In this document: positions 1 to 64,000 of the stretch, piece after piece | How the letters are laid out: each line of letters begins with the position of its first letter | Numbering within the stretch: position 1 is the first letter of the stretch | Assembly: GCA_024639145.1 (NCBI GenBank) | Contig: JAHEIZ010000002.1 | Coordinates: 155,027 to 219,026, forward strand | Origin: Actinomycetes bacterium | Lineage (GTDB): Bacteria > Actinomycetota > Actinomycetes > S36-B12 | DNA length: 64,000 bases | Reading direction: 5' to 3' | Notes under the pieces: model-generated | Seen by the model: the letters and a program-made list of their open reading frames with translations, nothing else | Told to the model about the DNA's origin: nothing | The model's database searches: none | Made by a program: the position numbers and the translations under genes

Positions 1-1274
1 GGCAGGAAGCGGAACACGTTTCCGTAGGTGCCGGTGGTCAGCGTGATCACGCCGTTCTCGTGGCAGAACTTGTTCAGTGCCGCTGCGCGAGCCGCATCGG
101 GTTCGATGCTGCCCGGCCTGACCAACTCGATCGCGATCATCGCGCCACGGCCACGGATCTCGCCGATAGTCGGATGTGCCGACTGAATCTCACGTAGGCG
201 CGGGACCATGATTGCCTCGATCTCGCGAGCTCGCGCATTGGCGTCGGTCTCCTCCATCCAGCGGATGGCGCCGAGCGCGCCGGCGCAGGCCACGGGATTT
301 CCGCCGTAGGTACCACCGAGTCCGCCGGCGTGAACGGAGTCCATGATCTCGGCGCGGCCGGTGAGCCCTGCGAGAGGCATGCCGCCCGCGATGCCCTTGG
401 CCGTGGTGATCAGGTCGGGAACGACACCCTCATGCTCGCTTGCGAACCAATTGCCGGTGCGGCAGAAGCCGCTTTGGATCTCGTCAGCGATGAAGACGAT
501 GCCGTTGTCCTTCGCGAAATTCGCCATTGCGGCGAAGTAGCCCTTGCCGGGAACGATGAATCCGCCCTCTCCCTGGACAGGCTCGATCATGATGGCTGCG
601 ACATTGTGCGCACCGATCTCCTTCTCGATGCGCGTGGTGGCGATGGTGGCCATCTCCTCACCCGTGAGTCCGCGGTCGCGGTAGGGGTAGGACGCGGGGA
701 CGCGGTAGATCTCAGGAGCGAAGGGACCGAAGCCTTCCTTGTACGGCATGTTCTTGGCAGTCATGCCCATCGTCAGGTTGGTGCGCCCGTGGTACCCGTG
801 CTCGACGACGACGACAGCAGTGCGCTTGGTGTAGACACGAGCGACCTTGACCGCGTTCTCGACGGCTTCCGCACCGGAATTGAACAGTGCGGAGCGCTTC
901 TCGTGGCTGCCGGGGGTGAGTCGATTGAGTGCCTCGCACACCTCGACGTAGCCGGAGTACGGAGTCACCATGAAGCAGGTGTGCGTGAGCTTGGCCGCCT
1001 GCTCGGCGACATTCTCGGACACGTAGGGATTGGCGTTGCCGACGGTGGTGACTGCGATCCCGGAGCCGAGGTCAATGAGGGAGTTGCCGTCGACGTCGAT
1101 CAGGATCCCGCCGCCCGCCCGATCGATGTACACCGGCAAGGTCACGCCGACTCCGCCGGAGACTGCCGAGTTCTTGCGTGCCTGAAGCGCGGCAGAGGCA
1201 GGGCCGGGAATCGACGTGACGAGCTTGCGCTCCTGGGCGATGCCGTTGTCGGTGCGCTCGGGCGTGATGGTCAT
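1..1274 (-). CDS. gabT: 4-aminobutyrate--2-oxoglutarate transaminase (class III PLP aminotransferase), 3' end runs off the window
   Basis: Read manually on - strand from ATG at 1274 (SD AGGAGG at 1284-1279): [25 protein letters not shown]...[21 protein letters not shown]...[13 protein letters not shown]...YHGRT...[14 protein letters not shown]...[11 protein letters not shown]...GGTYGGNP. Missing from the ORF track because no stop lies in the window. Confidence 0.92.
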
Positions 1275-1314
1275 GGTTCCTCCTGGAAGCCGGTCCTCGT
1301 CGGGTGACCCGCCC

Positions 1315-1386
1315 AGCCTAGGTCGCCTCCTTGCCACTGCGAGGTCCATCGTGGAGTATTTGTTGTTCCCTGCTATCCGAGATGTT
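1315..1386 (-). promoter_or_regulatory. gabT promoter (-10 TAGGCT at 1320-1315) with candidate PucR-family operator boxes
   Basis: TCC-N5-GGA box at 1345-1355 and a half box at 1376-1378, with the same spacing to the -10 as in the aldehyde dehydrogenase promoter. Confidence 0.55.
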
Positions 1387-1398
1387 GAATGAGGTCCG

Positions 1399-2901
1399 AT
1401 GTCGCTGACTGTTCGCGAACTCCTCGCCATTCGCGACCTCGGCCTCGCCCCGGCCACCAGGTCTGGGGATCTCGAGCGCGTGGTCAGCTGGGTGGCGGTC
1501 AGCGAGTTGGCCGATCCGAGCCCATGGCTCGAAGGCGGGGAGTTCTTGCTGACGACTGGAATGCGCCTGAGCGTCGACTCCTCGGCATGCGTGGAATACG
1601 TCGGTCACCTCGTGGCAGCCGGAGTGAGCGCCCTCGGATTCGGAATTGGCCTCAGCCATGCCGAGATTCCTGCTGAACTGATCGCCGCGGCAGAAGCCCA
1701 GGGCATCACCGTAATCTCCGTGCCGGAGCCGGTGCCCTTCGTCGCCATCACTCGTGCGGTGTCGCAGTGGCTGAGTTCCAAGGATTACGAGGAGTCGGCA
1801 CGAGCATTTGCGACTCAGCGTGAGCTGATTCGCTCAGCGCTCACTGCGACAGGCGACACCTCGGCGATTCTCGGAGTGCTCGCGCGCCACGTCGACGGAT
1901 TCGCCATTCACCTGGACGCGCGTGGTACGGCACAGGCGGGCTCTCCCGTGGGCGCAGTTGGGCGTGCAGACGACTTCCGCGATGAGGTGGATCGACTCAG
2001 GCCTCGAGGACTCCTTGCATCATCCGCGATCTCGAGCGTGGATGAACATGTCGTGCTCGTGCCCTTGGGTATCCGAGGCTCGGCATTGGGATTCCTCGTC
2101 GTAGGCACTGCCCGACCCCTGCGCCCCATGGATCAAGCCGTGCTCAACCTGGCCGTCTCCCTGATCAGCTGGGCCCAGTCACGGCCGCTCGCGAACGCTG
2201 ATGAGCTGGCTACGCTTCGTGGATTCTTGCTCACGCGAGCTGAGAAGGAGTCGATCGGGATTCCTCTGTGGGCGGCCGTTGGGGTCACGGCGACCACTGT
2301 GCAGCTCGTGAGTGTGCGCTTGTCCGAGGGCGCCAGTGCCGGGGAGCGTGAGGCGGCATTCTCTGCCCTCTCGGGCGAGTCAGGTGCGCTCTGGGTGGAT
2401 CGCGGCAGCGCCGGCATCGTGGGCGTCATTCCGGCTGGTCGTACAGATGTACTCCTGGGCCTCGCTCCGCCTATTCGTGCAAGCGGAGTCTCGGCACCGT
2501 TCGAGTTGGGCGACCCCGTGCGCTTTCGCTCCGCACTCGAGCAGGCACAACGGGCCTCCCGGTCGGGAGTAGGGGTCGTGCTCTTCGATCGCTTATCGGG
2601 CCGCGGCTTCTCCTCCCTTGTCGACGCGGGGGCAGCGGCAGCCTGGTCGGCGGACTATGTCGCAGGTATCGCGTCTTCGCCGGAGTCGGGAGAGCTGCTG
2701 GCGACTGTTCGCGCATGGCTGGCGCATCACGGTCAGGTCGATGCGGCCGCAACCGAACTCGGGGTGCACCGACATACGGTGCGCCACCGGCTCCGCCGTG
2801 CCGAAGCCCTTCTCGAGAGGAGCTTCGATGACCCGGCAGTACGGGCCGATCTCTGGTTCGCCCTCGCGGGTCTCGACGATCAGGCGATCCAGAACGGATA
2901 G
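1399..2901 (+). CDS. PucR/CdaR-family transcriptional regulator
   Basis: N-terminal PucR domain (VSWVAVSELADPSPWLEGGEFLLTTG), C-terminal HTH (AATELGVHRHTVRHRLRRAE); divergent from gabT. Confidence 0.92.
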   Translation: MSLTVRELLAIRDLGLAPATRSGDLERVVSWVAVSELADPSPWLEGGEFLLTTGMRLSVDSSACVEYVGHLVAAGVSALGFGIGLSHAEIPAELIAAAEAQGITVISVPEPVPFVAITRAVSQWLSSKDYEESARAFATQRELIRSALTATGDTSAILGVLARHVDGFAIHLDARGTAQAGSPVGAVGRADDFRDEVDRLRPRGLLASSAISSVDEHVVLVPLGIRGSALGFLVVGTARPLRPMDQAVLNLAVSLISWAQSRPLANADELATLRGFLLTRAEKESIGIPLWAAVGVTATTVQLVSVRLSEGASAGEREAAFSALSGESGALWVDRGSAGIVGVIPAGRTDVLLGLAPPIRASGVSAPFELGDPVRFRSALEQAQRASRSGVGVVLFDRLSGRGFSSLVDAGAAAAWSADYVAGIASSPESGELLATVRAWLAHHGQVDAAATELGVHRHTVRHRLRRAEALLERSFDDPAVRADLWFALAGLDDQAIQNG

Positions 2902-2959
2902 GTCCATCACGTCTTCGCTCCGATTCGGAGTGGGATCCCGGCCCACGCGGTCATAGGTT
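2887..2959 (+). promoter_or_regulatory. Aldehyde dehydrogenase promoter (-10 TAGGTT 2954-2959, probably leaderless) with two TCC-N5-GGA boxes
   Basis: ATCCagaacGGAT 2887-2899 and CTCCgattcGGAG 2918-2930; ATG lies 6 nt after the -10. Confidence 0.55.
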
Positions 2960-2965
2960 GGTGCC

Positions 2966-4429
2966 ATGACTGCTACGAGCGCACCTACGCCCCGACATTG
3001 GCCCGCCTGGATCGCCGGCTCGGCCTGGGATCAGGGGGCTCCCGCCGAGGTGACTCACCCCGGAGACGGATCACTCGTGGGCACCTACTCCGTCCCCGAT
3101 GCTGCAGCGGTGGAGACCGCTATCGAGGCTGCCTGGAACGTACGGAAGGTGGCCCAGGCCACGACGGCGGCCCAGCGTGCTGCAGTGCTTACCCACGTCT
3201 CCCGTCGACTGGAGGAGCGCCTCGATGAGGTGGCCGCCCTCATCACAGCCGAGAACGGCAAGCCGATCACCTGGGCGCGCGCCGAGGCCTCGCGTGCTGT
3301 CTCGACCTTTCGATGGGCTGCAGAGGAGGCGCGTCGGTTCAACGGCGAATTCCAGCGTCTCGATACGGAGGCTGCGACCGCTGGTCGAGCGGCAATCATT
3401 CGTCGCTTCCCGCACGGCCCGGTGCTCGGTATCTCGCCCTTCAACTTCCCCGTGAATCTCGTCGCCCACAAGGTTGCGCCGGCGCTCGCCGTGGGCGCTC
3501 CCATCGTGATCAAGCCCGCCCCGGCGACCCCGCTCGGTGCGCTTCTCCTCGGCGAGCTCCTCGCTGAGACCGATCTCCCGGCCGGCATGTTCTCCGTGCT
3601 TCCGGTGGGCAATGAGGTCGCTCCCGCACTGGTCGATGATCCGCGGCTTCCGGTCGTGTCCTTCACTGGGTCCGAGACCGTGGGTTTCGCCATCCAGCGC
3701 GCGGTTCCGCACAAGCACGTGGTGCTAGAGCTCGGCGGAAACGCGGCCGCAATCGTGCTTGCCGACTACTCGAGTGATGCCGACATCGAATGGGCATGCC
3801 AGCGCATCGCGATGTTCGGGAATTCTCAAGGCGGACAGACCTGTGTGTCCGTTCAGCGGATCCTGGTCGAGGAATCCATTGCCGAGAAGTTCACGGCGCG
3901 CCTGACCGAGGTCGTGCGCAACCTTCCTAACGGCTCGCCGTGGGAGCCTGCGACAGTGGTCGGCCCGATGATTCACGAGGCAGCGGCAGAGCGGGTCGAA
4001 GAATGGCTGACCGAGGCCATTGATGCTGGCGCAACAGTGCTTGCCGGCGGCAAGCGCGAGGGCACCTACATCGAGCCCACCTTGCTCGCGCACGTTCCGG
4101 CGAACGTCCGGGTCGAGACCGAAGAGGTATTCGGTCCGGTCATGTCAGTGCGCGCCATCGCCGATCTCGACGAAGGTATTGCCATCGTCAACGATTCGCG
4201 TTTCGGCCTGCAAACCGGCGTGTTCACCCATGACATCCAGAAGGCGTTCCGTGCGCATCGCGACCTTGAGGTCGGTGGCGTGATCATCGGAGAGGCGCCG
4301 ACCTTCCGTGCCGATCAGATGCCCTATGGAGGTATCAAGGCCTCTGGTGTGGGCCGTGAGGGACTACGGTCCGCCATCATGGATCTCACACATGAGCGCG
4401 TGATGGTGCTGACCGACCTCGCTCTGTAA
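2966..4429 (+). CDS. Aldehyde dehydrogenase (possible succinate-semialdehyde dehydrogenase)
   Basis: ISPFNFP, FTGS, catalytic LELGGN, GQTCVS cysteine, EEVFGP, MPYGGIKASGVGREG. Confidence 0.9.
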   Translation: MTATSAPTPRHWPAWIAGSAWDQGAPAEVTHPGDGSLVGTYSVPDAAAVETAIEAAWNVRKVAQATTAAQRAAVLTHVSRRLEERLDEVAALITAENGKPITWARAEASRAVSTFRWAAEEARRFNGEFQRLDTEAATAGRAAIIRRFPHGPVLGISPFNFPVNLVAHKVAPALAVGAPIVIKPAPATPLGALLLGELLAETDLPAGMFSVLPVGNEVAPALVDDPRLPVVSFTGSETVGFAIQRAVPHKHVVLELGGNAAAIVLADYSSDADIEWACQRIAMFGNSQGGQTCVSVQRILVEESIAEKFTARLTEVVRNLPNGSPWEPATVVGPMIHEAAAERVEEWLTEAIDAGATVLAGGKREGTYIEPTLLAHVPANVRVETEEVFGPVMSVRAIADLDEGIAIVNDSRFGLQTGVFTHDIQKAFRAHRDLEVGGVIIGEAPTFRADQMPYGGIKASGVGREGLRSAIMDLTHERVMVLTDLAL

Positions 4430-4477
4430 TCGCATATGGTCGGGGGAGTACCTCGGCACTATGAGCGAAAGGCGCTG

Positions 4478-5686
4478 GTGAGTCGTCGCGTCGTCATTCT
4501 CGGGAGCACGGGTTCCATCGGGACCCAGGCTCTCGATATCGCTGCGCGCAATCCCGAGGCGTTCGACATAGTCGGTCTGAGTGCGGGCGGCACTGATGTC
4601 GGACTCCTCGCCCGGCAGGCGCTCGACTTCCGAGTAGAGGCAATCGCTGTCGCGAGAGCGTCAGCCGTGTCCGATCTTCAGTTGGCCCTCTATGCCGAGG
4701 CCCAGCAGCGCGGGTTCTCCACGGGTCAGTTCGAGTTGCCGAAGATTCTCGCGGGTCCTGACTCGGCGAGTGAGCTGGCCGGCTGGCCATGCGATGTCGT
4801 GCTCAACGGGATCGCCGGCGCTGCCGGCCTGGTACCGACGCTCGAGGCACTGCGCGCAGATCGCATGCTGGCGCTCGCCAACAAGGAATCCCTGATCATC
4901 GGCGGTCCGCTAGTGAAGGCCCTCGCCCGGCCCGACCAGATCGTGGCCGTTGACTCCGAGCATTCGGCTCTCGCCCAGTCGCTGCGTTCTGGCACGGCTC
5001 GGGAAGTGCGACGCCTGGTTCTCACCGCGAGCGGCGGGCCATTCCGGGGCAAGACTCGTGCGCAGCTCGCCGACGTCACTCCGGCGCAGGCGTTGAAGCA
5101 CCCGACATGGGCCATGGGCCCCCTCGTCACGATCAATTCCGCCACGTTGATGAACAAGGGTCTTGAGGTCATCGAAGCGCATCTGCTCTTCGACATCGAT
5201 TTCGATGCGATCGATGTCGTCGTGCACCCCCAATCCGTCGTTCACTCGATGGTCGAGTACGTCGATGGCTCGACCATCGCCCAGGCGAGCCCGCCTGACA
5301 TGCGACTTCCGATCGCACTCGGGATGTCCTGGCCTGACCGCGTTCCCGGGGCGGCCCACCCCTGTGACTGGACTTCCGCGACCGCCTGGGAGTTCTTCCC
5401 GCTCGATGAGGAGGCCTTTCCGGCAGTAGGTCTGGCCCGACGGGCCGGCAGCGCCGGCGGCACCGCGCCCGCAGTGTTCAACGGAGCCGATGAGGCGTGC
5501 GTCGAGGCCTTCCTCGCCGGCCGCATTCCCTTCACGTCGATCGTCGACACGGTCGATCGAGTGCTGCAGGAGCACCTCGCTGTCGGCAGCGGGGAATGGG
5601 TTCCCGGGAACTCCGTCACCCTCGACGACGTCTTACATGCGGATGCCTGGGCACGCGCTCGGGCCGCGGAGATCTCGGGGAGCTGA
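4478..5686 (+). CDS. dxr: 1-deoxy-D-xylulose-5-phosphate reductoisomerase
   Basis: [51 protein letters not shown]; GTG start at 4478 preferred. Confidence 0.97.
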
Positions 5687-5687
5687 C

Positions 5688-7010
5688 ATGCTGCAAGTCA
5701 TCGGCATCCTGCTCTTCGTCATCGTGATCGGCGGATCGATCGCCCTTCATGAACTCGGGCACCTCATTCCTGCGAAGGCATTCGGGGTGCGGGTCTCGGA
5801 GTACATGATCGGCTTCGGTCCGACCCTGTGGTCACAGGTCAAGGGCGAGACTCGATACGGAATCAAGGCCGTGCCGCTGGGCGGCTACATTCGAATGATC
5901 GGAATGCTTCCGCCTGCTAAGGGTGATGCGGAAGGTACTGCGCGCCGGATGTCGACGGGGCGCTTCGCGATCATGGTGGCGGATGCGCGTCGAGCCTCGG
6001 TCGAGGAGATCGAGCCCGGTGACGAAAACCGTGTCTTCTACAAACTGCCCGTGCGCAAGCGAGTCACCATCATGCTCGGCGGTCCGACCATGAACCTGCT
6101 CCTCGCATTCATCCTCTTCTCGATCATGCTGGTGGGTATCGGCCTCCCTCAGCCCACTTTGACCATCTCGCGGGTCGTGCCCTGCACGCCAACTGCAGAG
6201 CAGCCGCTTGCCGCTCCGCTTCCGTCCGGCCAATGTCCGACGGGCTCGCTGACCGGCCCTGCCCAGGCAGCAGGACTGCTTCCCGGTGACACGGTCACGG
6301 CGGTTAATTCCACGCCCGTGAAATCCTGGGACGACATGACTGATTGGATCCGCGCGCACGGGGATCAAAGCGTGACCGTCACCGTTGATCGGGCGGGAAC
6401 ACCGATCGATCTGAGTATTGACGTCGCCACAGTCGAACGGCCTGAGTACGACGCCAATGGCGTCGCCACTGGTGCGACAGTGACATCCGGATTCATCGGC
6501 GTTTCCCCAGGCGTCGAATACGTCTCTGCTGGCTGGTCCTCGGTGCCCTCGTACATGTGGGACATCACCGTGGCATCGGTCAAGGGACTCCTCTCGCTTC
6601 CGGTACGCCTGTACGAACTCGTGAAGGACACCTTGATCGGCGGCCAGGATCGAGCGATTGATGGCCCGGTCAGTGTCGTGGGAGTGACTCGAATCGGCGG
6701 CGAGGTGGCCGCGATGGACCAGCCGTTGGTGGCGAAGGCGGCGACTTTTCTCGGGCTCGCTGCTTCGTTGAACCTGTTCCTCTTCCTGTTCAATCTGATT
6801 CCGGTGCTCCCGCTGGATGGCGGTCACGTAGCGGGAGCGTTGTACGAGGGAACCCGACGTCGTCTCGCTCGACTATTCGGACGGCCTGATCCGGGCCCCG
6901 TTGATGTCGCGCGCCTGCTGCCCGTTGCATATGTGGTGGCCGGGATCCTGCTGGCGATGGGCGTGATCGTGATCTGGGCCGACGTGGTGCGCCCGATCTC
7001 ACTCGGCTAG
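5688..7010 (+). CDS. rseP: Site-2 (M50) zinc metalloprotease with PDZ domain
   Basis: HELGH, PLGGYIRM, NLIPVLPLDGGH; located between dxr and ispG; ATG at 5688. Confidence 0.93.
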   Translation: MLQVIGILLFVIVIGGSIALHELGHLIPAKAFGVRVSEYMIGFGPTLWSQVKGETRYGIKAVPLGGYIRMIGMLPPAKGDAEGTARRMSTGRFAIMVADARRASVEEIEPGDENRVFYKLPVRKRVTIMLGGPTMNLLLAFILFSIMLVGIGLPQPTLTISRVVPCTPTAEQPLAAPLPSGQCPTGSLTGPAQAAGLLPGDTVTAVNSTPVKSWDDMTDWIRAHGDQSVTVTVDRAGTPIDLSIDVATVERPEYDANGVATGATVTSGFIGVSPGVEYVSAGWSSVPSYMWDITVASVKGLLSLPVRLYELVKDTLIGGQDRAIDGPVSVVGVTRIGGEVAAMDQPLVAKAATFLGLAASLNLFLFLFNLIPVLPLDGGHVAGALYEGTRRRLARLFGRPDPGPVDVARLLPVAYVVAGILLAMGVIVIWADVVRPISLG

Positions 7011-7046
7011 CGGGCCGCCGCGCGAACCTGAGGCCATAATGAGTGG

Positions 7047-8204
7047 GTGAGTATCGAACTCGGCATGCCCTCGACCCCAGCACCCACCATCGCTCCTCGG
7101 CGGGTGTCACGGCAGTTGCTGCTCAAGCATCCGACCCACCCTGTTCTCGTGGGCGGGGATGCCCCGGTCAGTGTGCAGTCGATGTGCACGACGCTCACCT
7201 CCGACGTGAACGCCACACTGCAGCAGATCGCGGAACTCACCGCGGCTGGCTGCCAGATTGTGCGCGTCGCGGTACCGAGCCAGGATGACGCAGATGCCCT
7301 GCCGGAGATCGCCCGTAAGTCGGGTATCCCGGTGATTGCCGATATCCACTTTCAGCCCAAGTACGTGTTCGCGGCCATTGATGCTGGTTGCGCTGCCGTG
7401 CGGGTGAATCCGGGCAACATCAAGCAGTTCGATGACAAGATCGCCGAGATCGCTCGCGCAGCGAAGGATGCCGGTACGCCGATTCGGATCGGTGTCAATG
7501 CGGGCTCACTGGATCCGCGGTTGCTGAAGAAGTACGGCAAGGCCACGCCCGAAGCGCTCGTTGAGTCAGCTCTCTGGGAAGCGTCATTGTTCGAGGAGCA
7601 CGACTTCCGCGACATCAAGATCTCGGTGAAGCACAACGATCCCGTCGTGATGGTCAAGGCCTACATGCAGCTTGCCGAGCAGTGCGACTACCCCTTGCAT
7701 CTCGGGGTGACCGAGGCAGGCCCGGCATTCCAGGGCACCATCAAGTCATCTGTCGCCTTCGGCGCACTCTTGTCTCGCGGTATCGGCGACACCATTCGGG
7801 TCTCTTTGTCTGCTCCGCCCGTCGAGGAAGTCAAGGTCGGCAATGCGATCCTGGAGTCCTTGAACCTTCGCAAGCGTGGCCTGGAGATCGTCTCCTGCCC
7901 CTCCTGCGGTCGTGCCCAGGTTGACGTCTACACCCTTGCCGAGCAGGTGACTGCAGGTCTCGAGGGCTTGGAAGTCCCTCTTCGCGTGGCCGTGATGGGG
8001 TGTGTCGTCAATGGCCCGGGCGAAGCGCGCGAGGCTGATCTTGGCGTGGCTTCGGGCAACGGCAAGGGGCAGATCTTCGTGCGCGGTGAGGTCATCAAGA
8101 CCGTGCCCGAGGCTCAGATCGTCGAGACCTTGATCGAGGAGGCCATGAAGCTGGCCGAGTCGATGGGCGATCTCGAAGGCACGCCCACCGTGACTGCCGG
8201 CTGA
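7047..8204 (+). CDS. ispG: (E)-4-hydroxy-3-methylbut-2-enyl-diphosphate synthase
   Basis: [53 protein letters not shown]. Confidence 0.98.
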
Positions 8205-8206
8205 TC

Positions 8207-9043
8207 ATGGGGCGCATTCGCGCGCTGACCTCGGTTGATGTCTCTGCGGCGCGTGAGCTTCTCTCTCGCGATCCTGTCTCGTACTGCTTCGTCGACTCGC
8301 GTGTGCGCTCGGCCGGAGTAGATCCGTGGCGCCTGGGTGGGGAGATGTGGGGTTACGTGGACGACCACGACGCACTGGTGTCTCTCCTGTACATCGGTGC
8401 GAACCTGGTTCCCGTCGCCACGACCCCGGCTTCGAGAGCCGCATTCGCGGATCGGCTTCGCCAGACAGGTCGACGCTCGTCGTCGATTGTCGGGGTCGCC
8501 GAAGAGGTGCTCGACCTCTGGAGAATCCTCGAGCCCTCCTGGGGTCCATGTCGCGAACTACGTGATCGCCAGCCGCTTCTCGTCATGGACACTGATCCGA
8601 TCGTCGACGCTGACCCCGAGGTGCGTTTCATCGGCATTGACGAGCTCGATGCGCTGGTTCCCGCATGCATCGAGATGTTCACTCAGGAGGTAGGCGTCTC
8701 ACCTGTGGCCGGTGGTGGGGGAATGGCGTACCGATCACGCATTGCCGAACTCGTGCGTTCGAGCAGGTCGTTGGGTCGAATCGAGAACGGCGTAGTCGTG
8801 TTCAAGGCCGAGATCGGGACAGCGACTCCGTTGGTCTGCCAGGTGCAGGGGGTCTGGGTCGATCCGGGCATGCGCGGTCGCGGAATCTCGGTGCCGGCAA
8901 TGGCAGCCACGGTTCGACTCGCACGCATGCATATCGCCCCTGTCGTGAGCCTGTACGTGAATGATTTCAACACCGTGGCCAGGCGAACATATGAGTCGTG
9001 CGGGTTCAGGCAGCACGAGACTTTCGCGACCGTGCTCTTCTAG
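8207..9043 (+). CDS. GNAT-family acetyltransferase (DUF4081-type N-terminus)
   Basis: [15 protein letters not shown] acetyl-CoA loop, [20 protein letters not shown]; usual actinobacterial position ispG-X-proS. Confidence 0.85.
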
Positions 9044-9092
9044 CTCGATCCTTCGGCCCGATATCCTCCACGGACCCGACAAAGGAGCACAC

Positions 9093-10862
9093 GTGATCAC
9101 CCGGATGTCCAGCCTCTTCCTGCGCACCCTTCGCGAGGACCCGGCCGACGCCGAGGTACCGAGCCACCGTTTCCTGGTGCGTGCGGGCTATGTGCGTCGT
9201 GTTGCCCCGGGTATCTTCTCCTGGCTGCCCCTCGGATATGAGGTCTACCGGAATGTCGAGCGCATCGTGCGCGAGGAGATGAACGGCGCGGGTTTCCAGG
9301 AAGTCCATTTCCCGGCCCTGCTGCCGCGCGAGGCATACGAGGCCACCGGCCGCTGGAATGAATACGGCGACACTTTGTTCCGCCTCCAGGATCGAAAGAA
9401 TGCCGACTACCTCCTCGGGCCGACCCATGAGGAGATGTTCACCCTCATGGTCAAGGGGGAGTACTCGTCCTACAAGGATCTCCCCGTCACGCTCTACCAG
9501 ATTCAGACGAAGTACCGCGATGAGGCACGTCCGCGCGCGGGCATCCTGCGTGGCCGCGAGTTCGTGATGAAGGACTCCTACTCCTTCGATCTCGACGATG
9601 CCGGACTGGAAGCTTCCTACGCCCGTCATCGTCAGGCGTACATCGATACCTTTACTCGACTTGGCCTCGAGTTCGTGATCGTCTCGGCGATGTCAGGTGC
9701 GATGGGCGGCTCGGCCAGCGAGGAGTTCCTCGCCCCGACCGTCGTCGGCGAGGACTCCTTCGTCCGCTGCACGTCGTGCGATTACGCCGCGAACGTCGAG
9801 GCGGTCACCACTCCGGTGCCTGCGTCGATGGATTTCGCCGCCCTGCCGACCTCCCATGTCGAGTCGACTCCGAATGCCGCGTCCATCGAGGATCTCGTGG
9901 CGCTGTCGAACTCCGAGGATTCCCTTCGGCGTGCAGGCCGCGACTGGGTGGGCTCCGACACGCTGAAGGTCGTTGTCTTCATGGTGACTGACTCCGAGGG
10001 CACGCAGAAGCCGCTTGCTATCGGACTTCCCGGTGATCGAGAGGTAGATGCGAAGCGACTCGAAGCCGTGCTGCACCCCCGTGAAGCGCGTCCGTTCGAG
10101 GACGCCGATTTCGCCAAGCACCCTGCCCTCGTCAAGGGCTACATCGGTCCGGGAGTACTCGGCCTGGCAAAGCCTGCCGGAATTGAATTCCTCGTCGATC
10201 CGCGTATTGTCGAAGGAAGCTCATGGATCTCCGGTGCGGATCACGTCGGCACTCACGTGTATGACCTCGTGGCAGGTCGCGATTTCACCGCAGATGGGAC
10301 CATCGAGGTTGCCGAGATTCGCGAAGGCGATCTCTGTCCGGAGTGCGGCGGTGCGCTCTCGCTTGCGCGGGGGATCGAGATCGGCCACATCTTCCAGCTC
10401 GGACGCAAGTATGCCGAGGCAATGGGGCTGAAAGTCCAAGGTGAGACCGGCGACCTGGTCACGGTAACGATGGGCTCGTACGGCATCGGCGTCTCTCGCG
10501 CGGTGGCGGCGATTGCCGAGCAGTCGCATGATGACAAGGGTCTCATGTGGCCTCGCGAAGTGGCACCTGCAGATGTGCACCTGATCGCGACGGGCAAGAC
10601 CGATGAGCCTTTCGATTACGCCGATCAGCTTGCGACCGATCTCGAGGGCAGGGGAGTGCGCGTGCTGCTCGATGATCGACGCGGCGTCTCGCCGGGAGTG
10701 AAATTCAATGACTCCGAGCTCATCGGCATTCCGACCATCGTCGTGGTGGGCAAGCGCCTTCCCGAGGGCTTTATCGAGGTCAAGGACAGGTCGACGGGCG
10801 AGCGTGTCGATATCGCCATCTCCGACGCAGTCGGCGAGATCAGTGCGATCTGCGGAAGGTGA
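9093..10862 (+). CDS. proS: Proline--tRNA ligase
   Basis: [59 protein letters not shown]; SD AAAGGAG before GTG 9093. Confidence 0.98.
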
Positions 10863-11357
10863 TCAGCCAAGCGGTGCGAGGGCCGCGAGACGTGCGCGTG
10901 CCTTCATGACCGCATCGGCGGCGATCTTCCCGGCTGACTCGTAGATCGAGATCATCCGAGTCTCGATGTCCACCGAGAGCTTCTTGGCTGTCGACGGACC
11001 TCGCACCTCGAACGGCAGGTCATAGGCGATTGCTGCTGCCGGAATTGACTGGCCGTCAGCGCTCGCGAGATCGATCCATGCCTCACGAAATCGGCGGTGC
11101 GCGGCAAGTGACGCCACGGCCCGTTCGCGGTCGACCCCCGTGAGATGGGCACCGATCACGCCATACGCGTAGATCGCCGCATTCTCGGCCTCGATCAGGG
11201 TGCCGACATCCGCCGTTGTGGACACCTCGGAGGCCGCAGGGGGCGTGGCCGACTCGGTCGTCGAGGATCCGCCGCATCCGGTCAGGCTGATCGCGCCGAT
11301 CGTGAGCACCACGAGGAGGGCGCACGTGCTGCGGCCCTGGCCCCGACGTCGTCGCAT
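10863..11357 (-). CDS. Putative lipoprotein with ferritin-like (DUF4439-type) domain
   Basis: MRRRR, hydrophobic stretch, lipobox LTGC, S/T/A linker, then AENAAIYAYGVIGAHL...AHRRFR...PAAAIAYDLPF; usual position between proS and rimP. Confidence 0.7.
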   Translation of the reverse strand: MRRRRGQGRSTCALLVVLTIGAISLTGCGGSSTTESATPPAASEVSTTADVGTLIEAENAAIYAYGVIGAHLTGVDRERAVASLAAHRRFREAWIDLASADGQSIPAAAIAYDLPFEVRGPSTAKKLSVDIETRMISIYESAGKIAADAVMKARARLAALAPLG

Positions 11358-11450
11358 CTGACCAGGATGCCATGGCGCGCTAGAGTCGTCGTGCCGGGCA
11401 TGACGCCGGTCACAAGTGAATCCGACAATTGAATGGCAGCAGGAGCAGCG

Positions 11451-11936
11451 ATGACAGACATTCCCCCTGGTGATCTTGCCCGACAGATCCAGGCTGAGAT
11501 TTCCGCCGTGGTCGAGGCCGAAATCGATGTCGAAGACGTCACCATCTCGAAGGCAGGCCGCCGTCAGCTCGTGCGCGTGATCATTGATCGCGACGGCGGC
11601 ATAGATCTCGATCTTGTCGCGTCGGTGAGTCACCAAGTCTCCGAGATTCTCGACCAGCCCGGCTATGAGTCGTCCTTGGGTGACTCCTATGTCCTCGAGG
11701 TAACCTCGCCCGGCACTGACCGCCCGCTTACCTCGGAATCACACTGGCGTCGAGCGGCCACTCGCCTGGTCGTCGCCGATCTCGTCGATGGAACGTCCGT
11801 CACGGCACGCATCGTGTCTGTGATCGACGGAGTCGTCGTCCTGCAGCCAGAGAAGGGCGAGTCACTCTCGATTCCGATCACGCAGCTGCTTCGCGGCACT
11901 GTCCAGGTCGAGTTCAACCGGTCGGAGAAGGAGTAG
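11451..11936 (+). CDS. rimP: Ribosome maturation factor RimP
   Basis: [35 protein letters not shown]; SD AGGAG before ATG 11451; upstream of nusA. Confidence 0.95.
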
Positions 11937-11938
11937 TC

Positions 11939-12943
11939 ATGGATATCGATGTCAGCGCGCTCAAAGCACTTGTCCGCGAGAAGGAGCTCTCTCTCGACCT
12001 CGTGGTCGACACCATCGAGCAGGCACTTCTCACTGCCTACCATCGAACCGAGGGTGCAGCCACGCGCGCGCGCGCGACCCTCGACCGAAAGACCGGTCAC
12101 GTCATTGTCTACGCGACCGAGCTCGACGACGAGGGAAATGTCGTGCGCGAGTACGACGACACGCCCGAGGGTTTTGGCCGAATCGCGGCGACCACCGCGC
12201 GCCAGGTGCTGCTCAATCGCCTTCGCGAGGCCGAGGATGACGTCACCCACAGCGAGTTTGCCGGGCGCGAGGGCGACCTCATCTCCGGAGTGATTCAGCA
12301 GAACAGCAATCCGCGCATGGTGCGCGTTGACATCGGCAAGGTTGAGGCGAACCTGCCTCCGGAGGAGCAGGTGCCGGGCGAGTCATACGTGCACGGTGAG
12401 CGGATCAAGGGCATTGTCACGGCCGTGCGCAAGGGCTTCAAGGGCCCGCAGGTCACTATCTCGCGCAGCCACCCCAATCTCGTTCGCGCTCTCTTCGCCC
12501 TGGAGGTTCCCGAGATCGCCGATGGCACGGTCACGATCAACGCACTGGCCCGCGAGGCTGGGCATCGCACGAAGATCGCCGTGCGCTCAACCGTGCCCGG
12601 CGTGAACGCCAAGGGTGCCTGCATTGGCCCCCTGGGTCAGCGCGTGCGCCAGGTGATGAGCGAACTCGGCGGCGAGAAGATCGACATCGTCGACTTCAGC
12701 GATGACCCTGCCGAGATGATCGCTCACGCGCTCTCACCGGCCCGCGTGGAGTCCGTGCTGATTGTCGATCCGGTGGCACGTGCAGCCCGCGTGATCGTTC
12801 CTGACTACCAACTCTCCCTAGCGATCGGTCGAGAAGGGCAGAACGCCCGACTCGCGGCTCGCCTGACCGGGTGGCGCATCGATATTCGCTCCGATGCCGC
12901 GCCAGTGGCACCGGTGAGCCAGGGCGCGGAAGACGACAACTGA
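11939..12943 (+). CDS. nusA: Transcription termination/antitermination factor NusA
   Basis: [13 protein letters not shown]1 domain, [46 protein letters not shown]. Confidence 0.98.
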
Positions 12944-12944
12944 G

Positions 12945-13193
12945 GTGATTCGCACGTGCATCGGGTGCCGGGCCCGTCAGGAGCCCGACGCCGAACCTCC
13001 ATTGGCGCATGTGGTGGCCGTGGGTCAGGTGGTCACGCCTGATCCGCGCGGCCTGCTGGATGGGCGTGGAGCGTGGGTGCACCCCCAGTGCGTCAGCGAG
13101 GCCACCAAGAGGCGCTCCTGGGGCCGCGCACTACGGCTCGAGGGCGCGGTCGACCTGTCGTTGGTTCAGGAGCCGGGTGCGCTACGGGTATAG
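12945..13193 (+). CDS. ylxR: YlxR/DUF448-family RNA-binding protein
   Basis: RTCIGCR and GRGAWVH motifs; located between nusA and infB. Confidence 0.85.
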   Translation: MIRTCIGCRARQEPDAEPPLAHVVAVGQVVTPDPRGLLDGRGAWVHPQCVSEATKRRSWGRALRLEGAVDLSLVQEPGALRV

Positions 13194-13251
13194 TGCCTCT
13201 TGGTCAGTGGCATGTCCGCCCTGATCTCCGCCCACCGTTCGGGAGCCCCTC

Positions 13252-13331
13252 ATGAGGACTTACACCCGATGAACGCACGGATTTGACCATGCGTCGTTTG
13301 AACTGACGGCCCGGTGCGGTAAGCCCGGGCC
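13252..13331 (+). promoter_or_regulatory. infB leader: three consecutive mini-ORFs followed by a GC hairpin
   Basis: MRTYTR* 13252-13272 (SD GGGAG 13241-13245), MNARI* 13269-13286 (ATGA overlap), MRRLN* 13289-13306, stem GGCCCGG 13308-13314 / CCGGGCC 13325-13331; candidate -10 TATAGT 13189-13194. Confidence 0.55.
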
Positions 13332-13346
13332 AAAGACAGGAGAGTT

Positions 13347-16055
13347 GTGTCAAAGGTCCGGGTCCACGAGCTCGCCAAAGAGCTCGGGGTTTCTAGTAAG
13401 GACGTTCTTGCCAAGCTGCAGGAACTCGGTGAATTCGTAAAGTCCGCCTCATCCACGGTCGAGGCTCCCGTCATCCGCAAGCTCAAGGAAGCTATGCCGG
13501 CTGTCGAGGCTCCCGTGAAGAAGACGGCGGCCAAGAAGACGACCAAGAAGGCGGTTGCGACCGCTGAGGAGCCTGCCGCCGTCGCGGAATCCGTGTCGGA
13601 GGCTCCCGCAGAGCCCGCCATGAAGGCAGTTCCGGCCCCCGCTCCTACTCCCGCACCCGCGCCTGAGCCCGGTGACGCAACTGAGCCTGCGGCGTCCTCC
13701 ACTCCCGCGCCCCCCGCCGGGCCGCGTCCTGCTGGCCCGCGCCCGGGTAACAACCCATTCGGTGGCAGCACCGGCATGGGTCGCCCTGCTGGCCCGCGCC
13801 CGGGTAACAACCCGTTCGGTGGCAGCACCGGCATGGGTCGCCCGGCCCCGGCTCCTGCCGCGGGTGGCGTGCCCGGCGCCCCGCGCCCCAATCCCGGCTC
13901 CATGCCTGCTCGCCAGGTACGCCCGGCTCCGACAGGTCGTCCCGGCGGTCCGGGCGGTCCCGGTCGTCCCGGTGGAGCACCCGGCGGTCGTCCCGGCGGT
14001 CCCGGTCGTCCCGGTGGAGCACCCGGCGGTGGCTTTGCCGGTCGTCCCGGTGGTCCCGGTGGAGCACCCGGTGGAGCACCGGGTGGAGGCTTCCCCGGCC
14101 GTAGCGGTCCCGGTGGTCGCGGCACCACGGCGGGCGCCTTCGGACGTCCGGGCGGTCGCCCGTCCAAGGGACGCAAGTCCAAGCGCGCCAAGCGTCAGGA
14201 ATTCGACAACATGCAGGCCCCGGTCATGGAGGGCGTGCGCATCATGCGCGGTGGCGGTGCCACCGTTCGCCTGCCTCGCGGTGCGAGCCTGACCGACTTC
14301 GCGGAGAAGATCAACGCGATGCCGGCTGATCTCGTCAAGGTGCTCATTGGCCTGGGCGAGATGGTCACGGCCACTCAGTCGATCGATGACGACACGTTGC
14401 GCCTGCTCGGCGAGGAGCTCAGCTACAACGTCGAGGTCGTCTCGCCGGAGGACGAGGATCGCGAGCTCCTCGAGTCGTACAACCTCGAGTTCGGCGAGCA
14501 TGAGGGCGATGACGATGATCTCGTCATCCGCCCGCCGGTCGTCACCGTCATGGGTCACGTCGATCATGGCAAGACTCGTCTCCTCGATGCGATTCGCAAG
14601 ACCAATGTCATCGGCGGAGAGGCCGGCGGCATCACTCAGCACATCGGCGCTTACCAAGCGACCGCGCACACCGCTGATGGCGATCGCAAGATCACCTTCA
14701 TCGATACGCCCGGTCACGAGGCCTTCACGGCGATGCGTGCCCGTGGTGCTCAGGTCACCGATATCTCGATCCTCGTGGTCGCAGCTGACGATGGCGTGAA
14801 GCCGCAGACGATCGAAGCACTCAACCACGCGCAGGCCGCTGGCGTGCCGATCGTGGTGGCCGTGAACAAGGTCGACAAGGAGGGTGCTGACCCGATGAAG
14901 GTCCGTACTCAGCTCACGGAGTACGGCCTGGTTGCCGAGGAATTCGGCGGCGAGACCATGTTCGTCGACGTCTCGGCGAAGGCAGGAACGGGCATCGAGA
15001 GCCTGCTCGACGCAGTCCTGCTCACCGCTGATGCGGCGCTCGACCTACGTGCCAACCCGAACCAGCAGGCCGAGGGTGTGGCCATCGAGGCTCATCTCGA
15101 CCGCGGTCGTGGCCCCGTTGCGACCGTGCTCGTGCAGCGCGGAACCTTGCGTGCCGGTGACTCCATCGTCGCCGGTGACGCCTTCGGCCGCGTTCGTGCA
15201 ATGCTCGATGACGAAGGCAATGTCGTCGACGAGGCCGGTCCGTCGTTCCCCGTCCAGGTTCTCGGCCTCACGTCCGTGCCCGGTGCAGGCGACAGCTTCA
15301 TGGTCGTGGCGGAGGATCGCATCGCACGTCAGATCGCCCAGACCCGACAAGCTCGCGAGCGCAATGCACTGCTCGCGCGCAATCGCGTCAAGCGCTCGCT
15401 CGAGGACTTCCTCGAGTCGGTGGAGCGTGGCGAGATCTCCGAACTCACCCTCATCATCAAGGGCGACGTATCGGGATCCGTCGAGGCGCTCGAGGATGCC
15501 CTGCTCAAGATCGATGTCGGCGACGAGGTCTCCCTGCGCGTGATTCACCGCGGTGTCGGTGCCATCAACAAGAACGACGTCACCTTGGCGAGTGCATCTA
15601 AGTCCGTCATCATCGGCTTCAATGTGCGACCCGAGGGCAAGGTGGCCGAACTCGCCGCAGAAGAAGGCGTCGACGTCCGCTACTACAGCGTCATCTACCA
15701 GGCACTCGAAGAGGTCGAGGCTGCTCTTAAGGGCATGCTCAAGCCCGAGTACGAAGAGGTTCAGCTCGGTACAGCCGAGGTGCGCGAGGTCTTCAAGTCG
15801 AGCAAGTTCGGCACCATCGCCGGCTGTCTCGTGCAGTCGGGTGAGATCAAGCGCAACTCGAAGGCTCGTCTCATCCGTGACGGCGCCGTCGTCGCTGAGA
15901 GCGTTGCCGTGGCAGGCCTGCGTCGCTTCAAGGACGATGTCACCGAGGTTCGCGAGGGCTTCGAGTGCGGTATCAACCTGGGCAACTTCCAAGATGTCAA
16001 GGTCGACGACGTCATTGAGACCTATGAGATGCGCGAGAAGCCGAGAAAGCCATGA
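13347..16055 (+). CDS. infB: Translation initiation factor IF-2
   Basis: [12 protein letters not shown], Pro/Gly-rich linker, [38 protein letters not shown]. Confidence 0.99.
13728..13841 (+). repeat. 57-bp tandem duplication inside infB ([19 protein letters not shown] x2)
   Basis: Units 13728-13784 and 13785-13841 differ at one synonymous base (CCA/CCG). Confidence 0.95.
13936..14090 (+). repeat. Low-complexity GGT-CGT-CCC / GGTGGAGCACCC repeats (GRPGG/PGGA) in the IF2 linker
   Basis: Short degenerate in-frame repeats visible directly in the sequence. Confidence 0.85.
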
Positions 16056-16495
16056 GCAGTGAGGCCCGTCAACGAAAGATGGCCGATCGCATCAAGGTAA
16101 TCGTGGCCGAGACCCTCGAGATGCGGATCAAGGATCCGCGCTTGGGCTTCATCACGATCACCGACGTGCGCGTCACGCCTGATCTACGTGAAGCGTCGGT
16201 GTTCTACACAGTCTATGGCGACGATGAGGAACGAGTGGCGACAGCCGCTGCTCTCGAGTCGGCTAAGGGGGTACTTCGCAGCGAAGTGGGCAAGCAGACG
16301 GGCATCAAGTTCACTCCGAGCCTCGCTTTCTTCCTCGATGCGATCCCCGACAACGCGCGACAGCTTGAGGATCTCCTACGCCAGGCAGCGGAAGCCGATG
16401 CTCAGGTGCATGAGCAGGCAGAGAATGCTTCCTATGCTGGCGATGCGGATCCATATCGCCATGCCCGTGATGAGGATGCCGAAGCCGAGGCATGA
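16052..16495 (+). CDS. rbfA: Ribosome-binding factor A
   Basis: [34 protein letters not shown]; ATGA overlap with infB. Confidence 0.97.
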
Positions 16496-17385
16496 CGCCT
16501 TCACCAGGCGCTGTGGTCGCCTCAGGTCTGCTTCTGGTCGACAAGCCCGGGGGCATCACCTCGCATGGAGCCGTCGCGATAGCCCGGCGCGCGATGGGCA
16601 CCCGCAAGATCGGTCATGCCGGCACCCTCGACCCGATGGCTACCGGCCTGCTGATCCTGGGCGTGGAACGCGCTACCCGACTGCTGGGGCATCTGGCGCT
16701 CCATGACAAGGAGTACGTGGCCACCATTCGTCTCGGAAGTGCGACTGTGACCGACGACGCCGAAGGTGAGGTCATCTCGACGGCTTCGATTGAGGCACTC
16801 GAGTCGGTCTCGGATGCGCTCATCGACCTGGGGATGAATGCCCTGACCGGAGACATTCAGCAGGTGCCGAGCTCAGTCAGTGCGATCAAGGTCGAGGGCA
16901 AGCGGTCCTATGCGCGCGTGCGCGCAGGCGAGCATGTCGAGCTGAAGCCACGGGCAGTGACCGTGTCGGCATTCGAGCTCACGGGCATACGACGTGAGAG
17001 TGACTCGATCGACATCGACGTGCGCGTGGAATGCACCACCGGCACGTACATTCGGGCGCTTGCCCGAGATCTGGGTGACGCACTGGGCGTGGGGGCACAC
17101 TTGACCATGCTCCGTCGCACGCGCATTGGAGACTTCAGTGTCGATGATGCTTTCGGCCCGGATTCACTTGGCCCTTCGTGCCTGATCCCGATTGCTGACG
17201 CGGCCCGCGCCTGCTTTCCCTCTACGGTGGTCTCCGTCGAAGACGCAGACCACGTCCGTCATGGTCGACGAATCACCGTGGAACTCACCGAGCCGACCGC
17301 GCTTCTTGCACCGACCGGTGAACTGCTCGCACTCGCCGAGTCCGACAATGATCGACTGCGCTACCTCGCCGTCTTCGTCGGCTGA
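16492..17385 (+). CDS. truB: tRNA pseudouridine(55) synthase
   Basis: LVDKPGGITSH, KIGHAGTLDPMATGLL, SAIKVEGKRSY, GTYIRALARDLG, LRRTRIG. Confidence 0.97.
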   Translation: MTPSPGAVVASGLLLVDKPGGITSHGAVAIARRAMGTRKIGHAGTLDPMATGLLILGVERATRLLGHLALHDKEYVATIRLGSATVTDDAEGEVISTASIEALESVSDALIDLGMNALTGDIQQVPSSVSAIKVEGKRSYARVRAGEHVELKPRAVTVSAFELTGIRRESDSIDIDVRVECTTGTYIRALARDLGDALGVGAHLTMLRRTRIGDFSVDDAFGPDSLGPSCLIPIADAARACFPSTVVSVEDADHVRHGRRITVELTEPTALLAPTGELLALAESDNDRLRYLAVFVG

Positions 17386-17402
17386 TCTAGGCTGGAGTCC
17401 TG

Positions 17403-18311
17403 ATGAGCGAGACGACCGGCAGTGTTGTTGCCTGCATAGGCGTTTTCGACGGCGTGCACCGCGGGCATCGGACCCTCATCGACGCCGCCCGTCGCATCGC
17501 CGATGAGGCCGAACTCCCGCTGGTGGCGATCACGTTCTACCCGCATCCGGCAGCTGTCCTCCGACCGGAGGCCGTGCCGTCCCAGATCGCCTCACTCGAA
17601 GATCGGGTCGCACTCCTACTCGAAGCCGGAGCCGATGCGGTCGAGGTCATCGATTTCACCTCCGAGTACGCCGACATCACTCCGACCGAGTTCATCGACG
17701 ATGCTCTTGTCGAACGCATGAATGCCGCCCATGTCGTGGTGGGGGAGAACTTCCGGTTCGGTCGCCTGGCAGCGGGCACGCCTGACCTCCTCATGGTCGA
17801 ATGCGCTGAGCGCAAGATCACGGCCCACATCGTGCCGGTGGCCGCCGATTCGACTCCCTGGTCCTCGACCCGCATCCGAACGCAAGTCAGTTCCGGAGAT
17901 GTGCAGGGGGCGGCCGCGGTGCTCGGGCGGCCATTCTCACTCACCGGCACGGTCGTGCACGGAGATCATCGCGGCCGCGAGCTGGGCTACCCGACTGCCA
18001 ATGTGCAGACCGCCCCGGGAATGCTCGTGCCCGCTGATGGCGTCTACGCCGGTTGGCTCGAGACGGCCGGCGAGCGGTACCCGGCAGCGATCTCCGTGGG
18101 AACTAATCCGCAGTTCCACGGTGCCGAGCTGCGGATTGAGGCCTACTGCCTCGATCGAACCGACCTGGACCTCTATGGCCTGCCCGCCCGCGTCGTGTTC
18201 GCACGCCGGCTGCGCGCCCAGGCTGTCTTCGACTCGCTCGAGGCCTTCCTCGATCAGATGGCGCTCGATGTCGAGCAGGCTCGATTCGTCCTCGACACGC
18301 CAATCCCGTAG
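17403..18311 (+). CDS. ribF: Bifunctional riboflavin kinase/FAD synthetase
   Basis: IGVFDGVHRGH, VVGENFRFG, SSTRIR, GRELGYPTAN, PADGVYAG. Confidence 0.96.
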   Translation: MSETTGSVVACIGVFDGVHRGHRTLIDAARRIADEAELPLVAITFYPHPAAVLRPEAVPSQIASLEDRVALLLEAGADAVEVIDFTSEYADITPTEFIDDALVERMNAAHVVVGENFRFGRLAAGTPDLLMVECAERKITAHIVPVAADSTPWSSTRIRTQVSSGDVQGAAAVLGRPFSLTGTVVHGDHRGRELGYPTANVQTAPGMLVPADGVYAGWLETAGERYPAAISVGTNPQFHGAELRIEAYCLDRTDLDLYGLPARVVFARRLRAQAVFDSLEAFLDQMALDVEQARFVLDTPIP

Positions 18312-18390
18312 AATTCCTACGCAGGCCAACGTCGTCCTGTGAATGGCTCGGGCATGCCCGAGTGAATCCCGGCGACGACAAGGACATCTG
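18309..18390 (+). promoter_or_regulatory. gltB promoter (-10 TAGAAT 18309-18314) and structured leader
   Basis: Perfect 16-bp palindrome CTCGGGCATGCCCGAG 18347-18362 nested in GTCGTC 18331-18336 / GACGAC 18374-18379. Confidence 0.5.
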
Positions 18391-22914
<4,524 letters not shown>

Positions 22915-22915
22915 C

Positions 22916-24370
22916 ATGGCTGATCCGAAGGGTTTCTTGACCACCGATCGTGAGCTGCCGACTCGTCGGCCGGTTGACGTGCGTCTTCAGGACTGGCGTG
23001 AGGTCTACAACGAGTTTCCCGGCGAGAAGCTGGAGAAGCAGGCGGGGCGCTGCATGGACTGCGGCATCCCGTTCTGCCACAACGGGTGCCCGCTCGGCAA
23101 CCTGATTCCCGAGTGGAATGACCTCGTCTGGCACGGCGACTGGCAGGCGGCGTCCGAGCGACTTCACGCGACCAACAACTTCCCGGAGTTCACGGGCCGA
23201 CTGTGCCCGGCTCCCTGCGAAACCGCCTGCGTACTCGGCATCAATGCCGATCCCGTCACGATCAAGCAGGTAGAGGTGTCGATCATCGATCGAGCCTGGG
23301 ATTCCGGCTGGGTCACTCCGCAGCAGCCCGAAAGGCTCTCGGGCAAGACGGTTGCAGTCATCGGCTCAGGGCCTGCGGGCCTGGCCGCCGCGCAGCAACT
23401 GTCGCGTGCCGGTCATACCGTGGCCGTGTATGAGCGTGCGGATCGAATCGGCGGGCTCCTGCGCTACGGCATCCCCGAGTTCAAGATGGAAAAGCGCCAC
23501 ATCGATCGACGTATCGCCCAGATGGAGGCCGAGGGAGTCAAGTTCCGTGCGGGTGTAGAGGTCGGCATTGACATCACCGGTGACGATCTCCGTCGTCGTT
23601 ATGACGCGGTAGTCGTGGCCATTGGTGCCACGGCATGGCGTGACCTGCCCGTGCCCGGACGCGATCTCAAGGGCATCTACCAGGCGATGGAATTCCTGCC
23701 GCTCGCCAATCGCGTGCAGGAGGGTGACATGGCCGAGTCGCCCATCACAGTGACCGGCAAGCACGTCGTGATCATCGGCGGTGGTGACACCGGCGCCGAT
23801 TGTCTCGGAACCTCCCATCGTCAGGGAGCAGCGTCCGTCACCCAGATCGAGATCCTCCCGATGCCCTCGAGCACCCGCCCGGAGGGACAGCCTTGGCCGA
23901 CCTATCCCATGACCTATCGGGTCACCAGCGCGCACGAGGAGGGCGGCGACCGCGTGTACGCGGTTTCCACGACCGAGTTCGTCGGGGATGACGCGGGAAA
24001 TGTCACCGGGCTCCGACTGGTGGAGGTCGAGCCGCATGAGGGCGGCTTTCGCGCGATCGAGGGCACTGAGCGCGTGCTGCCCGCCGACTATGTCTTCTTG
24101 AGTATGGGCTTCGTCGGTCCGGAGGCTTCAACGCTGGCCGAGCAGCTCGGGCTCACACTCGATGCCCGTGGAAACCTGGAGCGAGATGCCCGATACCGCA
24201 CCTCGGTGGAGGGTGTGTTCGTTGCCGGTGACGCCGGCCGGGGTCAGTCCCTGATCGTGTGGGCAATTGCCGAGGGCCGCTCAGCGGCAGCCACGGTCGA
24301 CGCCTACCTGTCGGGCACGACAAACCTGCCTTCTCCGATCAAGTCAACGGCGCGCCAGTTGCTGGTGTAA
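22916..24370 (+). CDS. gltD: Glutamate synthase small subunit
   Basis: RCMDCGIPFC, TNNFPEFTGRLCPAPCE, GSGPAGL, IGGGDTGADC, GDAGRGQSLIVWAIAEGR. Confidence 0.99.
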   Translation: MADPKGFLTTDRELPTRRPVDVRLQDWREVYNEFPGEKLEKQAGRCMDCGIPFCHNGCPLGNLIPEWNDLVWHGDWQAASERLHATNNFPEFTGRLCPAPCETACVLGINADPVTIKQVEVSIIDRAWDSGWVTPQQPERLSGKTVAVIGSGPAGLAAAQQLSRAGHTVAVYERADRIGGLLRYGIPEFKMEKRHIDRRIAQMEAEGVKFRAGVEVGIDITGDDLRRRYDAVVVAIGATAWRDLPVPGRDLKGIYQAMEFLPLANRVQEGDMAESPITVTGKHVVIIGGGDTGADCLGTSHRQGAASVTQIEILPMPSSTRPEGQPWPTYPMTYRVTSAHEEGGDRVYAVSTTEFVGDDAGNVTGLRLVEVEPHEGGFRAIEGTERVLPADYVFLSMGFVGPEASTLAEQLGLTLDARGNLERDARYRTSVEGVFVAGDAGRGQSLIVWAIAEGRSAAATVDAYLSGTTNLPSPIKSTARQLLV

Positions 24371-24403
24371 CCGTTTACTCGCTCACGGGGTAGGCTCTCG
24401 ATC

Positions 24404-25837
24404 ATGCGCTGCGCCAAGATTGTCGCCACATTAGGCCCTGCCACGAATACCCCCGAGACCCTTCGGGCGCTCGTCGACGCGGGCATGGATGTCGCTCGAC
24501 TGAACCTGTCCCATGGCAGCCATGAGGTGCACGCCGAGACGTACCGCATGGTGCGGGAAGCCTCGGATGCCTCCGGCCGCGGGGTCGGCATCCTCGTCGA
24601 TCTCCAGGGACCGAAGATCCGCCTGGGCAAGTTCGCCAGTGGCCCGGTTCTCCTCGAGAACGGCGCTGAGTTCATCGTCACGACCGAGGATGTTCCCGGT
24701 GATGCGGCAATGGTCTCGACCACGTACAAGGGCTTGCCAGGCGACGTGAAGCCCGGGGACAAAGTGCTCGTTGACGATGGTCGCGTGGCTCTCGAAGTCG
24801 TGCGGGTCGAGGGACCACGAGTGGTCACCAAGGTCGTCGAGGGAGGCCGTGTCTCCGATAACAAGGGTTTCAACCTGCCCGGTGCCGCCATGAGCGTGCC
24901 GGCGATGTCCGACAAGGATCGAGAAGACCTCCGCTGGGCCCTGCGCATCGGTGCCGACATGATCGCGCTGTCATTCGTGCGCAATGCCGCGGATATCGAT
25001 GATGTTCACGCCATCATGGCCGAGGAAGGCGTGCGCCTGCCTGTGCTCGCAAAAGTGGAGAAGCCCCAGGCCGTCGAGAATCTCGAGGAGATTGTCGCGG
25101 CGTTCGACGGGGTGATGGTTGCGCGAGGCGACCTCGGCGTTGAGCTTCCGCTCGAGATGGTTCCGCTCGTGCAGAAGCGGGCGATCCAGATGTGCCGTGA
25201 GGCGGGAAAGCCGGTCATCGTGGCCACTCAGATGCTCGACTCCATGATCACGGCGAACCGCCCAACCCGCGCTGAGGCCAGTGATGTCGCGAACGCGGTG
25301 CTCGACGGTGCCGACGCCCTCATGCTGTCGGGTGAGACGAGCGTCGGCGAGCACCCCACGTTGGTGATCGAGACCATGGGGCGCATCATCGAGCACATTG
25401 AGGAAGAAGCCCTCGATCAGCTTCCGCCTCTGACCGACTCACGCTTCGGGTCGACTGCCCGTTCGTTGACTCAGGCCGCCGTGCAGGTGGCGATTGACGC
25501 TGGCGCCACGCACTTGATCGCCTTCACCGAGACGGGCATGTCGGCGCGACTCGTGTCGCGTTGGCGCCCGCCGACTCGCATCCTCGCCTTCACTCCCAAC
25601 GCGCGCGTCCGCAGCCAGTTGTCGTTGGTCTGGGGCGTCGAGACCTTCCTGGTGCCGCAGGTTGCGCACACCGACGACATGGTGGTCCAGGTCGACAAGG
25701 CGCTGCTAGATATCGGCCGAGCGACCATCGGCGAGAAGGTCGTCATCGTGGCCGGCGTGCCGCCCGGAGTCCCGGGAACCACGAATGGCATGAGGGTCCA
25801 CAAGATCGGCATGGCCGGTGTGGGTGGCGGCGTCTAG
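24404..25837 (+). CDS. pyk: Pyruvate kinase
   Basis: KIVATLGPA, ARLNLSHG, DLQGPKIR, MVARGDLGVE, ATQMLDSM, MLSGET. Confidence 0.99.
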   Translation: MRCAKIVATLGPATNTPETLRALVDAGMDVARLNLSHGSHEVHAETYRMVREASDASGRGVGILVDLQGPKIRLGKFASGPVLLENGAEFIVTTEDVPGDAAMVSTTYKGLPGDVKPGDKVLVDDGRVALEVVRVEGPRVVTKVVEGGRVSDNKGFNLPGAAMSVPAMSDKDREDLRWALRIGADMIALSFVRNAADIDDVHAIMAEEGVRLPVLAKVEKPQAVENLEEIVAAFDGVMVARGDLGVELPLEMVPLVQKRAIQMCREAGKPVIVATQMLDSMITANRPTRAEASDVANAVLDGADALMLSGETSVGEHPTLVIETMGRIIEHIEEEALDQLPPLTDSRFGSTARSLTQAAVQVAIDAGATHLIAFTETGMSARLVSRWRPPTRILAFTPNARVRSQLSLVWGVETFLVPQVAHTDDMVVQVDKALLDIGRATIGEKVVIVAGVPPGVPGTTNGMRVHKIGMAGVGGGV

Positions 25838-25863
25838 CCCGATAGGCTGGGCACTGTTCGACG

Positions 25864-25900
25864 TCCTTTAAGCCCGTCCTGTGAGGCGGGGAAGGGGGTC
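25864..25900 (+). ncRNA. PyrR-binding site RNA overlapping the pyrR ribosome-binding site
   Basis: CCTTTAA-GCCC-GTCCTGTGAGGC-GGGGAAGG matches the CUUUAA internal loop and RUCCNGNGAGGY terminal loop consensus; -10 TAGGCT at 25843-25848. Confidence 0.9.
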
Positions 25901-25904
25901 CTTT

Positions 25905-26456
25905 ATGGATTCTTCACGCACGCGCATCGTCCTCGACGACTCTGATATCGCCCGTGCCATTCGCCGCCTGTCCCACGAGATCGTCGAGAGTGCCAAGGGT
26001 GCTGATGAACTCGTCATCCTCGGCATTCCCACTCGAGGTGTAGCCCTGGCCACTCGCATTCGCGATGCGATTGCGGACATCGAAGGACATTCGGTTCCCA
26101 CGGGCGCACTCGACATCACCCTCTATCGCGACGACCTTCGACTTCGCCCTGCTCGTGCGCTCGAGCCCACGTCGATCCCGCCCGAGGGCATCGACGACCG
26201 CATCGTCGTCCTCGTCGATGACGTTCTCTTCTCCGGACGCACCGTGAGGGCCGCGCTCGATGCCCTCAATGACATAGGTCGTCCTCGTGCAGTGCGCCTT
26301 GCCGTACTCGTCGATCGCGGGCACCGCGAGCTTCCGATCCGGCCCGACTTCGTCGGCAAGAATCTGCCGACCGCGGTAGGGGAGCAGGTCCGCGTAAGCC
26401 TCGTCGAGATCGACGGATCCGACTCGGTCACGATCCGCGATGAGGAGTCCGCATGA
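25905..26456 (+). CDS. pyrR: Bifunctional pyr operon regulator/uracil phosphoribosyltransferase
   Basis: [50 protein letters not shown]. Confidence 0.98.
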
Positions 26457-27391
26457 AGCATTTGCTGTCTGCGGGAGATCTCGATCGAGATCAGGCGATC
26501 ACCATCCTCGACACGGCCGCTGAACTCGCGGCGCTCACGGATCGCTCCGTGAAGAAGCTCCCTACCCTGCGTGGCCGCACGGTCGTGAACCTGTTCTTCG
26601 AGGACTCGACTCGAACTCGCATCTCCTTCGAAGTGGCGGCGAAGCGGCTGTCTGCCGATGTCATCAACTTCGCGGCCAAGGGATCGTCGGTATCGAAGGG
26701 CGAGAGTCTCAAGGACACTGCACTCACCCTCGAGGCGATGGGTGCCGACGCAGTGGTGATCCGGCACAACCTCTCTGGTGCACCGCATCGACTCGCGACC
26801 GCCGGCTGGATCGGCGGCAGCGTCGTCAATGCGGGCGACGGTACCCACGAGCACCCCACTCAGGCTCTGTTGGACGCTTTCACGATGCGCAAGCATCTGC
26901 GCGACGGCACCGGCGATCTCGAAGGCGTGCGCGTCGGCATCGTCGGTGACGTCCTGCACAGTCGCGTTGCACGCTCAAATGTCCTGCTCCTGCGCACGCT
27001 GGGCGCTCAGGTGACGCTGGTGGCGCCGCCCACTTTGCTGCCGCTCGGCGTCGAGACCTGGCCTTGCGATGTCAGCTATGACATCGATTCCGTACTTCCG
27101 CGGCTCGACGCCATCATGATGCTTCGAGTGCAGGGGGAGCGCATGCATGATGCCTACTTCCCCTCGGCTCTTGAGTACTCGCGACTGTACGGCCTCGACT
27201 CAGCGCGAATGTCTACGCTGCCCGATCACGCAGTGATCTTGCACCCGGGTCCGATGAATCGCGGCATGGAGATTTCGGCCGATGTGGCCGACAGTCCTCG
27301 TGCGCTGATGGTGGAGCAAGTCGCCAATGGCGTGAGCGTCCGCATGGCCGTCCTGTATCTCTTGCTCGGTGGAATGAAGGAGAACGACTGA
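26453..27391 (+). CDS. pyrB: Aspartate carbamoyltransferase
   Basis: [43 protein letters not shown]. Confidence 0.98.
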
Positions 27392-28671
27392 TGCCCATCG
27401 TCCTGCGCGGAGCGCGCCCATACGGCGAGGACGCCGCGGACATCGTGATCGCCGATGGCCTGATCGTCGAGATCGCACCCGTGGGGTCAGCGAGTGGCGA
27501 GGTCATCGACTGCGAGGGGCTGGTGGCTCTTCCCGGGTTCGTGGACTTGCATACCCACCTGCGTGAGCCCGGCCGAGAGGATGCCGAGACTGTCGAGTCC
27601 GGTTCTCGAGCTGCGGCGCTCGGCGGCTATACCTGCGTGCACGCAATGGCGAATACCTCGCCGGTAGCCGACACTGCGGGCGTGGTCGAGCAGGTATGGC
27701 GCTTGGGTGAGCGAACGGGGCTTGTGGATGTTCGACCGGTCGGGGCCGTCACGGTCGGGTTAGCCGGCGAGCGCATGGCGGAGATCGGGGCGATGGCGAA
27801 CTCCGAGGCGCAGGTTCGCGTGTTCAGCGACGACGGCAAGTGCGTCCACGATGCAGCGCTCATGCGTCGTGCGCTCGAATACGTGAAGGCATTCGACGGT
27901 GTTGTCGCACAGCATGCGCAGGAGCCTCGTCTGACCGAGAACGCGCAGATGAACGAAGGAATTCTTTCCGGGCAGCTCGGCTTGACCGGTTGGCCGGCGG
28001 TAGCGGAAGAGGCGATCATCGCTCGCGATGTCCTGCTTGCGCAGCATGTGGATTCCAGACTGCATGTCTGCCATGTCTCGACTGCCGGCTCGGTGGAGGT
28101 TATTCGCTGGGCAAAGAGCAGGGGAGTCAACGTCACTGCCGAGGTCTGCCCTCATCACTTGATCCTGACCGAGGATCTCGTGGCGTCCTATGACCCGATC
28201 TACAAGGTCAATCCGCCGCTTCGCACCGCTGCCGATATCGAGGCGCTCCGCGGTGCTCTGGGTGACGGCACGATTGATGCAATCGCGACTGATCATGCCC
28301 CCCATCCGCATGAGGACAAGGATTGCGAGTGGGGAGCGGCTGCCTTCGGAATGCTCGGGCTCGAGACAGCATTCAGCATCGCCATGAAAACAATGATCGA
28401 ACCCGGCCTTCTCGACTGGCGCGGCCTTGCTGACCGAATGTCGGTAGCGCCCGCCCGCATCGGCCGAGTACGTGAACAGGGGCACGAGCTGGCAGTCGGA
28501 TCGATTGCGAATATCGCCCTCGTCGACCCTTCAGCCACCCGGGTCATCAGCTCCGACCGGCTTGCCTCGAAGTCACGCAACACCCCTTACGCCAGCATGG
28601 AGTTACCCGGAGCCGTGGTTCACGTGCTCTATGGCGGCAATCTCACAGTTCGCGATGGAGCCCTCGCATGA
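27391..28671 (+). CDS. pyrC: Dihydroorotase
   Basis: [36 protein letters not shown]. Confidence 0.97.
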
Positions 28672-28703
28672 TGTCCATAGCAACTGACCTGGAGAATGGG
28701 GCC

Positions 28704-29837
28704 ATGAGCCGTGTTCTCGCAGTACTTGTCCTCGAAGATGGCCGCATCATGCGCGGTCGTTCGTTCGGCGCGATCGGCACGGCTTACGGCGAGGCCGTCT
28801 TCTCCACCGGCATGAGCGGGTACCAGGAAACCCTCACCGACCCGTCCTACCGCCGTCAGGTGGTGATCATGACTGCTCCCCATATCGGGAACACCGGCAT
28901 GAATCACGAGGATCCGGAGTCCACGCGCATTTGGGTGGCCGGCTACGTCGTCCGCGATCCTTCGCGTGTCACCTCGAACTGGCGTGCTGACTCAGATCTC
29001 GAGTCCGATCTCGTCGAGCAGGGCATTGTCGGACTGTGTGAGATCGACACCCGGGCGCTCACTCGTCACCTCCGCGAGCGCGGAAGCATGCGTGTCGGAC
29101 TCTTCAGCGGTAGCGATGCCGAGGCCACCGATGCTGAACTTCTTGCACGCGTGCAGGCGACTCCGCAGATGCAGGGGGCAAGTCTGACCGATGAGGTCAC
29201 CACCGTTGAGTCGTACGTCATTGCGGCCCAAGGCTCTAAGCGTTTCACTGTCGCGGCAATCGATCTTGGTATCAAGTCCATGACTCCGTTCCGGATGGCA
29301 GAGCGAGGCATTGAGGTACACGTGCTGCCTGCGAGCACGTCCTTCGAGCAGGTTGCGGCGCTTGCGCCTGACGGAGTCTTCTTCTCCAACGGCCCGGGTG
29401 ACCCCGCCACTGCCACGCACGCAATCTCTGTCATGCAATCGGTACTCGAGGCACGCATTCCGGTCTTCGGCATCTGCTTCGGGAATCAGATCCTCGGCCG
29501 TGCGCTCGGACTCGGTACCTACAAGCTGCGATACGGGCATCGCGGTATCAATCAGCCGGTGATGGACCTCCGCACACGCAAGGTCGAGGTCACTGCACAC
29601 AACCATGGATTCGCCGTCGACGCGCCGCGCGATGGTGCCTTCGATACCCCGTATGGCCGCGCCGAAGTCAGTCATGTCTGCCTGAACGACGATGTCGTCG
29701 AGGGCCTTCGCCTGCTTGACCGACCGGCCTTCAGCGTGCAGTACCACCCCGAGGCGGCGGCGGGTCCGCATGACGCCTCATATCTCTTCGACGAATTCGT
29801 GACAGCAATGGAAGCAGGCGCACATGCCCAAGCGTGA
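28704..29837 (+). CDS. carA: Carbamoyl-phosphate synthase small subunit
   Basis: [47 protein letters not shown]; alternative start 28668. Confidence 0.98.
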
Positions 29838-32800
29838 GGATCTCCGTTCGGTCATGGTGATCGGCTCCGGCCCGATCGTGATCGGTCAGGCCTGCGAGTT
29901 CGACTATTCCGGAACCCAGGCCTGTCGGGTACTGCGCGACGAAGGTCTGCGAGTGGTTCTCGTCAACTCGAATCCGGCCACGATCATGACCGACCCTGAG
30001 TTCTCCGATGCCACGTACATCGAGCCCATCACCCCGGAGTTCCTCGAGCGCATCATCGCCAAGGAGCGCCCCGACGCGTTGCTGCCGACTCTGGGCGGTC
30101 AAACGGCGCTGAATGCCGCGATCGCCCTGCACAAGAACGGTGTGCTGGCCAAGTACGACGTCGAGTTGATCGGTGCTGATGTCGACGCGATTGAGCGGGG
30201 AGAGAATCGCGAGATCTTCCGGCAGATCGTGGCCGACATCGGGGCCGAGAGCGCTCGATCGGCGATCTGTCATTCGCTCGATGACTGCCTGGCGGCGGTC
30301 GATGATCTCAAGTACCCCGTCGTCGTGCGGCCCTCCTTCACGATGGGTGGTGCCGGGTCCGGAATCGCCTATGACGAGACCGACCTTCGCCGCATAGCCG
30401 GGGCCGGTCTACAGGCCAGCCCCACCACGGAGGTTCTTCTCGAGGAGTCCATCATCGGATGGAAGGAATATGAGCTCGAACTCATGCGCGATCACCACGA
30501 CAACGTGGTGGTCGTCTGCTCGATTGAGAATCTTGACCCGATGGGCGTTCACACAGGTGACTCCATCACCGTCGCGCCCTCGCTCACCCTGACCGATCGC
30601 GAGTTCCAGCACATGCGCGATGTGGGCATCGCCATCATTCGCGCTGTCGGAGTCGACACGGGCGGATGCAATATTCAGTTCGCCATCAATCCCGCGGACG
30701 GGCGCCTCATCGTCATTGAGATGAACCCACGTGTGTCGCGTTCCTCTGCGCTCGCGTCCAAGGCCACCGGTTTCCCCATCGCCAAGATCGCAGCTCGGCT
30801 TGCCATCGGTTACACGCTCGACGAGATTCCCAATGACATCACCGAGCAGACGCCGGCATCCTTCGAACCAACCCTCGACTACATCGTCGTCAAGGTCCCG
30901 CGTTTCGCCTTCGAGAAATTCCCGCAGGCTGATCCCGTTCTTACCACCACGATGAAGAGCGTCGGCGAGGCCATGGCCATCGGCCGCAATTTCACCGAGG
31001 CACTCCAGAAGGCCCTTCGCTCACTCGAGAAGCCCGAAGCGGTCTTCAGCTGGAGCGAGAGTTCCGTTGACCTGACGGATCTCCTGCAGCGCATGCGCAA
31101 GCCCCATGACGGTCGCCTCTCCTTGGTGCAGCAGGCCCTGGCCCAGGGCGCCACGGCCGAGCAGGTGCACGAGGCCACCAAGATCGATCCGTGGTTTATC
31201 GATCAGATCTGCCTGATCAATGAAGTTGCTGCCGAGGTGCGCACGGCTGAAGTGCTGGACTCCCATGTCATCCGCCATGCCAAGCGCCACGGATTCTCCG
31301 ACCGGCAGCTCGCGCAACTTCGAGGCCTGACCGAGGCCGAGGTTCGTGAGTTGCGGCACGCGTTGGGTGTGCGCCCTGTCTACAAGACCGTCGATACCTG
31401 TGCCGCAGAGTTCGCCGCGCAGACTCCTTACCACTACTCGTCCTACGACGAGGAGACCGAGGTAGTGCCCACTGATCGCGACAAGGTGATCATCCTGGGA
31501 TCAGGTCCCAACCGCATCGGTCAGGGAATTGAGTTCGACTACTCGTGCGTGCATGCTGCACTGACCCTTCGCGACGCCGGCTACGAGACCATCATGGTCA
31601 ACTGCAACCCCGAGACCGTCTCGACCGACTACGACACCTCGGATCGCCTCTACTTCGAGCCGCTGACGCTCGAGGACGTCCTCGAGATCGTGCATGCAGA
31701 GTCAGGCGCGGGGCATCTGGTGGGCGTGATCGTCCAGCTCGGTGGTCAGACCCCTCTCGGGCTCGCTCAGGCCTTGAAGAATGCCGGCGTGCCAATCATC
31801 GGCACGAGCCCCGAGTCCATTCACCTCGCCGAGGAGCGCGGCGCCTTCGGTCGCGTGCTGGCCGAAGCGGGGCTTCCGGCGCCGCGGCACGGCACGGCGT
31901 TCTCCTTCCCCGAGGCCCAGGCAATCGCTGCCGATGTCGGATACCCGGTGCTGGTGCGACCGAGTTATGTGCTGGGCGGTCGAGGCATGGAGATCGTCTA
32001 TGACGATGCGATGCTCGCCGACTACCTCACGCGCGCGACCGATGTCACGGCCGAGCATCCGGTGCTCGTCGATCGATTCCTCGATGATGCGATCGAGATC
32101 GATGTCGACGCCCTGTACGACGGCACTGAGCTCTTCCTCGCCGGCGTGATGGAGCACATCGAGGAAGCCGGAATTCACTCCGGGGACTCGGCCTGCGCAC
32201 TTCCGCCGATCACCTTGGGTGCAGGAGAAATAGAGCGCATCCGTACCTCGACGCTCGCCATCGCCAAGGGCGTGGGTGTCCGTGGCTTGCTCAACGTCCA
32301 ATACGCGCTCGCCGGTGACGTCCTCTACGTTCTCGAGGCCAATCCGCGTGCTTCACGCACCGTGCCGTTCGTCTCCAAGGCGACGGCAGTTCCCATTGCC
32401 AAGGCGGCTGCTCGGGTCATGGTCGGTCAGACCATTGCCGAACTCCGTGAGCAGGGAATCCTCCCGGCTCAGGGCGACGGCGGCACGATGCCGGCAGGTT
32501 CCGCCGTGTCAGTGAAGGAAGCAGTGCTTCCGTTCGGTCGTTTCCACGGCGTAGACACCGTGCTCGGCCCCGAGATGCGCTCGACCGGCGAGGTCATGGG
32601 AATCGACGACACCTTCGGCATCGCCTTCGCAAAGTCACAGGATGCTGCGTTCGGCGCTCTGCCGATGTCCGGTACGGCATTCGTCTCGCTTGCCAACCGC
32701 GACAAGCGTTCTGCCATCTTCCCGATCAAGATCCTCCATGATCTTGGTTTCACGATTCTCGCAACTGCTGGCACTGCCGAGGTTCTCGGAAGAAACGGCG

Positions 32801-33111
32801 TTCCCGCCCAGGTGCTGCGCAAGCAGTCGGAGGGAACCGGTCCAGGTGGTGAGAAGACCACGGTCGACGCGATCATGGCCGGCGATATCCAGCTGATCAT
32901 CAATACCCCATACGGAGTCGGCCCCCGCCTCGACGGCTACGAGATTCGCACGGCAGCGGTCACTCGTGGCGTGCCGTGCATCACGACCGTGCAAGGTCTT
33001 GCCGCGGCGGTCCAGGGCATTGAGTCCTTGCAGAAGGATGAAGCAGGCGTTCGCTCGCTTCAGGAGCATGGCGCCGATCTGGCCGCCCGCCGAGCGGGGC
33101 AGTCGTCATGA
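29824..33111 (+). CDS. carB: Carbamoyl-phosphate synthase large subunit
   Basis: [62 protein letters not shown]. Confidence 0.99.
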
Positions 33112-33968
33112 GTAGTCCGCTCCAGATTCGCGGCGAGGTACTCGACGTCAAGCGCGCCGGCAGTTATTTCGTCATCTCCCTCACCGCGCCCGGCATCCCG
33201 GAAATCACTCGTCCGGGTCATTTCCTCAATATCGGCATCGGCGGCGAGGAATCCTCGATGCTGCTTCGCCGATCGTTTGCCATTCACCAGGTTCAGATGC
33301 GCGGCATGTACGGCGGCACTCTCGACATCGTGGTGGGTGTCAATGGCAAGGGTTCGCAGTGGCTCAGTGAGCGCCGTCGACATGATCCTCTGAGCATTGT
33401 CGGGCCACTCGGGCGTCCGTTCGTCCTGCCCAAGGAGAAAGTGTCCTGCGTGCTCGTCGGGGGCGGCTACGGCTCGGCGCCTCTCTTCATGCTCGCTGAG
33501 CAACTGCGTGAACGCGGTTGCCGTGTTGATGTCGTCCTCGGGGCAGCCACGGAGGAGAAGCTCTTCGGCACCCTCGATATCAAGAGACTTGCCACGACGC
33601 TCACGATCACGACAGATGACGGTTCGTCCGGTACTCAAGGTCGAGTCACCGACGTCCTCCCCGACATCATGGACAAGTCCGACTCTGCCGTGGTGTACGC
33701 GTGCGGACCCATGGGCATGCTCTCGGCAGTTGCGGCAATCGCGTCGGAGAAGCGCGCCCACAGTCAGTGCTCGGTCGAGGAGTCCATGGCCTGCGGAATC
33801 GGAGTCTGCATGACCTGTGTCCTCCCGGTGATTGGCGACGACGGTGTCACCCGCATGGTGCGATCCTGCGTCGAAGGCCCGGTCTTCCGAGGCGATCGCG
33901 TGCGATGGAGTGATGTGGGAACTGTGCCTGCCGATACTTGGGGTGCTCCGGTGGAAGGCGGCCACTGA
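33108..33968 (+). CDS. pyrK: Dihydroorotate dehydrogenase electron-transfer subunit
   Basis: [11 protein letters not shown] motif, [25 protein letters not shown]...C 2Fe-2S motif, EGPVF. Confidence 0.93.
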
Positions 33969-34993
33969 TGACCCGCGCAGTCTTCTCGCCGGCCGGAGGC
34001 ACAGCTTCTGAGCAGAGGCCCGATGTCGACATGTCGACGAGCCTCGGCTTTCTCGATCTCCCTGCGCCTGTGCTCACCGCCTCCGGCTGCGCGGCGGCGG
34101 GCCGCGAGCTCGATCAGTTCTTCGACATCACCGAGCTTGGCGGCATCGTGACCAAGAGCGTCATGCTGCAGCCTCGTTCGGGTCGCGCGACACCGCGAAT
34201 GGCCGAGACGCCCAGCGGAATGCTGAACTCGATTGGGCTCCAGGGGCCGGGCATTGATCAATTCATCGAGAAGGATCTCGCCTGGCTCGAGCAGCGTGGT
34301 GTGCGCACGATCGTGTCTATCGCCGGAAGCAATGTCGACGAGTACTCCAAGCTCGCGCAGAAGTTGCGCAACGTTCCCGGGATCGCAGGCATCGAGGTCA
34401 ACATCTCGTGCCCCAATGTCGAGAACCGCGGCCTCGTCTTTGCCTGCCAGCCCGACTCGGCATCGAGCGTGATCCAGGCGGTGCGCCGTTTCAGTGATCC
34501 CAAGATGCCGATCCTCGCGAAGCTCTCTCCTGATGTCACCGACATCACCGAGATCGCGCACGCCGTCGTGCGTGCCGGTGCCACGGGGATCTCGGTCATG
34601 AACACCACCTTGGGCATGGTCATCAACACCGACACCATGCGACCGGCCCTGGCCGGCGTGACCGGTGGTCTCTCGGGCCCGGCGATCCGTCCGATTGCGG
34701 TGCGCTGCGTGTGGCAGATCCGCAAGGCGCTGCCGGATGTCCCGATTCTCGGCATGGGCGGTATCCGCACGGGCCAGGATGCCTTCCAGTTCATCCTCGC
34801 GGGGGCGAGTGCGGTGTCGGTCGGCACGGTGGTCTTCAACGATCCGAGTGCCCCGATTCGCATTCAGCACGAGTTGGCCCAGCAGCTGGCCGATCACGGC
34901 TTCTCGAGCTTGAGCGATGCCGTGTCATTTGCGCATCGTTCGGCCGATGTTGATCTGGTCGACGACGTCGAAGAGGAGTTCGAGATCGAATGA
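33968..34993 (+). CDS. pyrD: Dihydroorotate dehydrogenase, class 1B catalytic subunit
   Basis: TASG, GMLNSIGLQGPG, EVNISCPN, AKLSPDVTDI, GGLSGPAIRP; paired with pyrK. Confidence 0.96.
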   Translation: MTRAVFSPAGGTASEQRPDVDMSTSLGFLDLPAPVLTASGCAAAGRELDQFFDITELGGIVTKSVMLQPRSGRATPRMAETPSGMLNSIGLQGPGIDQFIEKDLAWLEQRGVRTIVSIAGSNVDEYSKLAQKLRNVPGIAGIEVNISCPNVENRGLVFACQPDSASSVIQAVRRFSDPKMPILAKLSPDVTDITEIAHAVVRAGATGISVMNTTLGMVINTDTMRPALAGVTGGLSGPAIRPIAVRCVWQIRKALPDVPILGMGGIRTGQDAFQFILAGASAVSVGTVVFNDPSAPIRIQHELAQQLADHGFSSLSDAVSFAHRSADVDLVDDVEEEFEIE

Positions 34994-35697
34994 CCGCGCC
35001 CATTGCTGTCGCCCTTGACGCACCTGATCTGCCCACGCTCTCCAGATGGGCATTCGAGACGTCCCCCTTCGTGTCCACCCTGAAGGTCGGTCTCGAGGTG
35101 TTCTGCCGAGATGGTGCCGCTGCGGTGCAGGCAGCCCGTGATGCGGCGATGCGCGCAGGCGCTGATCACGCGCGTATCTTCCTCGACCTCAAGCTCCATG
35201 ACATCCCGGCCACTGTCGCGGGTGCGGCATCCGCCGTGCGCGATCTGCATCCCGATTACCTGACCGTGCACGCGGCCGGCGGTCCCGAGATGATCGCCGC
35301 TGCCGCGCGGGCCCTGCCCGATACGCGCATCACAGCGGTGACCATCCTGACCTCGCTCGACGACTCGGTGCTCGAGTCGATCGGCATGCGCGGGCCGTCG
35401 CTGGACGCTGCTGTGCGTCTCGCCGTACTCGCCGTCGAAGCCGGGGCACGTGCCATCGTCTGCTCACCGCTCGAGGTTGCCGCGATCCGCGCTGCAGTAA
35501 GTGACGACATCACGCTCATCACGCCCGGCGTGCGTCCGGCAGGTGCAGGGGTCCAGGACCAGAAGCGCGTGGCCACGCCCGAGTCCGCACTTGCCGCCGG
35601 AGCCGATCTCCTGGTCATCGGTCGCCCGATCACCGGTGCTGCCTCGCCCGGTGAGGCCGCGCGCGAACTGCGCGATGCCCTTCCGGCGGCACGATGA
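34990..35697 (+). CDS. pyrF: Orotidine-5'-phosphate decarboxylase
   Basis: VALD, LKVGLE, FLDLKLHDIPATV, TPGVRP, DQKRVATP, VIGRPIT. Confidence 0.97.
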   Translation: MTAPIAVALDAPDLPTLSRWAFETSPFVSTLKVGLEVFCRDGAAAVQAARDAAMRAGADHARIFLDLKLHDIPATVAGAASAVRDLHPDYLTVHAAGGPEMIAAAARALPDTRITAVTILTSLDDSVLESIGMRGPSLDAAVRLAVLAVEAGARAIVCSPLEVAAIRAAVSDDITLITPGVRPAGAGVQDQKRVATPESALAAGADLLVIGRPITGAASPGEAARELRDALPAAR

Positions 35698-36002
35698 CCG
35701 CGCCCGACCGCAGTCCCGAGCAGCGAGCCGAGGCCCTTGCTCGTGCTCTCGAGGCTCGGCAGGAGCGCGCGCTCATCCGGCGGCAGCTCAAGTCGGGCGC
35801 CCTCGATGCTCGTGAGGTCCTCGAATCCTGCGATGACAACCTCGCCTGGGGTGCACTTCCGATACGCGCATTCTTGACCGCACTGCCCGGCGTGGGGGTC
35901 GCTCGAGCGCAGGCCATCATGCGCGATATCGACATCGCCGACTCGCGACGCCTGCGCGGCCTGGGCGAGCGGCAGCGTCTCGAACTCCTGCAGGTGATCT
36001 GA
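35694..36002 (+). CDS. mihF: Actinobacterial integration host factor (divergent)
   Basis: [23 protein letters not shown]2TH-like motifs; canonical pyrF-mihF-gmk position. Confidence 0.85.
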
Positions 36003-36553
36003 TGGCCACCGCGCCCCTCGTGGTCGTCTCCGGGCCCTCGGGCGTAGGCAAGAGCACCGTGGTCGCCGCAGCGCTCGAGGCCGATCCGAGTGTCTGGCTG
36101 TCGGTCAGTGCCACGACGCGGGCTCCGCGAGAGGGGGAGATCGACGGAGTCAATTACTTCTTCGTCACGCGCGATCGCTTCGAGGAGATGGTCCATGCGG
36201 GGGAGTTCCTCGAATGGGCCGAATTCGCCGGGAATCGCTACGGCACCCCGCGAGGTCCGGTCCAGGAGCGCCGCTCGGCTGGCATCCCCGTGATCTTGGA
36301 GATCGAACTGCAGGGCGCCCGCCAGGTGCGTCTGAGTGACCCGACTGCACGCCTGGTCTTCTTGGCACCCCCCTCATGGGAGGTCCTCGAGGCTCGCCTG
36401 ACCGGTCGGGGCACCGAGTCGCCCGAGTCAGTGGCCGCGCGCCTCGATGCTGCCAGGGCCGAGCTGGCCGCTCAGGGGGAGTTTGACGACGTGGTCGTCA
36501 ATACCGATGTACGGGAGTCCGCTCAGGCCTTGCTAGACTTCCTCCACGGCTGA
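36002..36553 (+). CDS. gmk: Guanylate kinase
   Basis: [46 protein letters not shown]. Confidence 0.98.
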
Positions 36554-36594
36554 CCGCCGTTCTCCCCGAAGAACCGACGTAAAGAGGCATTGTC

Positions 36595-36858
36595 ATGAGC
36601 AACGTTCGCGCCGAGGGCATCACCCATCCCTCCATTGACGCCCTGCTCGACAAGACCGAGTCGAAGTACTCCCTGGTGATCTACGCATCCAAGCGTGCGC
36701 GCCAGATCAACGCCTACTACTCACAGCTCGGCGAGGGCCTGCTCGAGTACGTCGGCCCTCTGGTCGAGACCCACGTCCAGGAGAAGCCCCTGTCGATCGC
36801 CCTGCGCGAGATCGACGCCGGCCTGCTCACCTCCGAGGCGGTCGAGGACCTCAGCTGA
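36595..36858 (+). CDS. rpoZ: RNA polymerase omega subunit
   Basis: [38 protein letters not shown]. Confidence 0.98.
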
Positions 36859-36875
36859 CCTCCAGCGATTTCGGG

Positions 36876-38090
36876 GTGCCCGTGCCCCGCATCGTCCTGG
36901 GTGTCGCAGGCGGTATCGCCGCCTACAAGGTGGTCGAGGTCCTGCGCGGCCTCACTGAGTCTGGCCACGATGTCACCGTGGTTCCCACCGCAGCAGCACT
37001 CGAGTTCGTCGGAGCCCCGACCTGGGCGGCACTGTCCGGCAAGCCCGTGAACACCAGCGTGTGGCATGACGTCGAGCAGGTTGTGCATGTCAGGCTCGGC
37101 CAGTCGGCTGACCTCGTCCTCGTCGCACCTGCTACGGCCGATCTCCTCGCCCGTGCAACTCACGGCATCGCCGACGACCTGCTGACCAACGTGCTTCTCA
37201 CTGCGCGCTGCCCGATCGTGATGGCGCCGGCCATGCATACCGAGATGTGGCAGCACCCCGCGACCCAGCGAAATGTGGCCGAACTCCGCGCCCGCGGGGT
37301 GATCGTGCTCGAGCCTGCCTCCGGCCGCCTGACCGGCGCCGATACTGGGCCCGGCCGCCTGCCCGACCCCTCGGCCATCATCGCGGCAGCCCGCGATGCC
37401 CTCCGGCGTGCGCCGTCCGCCGATCTTGCGGGCCTACGCCTCCTGATTACCGCCGGGGGCACCCGGGAGGCGATCGACCCGGTGCGCTTCATTGGCAATC
37501 ACAGCAGTGGCAAGCAGGGCTTCGAGCTCGCACGAACCGCAGTTGCCCGTGGGGCTGAGGTCACCGTGATCGTCGCCCACGTCGACGTCGAGCCGCCGGC
37601 CGGCGCGACGATCATCCGGGTCAGCTCGGGCGAGCAGATGCACGCCGAGGTCGCGCGGCTGATGCCCGAGAGCGATGTCGTGGTCATGGCTGCCGCGGTG
37701 GCCGATTTCCGGCCGTCCGAGGTGGCCGAGTCGAAGGTCAAGAAGGCCGAGACCCCTGCCGCGATCAGCCTCGAGCTGCAGCCCACCACCGACATCCTCG
37801 CCTCGATCGTCGCCTCGCGAGTCGGCTCGTCGCCGCTCATCGTGGGCTTCGCCGCCGAGACCGGCGACGCGTCCGCGAGCGTGCTCGAGCACGGACGGGC
37901 CAAGTTGGCTCGCAAGCGATGCGACCTGCTCGTGGTCAATGACGTCAGCCCGGGCAAGGCGTTCGGCGCCGATGACAACGAGGTCGTCATCCTGGGGGGC
38001 CATGGCGAGGTCACTGTGTCGCGTGCCTCGAAGGCCGTCGTGGCCGACGCGATCTGGGATGCCGTCCTGGCTCGAATCCCTGCCGTCTAG
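36876..38090 (+). CDS. coaBC: Bifunctional phosphopantothenoylcysteine decarboxylase/ligase
   Basis: GVAGGIAAYK, APATAD, APAMHTEMW, TAGGTREAIDPVRFIGNHSSGKQG, AAAVADF, VGFAAET; alternative GTG 36882. Confidence 0.98.
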   Translation: MPVPRIVLGVAGGIAAYKVVEVLRGLTESGHDVTVVPTAAALEFVGAPTWAALSGKPVNTSVWHDVEQVVHVRLGQSADLVLVAPATADLLARATHGIADDLLTNVLLTARCPIVMAPAMHTEMWQHPATQRNVAELRARGVIVLEPASGRLTGADTGPGRLPDPSAIIAAARDALRRAPSADLAGLRLLITAGGTREAIDPVRFIGNHSSGKQGFELARTAVARGAEVTVIVAHVDVEPPAGATIIRVSSGEQMHAEVARLMPESDVVVMAAAVADFRPSEVAESKVKKAETPAAISLELQPTTDILASIVASRVGSSPLIVGFAAETGDASASVLEHGRAKLARKRCDLLVVNDVSPGKAFGADDNEVVILGGHGEVTVSRASKAVVADAIWDAVLARIPAV

Positions 38091-38149
38091 GGGGCGCGGC
38101 ACGGTGCCGCGCTTCGCTGCCGGAGGCGGCCATTCGTGTATCCTTGCCG

Positions 38150-38256
38150 TCGGTCACGAGTACCAGCGTCAAGTCCCGGCTCGCTGGTCGGCAACCCTCC
38201 TCCGCGGTGGGGTGCTCCGGGAGCAGACCAGGCCTCATCCGAGGCAAGCGCGCGTT
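38150..38256 (+). ncRNA. SAM-IV riboswitch
   Basis: GGTCA-CGAGTACCAGCGTCAAGTCCCGGCTCGCTGGTCGGCAACCCTCC...GGGGTGCTCCGGG...AGACCAGGCC...GGCAAGCGCG fits the actinobacterial SAM-IV pattern; directly upstream of metK; -10 TATCCT 38139-38144. Confidence 0.9.
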
Positions 38257-38301
38257 CCACCGATGGGGCAGCGGTAAGCAACAGCCAAGGGAGTATCGAT
38301 C

Positions 38302-39548
<1,247 letters not shown>

Positions 39549-39552
<4 letters not shown>

Positions 39553-41537
39553 TCACTGAGCACGATCAGCTAGCGCTGGTGCCGGGTAAGCCGGCACCAC
39601 GCAAGCGTGCCGTGCGGCCGCTGGCCGAGTCCTCGCCCATCGCGCACGTGCGCATCGACTCGTCAGTTCCTCATCTCGACAAGGTCTTCGACTACGAAGT
39701 CCCCGAGAGACTGTCGGCGACGGCAGTCCCCGGGGTGCGCGTGCGCGTGCGCTTCGCGGGCAGGCTGGTCGATGGGTTTATCGTTGATCGGGCTGAGTCC
39801 TCGTCGACAAGCGCGACACTGCGACCCATTGAGCGCGTCATCTCGCCAGAGGTGGTGCTCATTCCCGAGATCGAAGAGCTGGTCTCCGCTGTTGCCGATC
39901 GGTATGCGGGCACCTTCTCCGATGTCGTGCGGTCTGCCGTACCGCCACGCCATGCCCGCGCCGAGGCAGTCGCCTCGGCTCGGCGGTCCGACCGGGCCGT
40001 GAGTCTCTCGGATGCCGACATCGAGTGCTGGTCGAAGTACGCGCACGGTGCCACATTGCTCACGAGGCTTGCCGAGGGCCAGGTCTCGCGATGGGCGTGG
40101 AGCGCACGACCCGCGCACGGCTGGGCCCAGGACATCGCGGCACTCGTGCGCGCCGTGGCGTCCGATCCCGAGGCCGGAGTGCTGGTCGTCGTCCCCGACA
40201 AGAGGTCTATCGGGCTCGTGACCGCGCAACTCGCAACCGATATCGATGCCTCGGAGATCGCGGTCCTCGCCGCGGATGTCGGGCCCGAGCGCCGGTATCG
40301 CGAGTTCGTGCGCGTACTGCGCGGTGAGGCACGCATCGTCGTGGGCACGCGTTCTGCTGTCTTCGCTCCGGTCGTGAACCTGCGCCTGATCATCGTGTGG
40401 GACGACGCCGATGACTCGATGGTCGAGCCGCACTCTCCCTACTGGCATGCGCGCGACGTCGCCGTGATGCGCGCGCATCAGCAGTCATGCTCGCTGGCCA
40501 TCGGCTCGGCCTCGCGGAGCATCGCCACGCAGTCACTGTGCGAGTCGGGTTGGGCGCGCTCGATTGCGCCTCTGCGCAGTGCGATCAAGGCCGATGCGCC
40601 GGTGATCCGCGCATTGCAGCCGGGCGATGAGCGTCAGGACTCAGCAGCCGCTGTGGCGCGGATTCCGCATACGGCCTGGCTCGTCGCCAAGGAGGGGCTG
40701 CGTGACGGACCTGTCCTGATCCAGGTGCCGCGGCGCGGCCATACGCCGGCCTTGGCCTGTCAGGAATGCAGGCAACGGGCGGTCTGCGAGTGCGGGGGAC
40801 CCCTGGCACTTGCGAGCGGATCGACGATTCCCACATGCTCCTGGTGCGCTCGGCCAGTCGTGAGGTGGACCTGTCCGCACTGCCGCGGAACCTCTCTGCG
40901 TGCAGTCACGATCGGAGTGGAGCGCACAGCTGAGGAGTTCGGTCGGGCCTTCAGCGGTGCGCGCGTGCGCTGGTCTACGGGTGAGACTCCGCTTGCGAGT
41001 ATCGACGACTCGCCCGCCCTTATCGTCTCGACGCCGGGTGCCGAGCCGATCCCGCCGCGGGGCTACTCGGCTGTACTGCTGCTCGATGCACGGTCACAGC
41101 TCGAGCATCCGAGCCTGAACGCTGCGGAGGAGGCCTGTACCCGCTGGTTCACCGCTGCTGCCCTGGCCCGCCCCGGCGCGCACGTCGTGGTGACCGCGGA
41201 GAGCTCGACGCCTGCTGTGCAGGCACTCATCCGCTGGGATGCGCCGTGGTTCGCTGCGCATGAACTGGCGCAGCGCAGCGAGGCCGGCCTTCCACCGTCC
41301 GTGCGTATGGTGCAGCTGCGGGGAAGTGCGCACGACATAGTCGAGGTATCGGCCTCGATCACGGTGCCCCATCGTCTGCTCGGGCCCAATGGTGATGAGC
41401 GAGCATTTGTCGTGGTCTCGCGCGAGAACGGCCTTGCGCTCTCCCGGGAGCTGCGCGCCGTCAGCGCCACGCGAAGTGCGCGTCGTGATGCGGGGGTCGT
41501 GCAGGTCGTGTGCGATCCGCGCGACCTGAGCCTGTGA
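39549..41537 (+). CDS. priA: Primosomal protein N' (actinobacterial type, degenerate helicase motifs)
   Basis: HLDKVFDY...[12 protein letters not shown] 3'-DNA-binding domain, [11 protein letters not shown], Cys cluster [27 protein letters not shown]; metK-priA synteny. Confidence 0.92.
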
Positions 41538-41552
41538 CCCTAGACTCGTCCC

Positions 41553-42098
41553 ATGGCCGTCCAACCGATTCGCATCTTCGGCGATCCCGTGCTCCGCACC
41601 CCGGCGGCCCCCGTGGTGACATTCGACAAGGAACTTCGCAAGCTCGTGAAGGATCTCACCGAGACCATGCAGCATGCGCCGGGCGCCGGACTTGCCGCTC
41701 CGCAGATCGGCGTATCCCTGCGCGTCTTCACCTACTGGGTCGATGACGAGCTCGGCCACCTGTGCAACCCCGAACTCACGCTCTCCGACGACTACGAGGA
41801 GGGCGAGGAGGGCTGCCTGTCCCTGCCGGGCCTGTCCTTCGAGACACCGCGCGCGCGTCGGGTAGTGGCCCGCGGCATGAACATGCACGGCGAACCGGTC
41901 ATGATCGAGGGCTCCGACTTGATGGCCCGGTGCGTGCAGCACGAGACCGATCACCTCGATGGCATCATCTTCATCGATCGCCTCGATGCCGAGGCACGCA
42001 AGGAGGCCATGAAGGTCATCCGCTCGACCGAGTGGTTTGGCGATCACGCGCCCAAGGTGGCTTTCAGCCCGCATGGCATCACCTCCGGCTGGCTCTAG
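41553..42098 (+). CDS. def: Peptide deformylase
   Basis: GAGLAAPQIG, EGCLS, QHETDHLDG. Confidence 0.98.
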   Translation: MAVQPIRIFGDPVLRTPAAPVVTFDKELRKLVKDLTETMQHAPGAGLAAPQIGVSLRVFTYWVDDELGHLCNPELTLSDDYEEGEEGCLSLPGLSFETPRARRVVARGMNMHGEPVMIEGSDLMARCVQHETDHLDGIIFIDRLDAEARKEAMKVIRSTEWFGDHAPKVAFSPHGITSGWL

Positions 42099-42101
42099 CC
42101 G

Positions 42102-43028
42102 GTGCGTCTCGTCTTCGCCGGAACTCCCGATGTCGCGGCCATCAGTCTTCGCGCGCTGGTCGACTCTCGGCATGACGTGGCAGCAGTCATCACGCGTCCT
42201 GATGCGGCACGCGGTCGCGGTCGCGCGGTCGCACGAAGTGCGGTCGCCGAGGTCGCCGAGGAGTATGGCCTGCGCCTCCTCCAGCCCGAGTCGCCCAGGT
42301 CAACTGAGTTCCTCGGCGAACTGGCGGCGCTCGAGCCCGACTGCTGCCCGGTCGTGGCCTACGGCAACCTGCTCCCTGCCGCTGCCCTCGACATCCCTCG
42401 CCTCGGCTGGGTGAACCTGCACTTCTCCTTGCTGCCCGCCTGGCGGGGAGCAGCGCCCGTGCAATGGGCCGTCCGTCAAGGCGACGACCTCACCGGAGCG
42501 ACCACCTTCCTGCTCGACGAGGGCATGGACACCGGTCCTATCCTCGGCACGATGACCGAGCGAATCCGCGCTGACGACACTGCAGGCGACCTGCTGCTGC
42601 GACTCGCGCACGCCGGCTCGGGTCTGCTCGTCTCGACCCTCGATGCACTCGAGGACGGAACCCTGAATCCGGTTCCGCAGGCATCGGCGGGGATCAGCCA
42701 TGCGCCCAAGATCTCCGTCGACGACGCGCGCGTGGCCTGGACTGATCCCGCGATCGGGATCGACCGTCTCATTCGCTCGTGCACTCCTGCTCCTGGTGCC
42801 TGGACCACTCTCGGGGACGAGCGCGTGAAGCTGGGCCCCCTGCAGGTGCGTGACGATCTCGAGAACGTGCCCGCGGGCAGCATGCACGCAGGCAAGAGCG
42901 CGGTCATCGTCGGAACGGCCACGAGTCCGGTTGAGCTCGGCACCGTGCAGGCTGTCGGCAAGCGCCCGATGCCCGCAGCCGACTGGGCACGAGGTCTGCG
43001 CCTCGCCGGCGATGAGGTGTTCTCATGA
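42102..43028 (+). CDS. fmt: Methionyl-tRNA formyltransferase
   Basis: MRLVFAGTP, VVAYG, NLHFSLLPAWRGAAP, GMDTGP. Confidence 0.98.
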   Translation: MRLVFAGTPDVAAISLRALVDSRHDVAAVITRPDAARGRGRAVARSAVAEVAEEYGLRLLQPESPRSTEFLGELAALEPDCCPVVAYGNLLPAAALDIPRLGWVNLHFSLLPAWRGAAPVQWAVRQGDDLTGATTFLLDEGMDTGPILGTMTERIRADDTAGDLLLRLAHAGSGLLVSTLDALEDGTLNPVPQASAGISHAPKISVDDARVAWTDPAIGIDRLIRSCTPAPGAWTTLGDERVKLGPLQVRDDLENVPAGSMHAGKSAVIVGTATSPVELGTVQAVGKRPMPAADWARGLRLAGDEVFS

Positions 43029-44377
43029 CACGCGTCGATGCGCCGCGTCGTGCGGCACTGCAGATCCTCCGCGAGGTGCGCTCCAACGGCGCCTACGCGA
43101 ACATCGCGGCGACCACCGTGCTCGCCGACTTCGGATTGCACGGCAAGGATGCCGCCTTCACCACCGAGCTCGCCTTCGGCACCCTGCGACTGCAGGGCTG
43201 GTATGACCTCGTGCTCGCGGCGTGCATCTCCCGTGATTGGAACGATGTCCAGAACGATCTGAAGGACATCCTGCGCATGGGTGCGCATCAGCTGCTCGAT
43301 ATGCGAGTTCCCGACCATGCGGCCGTCGACACCTCGTGCGAGCTGGCGCGTGACGCGGGTGAGCCCGGCGGGGCGAAGGGTCGAGCCGGCTTCGTCAATG
43401 CCGTGCTGCGCAAGGTCTCGGCGCGCGACACCGATCAGTGGTGCACGCACTTGAAACTGGATGGCGATGACCTACGCAGCCTCGCGGCACGCACGTCGCA
43501 TCCCGAGTGGGTGGCCCGTGCACTCGCCGATTCACTGGGAGTTAGGCGTGATGAGATCGGCGAGCTGCTCGAGGCCGACAACGCCCCTGCGCGCCCTGTC
43601 CTCGTGGCGCGCCCGGGTCGTCTCGATGTGGCCGAGTTGCTCGCGATGGACGATGTCGAGCCCGCGCCATTGTCACCGCTCGCCGGCGTGCTGACCAAGG
43701 GCGCGCCGGGTGATCTTCCCGATGTGCGCAGCGGAGTCATCGGCGTGCAGGACGAGGGCAGTCAGCTCGTCGCCCTGGCTCTCGCTCGTGCGTCGATCGA
43801 CGGTCCGGAGACTGCCTGGCTCGATATGTGCGCCGGCCCTGGCGGCAAGGCGGCGATCCTCGAGGGCCTCGCCCTCGAGTGTGATGCCAATCTGACCGCA
43901 GTCGAGCAGCATCGTCATCGTGCCGATCTCGTCGCGCACTCACTGCACAGCTCGCGCTCGCATGTAATCACCGGCGATGCGACCACGAAACCGTGGGGTA
44001 CCGAGCTCTTCGATCGCGTGCTTGTCGACGTTCCCTGCACCGGTCTCGGCGCCCTGCGTCGTCGTCCCGAGTCGCGCTGGCGTCGCACGCCCGAGGATCT
44101 CGCCGCCCTCGCGCCGGTCCAGCGCCAGCTCCTCAACATCGCCATCGACTCGACTCGATCCGGTGGAGTGATCGGCTACGTCACCTGCTCTCCTCATTTG
44201 GCCGAGACCGAGTTCGTGGTCTCCGACGTGCTGCGTCGGCGCGATGACGTCGTTCAGGAGGATGCCCGAGCGCTGCTGCCCGAGGTGACCGACTGCGGCG
44301 ATGGTCCGGCTGTTCAGCTCTGGCCGCATCGGCATGGAACCGACGCAATGTTCCTCGCCATCCTGCGCAAGAAGTAG
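43025..44377 (+). CDS. rsmB: 16S rRNA m5C methyltransferase (RsmB/Sun/Fmu)
   Basis: NusB-like N-terminus, VQDEGSQL, DMCAGPGGK, LVDVPCTGLG, YVTCS. Confidence 0.95.
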   Translation: MTRVDAPRRAALQILREVRSNGAYANIAATTVLADFGLHGKDAAFTTELAFGTLRLQGWYDLVLAACISRDWNDVQNDLKDILRMGAHQLLDMRVPDHAAVDTSCELARDAGEPGGAKGRAGFVNAVLRKVSARDTDQWCTHLKLDGDDLRSLAARTSHPEWVARALADSLGVRRDEIGELLEADNAPARPVLVARPGRLDVAELLAMDDVEPAPLSPLAGVLTKGAPGDLPDVRSGVIGVQDEGSQLVALALARASIDGPETAWLDMCAGPGGKAAILEGLALECDANLTAVEQHRHRADLVAHSLHSSRSHVITGDATTKPWGTELFDRVLVDVPCTGLGALRRRPESRWRRTPEDLAALAPVQRQLLNIAIDSTRSGGVIGYVTCSPHLAETEFVVSDVLRRRDDVVQEDARALLPEVTDCGDGPAVQLWPHRHGTDAMFLAILRKK

Positions 44378-44386
44378 ATTCGCGGC

Positions 44387-45364
44387 GTGAGCCCCCGACC
44401 TTCTGTGCGCACTGCGGCCTCGCCCGAGCATCTGCGACTGCTCGCGAAGGTGGCCCGCCTCTACTTTGAGTCGGGGCTGAAGCAACGCGAGATCTGCGAG
44501 GCACTGCACATCTCGCAGCCGCGCGTCTCGCGCCTGCTGAAGGAGGCGCAGGAACGCGGCATCGTGCGCTCGATCGTCGAGGTGCCCGAGGGCCTGCACA
44601 TCGACCTCGAGGAGCGCATCGCGCTCGCATACGGTCTGGCCGACGTGATGATCGTCGACAGTGATGACGGGCGCAGCGACATGACAGCTGCCCTGGGCGG
44701 TGCGACCGCCGCGTACCTCGAGGCGACCTTGACCGGCGGCGATGTCATCGGCATCTCGACCTGGAGCTCAACCTTGCTCGCCGCAGTCGATCGCATGCGC
44801 GTGCGCACCAGTCCGGTGGCCGAGCGCGTGATCCAGATGTTCGGCGGCGTCGGCAATCCCGACGTCCAGATGGAGGCGACGCGGCTTACCTCGCGACTGG
44901 CTGAGCTCACGGGTGCCCGGCCGGTCTTCATGCCCTGCCCCGCCGTGGTCTCGGATGCCTCGATTGCGTCAGCGCTGTCGAAGGACGCCGGCGTGCGCGC
45001 CGTGGCCGAGCAGTGGGACGACATCACGGTCTCGCTCGTCGGCATCGGCAGTCTCGAGCCTTCCCCTCTGCTCGCGCGCAGCGGCAATGCCATCGGTGCC
45101 ATCGAACTCGATGCCCTCCGCGCGCGCGGGGCAGTGGGCGATATCGCCCTGCGGTACTTCGGAGCCGACGGGAGCGAAATCAGCACCGATCTCGATCCGC
45201 GCGTCATCGGCATGTCCGGAGTGCAGCTCAGGTCGGTGCCGCGGCGCATCGCCCTGGCCGGGGGCGCTCACAAGGCAGCGGCGATTCGGGCTGCCCTGCT
45301 CGGCGGCTGGGTGACGGTACTGATCACCGACACGCAGGTGGCTGCGCAGTTGCTTGACCGCTAG
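44387..45364 (+). CDS. SorC/DeoR-family sugar-binding transcriptional regulator
   Basis: KVARLYFESGLKQREICEALHISQPRVSRLL HTH; GAVGDI, IALAGGAHKAAAIRAALLGGWVTVLITD sugar-binding domain. Confidence 0.93.
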   Translation: MSPRPSVRTAASPEHLRLLAKVARLYFESGLKQREICEALHISQPRVSRLLKEAQERGIVRSIVEVPEGLHIDLEERIALAYGLADVMIVDSDDGRSDMTAALGGATAAYLEATLTGGDVIGISTWSSTLLAAVDRMRVRTSPVAERVIQMFGGVGNPDVQMEATRLTSRLAELTGARPVFMPCPAVVSDASIASALSKDAGVRAVAEQWDDITVSLVGIGSLEPSPLLARSGNAIGAIELDALRARGAVGDIALRYFGADGSEISTDLDPRVIGMSGVQLRSVPRRIALAGGAHKAAAIRAALLGGWVTVLITDTQVAAQLLDR

Positions 45365-45382
45365 GACCCGACAGGGGAGAAT

Positions 45383-45416
45383 GTGAACATATATTCGCTA
45401 ATGAATGGATATTCAT
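45383..45416 (+). promoter_or_regulatory. Candidate tandem operator for the SorC-family regulator
   Basis: AT-rich island with GTGAAC-ATAT-ATTCGC (45383-45398) and perfect ATGAAT-GGAT-ATTCAT (45401-45416) directly before ATG 45418. Confidence 0.65.
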
Positions 45417-45417
45417 C

Positions 45418-46263
45418 ATGACCTCCGACTGGTGGCAGCGCCTGCACGCTGCCGGCCCGGCCAGTACCGCGGATATCGCGGACTTCGCCGCCGAAATCCG
45501 GCGCACGACGCTCGTGACCATCAACCGCGCGGGACTGGGTCATATCGGCGGCGACTACTCGGTCACCGACATCCTCTCGACCCTCTACGGCCGTGTGCTG
45601 CGCGTGGATCCCGCGAACCCCGACTGGGCTGATCGTGATCGCTTCATCCTGAGCAAGGGACATGCCGCAGTCTCCCTGTATTCCACGCTGGCGCTCTCCG
45701 GCTTCTTCCCGCTCGAGTGGCTCGAGACCTTCACCGGCCCGCTGTCCGCCCTCAACGGCCACCCAAACCGCAACAAGGTTCCCGGTGTCGAGACCAACAC
45801 CGGCCCGCTCGGGCACGGCTTTCCGGTAGCGCTGGGATGCGCCCTCGCGGCCGAGCTGCAGGGGAGTGATCGACGCTCCTATGTCGTCATCGGCGACGGC
45901 GAGCTCCAGGAAGGGAGCAACTGGGAGGCCTTTATGTTCGGCGGTCACCGCCGACTCACCAACCTCACAGCGATCATCGATCGCAACCGACTCCAGCAGG
46001 GTGACCGTACCGAGAACACCAACTCCCTCGATCCGCTCGATGCCAAGGTCGAGGCCTTCGGCTGGGAGGCTCGCGTGATCGACGGTCATGACCTCGAGGC
46101 ACTGCACTCAGCGCTGACTGCACCCTCTGATCGCCCGGTGGCCGTGATCGCCGAGACCACCAAGGGCAAGGGCGTCTCGTTCATCGAGGATCGCGCCGAA
46201 TGGCATCACAAGGTCCCCAGCGCAGAGCAGGTCGCGCTCGCACTCGAGGAGCTGAGCCGATGA
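45418..46263 (+). CDS. aptA: Split transketolase, N-terminal subunit (probable apulose-4-phosphate transketolase A)
   Basis: GHIGGDYS, DRFILSKGH, NTGPLGHG, ThDP motif GDGELQEG...DRN; specificity inferred from operon context. Confidence 0.75.
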   Translation: MTSDWWQRLHAAGPASTADIADFAAEIRRTTLVTINRAGLGHIGGDYSVTDILSTLYGRVLRVDPANPDWADRDRFILSKGHAAVSLYSTLALSGFFPLEWLETFTGPLSALNGHPNRNKVPGVETNTGPLGHGFPVALGCALAAELQGSDRRSYVVIGDGELQEGSNWEAFMFGGHRRLTNLTAIIDRNRLQQGDRTENTNSLDPLDAKVEAFGWEARVIDGHDLEALHSALTAPSDRPVAVIAETTKGKGVSFIEDRAEWHHKVPSAEQVALALEELSR

Positions 46264-47201
46264 GCACCGTCCTGACCGACTGCCGCGTTCCCTTCGCCCA
46301 TGAGCTCATCGAGCTCGCCCGCGCCGATGAGCGCATCGTCGCGGTCTGCAATGACTCCGTGAGCTCGAGCAACCTCGGCGAGTTCCGCTCGCTCTTCCCC
46401 GAGCGCATGTTCAATGTCGGCATCGCCGAGCAGAACATGGTCGGCGTCGCCGCGGGCCTGGCCAACGCCGGCCTGATTCCGTTCGTGTGCGCGGCCTCGC
46501 CGTTCCTGACCGGGCGCGCGACAGAGCAGATCAAGGCGGATGTCGCCTACAGTCGCGCGAACGTCAAGCTCGTGGGCATGAGCCCGGGCGTCAGCTACGG
46601 AGAGCTCGGCCCCACTCATCACTCGATCGAGGACATCGCCTGGATGCGGGCCCTCGACGGCCTGCCTATCGTCACCCCTGCCGACGACGAGCAGACACGC
46701 GAGGCCGTGCGATGGGCCGCCGGTCATGTCGGGGGCGTGTTCTTGCGCATCGGTCGCTTCAAGGTGCCCTCGGTATCCGGGGGACAGAGCCCGGCTTTCG
46801 CCTTCGGGCAGTCGAATGCGGTGCGCGCCGGCACCGACGTCACGATCATTGCGAGCGGCGTCACCGTCTCGCGTGCGCTGGCTGCGGCGGAACTCCTCGC
46901 TGACCAGACGGTGTCCGCACGCGTGCTCAACATCTCGACGATTGTGCCCCTCGATGCCGCTGCGGTGATCGCCGCAGCGCGCGAGACGGGTCGCATCGTC
47001 GTCGCGGAGGAGTCCGTCTCGCGCGGAGGTCTCGGCGGAGCCGTCGCCGAGCTGCTCGCGGAGTCGAATCCGGTGCCCATGCGACTGCTCGGAGTGAACT
47101 CGTTCGCTCCCACGGGGTCCGTCGAGTTCCTGCTCGATCATTTCGGCCTGTCGCCTGAGGGCATCGCCGCGGCCGCTCGCGAACTGGTCGGGCGTGCCTG
47201 A
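46260..47201 (+). CDS. aptB: Split transketolase, C-terminal subunit (probable apulose-4-phosphate transketolase B)
   Basis: NVGIAEQNMVGVAAGLA, GPTHHSIED, GGLGGAVAE; ATGA overlap with the N-terminal subunit. Confidence 0.75.
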   Translation: MSTVLTDCRVPFAHELIELARADERIVAVCNDSVSSSNLGEFRSLFPERMFNVGIAEQNMVGVAAGLANAGLIPFVCAASPFLTGRATEQIKADVAYSRANVKLVGMSPGVSYGELGPTHHSIEDIAWMRALDGLPIVTPADDEQTREAVRWAAGHVGGVFLRIGRFKVPSVSGGQSPAFAFGQSNAVRAGTDVTIIASGVTVSRALAAAELLADQTVSARVLNISTIVPLDAAAVIAAARETGRIVVAEESVSRGGLGGAVAELLAESNPVPMRLLGVNSFAPTGSVEFLLDHFGLSPEGIAAAARELVGRA

Positions 47202-48648
47202 GCGATTCGTCCTGGCCATCGACCAGGGCACGAGCTCGACGAAGGTCATCGCGGTGGCCGTCGACGGACGCGTGCTGGCACGAGGCACGGCCTCGCTCGA
47301 CCTGAGCACTCCGCAGCCGGGATGGGTTGAGCAGTCGCCGCAGGGTGTTCTCGAGAGCGTGCGTGCGGCCATCATCGACCTGTCACGACAGATCGATCTC
47401 TCGGCCGCCACCTGCATCGGCATCAGCAATCAGCGCGAGTCGCTCGTGCTGTGGGAGCGCGAGACCGGTCTGCCCGTCTCGCCGGTGATCAGTTGGCAGG
47501 ACCGACGCACCACCGCACTCCTCGATGAGCTCACCTGGGCGGGCGACGAGGTGCGCGCGATCAGCGGACTTCCGCTCGATCCGATGTTCTCCGCCCTCAA
47601 GGCGCGTTGGCTGCTCGATGCCCATGATCCGACTCGTGCGCGATCCGAGGCAGGCGAGCTCGTGCTCGGCACAGTCGACTCCTGGCTGCTGCACGGCCTG
47701 ACCGGCGAGATCGCGATCGAGTCCGGCAACGCCTCGCGCACATCTCTCGTCGATCTCGCCACGGGAGACTGGAGCCCTCGGCTGCTCGAGATCTTCGGCA
47801 TTCCGCGCGCGGCATTGCCGACCATTCGCGACTCGGTGGGTGTCGTCGGCGAGGTCAGGGGATTCAGCCCGCTACCCGACGGCCTCCCCGTCAGTGGAGT
47901 CCTCGGTGACTCCCATGCCGCCCTGTTCTCGCACGCCGGCTGGCGTCCGGGCGTTGCCAAGGCCACCTACGGCACGGGTAGCTCGGTCATGGCGTTGAGC
48001 GCGGAACCGGCCGATTCCGACACCGGACTGTGCCGCACCATCGCCTGGCGCCTGCCCGGCGAGGGCCCGGCCCTGGCCTGGGAGGCCAACATCCTGGCGG
48101 CCGGCGCGACCCTTGCGTGGCTTGCGGGCATCCTCGGCAGCACGCCTGCCGAGCTCGCCGAGGAGGCCTCGGACAGCGCCGAGGGCGTTGTGATGATTCC
48201 CGGCTTCAACGGCCTCGCCGCGCCCTGGTGGGACGCGGAGGCCCAGGCCCTGCTCAGCGGACTGTCGCTCTCCACGGGAAGGGCGCAGCTCGCACGTGCC
48301 GCACTCGACTCCATCGTCTTCCAGGTCTGCGACGTCATCGCGGCGATGCGCGATGCCCGTTGCCTGCCGCTGAGGCTCATCGCCGACGGGGGCATTTCCG
48401 CTAATGCCGAGGTCATGAGACGCCAGTCGGCGCTCTGCGATGTCACCGTCGCGGTGAGCCCTGTCGCCGAGGCATCGGCGTTGGGTGCGGCGCATGCGGC
48501 CGGGCTGGGTATCGGTTTCTGGGATCTCGCGGCACTCGAGTCCTTGCCGCGAGAGTATCGGGAGTATCACGAGTCGATCTCTCCCGAGACTCGCTCCGAA
48601 CTGTTCCACGACTGGCACCAGGCGCTCGCCCTGGCGCAGTCGCGCTAG
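47194..48648 (+). CDS. aplK: FGGY-family carbohydrate kinase (probable apulose kinase)
   Basis: LAIDQGTSSTK, NQRES, WQDRRT, NASRT; GDSHAAL and TYGTGSS differ from glycerol kinase GDQQ and TGCF. Confidence 0.7.
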   Translation: MPERFVLAIDQGTSSTKVIAVAVDGRVLARGTASLDLSTPQPGWVEQSPQGVLESVRAAIIDLSRQIDLSAATCIGISNQRESLVLWERETGLPVSPVISWQDRRTTALLDELTWAGDEVRAISGLPLDPMFSALKARWLLDAHDPTRARSEAGELVLGTVDSWLLHGLTGEIAIESGNASRTSLVDLATGDWSPRLLEIFGIPRAALPTIRDSVGVVGEVRGFSPLPDGLPVSGVLGDSHAALFSHAGWRPGVAKATYGTGSSVMALSAEPADSDTGLCRTIAWRLPGEGPALAWEANILAAGATLAWLAGILGSTPAELAEEASDSAEGVVMIPGFNGLAAPWWDAEAQALLSGLSLSTGRAQLARAALDSIVFQVCDVIAAMRDARCLPLRLIADGGISANAEVMRRQSALCDVTVAVSPVAEASALGAAHAAGLGIGFWDLAALESLPREYREYHESISPETRSELFHDWHQALALAQSR

Positions 48649-48705
48649 GCACGCACCGCACCTTGCACGATCCTTCGCACGATGACTACCGAGACAGGAC
48701 ATGAC

Positions 48706-49695
48706 ATGACCAAGCCCTTCGAGTTCGGCACCGGCATCTGGGCCTTCGGCCAGTTCGTCGACAGGTACGCAGCGGACGGCTACGGGCCGGCGCGCACGAC
48801 TCGTGACATGCTCGAGACTGCAGCGAAGGTTCCCGATCTCGTTCATCTGGACATCAACGTGCCGTTCGCCACTGAGGGACTGCCGGCCATCGAAGTGCGC
48901 ACCATGCTCGATGACCTCGGCCTCAAGTGCCGCGCGACGACTCCGCACATCTACATGCGCGAGTACGCCAAGGGTGCCTTCACGAATCCTGATGCGGCCA
49001 CGCGAGGCAAGGTTCGTGCGCGCGTCGAGGAGGCCATCGAGGCGGCCCGCGTTCTGGGTGCGAGCTTCGTGAAGTTCTGGCCGGGCCAGGACGGCTACGA
49101 CTACCCGGGTCAGGCTGACTACATGCAGCTGTGGGACTACACGATCGACGGCATCCGCGAAATCTGCAGCGCCCACCCGGACATGCAGTTCGCAATCGAG
49201 TACAAGCCAAAGGAACCGCGCGTTCGCATGACTCTCGCGAATGCGCCGAAGACACTCCTCGCCATCCAGGAGACCGGCTGCGACAACCTCGGAATCGTCA
49301 TGGACTTCGGTCACTCGCTCGATGCGGGTGAGTCCCCGACCGAGTCGCTCATGATGATCCACCGCTACGGCAAGCTCGTCTCCGCCGAGCTCAATGACAA
49401 CTGGCGCGAGTGGGATGACGATCTTCCTGTGGCCTCCGTGCACCTGTTCGAGACCATGGAGTACATCCTCGCGCTGCGCTCGATCGGCTGGGAGAAGCCC
49501 GTCCTGCTCGACCAGTTCCCGTTCCGCGAGGATCCCGTCGGTGCGATCAGTCGGTCGATCAAGACGATCCAGATGCTCGACGAGGTATGTGCGCGCATCA
49601 ATCTCGCCGAGCTCGCGGCCGCGCAGTCGGCCCAGGACGCCCTGGCGGCCCAGGCCATCTTCTGGAATGCCCTGCTCGACTCGAAGCGATTCTGA
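48706..49695 (+). CDS. apsI: Xylose-isomerase-like TIM-barrel sugar isomerase (probable D-apiose isomerase)
   Basis: DRYAADGYGP, GAFTNPD, WPGQDG, EYKPKEPR, DFGH, NDN...DDDL, LDQFPFRE resemble the Pectobacterium ApsI sequence as recalled; SD AGGA before ATG 48706. Confidence 0.78.
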   Translation: MTKPFEFGTGIWAFGQFVDRYAADGYGPARTTRDMLETAAKVPDLVHLDINVPFATEGLPAIEVRTMLDDLGLKCRATTPHIYMREYAKGAFTNPDAATRGKVRARVEEAIEAARVLGASFVKFWPGQDGYDYPGQADYMQLWDYTIDGIREICSAHPDMQFAIEYKPKEPRVRMTLANAPKTLLAIQETGCDNLGIVMDFGHSLDAGESPTESLMMIHRYGKLVSAELNDNWREWDDDLPVASVHLFETMEYILALRSIGWEKPVLLDQFPFREDPVGAISRSIKTIQMLDEVCARINLAELAAAQSAQDALAAQAIFWNALLDSKRF

Positions 49696-49721
49696 TCCGA
49701 GCGTCGCAGTAGCCTGTCGCC

Positions 49722-50390
49722 GTGGGTATCCAGATCTCGCCGAGCATCCTCAACTCCGACCTGTCGAATCTCGCCGCCGAGGTCAGGCGAATCGAGTCGA
49801 CTGCCGACTGGGTGCACGTCGACGTGATGGACAATCATTTCGTCCCGAACCTCACGCTCGGCCTGCCCGTCGTCGAGAGCCTGCTCGCATCGGTGAGTAT
49901 CCCGGCCGACTGCCATTTGATGATCGAGGATCCCGATCGCTGGGCGCCTGCCTATGCCGAGGCCGGCGCCAAGAGCGTCACCTTCCACGTTGAGGCAGCG
50001 CGCAATCCGGTGACTCTCGCTCGTGATCTTCGCGCAGCCGGAGCTCGTGCGGGTGCGGCCATCAAGCCGGGTACCTCGATCGAGTCCGTGCGCGACATCG
50101 CGCGCGAGCTCGACATGATCCTGATCATGACCGTCGAGCCGGGCTTCGGCGGCCAGGCGTTCATGGACGACATGATGGGCAAGGTCACCGAGGCCCGTCG
50201 CATCGCCGACTCCTCGGGCCTCGATATATGGGTCCAGGTCGACGGCGGGATTGACGCACGCACGATCGGCATCGCGGCCGAGGCCGGTGCCAACGTCTTC
50301 GTCGCCGGGTCCGCGGTCTACCGCGCTGATGACCCGGCCGACATGGTGTCGCGACTGCGGGCTCTAGCGGAGGCGGCAGCAGCGCAGTGA
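49722..50390 (+). CDS. rpe: Ribulose-phosphate 3-epimerase
   Basis: [41 protein letters not shown]. Confidence 0.98.
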
Positions 50391-51379
50391 GCACTGCGTG
50401 GGATCCCTACATGAGCGAGGCGCTGGCCCTCGCCGTCTCCGTCGATGCGCCCCGCGGGGTGAATCCGCGCGTCGGCTGCGTTCTCGTCCGTGACTCCCGC
50501 GTGATCGGTCGCGGCTACCACCGTGGTTCGGGCACCGTCCATGCCGAGGTAGCCGCGCTGGCCGCGGCCACCGAGTCGCCGAGCGGTGCGACGGCCGTGG
50601 TCACCCTCGAGCCGTGCGCGCATGTGGGTCGTACGGGTCCGTGCGCTGACGCGCTGATCGAGGCAGGTATCTCGCGGGTCGTCTTCGCCCAGCCCGATCC
50701 CACCGAGCAGGCGGCCGGTGGTGCGGAGCGGCTGCGCGCGGCCGGTATCGAGGTGGTCACGGGCGTGCTGCTGGAGCAGGCTCTCGCCGTCAATGCAGAC
50801 TGGTCGTTCGTGAAGCTCCACGGTAGGCCGCACGTGACCTTGAAGCTGGCCGGCAGTCTCGATGGACGAGTCGACTCCGCGGGAGGCGAGCGGCTCATCC
50901 TCACCGGGGCCGAGGCGCAGGAGCAGGTGCAAGTACTGCGCGCGAGCGTCGACGCGATCGCGGTCGGCACCGGAACCATCGCCGCCGATGACCCGCAGCT
51001 CACCGTGCGCGGCCTCGACGTCTCTCCCGCGCCGCTGCGGGTCGTCCTGGGCTCGGCGCCGGTAGCCGCCGATGCCCGCGTGCGGGCGGCGGGCGCCGAG
51101 GTGATGCTGATCACTGAGCGCGATCCGCAGTCGGCCCTGAGCCTGCTGGCCGACAGGGGGATCCAGCGGCTGCTGCTCGAGGGCGGCCCGACGGTAGCCG
51201 CTGCTTATCTCGAGGCGGCTGTCGTCGACGAGGTGCACTGGTACGTCTCGCCTCTCCTGGTCGGCCAGGGGCCGATGGCGCTGAACGGACTGAGGGTGCA
51301 GATGGGCCTCGATGTCACCGGCGTTGACGTCGTGGGGGAGGATGTCCGCATCATCGGAATTCCCGCGGTCCGCGGGTAG
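50387..51379 (+). CDS. ribD: Riboflavin biosynthesis deaminase/reductase
   Basis: NPRVGCV, HAE, TLEPC...PC zinc motif, [16 protein letters not shown]. Confidence 0.95.
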
Positions 51380-51395
51380 CAGGAGAAGAGGCGAC

Positions 51396-52001
51396 GTGTT
51401 CACCGGTCTCGTCGAGGAGCGCGGCACCATCGTGTCGGTCGATGAGCTCAGTGACTCCGTGCGACTGACCGTCCGCGGTCCGCTCGTCACCTCCGACGCC
51501 GGCCATGGGGATTCCATTTCCGTCAACGGGGTCTGCCTGACAGTCGTCGCGAATGACAGCGGTGCCTTCACGGCCGATGTGATGCGCGAGACCCTGGTGC
51601 GCAGCTCACTCGGCTCGCTCGGAGCAGGCGACCAGGTCAACCTCGAGCGGGCAGCCCGTCTCGACGCCCGCATCGGCGGTCATCTCGTCCAGGGCCATGT
51701 CGACGGCACGGCAGAGGTGGAGGCGATCAGTCCATCCGAGAACTGGACCGTGGTGCGCTTCTCCCTGCCCTACGAACTGGCTCGATATGTCGTCGAGAAG
51801 GGCTCCATCACGGTCGACGGTGTCTCCTTGACGGTCGTCGAGGCGGGCGATGACTACTTCACCGTCTCGCTCATCCCCGAGACACTGAGTGCCACCACCC
51901 TCGGGTCGCGTGCGGTCGGCGACCTCGTTAACCTCGAAGTAGACGCGATCGCGAAATATGTCGAGCGCCTGATGCAATGGAGCAACCGTGATTCCCGCTG
52001 A
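51396..52001 (+). CDS. ribE: Riboflavin synthase
   Basis: (M)[48 protein letters not shown]. Confidence 0.97.
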
Positions 52002-53295
52002 CGAGATGTACGAGGGCGACACGGTAGTTGCCCCCAAGCCCACTCAGGTCCGACATTCCGCTCCCGCCCCTCGCTCAACCAATGGAATTCGGCTCGACTC
52101 CATTGAGGACGCCATTGCGGCGATCAAGGCCGGTCAGGCGGTAGTTGTTGTAGACGACGAGGATCGCGAGAACGAGGGCGACATGATCTTCGCCGCTTCT
52201 GCTGCGAACGCTCAGTTGTGCGCCTTCATGATCCGCTACACATCGGGCTTCATCTGCGTCGGAATGGAAGGCGAGGTGCTGGATCGACTCGGGCTCCCGC
52301 CGATGACCGCCGTCAACGAGGATCGCAAGGGAACGGCCTACTCGCTGTCCGTCGATGCTCGCGATGTCGTGAGCACCGGAATCTCGGCCGAGGATCGGGC
52401 GCACACCATCAATGTGCTCGCGGACTCGGCAACCGATCCGCGAGATCTCACTCGCCCCGGTCACGTGATGCCGCTACGTGCAGTGCCAGGCGGCGTCCTG
52501 CGTCGTCCCGGTCACACTGAGGCCGCTGTCGACCTCTCCCGGATGGCTGGGCTTTCGCCGGCGGGTGCATTGTGCGAGATGGTCAACGACGACGGCACGA
52601 TGATGAATGCCGCTGATTGCCGGGCCTTCTGCGACGAGCACGGCATCCTCTTGGTCTCGATCGCCGACATGATTCGCTACCGCCGTCGCGTCGAGACTCA
52701 GGTGGAACGGGTCGCTCAAGCTTCGCTTCCGACCGAGTACGGCGATTTCACCGTTCACGCCTTCCGGAGCATTGTTGACGAATCTGAGCACGTCGCGCTC
52801 GTGCGCGGCAACTTGGGTGACGGCGAGAACATCCTCGTGCGCGTTCACTCCGAGTGCCTGACCGGCGATATTTTCGGCTCGCTGCGCTGCGACTGCGGCC
52901 CGCAGCTTCACAACGCGATGCGCACGATCGCCGAGGAAGGGCGAGGCGTCGTGCTCTACATCAAGGGGCACGAAGGTCGCGGAATCGGCCTTCTCGACAA
53001 GATCAGGGCCTACAGCCTTCAGGACACCGGGCGCGACACCGTTGACGCCAACCTTGATCTCGGTCTTCCCGCCGATGCACGTGACTATGGAACCGGCGCG
53101 CAGATCCTCGCTGACCTCGGCGTGAAGTCGATGCGTTTGCTGACCAACAACCCGTCGAAGCGCGCGGGGCTCGAGGGGTACGGATTGTCCATCGTCGAAC
53201 GCGTGCCCCTGGTTGTCGCGCCTAATACCCACAATGCCGAGTACCTGAGCACGAAGGTTTCCCGCATGGGACATGACCTGGGTGAGGCCCAGTGA
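51988..53295 (+). CDS. ribBA: Bifunctional DHBP synthase/GTP cyclohydrolase II
   Basis: [54 protein letters not shown]; exact start uncertain (N-terminal extension of about 30 aa). Confidence 0.97.
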
Positions 53296-53765
53296 GCGGT
53301 GCCGGGGCAAGTGCATTGAAGGTCGATGGCAGCGGTCTTCGGGTTGCGATCGTCGCCTCGACCTGGCACGAGGTCGTGATGAACGGGTTGATCGACGGAG
53401 CCTCGCGTGCATGCGCCGAGGCAGGGGTAGAGGCGTCGCTCATTCGAGTTGCCGGCTCCTTCGAACTTCCGATCGTCGCTCAGTCCTGTGCACGCGCGGG
53501 CTTCGATGCCGTGATCGCCCTGGGAGTCATCATCCGAGGTGGAACTCCGCACTTCGAGTTTGTGAGCGACGCTGCTACGTCTGGTCTGACCCGAGTGGCG
53601 CTCGACACCGGAACTCCGGTGGGTTTCGGGCTGCTCACCTGCGATACCGAGCAGCAGGCTCTCAACCGTGCCGGACTCTCCGATTCTGTTGAGGACAAGG
53701 GTGCAGAAGCAGCTTGGGCGGCGATCACTACGGCCGTGACCCTCGGGGAACTTCGCACCCCGTAG
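53292..53765 (+). CDS. ribH: 6,7-dimethyl-8-ribityllumazine synthase
   Basis: [36 protein letters not shown]. Confidence 0.97.
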
Positions 53766-53775
53766 GCTTGAGCCC

Positions 53776-54039
53776 GTGAAGACCTTCGATGAGCTATACA
53801 GCGAGCTGGTGCGCAAGACCTCGCATGATGACCCGGATTCAGGCACGGTGAAGCTCCTGGCACAAGGCGTGCATGCCGTGGGCAAGAAGGTCGTCGAGGA
53901 AGCAGCCGAGTCATGGATGGCCGCAGAGTTCGAGGGCAAGGAGCGCACGGCCGAGGAGATCGCCCAGCTCCTGTACAACATTCAGGTGCTCATGCTCGCC
54001 TCGTCGGTGAGTCTCGATGACGTCTACCGACGTCTTTAG
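53776..54039 (+). CDS. hisE: Phosphoribosyl-ATP pyrophosphatase
   Basis: [32 protein letters not shown]. Confidence 0.96.
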
Positions 54040-54050
54040 TCGGAGGTCTC

Positions 54051-54896
54051 ATGCTTCGCGTCGCCGTTCCCAACAAGGGCCAGCTTGCTGAGCCTGCCCG
54101 CAGCATGCTGATGGAGGCCGGGTACATCCGTACCGCTTCCACTCGCGATCTCGTCGTTCATGATCCTGAGAATGATGTCGAATTCTTTTTCCTGCGCCCG
54201 CGCGATATCGCCATCTACGTGGGCGAGGGCACGCTCGATCTCGGAATCACAGGTCGCGACATGCTTCTTGACTCTGGTGCCCAGGCTTCGGAGATGCTCG
54301 CACTCGGATTCGCGCCTTCGACCTTCAGGTTTGCGGCACCCAGTGGTTCGTCCCTGAGCATCACCGATCTCAATGGCTTGCGCATCGCGACTTCGTACGC
54401 CGGTCTCCTCGAGGCCTGGCTCCTCGATCACGACATCTCTGCTCGCGTGGTCAAGCTCGATGGCGCGGTAGAGAATGCCATTGCCCTAGGCGTCGCTGAT
54501 GCCATCGCAGACGTCGTGGCCACCGGAAGTACCCTGAAGAAGGCCGGCCTGGAGATCCTGGGTGATCCGATCCTGGTGTCCGAGGCGCTCGTCGTTCGAC
54601 GTACCGGTGCCGAGACCAATCCCGCGATCGAGACCTTCATGCGTCGATTGAATGGCGTCATGGTGGCTCGGTCATACGTGCTGGTCGACTATGACATCCT
54701 TACTTCAGAGCTCGACCGTGCCTGCGCGATCACGCCTGGCATCGAGTCGCCAACCGTGTCCTCGCTGCGCGACTCGACCTGGTCCGCGGTGCGCGCGATG
54801 GTGCCATCGCGTGACGTCCACCAGGTTATGGACGAGCTCTACGAGCTCGGCGCCCGCGGGATCTTAGTCACGGACATCCACGCCTGTCGGCTCTAG
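54051..54896 (+). CDS. hisG: ATP phosphoribosyltransferase (long form)
   Basis: MLRVAVPNKG, LRPRDIA, DLGITGRD, LDGAVE, DVVATGSTL, ESPTVS. Confidence 0.98.
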   Translation: MLRVAVPNKGQLAEPARSMLMEAGYIRTASTRDLVVHDPENDVEFFFLRPRDIAIYVGEGTLDLGITGRDMLLDSGAQASEMLALGFAPSTFRFAAPSGSSLSITDLNGLRIATSYAGLLEAWLLDHDISARVVKLDGAVENAIALGVADAIADVVATGSTLKKAGLEILGDPILVSEALVVRRTGAETNPAIETFMRRLNGVMVARSYVLVDYDILTSELDRACAITPGIESPTVSSLRDSTWSAVRAMVPSRDVHQVMDELYELGARGILVTDIHACRL

Positions 54897-54898
54897 TC

Positions 54899-55348
54899 GT
54901 GCCGCCTGAAGATCTCGGCAAGGGCCGAAGCCTCGCCGGGCCGGCCTTTCCTGCCGATGATGGCGCGGCAGACCCGGTTCTGCGTGCACTCCTCGATGGC
55001 GGCTGCGGTTCCGAGGAGGAGATGCTCCGGGCGCTGTCCCGCTCACGCCTGCTGGTGGCCGTCATGGCCGTGGCTGACGAGGTGGCCGAGGACGGCTCCG
55101 ACAAGAGCAGCCACATGGCCGTGGTGTCCATGGTCAATGCCGCGGGGGAGAAGGGACTGCTGGCGTTCACCGGTTTGGACTCCATGGCCGCCTGGAATCC
55201 CGATGCGCGCCCCGTGCCCGTACCCGCTCGGGCTGCGGCCGAGGCCGCCTTGGCCGATGGCGCCCAGGCGCTGGTCATCGACGTGGCCGGGCCGGCCCGA
55301 GTCGTCCTGCCTGCAGAGGTGTTGCCGGAGATCATGGGGGGCGAGTGA
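54899..55348 (+). CDS. SseB-family protein
   Basis: DDGAADP, SRLLVAV, DKSSHMAVV, LLAFTG...AWNPDARPVPV, LVIDVAGP. Confidence 0.75.
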   Translation: MPPEDLGKGRSLAGPAFPADDGAADPVLRALLDGGCGSEEEMLRALSRSRLLVAVMAVADEVAEDGSDKSSHMAVVSMVNAAGEKGLLAFTGLDSMAAWNPDARPVPVPARAAAEAALADGAQALVIDVAGPARVVLPAEVLPEIMGGE

Positions 55349-55420
55349 CGCCTGGTCACCGAGTCGTCGGACACCTGATAGCCTTACCGTGATCGGATGG
55401 GTGCCAGACACCTGTTCGCG

Positions 55421-55467
55421 TAAGCGGAACCTCGGTTCCCACCCGCCATCTCTAAGGTGACCGGGTC
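55421..55467 (+). ncRNA. L20 leader (ribosomal protein autoregulatory RNA)
   Basis: TAAGCGGAAC-CTCG-GTTCCCACCCG...CGGGT resembles the AAGCRGA...UCYCACC core of the L20 leader; upstream of infC-rpmI-rplT; -10 TAGCCT 55379-55384. Confidence 0.7.
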
Positions 55468-55508
55468 TGATGCACGGCTAGCCCATTGGGCGTAGCCATG
55501 CGTTGCCG

Positions 55509-55543
55509 AGACCTCCGCGCGCTGCGTCGGAGGTCTTTCCTTT
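55509..55543 (+). terminator. Intrinsic terminator/attenuator in the infC leader
   Basis: Stem AGACCTCCG 55509-55517 / CGGAGGTCT 55528-55536 followed by TTCCTTT. Confidence 0.7.
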
Positions 55544-55577
55544 GCCGCGGATCCTCCACCTCGAGCAAGGAGGCGCC

Positions 55578-56153
55578 ATCAGCGTCGAACCCCGGATCAA
55601 CGACCGGATCCGCGTGCCTGAGGTCCGACTTGTCGGACCCGCTGGTGAGCAGGTGGGCATCGTGCGCATCGAAGATGCGCTGCGCCTGGCAGTCGAGGCA
55701 GATCTCGATCTTGTCGAGGTCGCTCCGATGGCGAAGCCTCCGGTCTGCAAGCTCATGGACTTCGGAAAGTTCAAGTACGAAGCCGCCATGAAGGAGCGTG
55801 AATCACGGCGTAACCAAACGCACACGATCATCAAGGAGATGAAGCTTCGGCCGAAGATCGACTCGCACGACTACGAGACCAAGAAGGGTCACGTCGAGCG
55901 GTTCCTGAAGGCCGGCGACAAGGTCAAGATCACGATCATGTTCCGCGGTCGTGAGCAGAGTCGTCCCGAACTGGGCCTGCGCCTTCTCGCCAAGCTCGCC
56001 GAAGATGTCGAGCCGTTGGGCTTCGTCGAGGCAACGCCGAAGCAGGACGGTCGCAACATGATCATGGTGCTCGCCCCGCATCGCAAGAAGTCTGAGGCCG
56101 GGAAGGCCTCTGCAACCGAAGACTCGCAAGAAGACATCAGCACCACCAACTAA
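55578..56153 (+). CDS. infC: Translation initiation factor IF-3, probable non-canonical ATC start
   Basis: SD AAGGAGG 55567-55573 then ATC AGC GTC GAA CCC CGG ATC AAC; [44 protein letters not shown]. Confidence 0.97.
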
Positions 56154-56174
56154 CGAATAGCGAACGAGGTCAAC

Positions 56175-56369
56175 ATGCCAAAGCAAAAGACGCACAGTGG
56201 CGCCAAGAAGCGATTCAAGGTGACCGGCTCGGGGAAGATCACCCACGAGCAGGCCAACCGCCGTCACCTCATGGAGGTCAAGTCGAGCAAGCGCACCCGC
56301 AAGCTCGAGTCCGACCAGGTCGTGGCACCCGCCGATGTCAAGAAGGTCAAGCGCCTTCTCGGTCGCTAA
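56175..56369 (+). CDS. rpmI: 50S ribosomal protein L35
   Basis: [21 protein letters not shown]. Confidence 0.98.
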
Positions 56370-56402
56370 CCCTTACTCACACTTTTCTTGTAGGAGATTG
56401 AA

Positions 56403-56771
56403 ATGGCACGTGTAAAGCGCGCAGTAAATGCACATAAGAAGCGTCGTGAGATCCTCGAGCGGGCCTCCGGATACCGCGGGCAGCGTTCGCGCCTGTACCG
56501 CAAGGCCAAGGAGCAGGTCACTCACTCCATGGTCTACGCGTACGCCGACCGTCGTACGCGTAAGGGTGATTTCCGTCGCCTGTGGATCCAGCGCATCAAC
56601 GCCGGTGCCCGCGCGAACGACATGACCTACAACCGCTTCATCCAGGGCCTCAAGGCAGCTGGCGTCGAAGTCGATCGTCGCATGCTGGCCGAATTGGCCG
56701 TCAACGATGCTCCGGCCTTCGCCGCGCTCGTCGAGATTGCCAAGTCGGCACTGCCGGCGACCGCAGCCTGA
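56403..56771 (+). CDS. rplT: 50S ribosomal protein L20
   Basis: [36 protein letters not shown]. Confidence 0.99.
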
Positions 56772-56784
56772 AGCGTTACATCCC

Positions 56785-57618
56785 GTGAGTCACTCAACTC
56801 CTGAGCTGACTTCACCACGTTCGCCGCGTGTCGCGGCGGTCAAGCGACTTCACAGTTCGCGCGGCCGCCGCGATTCGCATTTGTTCCTCGTGGAGGGACC
56901 CCAGGGGGTGCGTGAGGCACTTCTGCGGCCGGGCATCGTGGAGGAGATCTACCTTTCCGACGCGGCCACTGACGTCTGCCGAGACCTCGCGAACGATGCC
57001 CCCGCGAGAGTCACGGTCGTATCCGAAGAGGTCCTGGCGTCCATGGGTGAGACTCAGGTGCCGCAGGGCATTCTCGCCGTCTGTCATTGGGTCACTCGAT
57101 CGCTGGGCGAGGTGCTCACACCCGGCACCGAGATGGCGGTGATCATCGACGGCGCGGGGGATCCTGGCAATGTCGGCACGATCATTCGAACTGCGCACGC
57201 CGCGGGCGCGGATGCCGTCGTCATGACGAATGACTCCGTCGATCCGCACAACGGCAAATGCGTCCGCGCCACCGCGGGCTCCCTCTTTCATCTGCCCATC
57301 GCCACCGGTGTGGAGATCGGCGATGTTGTCGAGGCGGCGCGCCAGGCGGGTCTGACCCTTGCTGTCACCGCGGCAGATGGCGACGTGGGGCTCTACGAGA
57401 TCGTGTCGCGGCCGCAGCGGGGACCCATCGCCTGGATCCTCGGTTCGGAGGCGCACGGGGTCAGCCCGCAGATGCGCCTCGTGGCCGATGTCAGCGTCAA
57501 TATTCCGATGTTCGGGGCCTCGGAGTCGCTCAATGTGGGCTCGGCAGCCGCCATCTGCCTCTATGCGGATGCGGCGGCGCGCCATGGGCTCACGGCAGCA
57601 CCGAACTCCACTCGATGA
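56785..57618 (+). CDS. TrmH/SpoU-family RNA methyltransferase
   Basis: FLVEG, PQGILAV, DPGNVGTIIRTA, LGSEAHG, IPMFGASESLNV; GTG 56785; usual rplT-trmH-pheS position. Confidence 0.93.
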   Translation: MSHSTPELTSPRSPRVAAVKRLHSSRGRRDSHLFLVEGPQGVREALLRPGIVEEIYLSDAATDVCRDLANDAPARVTVVSEEVLASMGETQVPQGILAVCHWVTRSLGEVLTPGTEMAVIIDGAGDPGNVGTIIRTAHAAGADAVVMTNDSVDPHNGKCVRATAGSLFHLPIATGVEIGDVVEAARQAGLTLAVTAADGDVGLYEIVSRPQRGPIAWILGSEAHGVSPQMRLVADVSVNIPMFGASESLNVGSAAAICLYADAAARHGLTAAPNSTR

Positions 57619-57653
57619 TGGAAGAATTGGGTTCTCACACTGGAGGGGACACC

Positions 57654-58481
57654 ATGGGCTACACCAGGCTGCCGATTCTCGACGAGACCGGGTACGTCAT
57701 CGTCGACTCGTATGACCAGTCCGTCGACCCTCGTGAGTGGCTTGATGTGGAATACGTGGACTGGAAGTCATCCGGTGACACGCGCTTCGCGCCGTTGGCC
57801 AGTGCGTACGGGGACATGGAATGCAATGGCTTCTGGAATCACACGCCGCCGAAGACCGACAAGGATGGCGTGTGGGTCTCCAAGAACGTTGCCGATGCTC
57901 CAATCCTGACCCGGCGCGCGCAGGAACCAGGTGCCAATGTCGGTCGGTGTCGCATCATCGAATTGCAGCCGAATACATATGCGGATGCGATCTATAACCT
58001 TCATCGCGATGACAACAATCGATTGAATCCCGAAGGTACCGGTTGGATCGTGCGCGCCTTCTTCAATCTGACCGATGACCCTGATTCGGTGATGATCTTG
58101 CGCGAGGACAAGGACGATCCGGCCACCGAGACGCGAATCCCGCTGCCTGCAGGCGCACAGGTCATACTCGACACTCAGCGGCTGTACCACGCGGTCTGGC
58201 ACCCCGGGGACGAGCCGCGATATTGCCTCATCACCTCGTATGAGTCCGGGCCGGAGCTCGATTCATGGATCAACGCCCGTCGGCCTATTCCGCGTATTCT
58301 GTCAGCACCCCTGGATCCTGAGTTCGCACAGTCGGCCTACGCCGAAGCCCGGGCGAGGCGTGATGCTCGAGCTGCAGCTCTGGCCGCGAAGGGGGCTGAT
58401 CCCTCATTCGGCGACGGAACGCTCAGAGCAGGAGCGATCGACGAATATGAGTCCTCGGCCGAAGTTCTGTCCGAGGCATAG
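57654..58481 (+). CDS. Uncharacterised protein, predicted 2OG/Fe(II)-dependent oxygenase fold (Asp/Asn beta-hydroxylase-like)
   Basis: SD GGAGGGG then ATG 57654; 275 aa; RCRIIELQP...LH117-R-D119, ILDTQRLYH179AVWHPGDEPR189YCL. The CDS itself is clear; the fold is inferred from motif spacing. Confidence 0.7.
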   Translation: MGYTRLPILDETGYVIVDSYDQSVDPREWLDVEYVDWKSSGDTRFAPLASAYGDMECNGFWNHTPPKTDKDGVWVSKNVADAPILTRRAQEPGANVGRCRIIELQPNTYADAIYNLHRDDNNRLNPEGTGWIVRAFFNLTDDPDSVMILREDKDDPATETRIPLPAGAQVILDTQRLYHAVWHPGDEPRYCLITSYESGPELDSWINARRPIPRILSAPLDPEFAQSAYAEARARRDARAAALAAKGADPSFGDGTLRAGAIDEYESSAEVLSEA

Positions 58482-58605
58482 GCGTTACTGCGGGACCTTC
58501 GCAAGTGCGCAGGCGTTCCGCGTCCAATGAAGCCGCATCTGGAAGACTGAGCCTCGACTCACCGCTTTCAGGCACGAGTTCCGAACACGAAGACAGGAGA
58601 GCCGC

Positions 58606-59526
58606 GTGACTTCGTCCACGGTGCCGTATGACGCCGTCCTCGATGAACTTGAGGCCGAGGCTATTCACATCTACCGCGAGACTGCTGCGGCCTTTCGCAA
58701 TCCTGTCCTGCTCTACAGCATTGGTAAGGACTCCTCTGTTCTCCTTCACCTCGCGCAGAAGGCATTTGCTCCCGCGACGATTCCGTTCCCGGTGATGCAT
58801 ATCGACACCACTTGGAAGTTTCGCGAGATGATCGAGTTCCGCGATCGCCGAGCGACAGAGCTCAATCTTGACCTTCGAATCGCGCAGAACCTCTCCGCAA
58901 TCGCGGAGGGCGTCTCGCCATTCACGCATGGCACGCACGAGTACACGCGCTTGATGAAGACCGTTGCGCTTCGCGAGGGGCTCGATCGGTACGGATTCGA
59001 CGCCGCAGTGGGAGGTGCTCGACGTGACGAGGAGCGCAGCCGCGCCAAGGAGCGCATCTTCAGCCTTCGTGAGCCAGGTCATCAGTGGGATCCCCGCAAG
59101 CAGCGCCCGGAGTTCTGGCGAACGGCAAACACGCAACTGGCGCCGGGTCAGTCGATGCGAGTATTTCCCCTGTCCAACTGGACTGAGCTCGATGTCTGGA
59201 AGTACATCGAGCGCGAGAGCATCCCGATTCCCGATCTCTATTTCGCCAAGCCGCGGCCCGTCGTTGAACGTGACGGTGCGCTGATCATGGTGGATGACGA
59301 ACGGTTCCCGCTGCGTGACGGAGAAACTCCCGAACTTCGCATGGTGCGGTTTCGCACTCTGGGCTGCTATCCGCTTACTGGTGCCGTCGAATCGAAGGCA
59401 GACACCATGAAGGATCTCATCCGCGAGATGTCAGGGTCGAAGTACTCGGAGCGTTCCGGTCGGCTCATCGACGGCGAAGGCGGCTCGGAGTCCATGGAGG
59501 GCAAGAAGAAGGAAGGCTACTTCTAG
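58606..59526 (+). CDS. cysD: Sulfate adenylyltransferase subunit 2
   Basis: [68 protein letters not shown]. Confidence 0.98.
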
Positions 59527-61421
59527 TGGCAATCACACTCTCGGCAGCGCAGCTGACCCCGGTCCTGCACCTGGTTACCTGCGGTTCTGTCGATGACGGC
59601 AAGTCGACACTCATCGGTCGTCTCCTCGCGGAGACTGGCTCTGTGCCGCTCGACACCCTTGACTATGCCCGGCGCACGCGCCGCGGTGGCTCCACCGTTC
59701 CGGTCGGCGAGATCGACTACTCGCTGTTGACTGATGGGCTTGAGGCGGAACGCGAGCAGGGCATCACCATCGACGTTGCCTACCGTCACATGAACCTTCC
59801 GAACGGCCGCCGCGTCCTCGTGGCCGACTCGCCCGGTCACGAGCAGTACACGCGAAACATGGCGGTGGCTGCCTCGAACGGCGACGTGGCGATCTTGATG
59901 GTCGATGCCGCTCGCGGTGTCCGAGCCCAGACTCATCGTCACCTCACCATCTGCGCACTCATGGGCGTGAAGACCATCATCGTCGCCGTGAACAAGATGG
60001 ATTTGGTTTCCTACGAGCACGCCACCTATGAAGAGATCTCGGGTTCTGTGCGCGCGGCGGCAGCACGACTCGATGTGGCCGAGATCATCACGATTCCAGT
60101 GAGCGCGTTCTCAGGTGACAACATCACCGTTGCCAGCACCAATATGCCCTGGTACCAAGGGCCCACTCTGCTGGGTGCACTCGAGGAGTGGGAGCCCGTG
60201 CCCTCCGAGGCCGCGGCGAACGGCACTGAGCCCTTCAGGTTCCCCGTTCAGTTCATCGTGCGTGCTGACGGCAACTTCCGCGGATATGCGGGCACGGTTG
60301 TCTCGGGTTCGGTTGCGCGCGGCGACTCGATCGTCATCGCCGACAGCGGTCGCCCGGCCGTGGTCGATCGCATCGTGACTTATGACCTCCACACCGACGG
60401 GCATATCAAGGATCTCGATCGTGCCGAATGGGGGCAGGCCGTCACGATCACGCTCGACAGAGAGGTCGATGTGACGCGCGGTGATGTCATCACCGGCGCC
60501 GACGGCGATTCCTTGGAGCCTGCTGATCGCTTTGCAGTCGACATGGTGTGGCTGGGGGAGGAGCCCCTCGCACATGGTCGCTCCTACCTGCTCATCTCCG
60601 GGTCTCGATCCGTGCCGGCCACCGTCACGAACGTTCGTCACAAGACAGATGTCGTCACGGGACACCACGATGCCGCGCGCATCCTGGAGATGAATGACAT
60701 CGGCCGGGTAGAGGTTGCCACTGACAAGCCGGTTCCACTTGACACCTATGCAATGTGCCGCGACACCGGTGGCTTCCTCCTTGTCGACCGAGTTACGGCA
60801 GATACGGTCGCCGCGGGCATGGTGGTGCATTCGATGCGTCGTTCGGCCAACGTGAAGTATCACGACTACGCAGTTGATCATGAGGCTCGTAAGCTCCTCA
60901 TGGGTCACGATGCCAAGGTCGTCTGGCTGACAGGGCTGTCTGGAGCGGGCAAGTCGACCATCGCCGATGCGACTGTTCGCAAGCTGCATTCGTTGGGCGT
61001 GCACACGTATGTTCTTGATGGTGACAACGTGCGTCATGGTCTCAATAAGGATCTCGGCTTCACTCCGGAGGACAGGGCCGAGAACGTTCGGCGCGTCGCG
61101 GAGGTGAGCAAGCTGATGCGTGACTCCGGTGTCGTCGTACTGGTGGCGCTGGTCTCGCCCTTCACCGCGGATCGCCGAGCGGCGAAGGAGCTCTTCGAGC
61201 CCGGCGAATTCCTCGAGGTGTTCGTCGACACGCCCCTCGCCGTTGCTCAGGAGCGAGATCCGAAGGGCCTGTACGCGAAGGCGGCGGCCGGAAAACTGCC
61301 GAATATGACGGGCGTCGGGCAGGACTACGAGATCCCTGTGCACCCCGATCTCGTCCTGGCGGGCAACGGCGACCTTGATGCTTCTGTGGACTCGCTCGTC
61401 AAGGCCATCCTGGGCGAGTAG
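59526..61421 (+). CDS. cysNC: Bifunctional sulfate adenylyltransferase subunit 1 / adenylylsulfate kinase
   Basis: CGSVDDGKSTLIGRLL, EREQGITIDVAYR, DSPGHEQYTRNM, NKMD; C-terminal WLTGLSGAGKST, LDGDNVRHGL, RDPKGLY. Confidence 0.97.
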   Translation: MAITLSAAQLTPVLHLVTCGSVDDGKSTLIGRLLAETGSVPLDTLDYARRTRRGGSTVPVGEIDYSLLTDGLEAEREQGITIDVAYRHMNLPNGRRVLVADSPGHEQYTRNMAVAASNGDVAILMVDAARGVRAQTHRHLTICALMGVKTIIVAVNKMDLVSYEHATYEEISGSVRAAAARLDVAEIITIPVSAFSGDNITVASTNMPWYQGPTLLGALEEWEPVPSEAAANGTEPFRFPVQFIVRADGNFRGYAGTVVSGSVARGDSIVIADSGRPAVVDRIVTYDLHTDGHIKDLDRAEWGQAVTITLDREVDVTRGDVITGADGDSLEPADRFAVDMVWLGEEPLAHGRSYLLISGSRSVPATVTNVRHKTDVVTGHHDAARILEMNDIGRVEVATDKPVPLDTYAMCRDTGGFLLVDRVTADTVAAGMVVHSMRRSANVKYHDYAVDHEARKLLMGHDAKVVWLTGLSGAGKSTIADATVRKLHSLGVHTYVLDGDNVRHGLNKDLGFTPEDRAENVRRVAEVSKLMRDSGVVVLVALVSPFTADRRAAKELFEPGEFLEVFVDTPLAVAQERDPKGLYAKAAAGKLPNMTGVGQDYEIPVHPDLVLAGNGDLDASVDSLVKAILGE

Positions 61422-61508
61422 CCCACGCAGTCCGCACCCGGATCGCCTCACGACGCGCCAGGCACCTCGTTAGGCGCTGCACACTCGATCTGGGATACTC
61501 GGCACGCC

Positions 61509-62617
61509 ATGTCTGCACCCAATTCTGCCTTCGACCCCAAGCAGGTCGCGGCCCTCGACGCCTCGGCCATTGATGCCATGGTGGCTGACGCACTCGCCGC
61601 CATCGCCATGGCAGGTGATCTGGCAGCGATCAAGGAAGTCCGGTTGGCGCACGCCGGTGATCGATCGCCTTTGGCTCTTGCCAATCGTGAGATCGGTGCA
61701 CTTCCGCCCGCCGCGAAAGCGGAGGCCGGGAAGCGCATGGGCGAGGCTCGTGGAGCGATCAAGAGCGCTCTTGAAGCCCGCACCGAGATCCTCGAACTCG
61801 AACGCGACGAACGTGCTCTCGTCGAGGAGGCCGTCGATGTCACCCTGCCCGTGGATCGGGCGCCGCTTGGCGCGCGGCATCCGCTCACGACTCTGATGGA
61901 ACGCATCTGCGACGTCTTCATTGCCATGGGCTACGACATTGCCGAGGGCCCCGAAGTCGAATCCGAATGGGTGAACTTCGATGCGTTGAACGTGCCCCCC
62001 GATCATCCGGCGCGCACGATGCAGGACACCTTCTACGTGGGTTCTCCCGAGAGCGGTGTAGTGCTGCGTACCCAGACCTCGCCCATTCAGATCCGGGCGA
62101 TGCTTGAGCGTCCGCTGCCCATCTACGTGGTGGCACCCGGTCGGGTCTTTCGCACCGATGAGCTTGATGCCACTCACACGCCTGTCTTTCACCAGGTGGA
62201 AGGCCTCGCCGTTGATGAGAACATCACGATGGCTGATCTCAAGGGCACCTTGGATCACTTTGCCGCCGAGATGTTCGGCGCGGGCATCGTGACCCGACTT
62301 CGTCCCTCGTACTTCCCTTTCACTGAGCCGAGCGCCGAGCTCGATGTGCAGTGCTTCGTGTGCCGTGGTGCCTCGATCGGGAATCCGGATAGCTCGTGCC
62401 GCACATGCGGCAGTGAAGGCTGGATCGAATGGGGCGGCTGCGGAATGGTAAACCCGCGCGTCCTCGATGCGGTGGGGATCGACTCCGCCAAGTACCGCGG
62501 ATTCGCATTCGGAATGGGAATCGAACGAACTCTGATGTTCCGTAACGGAGTAACTGACATGCGCGACATGGTCGAAGGCGATATTCGATTCAGTCAGGCC
62601 TTCGGAGTGGAGTCCTG

Positions 62618-62618
<1 letters not shown>
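61509..62618 (+). CDS. pheS: Phenylalanine--tRNA ligase alpha subunit
   Basis: [53 protein letters not shown]. Confidence 0.99.

Positions 62619-64000
<1,382 letters not shown>

Follow-up and report, generated by a model that had tools for sequence, protein, structure and literature searches.

What is the purpose of the leader between ylxR and infB, the gene of translation initiation factor IF2, in which three tiny reading frames follow one another and end at a hairpin? This question is raised by a window of 64,000 nucleotides (the window being the whole stretch of DNA that was analysed), where the list of open reading frames, together with Pfam matches to RimP, NusA, YlxR, IF-2, RBFA and TruB, gives the operon order rimP-nusA-ylxR-leader-infB-rbfA-truB. 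In our opinion, the leader appears to be a device, not described so far, that matches IF2 synthesis to the capacity of the cell to initiate translation. The elements involved are the following, where SD stands for Shine–Dalgarno site and A, B and A' denote the arms of predicted RNA pairings.

12945–13193, plus strand: ylxR (DUF448), upstream neighbour of infB (list of open reading frames; Pfam YlxR, E 3.4e-11).
13189–13194, plus strand: TATAGT, candidate −10 element that overlaps the TAG stop of ylxR (read in the sequence).
13241–13245, plus strand: GGGAG, SD-like site 6 nt 5' of uORF1 (read in the sequence).
13252–13272, plus strand: uORF1, peptide MRTYTR, with ATG at 13252 and TGA at 13270–13272 (read in the sequence).
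13269–13286, plus strand: uORF2, peptide MNARI, whose ATG at 13269 overlaps the uORF1 stop as ATGA, with TGA at 13284–13286 (read in the sequence).
13289–13306, plus strand: uORF3, peptide MRRLN, whose ATG at 13289 lies 2 nt past the uORF2 stop (TGA-CC-ATG), with TGA at 13304–13306 (read in the sequence).
13308–13314, plus strand: arm A, GGCCCGG, 5' arm of the hairpin, which mimics A' in sequence (predicted fold).
13323–13331, plus strand: arm B, GCCCGGGCC, partner of A through 13325–13331 (CCGGGCC) or of A' through all 9 nt (fold, covariation, RNAalifold).
13338–13342, plus strand: AGGAG, SD of infB (read in the sequence).
13347–13349, plus strand: GTG start of infB, inside the loop that B:A' would close (sequence, list of open reading frames, fold).
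13355–13363, plus strand: arm A', GGTCCGGGT, complement of B, which starts at the third base of infB codon 3 and ends at the second base of codon 6 (fold, covariation, RNAalifold).
13347–16055, plus strand: infB (IF2, 902 aa), the putative regulated gene (list of open reading frames; Pfam IF-2).

A preliminary description of this DNA had already placed the uORF relay with its SD, the hairpin and the SD and GTG of infB at these positions, and reading the sequence confirmed all of them; the uORF3 stop ends 1 nt 5' of arm A. TATAGT occurs as well in leaders of the window's genus and in some other genera of family f1, and a sigma-70 scan of 12800–13500 requiring a −35 element returned no sites, which leaves it as a weakly supported candidate. 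The leader is present in RNA libraries, since a metatranscriptome contig (X1) is identical to the window over 13114–13742, from ylxR through the leader into infB. Contigs from two runs (X2 and X6) both start at 13215 and another run reads through from 13114, all of which speaks for the presence of the leader in RNA and proves neither a 5' end nor translation, uncovered stretches being uninformative.

The chain in a single genome is not significant by itself. When a loose chain is defined as at least three ORFs of 2–12 codons, each overlapping the next one by 4 nt or separated from it by no more than 5 nt, the 2.52-Mb genome of the window contains 212 of them on both strands, 74 with two overlaps, and an argument from one genome was rejected for this reason. 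Dinucleotide shuffles of 93 leaders yielded a loose chain in 25 of 4650 trials. In the class to which the window belongs, a chain of at least three mini-ORFs ending before infB is found in 100 of 103 genomes (42 of 45 families), a total that joins 91 of 93 genomes (34 of 36 families) to 9 of the 10 genomes that were added from another 9 families. Named organisms with the module include Streptomyces, Mycobacterium, Nocardia, Rhodococcus, Corynebacterium and Nocardioides, and across the named genera 112 of 120 pattern matches are tied to infB. The chain is found in none of 38 genomes from other classes of the phylum, where the gap between ylxR and infB is missing too. Thus, class-wide conservation argues that the chain is real, even if its occurrence in one genome is within chance; judged by sequence comparison, it is beyond chance only once relatives are compared. 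Exceptions are family f13, with a degenerate chain, family f12, in which uORF3 has 23 codons, and family f19, in which the second uORF is the last one and is 13 codons long.

The relatives also display the grammar of the relay. Among 91 genomes, 171 of 182 uORF junctions are 4-nt overlaps of the ATGA/GTGA kind. In the window this holds for one of the two junctions (13269–13272), the other one being TGA-CC-ATG; in leaders of sister genera (L007 and L013), an in-frame uORF3 start overlapped as ATGA lies at least 2 codons further upstream. The spacing of adjacent [AG]TGA motifs equals 2 modulo 3 in 168 of 196 cases, or in 71 of 79 with one leader per family, while ATG-to-ATG spacings differ between families (8, 11, 14, 17, 20, 23, 26 and more nt). 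GTG stands in place of ATG at the uORF1 start in 14 and at the uORF2 start in 6 of the 91 genomes, and the stop codon of the final uORF is used roughly equally as TGA (33), TAA (28) and TAG (30). The homologue of uORF1 has 4–7 sense codons in most relatives, and uORF2 has 5 in 75 of 91 genomes.

The comparison proposed in the preliminary description was carried out, and overlaps, short uORF lengths, stop-to-hairpin distance and hairpin covariation proved to be kept across the class. Its expectation that the peptides vary stood for uORF3, where even the most frequent peptide is shared by only 6 of 91 genomes and no arrest motif is conserved among them; uORF1 and uORF2 are less free, with MSAR/MSTR and MSTQR as recurring peptides, and their nucleotide conservation exceeds the needs of a pure start/stop grammar, CGATGAGCNC recurring up to three times. 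By and large, the first uORF is the only one with an SD, as stated there: an SD-like 4-mer precedes uORF1 in 24, uORF2 in 12 and uORF3 in none of 61 genera, and infB in all 61. Upstream of uORF1, most families have GGAAGCRGGTCGAG rather than an SD-like site. The start codon of infB is GTG in 60 of the 61 aligned genera and ATG in one. An 11-mer, TGACCATGCGT, given in the preliminary description for mycobacterial and streptomycete leaders, was seen in 4 out of 7 leaders of named Mycobacterium/Mycolicibacterium and in none of 3 Streptomyces leaders, and the latter still bear the same kind of chain.

Downstream of the relay, two RNA pairings compete for arm B. In the window, hairpin A:B has a predicted energy of −20 kcal/mol (z −3.4) and, once A is removed, a 9-bp helix B:A' of −25.8 kcal/mol (z −3.18) is formed, so that the minimum-energy fold is A:B with A free and B:A' without it. 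The two helices are mutually exclusive, and both are backed by covariation besides the fold of the window. Over 61 genera, the paired fraction is 85.9% for A:B and 93.4% for B:A'. Cells in which both sides have changed number 28 and 15, respectively, those of B:A' including changes from CG to GC and from AU to GC; none of 500 shuffles reached as high in either case, and slid controls of B:A' were at most 53.4% paired. B:A' is the only helix predicted in the RNAalifold consensus, and native B/A' pairs beat cross-type pairs by 4–8 kcal/mol for the types GGTCCGGG, GGTCCGTG, GACCCGAG and GGTCCGAG. Moreover, the codons at A' are biased towards Arg CGG (50 of 63 genera) and away from Val GTG (0 of 55), a synonymous choice that fits B:A' pairing. 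This predicted pairing with infB codons 3–6, by which the SD and GTG would be enclosed, is new relative to the preliminary description.

The geometry is also well kept. From the uORF3 stop there are 0–5 nt to arm A in 54 of 61 genera, at least 12 nt to arm B in 58 of 59 (median 19) and a median of 42 nt to the infB start (range 33–62), and the loop closed by B:A' measures 20–28 nt in 60 of 61 genera. Mycobacteriaceae-type leaders are wired differently: their arm B has the anti-SD sequence CGCCTC, and the partner of A' is a 5' element. In their minimum-energy fold the uORF3 end and the A region pair with infB codons 4–11, so a ribosome on uORF3 would be expected to open it.

Other structures were considered and dropped. 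A further hairpin enclosing uORF1, between its SD region and its last codons, had been suggested by TCGGG/CCCGA in the window versus TCGAG/CTCGA elsewhere; its mean z is −0.06, with z below −1.5 in 6 of 61 leaders, and the RNAalifold consensus lacks it as well. That consensus also omits a pairing noticed by eye between the uORF2 body and the start of uORF3 (ACGCA/TGCGT). In general, neither the energetic test of leaders nor RNAalifold gives a conserved helix in the relay part, and the whole leader of 167 nt folds no better than its own shuffles (z −0.89). No terminator-like site was found in 12800–13500, the hairpin being followed by AAAGACAGGAG with no U-run. A known RNA family, ribosomal-protein leaders included, was rejected as well: the Rfam 15 E-value scan of 12800–13600 gave at best 16.9 bits where 38.2 are needed (L31-Coriobacteria, 16.1 versus 33), and the gathering-threshold scan of six named loci, taken whole, gave no matches.

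The effect of occupying arm A was estimated by computing the cost of opening the start site (−12 to +13) in 178 leaders. Masking A lifts the mean cost from 11.6 to 16.7 kcal/mol, with a rise above 1 kcal/mol in 143 leaders, among them 97 of 104 of the commonest type, and a fall in 19. The mean rise of +5.1 kcal/mol becomes +3.0 with a wider window (−15 to +13) that clips arm B. The Mycobacteriaceae type (14 up, 6 neutral, 8 down) and the f46 type (4 up, 3 neutral, 6 down) are mixed, and one direction of control for every lineage is therefore unsupported. One would not expect a mean cost of 11.6 kcal/mol with no ribosome present for a protein that is both essential and abundant; in this model, it points to a possible role of kinetics or of actively delivered ribosomes.

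The mechanism that we prefer joins the relay to the switch. Three tiny putative ORFs linked by ATGA/GTGA bring the last stop to the foot of arm A. When B is paired with A, the SD, the GTG and the first codons of infB would be free; when B is paired with A', the SD and GTG would be enclosed in a loop of about 22 nt behind a GC-rich stem of 9 bp. A ribosome at the uORF3 stop would cover or unwind A and stop short of B, and the freed B could then pair with A' and shut de novo initiation at infB. That stop would be reached by one SD-led initiation followed by two SD-less re-initiations, and since these are serial, the flux of ribosomes onto A may rise steeply with the supply of IF2-GTP-fMet-tRNA. 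With poor initiation capacity A would stay free, A:B would form and the infB start would open, which amounts to negative feedback on IF2. We think that this view of the leader, as a class-wide translational control module whose relay flux reports initiation capacity and whose switch closes the infB start, deserves a tentative preference, at somewhat short of an even chance. Several observations are counted against it besides the high opening cost and the mixed types: a ribosome pauses only briefly at a stop codon and uORF3 has no conserved arrest motif; two families lack a clean chain and uORF1 and uORF2 are over-conserved at the nucleotide level. The predicted sign of control on infB differs between lineages, and we infer, rather than observe, the gauging of IF2 or fMet-tRNA. 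The suggestion of the preliminary description that ribosome position on uORF3 sets infB expression gains a concrete mechanism through the predicted B:A' pairing, and its interpretation is, overall, partly supported.

The same elements can be read with the opposite sign, B:A' shutting infB to free 30S subunits and relay-delivered ribosomes re-initiating at the GTG, by which IF2 would be tied to translation of the upstream operon. B:A' being the best conserved helix and the sole one in the RNAalifold consensus suits such positive coupling, as do the high opening cost even with A free and the Mycobacteriaceae-type fold, which a ribosome on uORF3 would open at its base and which is then cheaper to open in 8 of 28 leaders; for another gene pair in mycobacteria, a uORF has been shown to act as landing pad by way of an AUGA overlap (PMC11260477). 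We nevertheless consider it unlikely, because at least 12 nt separate the stop from B in 58 of 59 genera, so that a terminating ribosome is unable to melt B:A' in the commonest type; in 97 of 104 leaders of that type, closure becomes tighter once A is masked. Besides, the strong SD of infB in 61 of 61 genera would be needless for a purely coupled cistron, the median of 42 nt from stop to start is long for re-initiation, and positive feedback on an initiation factor would presumably be unstable. It is quite improbable, in our view, that relay and switch work as proposed and sense another quantity, such as release factor 2, ribosome recycling factor, IF3, (p)ppGpp through its effect on initiation, temperature or ribosome load. 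Nothing in the sequence except the downstream gene names IF2, A:B and B:A' are close enough in energy for temperature or factors to shift the balance, and the stops at internal junctions are all UGA, read by RF2, the overlap junctions (171 of 182) being TGA by construction. Against this, 112 of 120 pattern matches place the module at infB, neither Rfam nor the search for further conserved helices pointed to a ligand-binding fold, and translation-factor genes usually regulate themselves.

Simpler functions, with neither sensing nor switch, have to be weighed too. The mini-ORFs could keep the ylxR–infB gap of about 150 nt loaded with ribosomes against Rho termination or RNase while the hairpins stabilise the mRNA, in line with the RNA contig that spans ylxR, leader and infB (13114–13742) and with the link of translated uORFs and NUGA overlaps to lower Rho termination in M. 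tuberculosis (bioRxiv 10.1101/2022.06.01.494293). Such housekeeping leaves unexplained the fixed distance from stop to arm A, the covariation of B:A' into infB codons against codon-usage norms and the mimicry of A' by A, and the other classes of the phylum manage with neither gap nor chain (0 of 38); it is very unlikely to be the whole function. Finally, the repeated GAUGA might be untranslated sites for a protein (e.g., YlxR, which is an RNA-binding protein in other bacteria, or NusA) or structured RNA, with the frames incidental. The conservation of uORF1 and uORF2 at the nucleotide level, with up to three copies of CGATGAGCNC, would be accounted for in this way, but the frame is kept while the spacing varies (168 of 196 equal to 2 modulo 3), several families have GTGA where others have ATGA, all three stop codons are about equally frequent at the last stop, and the relay part has neither a conserved helix nor an Rfam match, so that we give this idea hardly any weight.

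The translational control that we propose for infB has relatives among known systems. In the translational attenuation of erm and cat genes (ermC, cat), a ribosome on a leader ORF likewise picks between exclusive pairings, one of which hides the start site. The infB leader differs in having three chained ORFs rather than one, a sequestering partner inside the coding region (codons 3–6), and neither an evident inducer nor a conserved arrest peptide (the commonest uORF3 peptide is found in 6 of 91 genomes); moreover, a ribosome at its stop is predicted to close the start site in most lineages. Self-assay of a factor on its own mRNA is known from infC, with an AUU start read by IF3, and from prfB, with an RF2-dependent +1 frameshift; in comparison, infB has an ordinary GTG (60 of 61) and no frameshift site, and its autoregulation is proposed by inference. 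In the ribosome shunt of plant pararetroviruses, a short ORF also ends a few nucleotides before a stem, with the main start just beyond, but there the eukaryotic 40S subunit is involved, and in the infB leader the 3' arm covaries with a second partner, located in the coding region, for which a shunt would have no need.

Termination-reinitiation at NUGA overlaps in M. tuberculosis and other prokaryotes shares the 4-nt overlaps and the SD-less downstream ORFs (bioRxiv 10.1101/2022.06.01.494293, PMC11260477), and reporters in M. smegmatis demonstrated it at AUGA for a different pair of genes (PMC11260477). Both papers mention overlaps between uORFs in general terms, and their main texts contain neither 'infB' nor a three-step chain to a hairpin nor a B:A' switch, while their supplements may list the uORFs of this leader. 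Supplementary tables from ribosome profiling and Term-seq of M. tuberculosis may list them too; the main texts of PMC9094748 and PMC4633059 do not contain 'infB', and the literature search returned nothing linking Rv2839c with a uORF. Nor did it return any translational autoregulation of IF2, only transcriptional and cold-shock control of infB in E. coli. Thus, no description of the module was found in Rfam or in the searched literature. We know of no case of translational autoregulation of IF2 ourselves.

With about 110 nt, the leader is a well-delimited element that lends itself to mutation and yields clear predictions. If the mechanism is true, bacteria can measure initiation capacity through serial re-initiation, which would be a new design among leader-peptide switches; the unusual synonymous-codon constraints at the infB start would be explained, and actinomycete synthetic biology would gain a ready-made sensor part. 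A related principle is that of GCN4/ATF4 in eukaryotes, where re-initiation along serial uORFs likewise reports the supply of initiator-tRNA delivery and the main ORF is set inversely. IF2 is not a homologue of eIF2. The infB leader is bacterial, would work with 4-nt stop/start overlaps instead of scanning distances and would be read out by an RNA switch rather than by bypass of an inhibitory uORF; its grammar and frame conservation fit serial uORFs as far as sequence comparison goes. A full bacterial counterpart, in which the relay responds steeply and inversely to the level of IF2-GTP-fMet-tRNA and so flips a switch on the mRNA of IF2, as an ancient class-wide autoregulation with arrays of MS(T/A)R-stop units as simpler gauges, is a rather doubtful extension. 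Such 11-nt mini-ORFs were seen in tandem arrays, fused through ATGA to the starts of ResB-like, MurG-type and histidine-phosphatase genes.

The window carries the operon order rimP-nusA-ylxR-infB-rbfA-truB, as read from the ORF list and Pfam matches, and 153 nt separate the ylxR stop (13191-13193) from the infB GTG (13347). Direct reading of the sequence found, at their coordinates, all the leader elements that had been named in the preliminary description.

Leader elements between ylxR and infB (window positions, forward strand)
13189-13194, TATAGT
13241-13245, GGGAG
13252-13272, mini-ORF uORF1
13269-13286, mini-ORF uORF2, overlapping uORF1 by ATGA
13289-13306, mini-ORF uORF3, preceded by a TGA-CC-ATG junction
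13308-13314 with 13325-13331, 7-bp GC stem (arms A and B), beginning 1 nt past the uORF3 stop
13338-13342, AGGAG

Folded in isolation, the hairpin reaches -20 kcal/mol (z -3.4); folded whole, the leader has a structure that is not unusual (z -0.89). An Rfam scan gave no family for the window leader, and scanning found neither terminator-like nor sigma-70-like sites there.

Such a chain of small frames is not remarkable in one genome alone, since a loose definition yields 212 chains in the 2.52-Mb genome from which the window comes (G000), and the case therefore depends on the comparison with relatives. A DNA search gave a match in 33 of 41 relatives; for those from other genera and families, matching sequence reaches back past the infB start as far as roughly 13228-13240 of the window, that is, through the leader. 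The 300 nt upstream of infB were then compared in 93 genomes from 36 families of the class, leaving out five duplicates and one locus from an unpublished genome, with a later addition of 10 genomes from nine further families. Unpublished genomes contribute to two tallies of IF2 matches alone, and none of the conclusions depends on them. Defined as three or more ORFs, each 2-12 codons long, whose last stop lies 15-80 nt upstream of infB, the chain is present in 91 of the 93 and 9 of the 10 genomes, or 42 of 45 families, and dinucleotide-shuffled leaders give it in 25 of 4650 trials. The misses are one degenerate leader (family f13), one with a third ORF of 23 codons (f12) and one in which the second uORF, also the last, is 13 codons long (f19). 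Other classes of the phylum (38 genomes, about 30 families) have no chain by this definition; in these genomes infB follows closely on the end of ylxR or nusA, or its start is overlapped by the upstream ORF. An exact-pattern scan with one genome per species returned at least 120 stretches, and 112 of the 120 matches listed stand before an IF2 gene (88 assigned by peptide pattern and 24 by eye, one of them cut off by the locus end). Named carriers among the matches listed are Streptomyces, Kitasatospora, Streptacidiphilus, Mycobacterium, Mycolicibacterium, Nocardia, Rhodococcus, Gordonia, Williamsia, Corynebacterium, Nocardioides, Actinomadura, Actinoallomurus, Phycicoccus and Ornithinimicrobium. 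The ylxR-infB leader module is real and ancient within the class.

Judged by its comparative pattern, the relay part behaves as reading frames rather than as a motif. Counting the final three ORFs in each of 91 genomes, 4-nt overlaps make up 171 of the 182 junctions; start-to-start spacings differ between families (8, 11, 14, 17, 20, 23, 26, 29, 32 or 35 nt). Measured directly from one [AG]TGA motif to the next, with no ORFs called, 168 of 196 spacings are 2 mod 3, as are 71 of 79 when one leader per family is taken. uORF1 has mostly four sense codons, uORF2 five (75 of 91 genomes) and uORF3 five to seven (87 of 91); some uORFs start with GTG instead of ATG, and uORF3 stops with TGA (33), TAA (28) or TAG (30), each across 13-15 families. 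The expectation that the peptides would vary holds for the diverse uORF3 and less so for uORF1 and uORF2, in which MSAR/MSTR and MSTQR recur, so that nucleotide conservation there is higher than had been anticipated. An SD-like 4-mer precedes infB in all 61 genera, uORF1 in 24, uORF2 in 12 and uORF3 in none. The genus of the window has lost, at the second junction, the overlapped ATG kept by sister genera, and an in-frame ATG farther downstream replaces it as the uORF3 start.

In most families GGAAGCRGGTCGAG occupies columns 26-40 (window about 13236-13251) of A1, an alignment of one leader per genus from 61 genera, and lies 8-12 nt before uORF1; it is an extended, imperfect SD-like element, and GGGAG stands in its place in the window's family.

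The last stop of the conserved frame chain stands at the foot of arm A (0-2 nt away in 37 of 61 genera, 4-5 nt in 17), and arm B is shared by two competing helices. Because arm A, GGYCCGG, is nearly identical to infB codons 3-6 (AAG GTC CGG GT; here A'), B can pair with either. Both pairings were tested on A1 as aligned by MAFFT, unfitted to structure. A:B forms in 85.9% of cells and shows changes on both sides in 28; the nine pairs of B:A' are formed in 93.4% of 549 cells, 15 of them changed on both sides (for example, CG 43, GC 8, UG 3 and GU 2 at one pair, and AU 30, GU 23 and GC 5 at another). None of 500 shuffles attained the covariation score of either helix, sliding the partner by 1-3 columns lowered pairing to at most 56.8% for A:B and 53.4% for B:A', and RNAalifold on A1 predicted B:A' as its sole helix. 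Divergent IF2 N-termini come with matching B arms: GACCCGAG with CGGGTC in Nocardioides-type leaders and, in further lineage types, GGTCCGAG with CTCGGACC, GGTCCGCG with CGCGGACC and GGTCCGTG with CACGGACC. When types are mixed and matched, native B/A' combinations give about -19 to -21 kcal/mol versus -8 to -16 for foreign ones, except that GC-palindromic types cross-react. In 50 of 63 genera the A' arginine is encoded by CGG, which makes up 13% of arginine codons in the window's genome, and the preceding valine is GTG in 0 of 55 (36% of valine codons genome-wide); this synonymous choice fits the B:A' pairing. The loop that B:A' encloses holds the SD and the start codon and measures 20-28 nt in 60 of 61 genera. 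In the window, the minimum-energy fold is A:B when A is present, and with A removed it is a 9-bp B:A' helix (13323-13331 with 13355-13363; -25.8 kcal/mol, z -3.18).

A small local hairpin, GACA/UGUC (13335-13351), pairs part of the infB GTG, flanks the SD and is present in both conformations of the window fold.

From footprint and helicase geometry, a ribosome with a stop codon in its A site covers about 10 nt past that stop. B starts 12 nt or more past the uORF3 stop (median 19 nt) in 58 of 59 genera, and a ribosome at this stop is predicted to reach A and not B. With this ribosome footprint masked in partition-function calculations, the mean cost of opening infB -12 to +13 rises from 11.6 to 16.7 kcal/mol. 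Of 178 distinct leaders, 143 show an increase of more than 1 kcal/mol, as do 97 of the 104 leaders of the commonest type. Given this reach and this cost, relay flux should shut the infB start site. Because each ribosome arriving at the uORF3 stop would have initiated once with an SD and re-initiated twice without one, the flux should respond steeply to initiation capacity, and IF2-fMet-tRNA is the obvious candidate for the putative sensed quantity because the regulated gene is infB. The earlier proposal, in which serial re-initiation gauges IF2 or fMet-tRNA and uORF3 ribosomes govern the hairpin, is in part supported and mechanistically sharpened, the competing helices adding a physical read-out.

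The predicted sign of control is not uniform across lineages. In Mycobacteriaceae-type leaders A is GAGGYG, B is an anti-SD CGCCTC, and a 5' element is complementary to A'; they fold over a long range, and a ribosome on uORF3 would open the base of this fold. Masking A in these leaders gave 14 computed responses up, 6 neutral and 8 down, and the type of family f46 is likewise mixed. Across the 91 genomes, uORF3 shows no conserved arrest motif that could hold a ribosome at its stop. With this mixed sign, a high opening cost and the translation of the uORFs being a prediction, we keep three rivals to closure by relay flux. In a positive coupling, the relay would deliver ribosomes to infB, which the high equilibrium opening cost, even with A free, would suit. 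The sensed factor may be other than IF2, or the uORFs may merely give ribosome cover against Rho. We think that the leader module is directly testable.

A preprint (10.1101/2022.06.01.494293) describes NUGA overlaps and termination-reinitiation as widespread in M. tuberculosis, with uORF-to-uORF overlaps named in general terms, and its main text has no occurrence of infB; in PMC11260477, reporters show an AUGA-coupled uORF driving a downstream gene. Full-text literature searches gave no paper on an infB leader of this kind or on IF2 translational autoregulation; supplements may list the individual uORFs. Six named leaders gave no Rfam match. The known systems considered for comparison were ermC-type attenuation, GCN4, infC, prfB and the plant-virus shunt. 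As far as searched, the module is previously undescribed, and we rate it as a leader-ORF-controlled start-site switch built on termination-reinitiation.

The leader is present in contigs from river and freshwater metatranscriptomes, which are RNA libraries. Contigs of two runs start at 13215, at best a hint that a 5' end lies downstream of TATAGT, and a contig from another run, identical to the window over 13114-13742, reads through from 13114. This TATAGT overlaps the ylxR stop and is kept, with variable flanks, in several genera of the window's family; in the interval 13189-13215, an infB transcript may be started from an internal promoter or be processed.

Related arrangements were seen elsewhere. 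In another class (family f60, loci L105 and L106), the infB start codon itself shares a GTGA overlap with the stop of an upstream ORF, which is direct coupling without relay or hairpin. Tandem 11-nt repeats (CGATGAGCNCC) in other actinomycete genomes make two to four ATGA-chained four-codon mini-ORFs (MSTR* or MSAR*) that join directly to a long gene's start codon (loci L224:4151-5794; L195:6-1199; L159, minus strand, ORF 5569-6192; L237:2117-3276). The genes that follow are ResB-like, a MurG-type glycosyltransferase 28, a histidine phosphatase and one without Pfam match, and these arrays may apply the same relay grammar in a simpler form. Outside the window, contig C18 of G000 (61000-61118) has the 18-nt mini-ORF GTGACGGTGGTGTGGTGA seven times after a first GTG mini-ORF, giving eight mini-ORFs linked through seven GTGA overlaps; a 108-codon ORF follows 30 nt downstream.

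Follow-up and report, generated by a model that had tools for sequence, protein, structure and literature searches.

The locus is an ordinary sulfate-activation operon beside an unannotated oxygenase family. It was found in the window (the whole stretch of 64,000 nucleotides of Actinomycetes DNA that was analysed) and is probably explained by two functionally separate units, oxyA and cysD-cysNC, which adjoin each other in the rplT-trmH-pheS cluster at a junction prone to insertions. Sequence comparisons likewise make it probable that the oxyA family is independent of sulfate activation, and that its neighbourhood here is lineage-specific and not a new sulfation system. The initial annotation had proposed a dedicated hydroxylation/sulfation or sulfur-scavenging cassette and had named three findings that would count against it: no linkage of oxygenase homologues to sulfur genes, independent transcription of the genes, and a cysDNC serving ordinary assimilation. 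On two of the three the analysis went against it: oxygenase homologues have no general linkage to sulfur genes, and cysDNC can serve ordinary assimilation. The proposal is not retained.

The CysD-CysNC pair is textbook, with an arrangement as in mycobacteria, and the sulfur part of the locus adds little. The oxyA gene is the better lead, as it belongs to no Pfam or NCBIfam family, shows near-housekeeping conservation within the order and has homologues in at least 595 species-level genomes. Its substrate, if known, could account for a trait widespread among abundant aquatic bacteria, a matter apart from the proposed hydroxylation/sulfation system and less dramatic than it.

The ORF listing and translations place three co-oriented genes between the SpoU/TrmH methyltransferase gene and pheS, at positions 57654-61421, and the gene calls confirmed the three-gene layout first described for this junction (Table 1). 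The oxyA gene starts with ATG, with GGAGGGG 7 nt upstream, and cysD starts with GTG, with AGGAG upstream. The GTG start of cysNC overlaps the TAG stop of cysD by 1 nt (TAGTG). The true start of trmH is probably later than 56707, because the alignments of relatives begin at residues 20-49; rplT is 84-99% identical at syntenic loci of relatives. The trmH-pheS junction had been described as normally contiguous, and this was upheld in four of five oxygenase-less genomes of the order, where rplT, trmH and pheS are contiguous with gaps of ~60-150 nt and pheS directly follows trmH. In the fifth genome, trmH was not found within 1.5 kb.

Table 1. Features of the oxyA-cysD-cysNC locus and its flanks (positions in the window)
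Feature	Position	Strand	Basis or remark
rplT (ribosomal protein L20)	56403..56771	+	upstream context; named by sequence reading and synteny
trmH, SpoU/TrmH-family RNA 2'-O-methyltransferase	56707..57618	+	PF00588 116.9 bits, PF22435 47.5 bits
oxyA, predicted Fe(II)/2-oxoglutarate-type oxygenase, 275 aa	57654..58481	+	AF2 model and Foldseek
oxyA-cysD spacer, 124 nt	58482..58605	+	no recognisable element
cysD, sulfate adenylyltransferase small subunit, 306 aa	58606..59526	+	NF009214, TIGR02039, PF01507
cysNC, CysN GTPase subunit fused to APS kinase, 631 aa	59526..61421	+	NF004035
pheS	61509..62618	+	downstream context; PF01409 334.1 bits

The cysD product passed the equivalog threshold of NF009214 (478.6 bits, cut-off 413) and also matched TIGR02039 (466.3 bits, cut-off 396.6) and PF01507 (177.6 bits). 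The cysNC product scored 757 bits for NF004035 (cut-off 715). Its CysN part spans ~residues 1-435, with TIGR02034 CysN covering residues 14-433, and its APS kinase part spans ~residues 440-631 (nt 60843-61418), with TIGR00455 apsK covering 446-626. The APS_kinase domain PF01583 was matched with 206.8 bits over positions 3-151 of 152 in the profile. These results agree with the earlier identification of CysD and of a CysN-APS kinase fusion with an intact kinase. The translation shows the motifs GSVDDGKST, DSPGH and NKMD, and the kinase P-loop GLSGAGKST. The genome has a single copy each of cysD and cysNC, both in the window. The CysN-CysC fusion is usual in the order: 170 of 251 genomes have it, with frames of ~610-700 aa, alongside an oxygenase or sulfotransferase or without one.

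The genome-wide search for cysH, sir and sulfotransferases that the initial annotation had called for recovered cysH and sirA on contig C25 and a PF03567 sulfotransferase on contig C20. The only PF01507 matches in the genome are cysD and this cysH (C25:74917-75399). The C25 CysH scored 249.7 bits for NF002537, above the cut-off, and 213.5 bits for TIGR02055, below the cut-off of 235.3, two NCBIfam models which do not discriminate its type. It carries DLCCKMRKVEP, SIGCAPCT (CC...CxxC) and ECGLH. In the sulfonucleotide reductase literature, two such Cys pairs together with ECGLH mark the Fe-S, APS-reductase type of CysH. Beside cysH are a NirA-type sirA, cysG and a sirohydrochlorin chelatase gene, all single copy. 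Since cysH, sirA and the siroheme genes are present, CysDNC can serve ordinary assimilation, and the idea that it stands outside that pathway, to which the usual fusion in the order is also opposed, was not borne out. The Sulfotransfer_2 gene (G000:C20:52280-53068) sits between genes for a class A PBP/metallophosphoesterase and asd-ask. The Stf0-type model PF09037 had no match in the genome, but the same model matched no control genome either, so this negative carries no information. In tblastn searches, the window had no match to the genome's own cysH, sirA, cysG or sulfotransferase, or to the TauE permease of a relative, consistent with the original observation that it holds no reductive sulfur gene or sulfotransferase.

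The cysD-cysNC unit would encode a trifunctional complex for sulfate activation, of the type known from actinobacteria (M. tuberculosis). In such a complex, the CysN GTPase would drive sulfate adenylation by CysD. To make cysteine and methionine, the APS would enter the route of the Fe-S-type APS reductase (CysH) and the NirA-type sulfite reductase, whose genes are on another contig. The CysC domain of the fusion would convert part of the APS to PAPS, a plausible user of which is the Sulfotransfer_2 enzyme, whose gene is elsewhere in the genome and was found only in the window's family.

According to PMC4373884, CysD (Rv1285) and CysN-CysC (Rv1286) of M. tuberculosis form a two-gene unit with the APS kinase at the CysN C-terminus, CysH and sulfite reductase are at a separate locus, and the reductive route and PAPS-dependent sulfation diverge at APS. 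The window's genome resembles this arrangement in having a cysD-cysNC pair with cysH and sirA at a separate locus. Unlike in M. tuberculosis, the window's pair is part of the rplT-trmH-pheS cluster, where it comes right after the gene of an unrelated oxygenase; the sulfotransferase candidates found in the window's genome number one (PF03567). A second comparison is with NodPQ of rhizobia and RaxPQ of Xanthomonas, CysD/CysN-CysC-type enzymes which provide PAPS for the sulfation of a specific molecule. The window's pair is of the same type and is likewise predicted to make PAPS. However, it is the sole copy in its genome and occurs alongside cysH and sirA, and thus is not an extra copy dedicated to sulfation. 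Also unlike those systems, no sulfotransferase is present in the window, the only candidate being on C20.

The first gene had been called an oxygenase, and this is supported by the fold of its product. In searches of Pfam and NCBIfam at E<=0.01 no family was matched, and the only names in public sources are 'hypothetical'. The best sub-threshold Pfam signal was PF05118 Asp_Arg_Hydrox (aspartyl/asparaginyl beta-hydroxylase; E=0.068, 13.5 bits, residues 160-195 only). Membership of PF05118 was rejected, as 13.5 bits is below the gathering cut-off of 22.6 bits. It is the only sequence family with any signal; even at E<=10, nothing else in Pfam was matched, including the TauD family. The AlphaFold model (AF2) had a pLDDT of 88.3 and a pTM of 0.86, and a Foldseek search of the PDB gave 293 matches at E<=0.001. 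The top match was L-proline cis-4-hydroxylase 4p7w (E 1.3e-6, TM 0.52), and other top matches were proline 3-hydroxylase 1e5r, SnoN/SnoK, PHD2 and AspH (5apa). The 48 matches listed comprise proline hydroxylases, PHD2, SnoN/SnoK, AspH, HygX and similar proteins; TauD and AtsK are absent among these 48. Because the top matches of the model are Fe/2OG oxygenases, the oxyA product is confidently predicted to be a double-stranded beta-helix (DSBH, cupin-like) Fe(II)/2-oxoglutarate oxygenase.

The model has a DSBH core (~residues 1-225), a helix (222-245) and a low-confidence tail which terminates in a conserved EVLSEA. The near-invariant residues are H117, D119, N121, N122, H179, H183, R189, Y190 and S195. 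Among 39 aligned sequences, the residues of an HxD/E...H triad (H117 and D119 in an HRD motif, with either H179 or H183 as the distal ligand) are conserved, all four at >=90%; two distant homologues do not have H179 but have H183. R189, also conserved at >=90%, is 10 residues past H179 at the start of strand 189-197, a position from which it may bind the 2OG C5-carboxylate. The model has in common with 4p7w and 1e5r (E 5.8e-6 for the latter; TM ~0.44-0.52) its DSBH fold, an HxD...H triad and, ~10 residues past a conserved His, an Arg. However, identity to these proline hydroxylases is only 15-17% and there is no common sequence family, thus their substrate is not transferable to oxyA. The second unit would be a soluble Fe(II)/2OG oxygenase with this fold, this metal triad and an Arg that may bind 2OG, and the target of its hydroxylation is probably a small molecule or the side chain of a protein.

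The distribution of oxyA does not follow that of the sulfur genes. Among 251 genomes of the order, oxyA was found in 134 and not found in 117, and cysD was found in 189. Of the 64 genomes of the window's family, 59 have the two adjacent (the remaining five scored neither way), as does one genome of another family; these 59 are kin, perhaps from one insertion event, and are not 59 independent observations for either view. A further 20 genomes of the order have oxyA and cysD at separate places. For example, cysD is present in all 28 genomes of genus g31 and all 11 of genus g26, with oxyA in none of either, and genus g25 has oxyA in 27 of 28 genomes and cysD in 13. Five near-complete oxyA-bearing genomes (92-99% complete) have no cysD and no cysH (PF01507 0/5, ATP sulfurylase over the cut-off 0/5, NIR_SIR 1/5), and oxyA is ~70-75% identical in genomes without any PAPS synthesis. 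At 80 loci in Ilumatobacteraceae, Chitinophagaceae and other MAGs, all outside the order, neither cysD nor cysNC was found within 6 kb, trmH and pheS were not nearby, and no co-directional conserved partner was found. Thus, the expected linkage of oxygenase homologues to sulfur genes is not a general one. The homologues extend over two phyla.

Within the order, the trmH-pheS junction occurs in several states: empty, with oxyB and oxyA, with oxyB and oxyA followed by cysD-cysNC, and with oxyA followed by cysD-cysNC, which is the state of the window's family. The arrangement rplT-trmH-oxyB-oxyA-pheS without cysDNC was seen at three loci. The oxyB gene is a paralogue of oxyA, with a PF05118 signal of E 0.053 over its C-terminal strands. 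These states suggest that oxyA and cysD-cysNC arrived at the junction by separate insertions.

The three genes of the window's family are probably co-transcribed, because no intergenic terminator was found and because two relatives (L011 and L019) have no spacer, the oxyA stop and the cysD start sharing the sequence ATGA. In the window, no + strand terminator or RNA element was found between the three genes. The oxyA-cysD spacer had no Rfam match at E<=1 and no + strand terminator-like or promoter-like site, and its folding was no more stable than that of shuffled sequence (z = 0.89). As part of the two-unit explanation, the co-transcription of oxyA with cysD-cysNC would probably reflect operon packing and not a shared pathway. 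Tight, even translationally coupled, adjacency in one family need not imply a common pathway. Against the two-unit explanation, the adjacency is very stable within the window's family, and the ATGA overlap resembles that of a functional operon.

Three other explanations were weighed against two separate units. The initial annotation had suggested that a lipid, glycan or peptide is hydroxylated by the oxygenase and that its new hydroxyl is then O-sulfated by a sulfotransferase encoded elsewhere, with PAPS from CysDNC. For the window's family, with the C20 Sulfotransfer_2 enzyme in that role and a metabolite as a further conceivable substrate, this is unlikely. The sulfotransferase does exist elsewhere in the genome (73.9 bits for PF03567), it has matches in 49 of 63 genomes inside the family that has the oxyA-cysD-cysNC adjacency and in 0 of 187 outside, and the ATGA coupling in two relatives is in keeping with such a role. 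However, in three genera of the family the adjacency is present but there is no sulfotransferase match (g9 0/6, g14 0/3, g8 0/1), and the C20 gene is far off in its own neighbourhood and shows no tie to oxyA. The similarity of oxyA in genomes where PAPS synthesis is absent indicates that its ancestral role is not sulfation. A family-specific co-option of oxyA into a sulfation route is conceivable, because no sulfotransferase was found other than the one confined to this family. A broader form of this proposal, which we consider improbable, is that oxyA founds an unannotated Fe(II)/2OG family, probably shared horizontally by Nanopelagicales, Ilumatobacteraceae/Acidimicrobiia and Chitinophagaceae, and that in the window's family it became part of the cysD-cysNC transcript (ATGA-coupled in some of the genomes), where its product may provide the family-restricted Sulfotransfer_2 enzyme with a hydroxyl acceptor, giving a novel sulfated metabolite or envelope component.

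The other model in the initial annotation was a TauD/AtsK-like oxygenolytic desulfonating or desulfating enzyme, with the released sulfite or sulfate feeding assimilation. The 2OG-dependent cleavage of sulfonates and sulfate esters is established chemistry in TauD and AtsK, the same superfamily chemistry as predicted for oxyA. The position of oxyA directly upstream of cysD, and the two SfnB-like genes and the NtaA/DmoA-type monooxygenase gene adjoining sirA-cysH, which point to organosulfur scavenging elsewhere in the genome, also agree with it. Nevertheless, it is very unlikely, given that oxyA has neither a TauD-family match in Pfam nor TauD or AtsK among the 48 fold matches listed. In addition, oxyA is kept in all five tested genomes without cysD, cysH or ATP sulfurylase; four of these also have no NIR_SIR, thus freed sulfate or sulfite would not be assimilable there. 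Sulfite release would skip CysDNC anyway. A hydroxylase with a role in translation, modifying a ribosomal protein, translation factor or tRNA, would account for the rplT-trmH-pheS location and the housekeeping-like conservation of oxyA, and the junction is the home of oxyA across the order with or without cysDNC. At the same family loci, identity is 70-80% for oxyA, 39-52% for trmH, 75-86% for cysD and 87-94% for rplT. The top structural matches include protein hydroxylases of the PHD2 type, and tRNA-related housekeeping genes are near homologues in other lineages (aat at 23 loci, tsaB at 23 loci). However, aat and tsaB are on the opposite strand, no translation gene is a conserved partner of oxyB or of the homologues in other phyla, and the best structural matches are hydroxylases of free amino acids. 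Also, oxyA was not found in 117 of 251 genomes of the order, which means that it does not have a core translation function. This explanation is unlikely, and two separate units remain the preferred one.

No canonical sulfate transporter was identified in the genome. A relative (G033) has a TauE-family permease gene after cysNC, and a homologue with 61% identity to that permease is encoded on contig C11 of the window's genome.

The three genes between trmH and pheS are probably an ordinary sulfate-activating operon of the M. tuberculosis type and, directly upstream of it, the gene for an unannotated, widespread Fe/2OG oxygenase whose role is independent of sulfur activation. The arrangement reported in the initial annotation is real, with ORFs for all three genes on the + strand at this junction. 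However, the proposal that the oxygenase, cysD and cysNC act as one functional cassette is not supported by our analysis. The locus lies in C54:155027-219026 of a 2.52 Mb genome (G000) that is 95% complete.

Features of the rplT-to-pheS stretch and its upstream region (window positions)
Feature	Position	Strand	Remarks
Riboflavin-synthesis-like ORFs	51312-53765		upstream of locus; read by eye
hisE/hisG-like ORFs	53776-54896		upstream of locus; read by eye
infC-like ORF	55503-56153		upstream of locus; read by eye
rplT	from 56403	+	opens the rplT-to-pheS stretch
SpoU/TrmH-family methyltransferase	end 57618	+	
Oxygenase ORF, 275 aa	57654-58481	+	ATG start, GGAGGGG 7 bases upstream
cysD	58606-59526	+	GTG start, AGGAG upstream
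cysNC	59526-61421	+	GTG start overlapping cysD TAG as TAGTG
pheS	61509-62618	+	

The description of CysD and of a CysN-APS kinase fusion was correct. CysD scored 478.6 bits against the cut-off of 413 for NF009214 and CysNC scored 757 bits against the cut-off of 715 for NF004035 (NCBI equivalog/subfamily models), and the APS-kinase domain of CysNC matches positions 3-151 of the 152 in PF01583. Searches also agreed that cysH and genes for a sulfite reductase, a sulfotransferase and a TauE-type permease are absent from the window. They occur elsewhere in the genome, with cysH, sirA, cysG and a chelatase on contig C25. Exactly two PF01507 matches occur in the genome, cysD and C25:74917-75399. The latter is a CysH with CC...CxxC and ECGLH, motifs that distinguish APS reductases from PAPS reductases. 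The genes are ordered sirA (NirA-type), cysH, cysG and sirohydrochlorin chelatase, and as read by eye this row also lies beside heme-biosynthesis-like ORFs. Adjoining it within a few kb, in the region C25:72951-84674, are two SfnB-like oxidoreductase genes, MetY and an NtaA/DmoA-family FMN monooxygenase (555 bits), a group that looks like an organosulfur-scavenging cluster. In M. tuberculosis, CysD and a CysN-CysC fusion supply APS to CysH and PAPS to sulfotransferases, and the layout of the sulfur genes in G000 is the same as that described there (PMC4373884).

The CysC fusion is not peculiar to the window locus. Of the 251 genomes of the order, 170 encode an APS-kinase domain within a frame of ~610-700 aa, and 189 have cysD. 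Around cysD-cysNC in seven other genomes, no partner gene recurred, and neither cysH nor sirA lay within 6 kb. Family searches detected no SulP-type sulfate transporter in G000; the best TIGR00969-like permease, at 198.7 bits (cut-off 240), sits with an SBP_bac_11 binding protein and is a candidate carrier of sulfate or molybdate. In another genome of the order, G033 (L133:5423-10375), the gene after cysD-cysNC encodes a permease of the TauE/SafE family (147.7 bits), to which a homologue at C11:530-1231 in G000, a candidate sulfate permease, is 61% identical. The gene divergent from cysD in G033 encodes 405 aa without a Pfam family, and the product has a 30%-identical relative at G000:C88:96905-97717.

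The oxygenase itself matched no Pfam or NCBIfam family, its only signal being PF05118 at 13.5 bits, under the cut-off, and a search of PDB sequences with a 39-sequence profile returned a chance match alone (E 1.3). The AlphaFold model built from the 39-sequence alignment (pLDDT 88.3, pTM 0.86) gave 293 Foldseek matches in the PDB at E<=0.001, led by L-proline cis-4-hydroxylase, proline 3-hydroxylase, SnoN/SnoK, PHD2, AspH and HygX. Residues H117, D119, H179, H183 and R189 are each 90% or more conserved across the aligned sequences. Because of these predicted-fold matches and conserved residues, “oxygenase” is a sound call for the first gene; its substrate is not readable from the 15-17% identity to the structural matches. 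The start methionine is common to most homologues, and the closest of these in public sources are labelled “Candidatus Nanopelagicales bacterium” or “freshwater metagenome” and named “hypothetical protein.” The C-terminus (58380-58481) is a low-confidence tail, and its last residues, EVLSEA, are conserved, also at loci without cysD.

Within f1, the family to which the window belongs, the oxygenase is indeed tied to cysDNC as synteny. The oxygenase and cysD are adjacent in 59 of 64 genomes, counted from the listed gene places in each genome (for G019, from its locus), and the remaining five could not be judged; the pair was seen at 18 of 19 relatives' loci. Because the oxygenase stop and cysD start overlap as ATGA in two relatives (G011 and G022), the three genes are likely co-transcribed in f1. 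In both relatives (L011:2300-2325 and L019:2300-2330), the SEA codons of the oxygenase (TCGGAGGCA) carry GGAGG just before this overlap, and therefore the protein tail and the cysD ribosome-binding site share bases. In the window, the promoter and terminator scan found no + strand site and no + strand terminator between infC and pheS, no Rfam element was detected at E<=1 over 55300-62000, and the fold of the 124-nt spacer between the oxygenase and cysD is neither special nor structured. Contigs from three riverine metatranscriptome runs of one study were compared with 56400-61600; contigs from RNA libraries are not proof of transcription. Near-identical short contigs fell only on cysD (58701-59000) and cysNC (59564-59993 and 60400-60619), rplT was covered by less similar ones, and the oxygenase, spacer and trmH had none, although uncovered parts carry no evidential weight.

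Outside f1 this linkage is gone. Only G032 (family f9) has the adjacency among the other genomes of the 251 in the order, and in 20 genomes the two genes lie on separate contigs or 340-385 kb apart. The genes also occur separately. For example, genus g31 has cysD in 28 of 28 genomes and the oxygenase in none, genus g26 has cysD in 11 of 11 and the oxygenase in none, and genus g25 has the oxygenase in 27 of 28 and cysD in 13. At least 595 relatives were confirmed among 185,579 species genomes scanned. The best 80 of these belong to Ilumatobacteraceae/Acidimicrobiia, Chitinophagaceae/Bacteroidota and a few differently labelled MAGs, and at none of the 80 loci was cysD, cysNC, trmH or pheS found within 6 kb. 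The oxygenase stands alone at these loci, with convergent downstream neighbours: methylmalonyl-CoA mutase in Ilumatobacteraceae and, at 23 Chitinophagaceae-type loci, an MBL-fold protein carrying a pair of rhodanese domains, then an ArsR regulator, an arrangement that resembles sulfide-detoxification operons. The homologues in MAGs of the two groups (L042-L121) are 43-53% identical to the window protein, and the distribution suggests that the family has moved between phyla. Viral relatives were also sought. A 131-member viral cluster ranked 8 in a protein-atlas search (score 0.96) and nothing was confirmed; seven oxygenase-family members matched no PHROGs family, 50,697 phage records searched by tblastn contained no homologue, and IMG/VR scans yielded no confirmed relative.

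Two models for a joint function had been offered. In the first, the oxygenase hydroxylates a molecule that is then O-sulfated by a sulfotransferase encoded elsewhere. Such an enzyme does exist, a Sulfotransfer_2 (PF03567) gene of 73.9 bits at G000:C20:52280-53068 (L040:8281-9072), set between a class A PBP, a metallophosphoesterase and asd-ask, but nothing connects it to the oxygenase. Used as a query, it had matches in 49 of the 63 f1 genomes and in none of the 187 from other families. With this gene present in f1, CysC-made PAPS would have a plausible consumer there. Three f1 genera with the oxygenase-cysD adjacency gave no sulfotransferase match (g9, 0/6; g14, 0/3; g8, 0/1). Among further sulfotransferase models, PF13469 and PF00685 detected their controls and nothing in G000; PF09037 and PF17784 gave no match either, but their controls were also silent, making them uninformative. 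In 10 of the 50 Sulfotransfer_2 matches listed, the aligned stretch has one in-frame stop (TGA, TAG or TAA), which may mean that the gene starts elsewhere, has become a pseudogene or was misassembled. The second model, in which the oxygenase releases sulfate or sulfite from an organosulfur compound to feed CysDNC, found no support: neither sequence nor fold carries a TauD/AtsK signal, and the oxygenase is kept in genomes unable to assimilate sulfate and sulfite. Among five oxygenase-bearing genomes (92-99% complete), none has a PAPS_reduct-family gene or an ATP sulfurylase above cut-off, and one has a NIR_SIR gene. A literature search found no published description of an oxygenase-cysDNC unit. 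For enzymology, the oxygenase family makes a fair target; the sulfur genes are ordinary.

Of five genomes of the order without the oxygenase, four have pheS directly after trmH, and therefore the junction is a site of gene insertions in differing combinations. In G031, G033 and G025 it reads rplT-trmH-oxyB-oxyA-pheS without cysDNC, oxyA being the window oxygenase and oxyB its paralogue. Stand-alone oxyB had no recurrent neighbour at five loci. In G000 this second copy, 63-64% identical, lies outside the window at C31:57115-57975 and adjoins a PRK/uridine-kinase-like P-loop protein, which is not kept at the other four loci. Tandem oxyB and oxyA between trmH and pheS are seen in families of the order other than f1.
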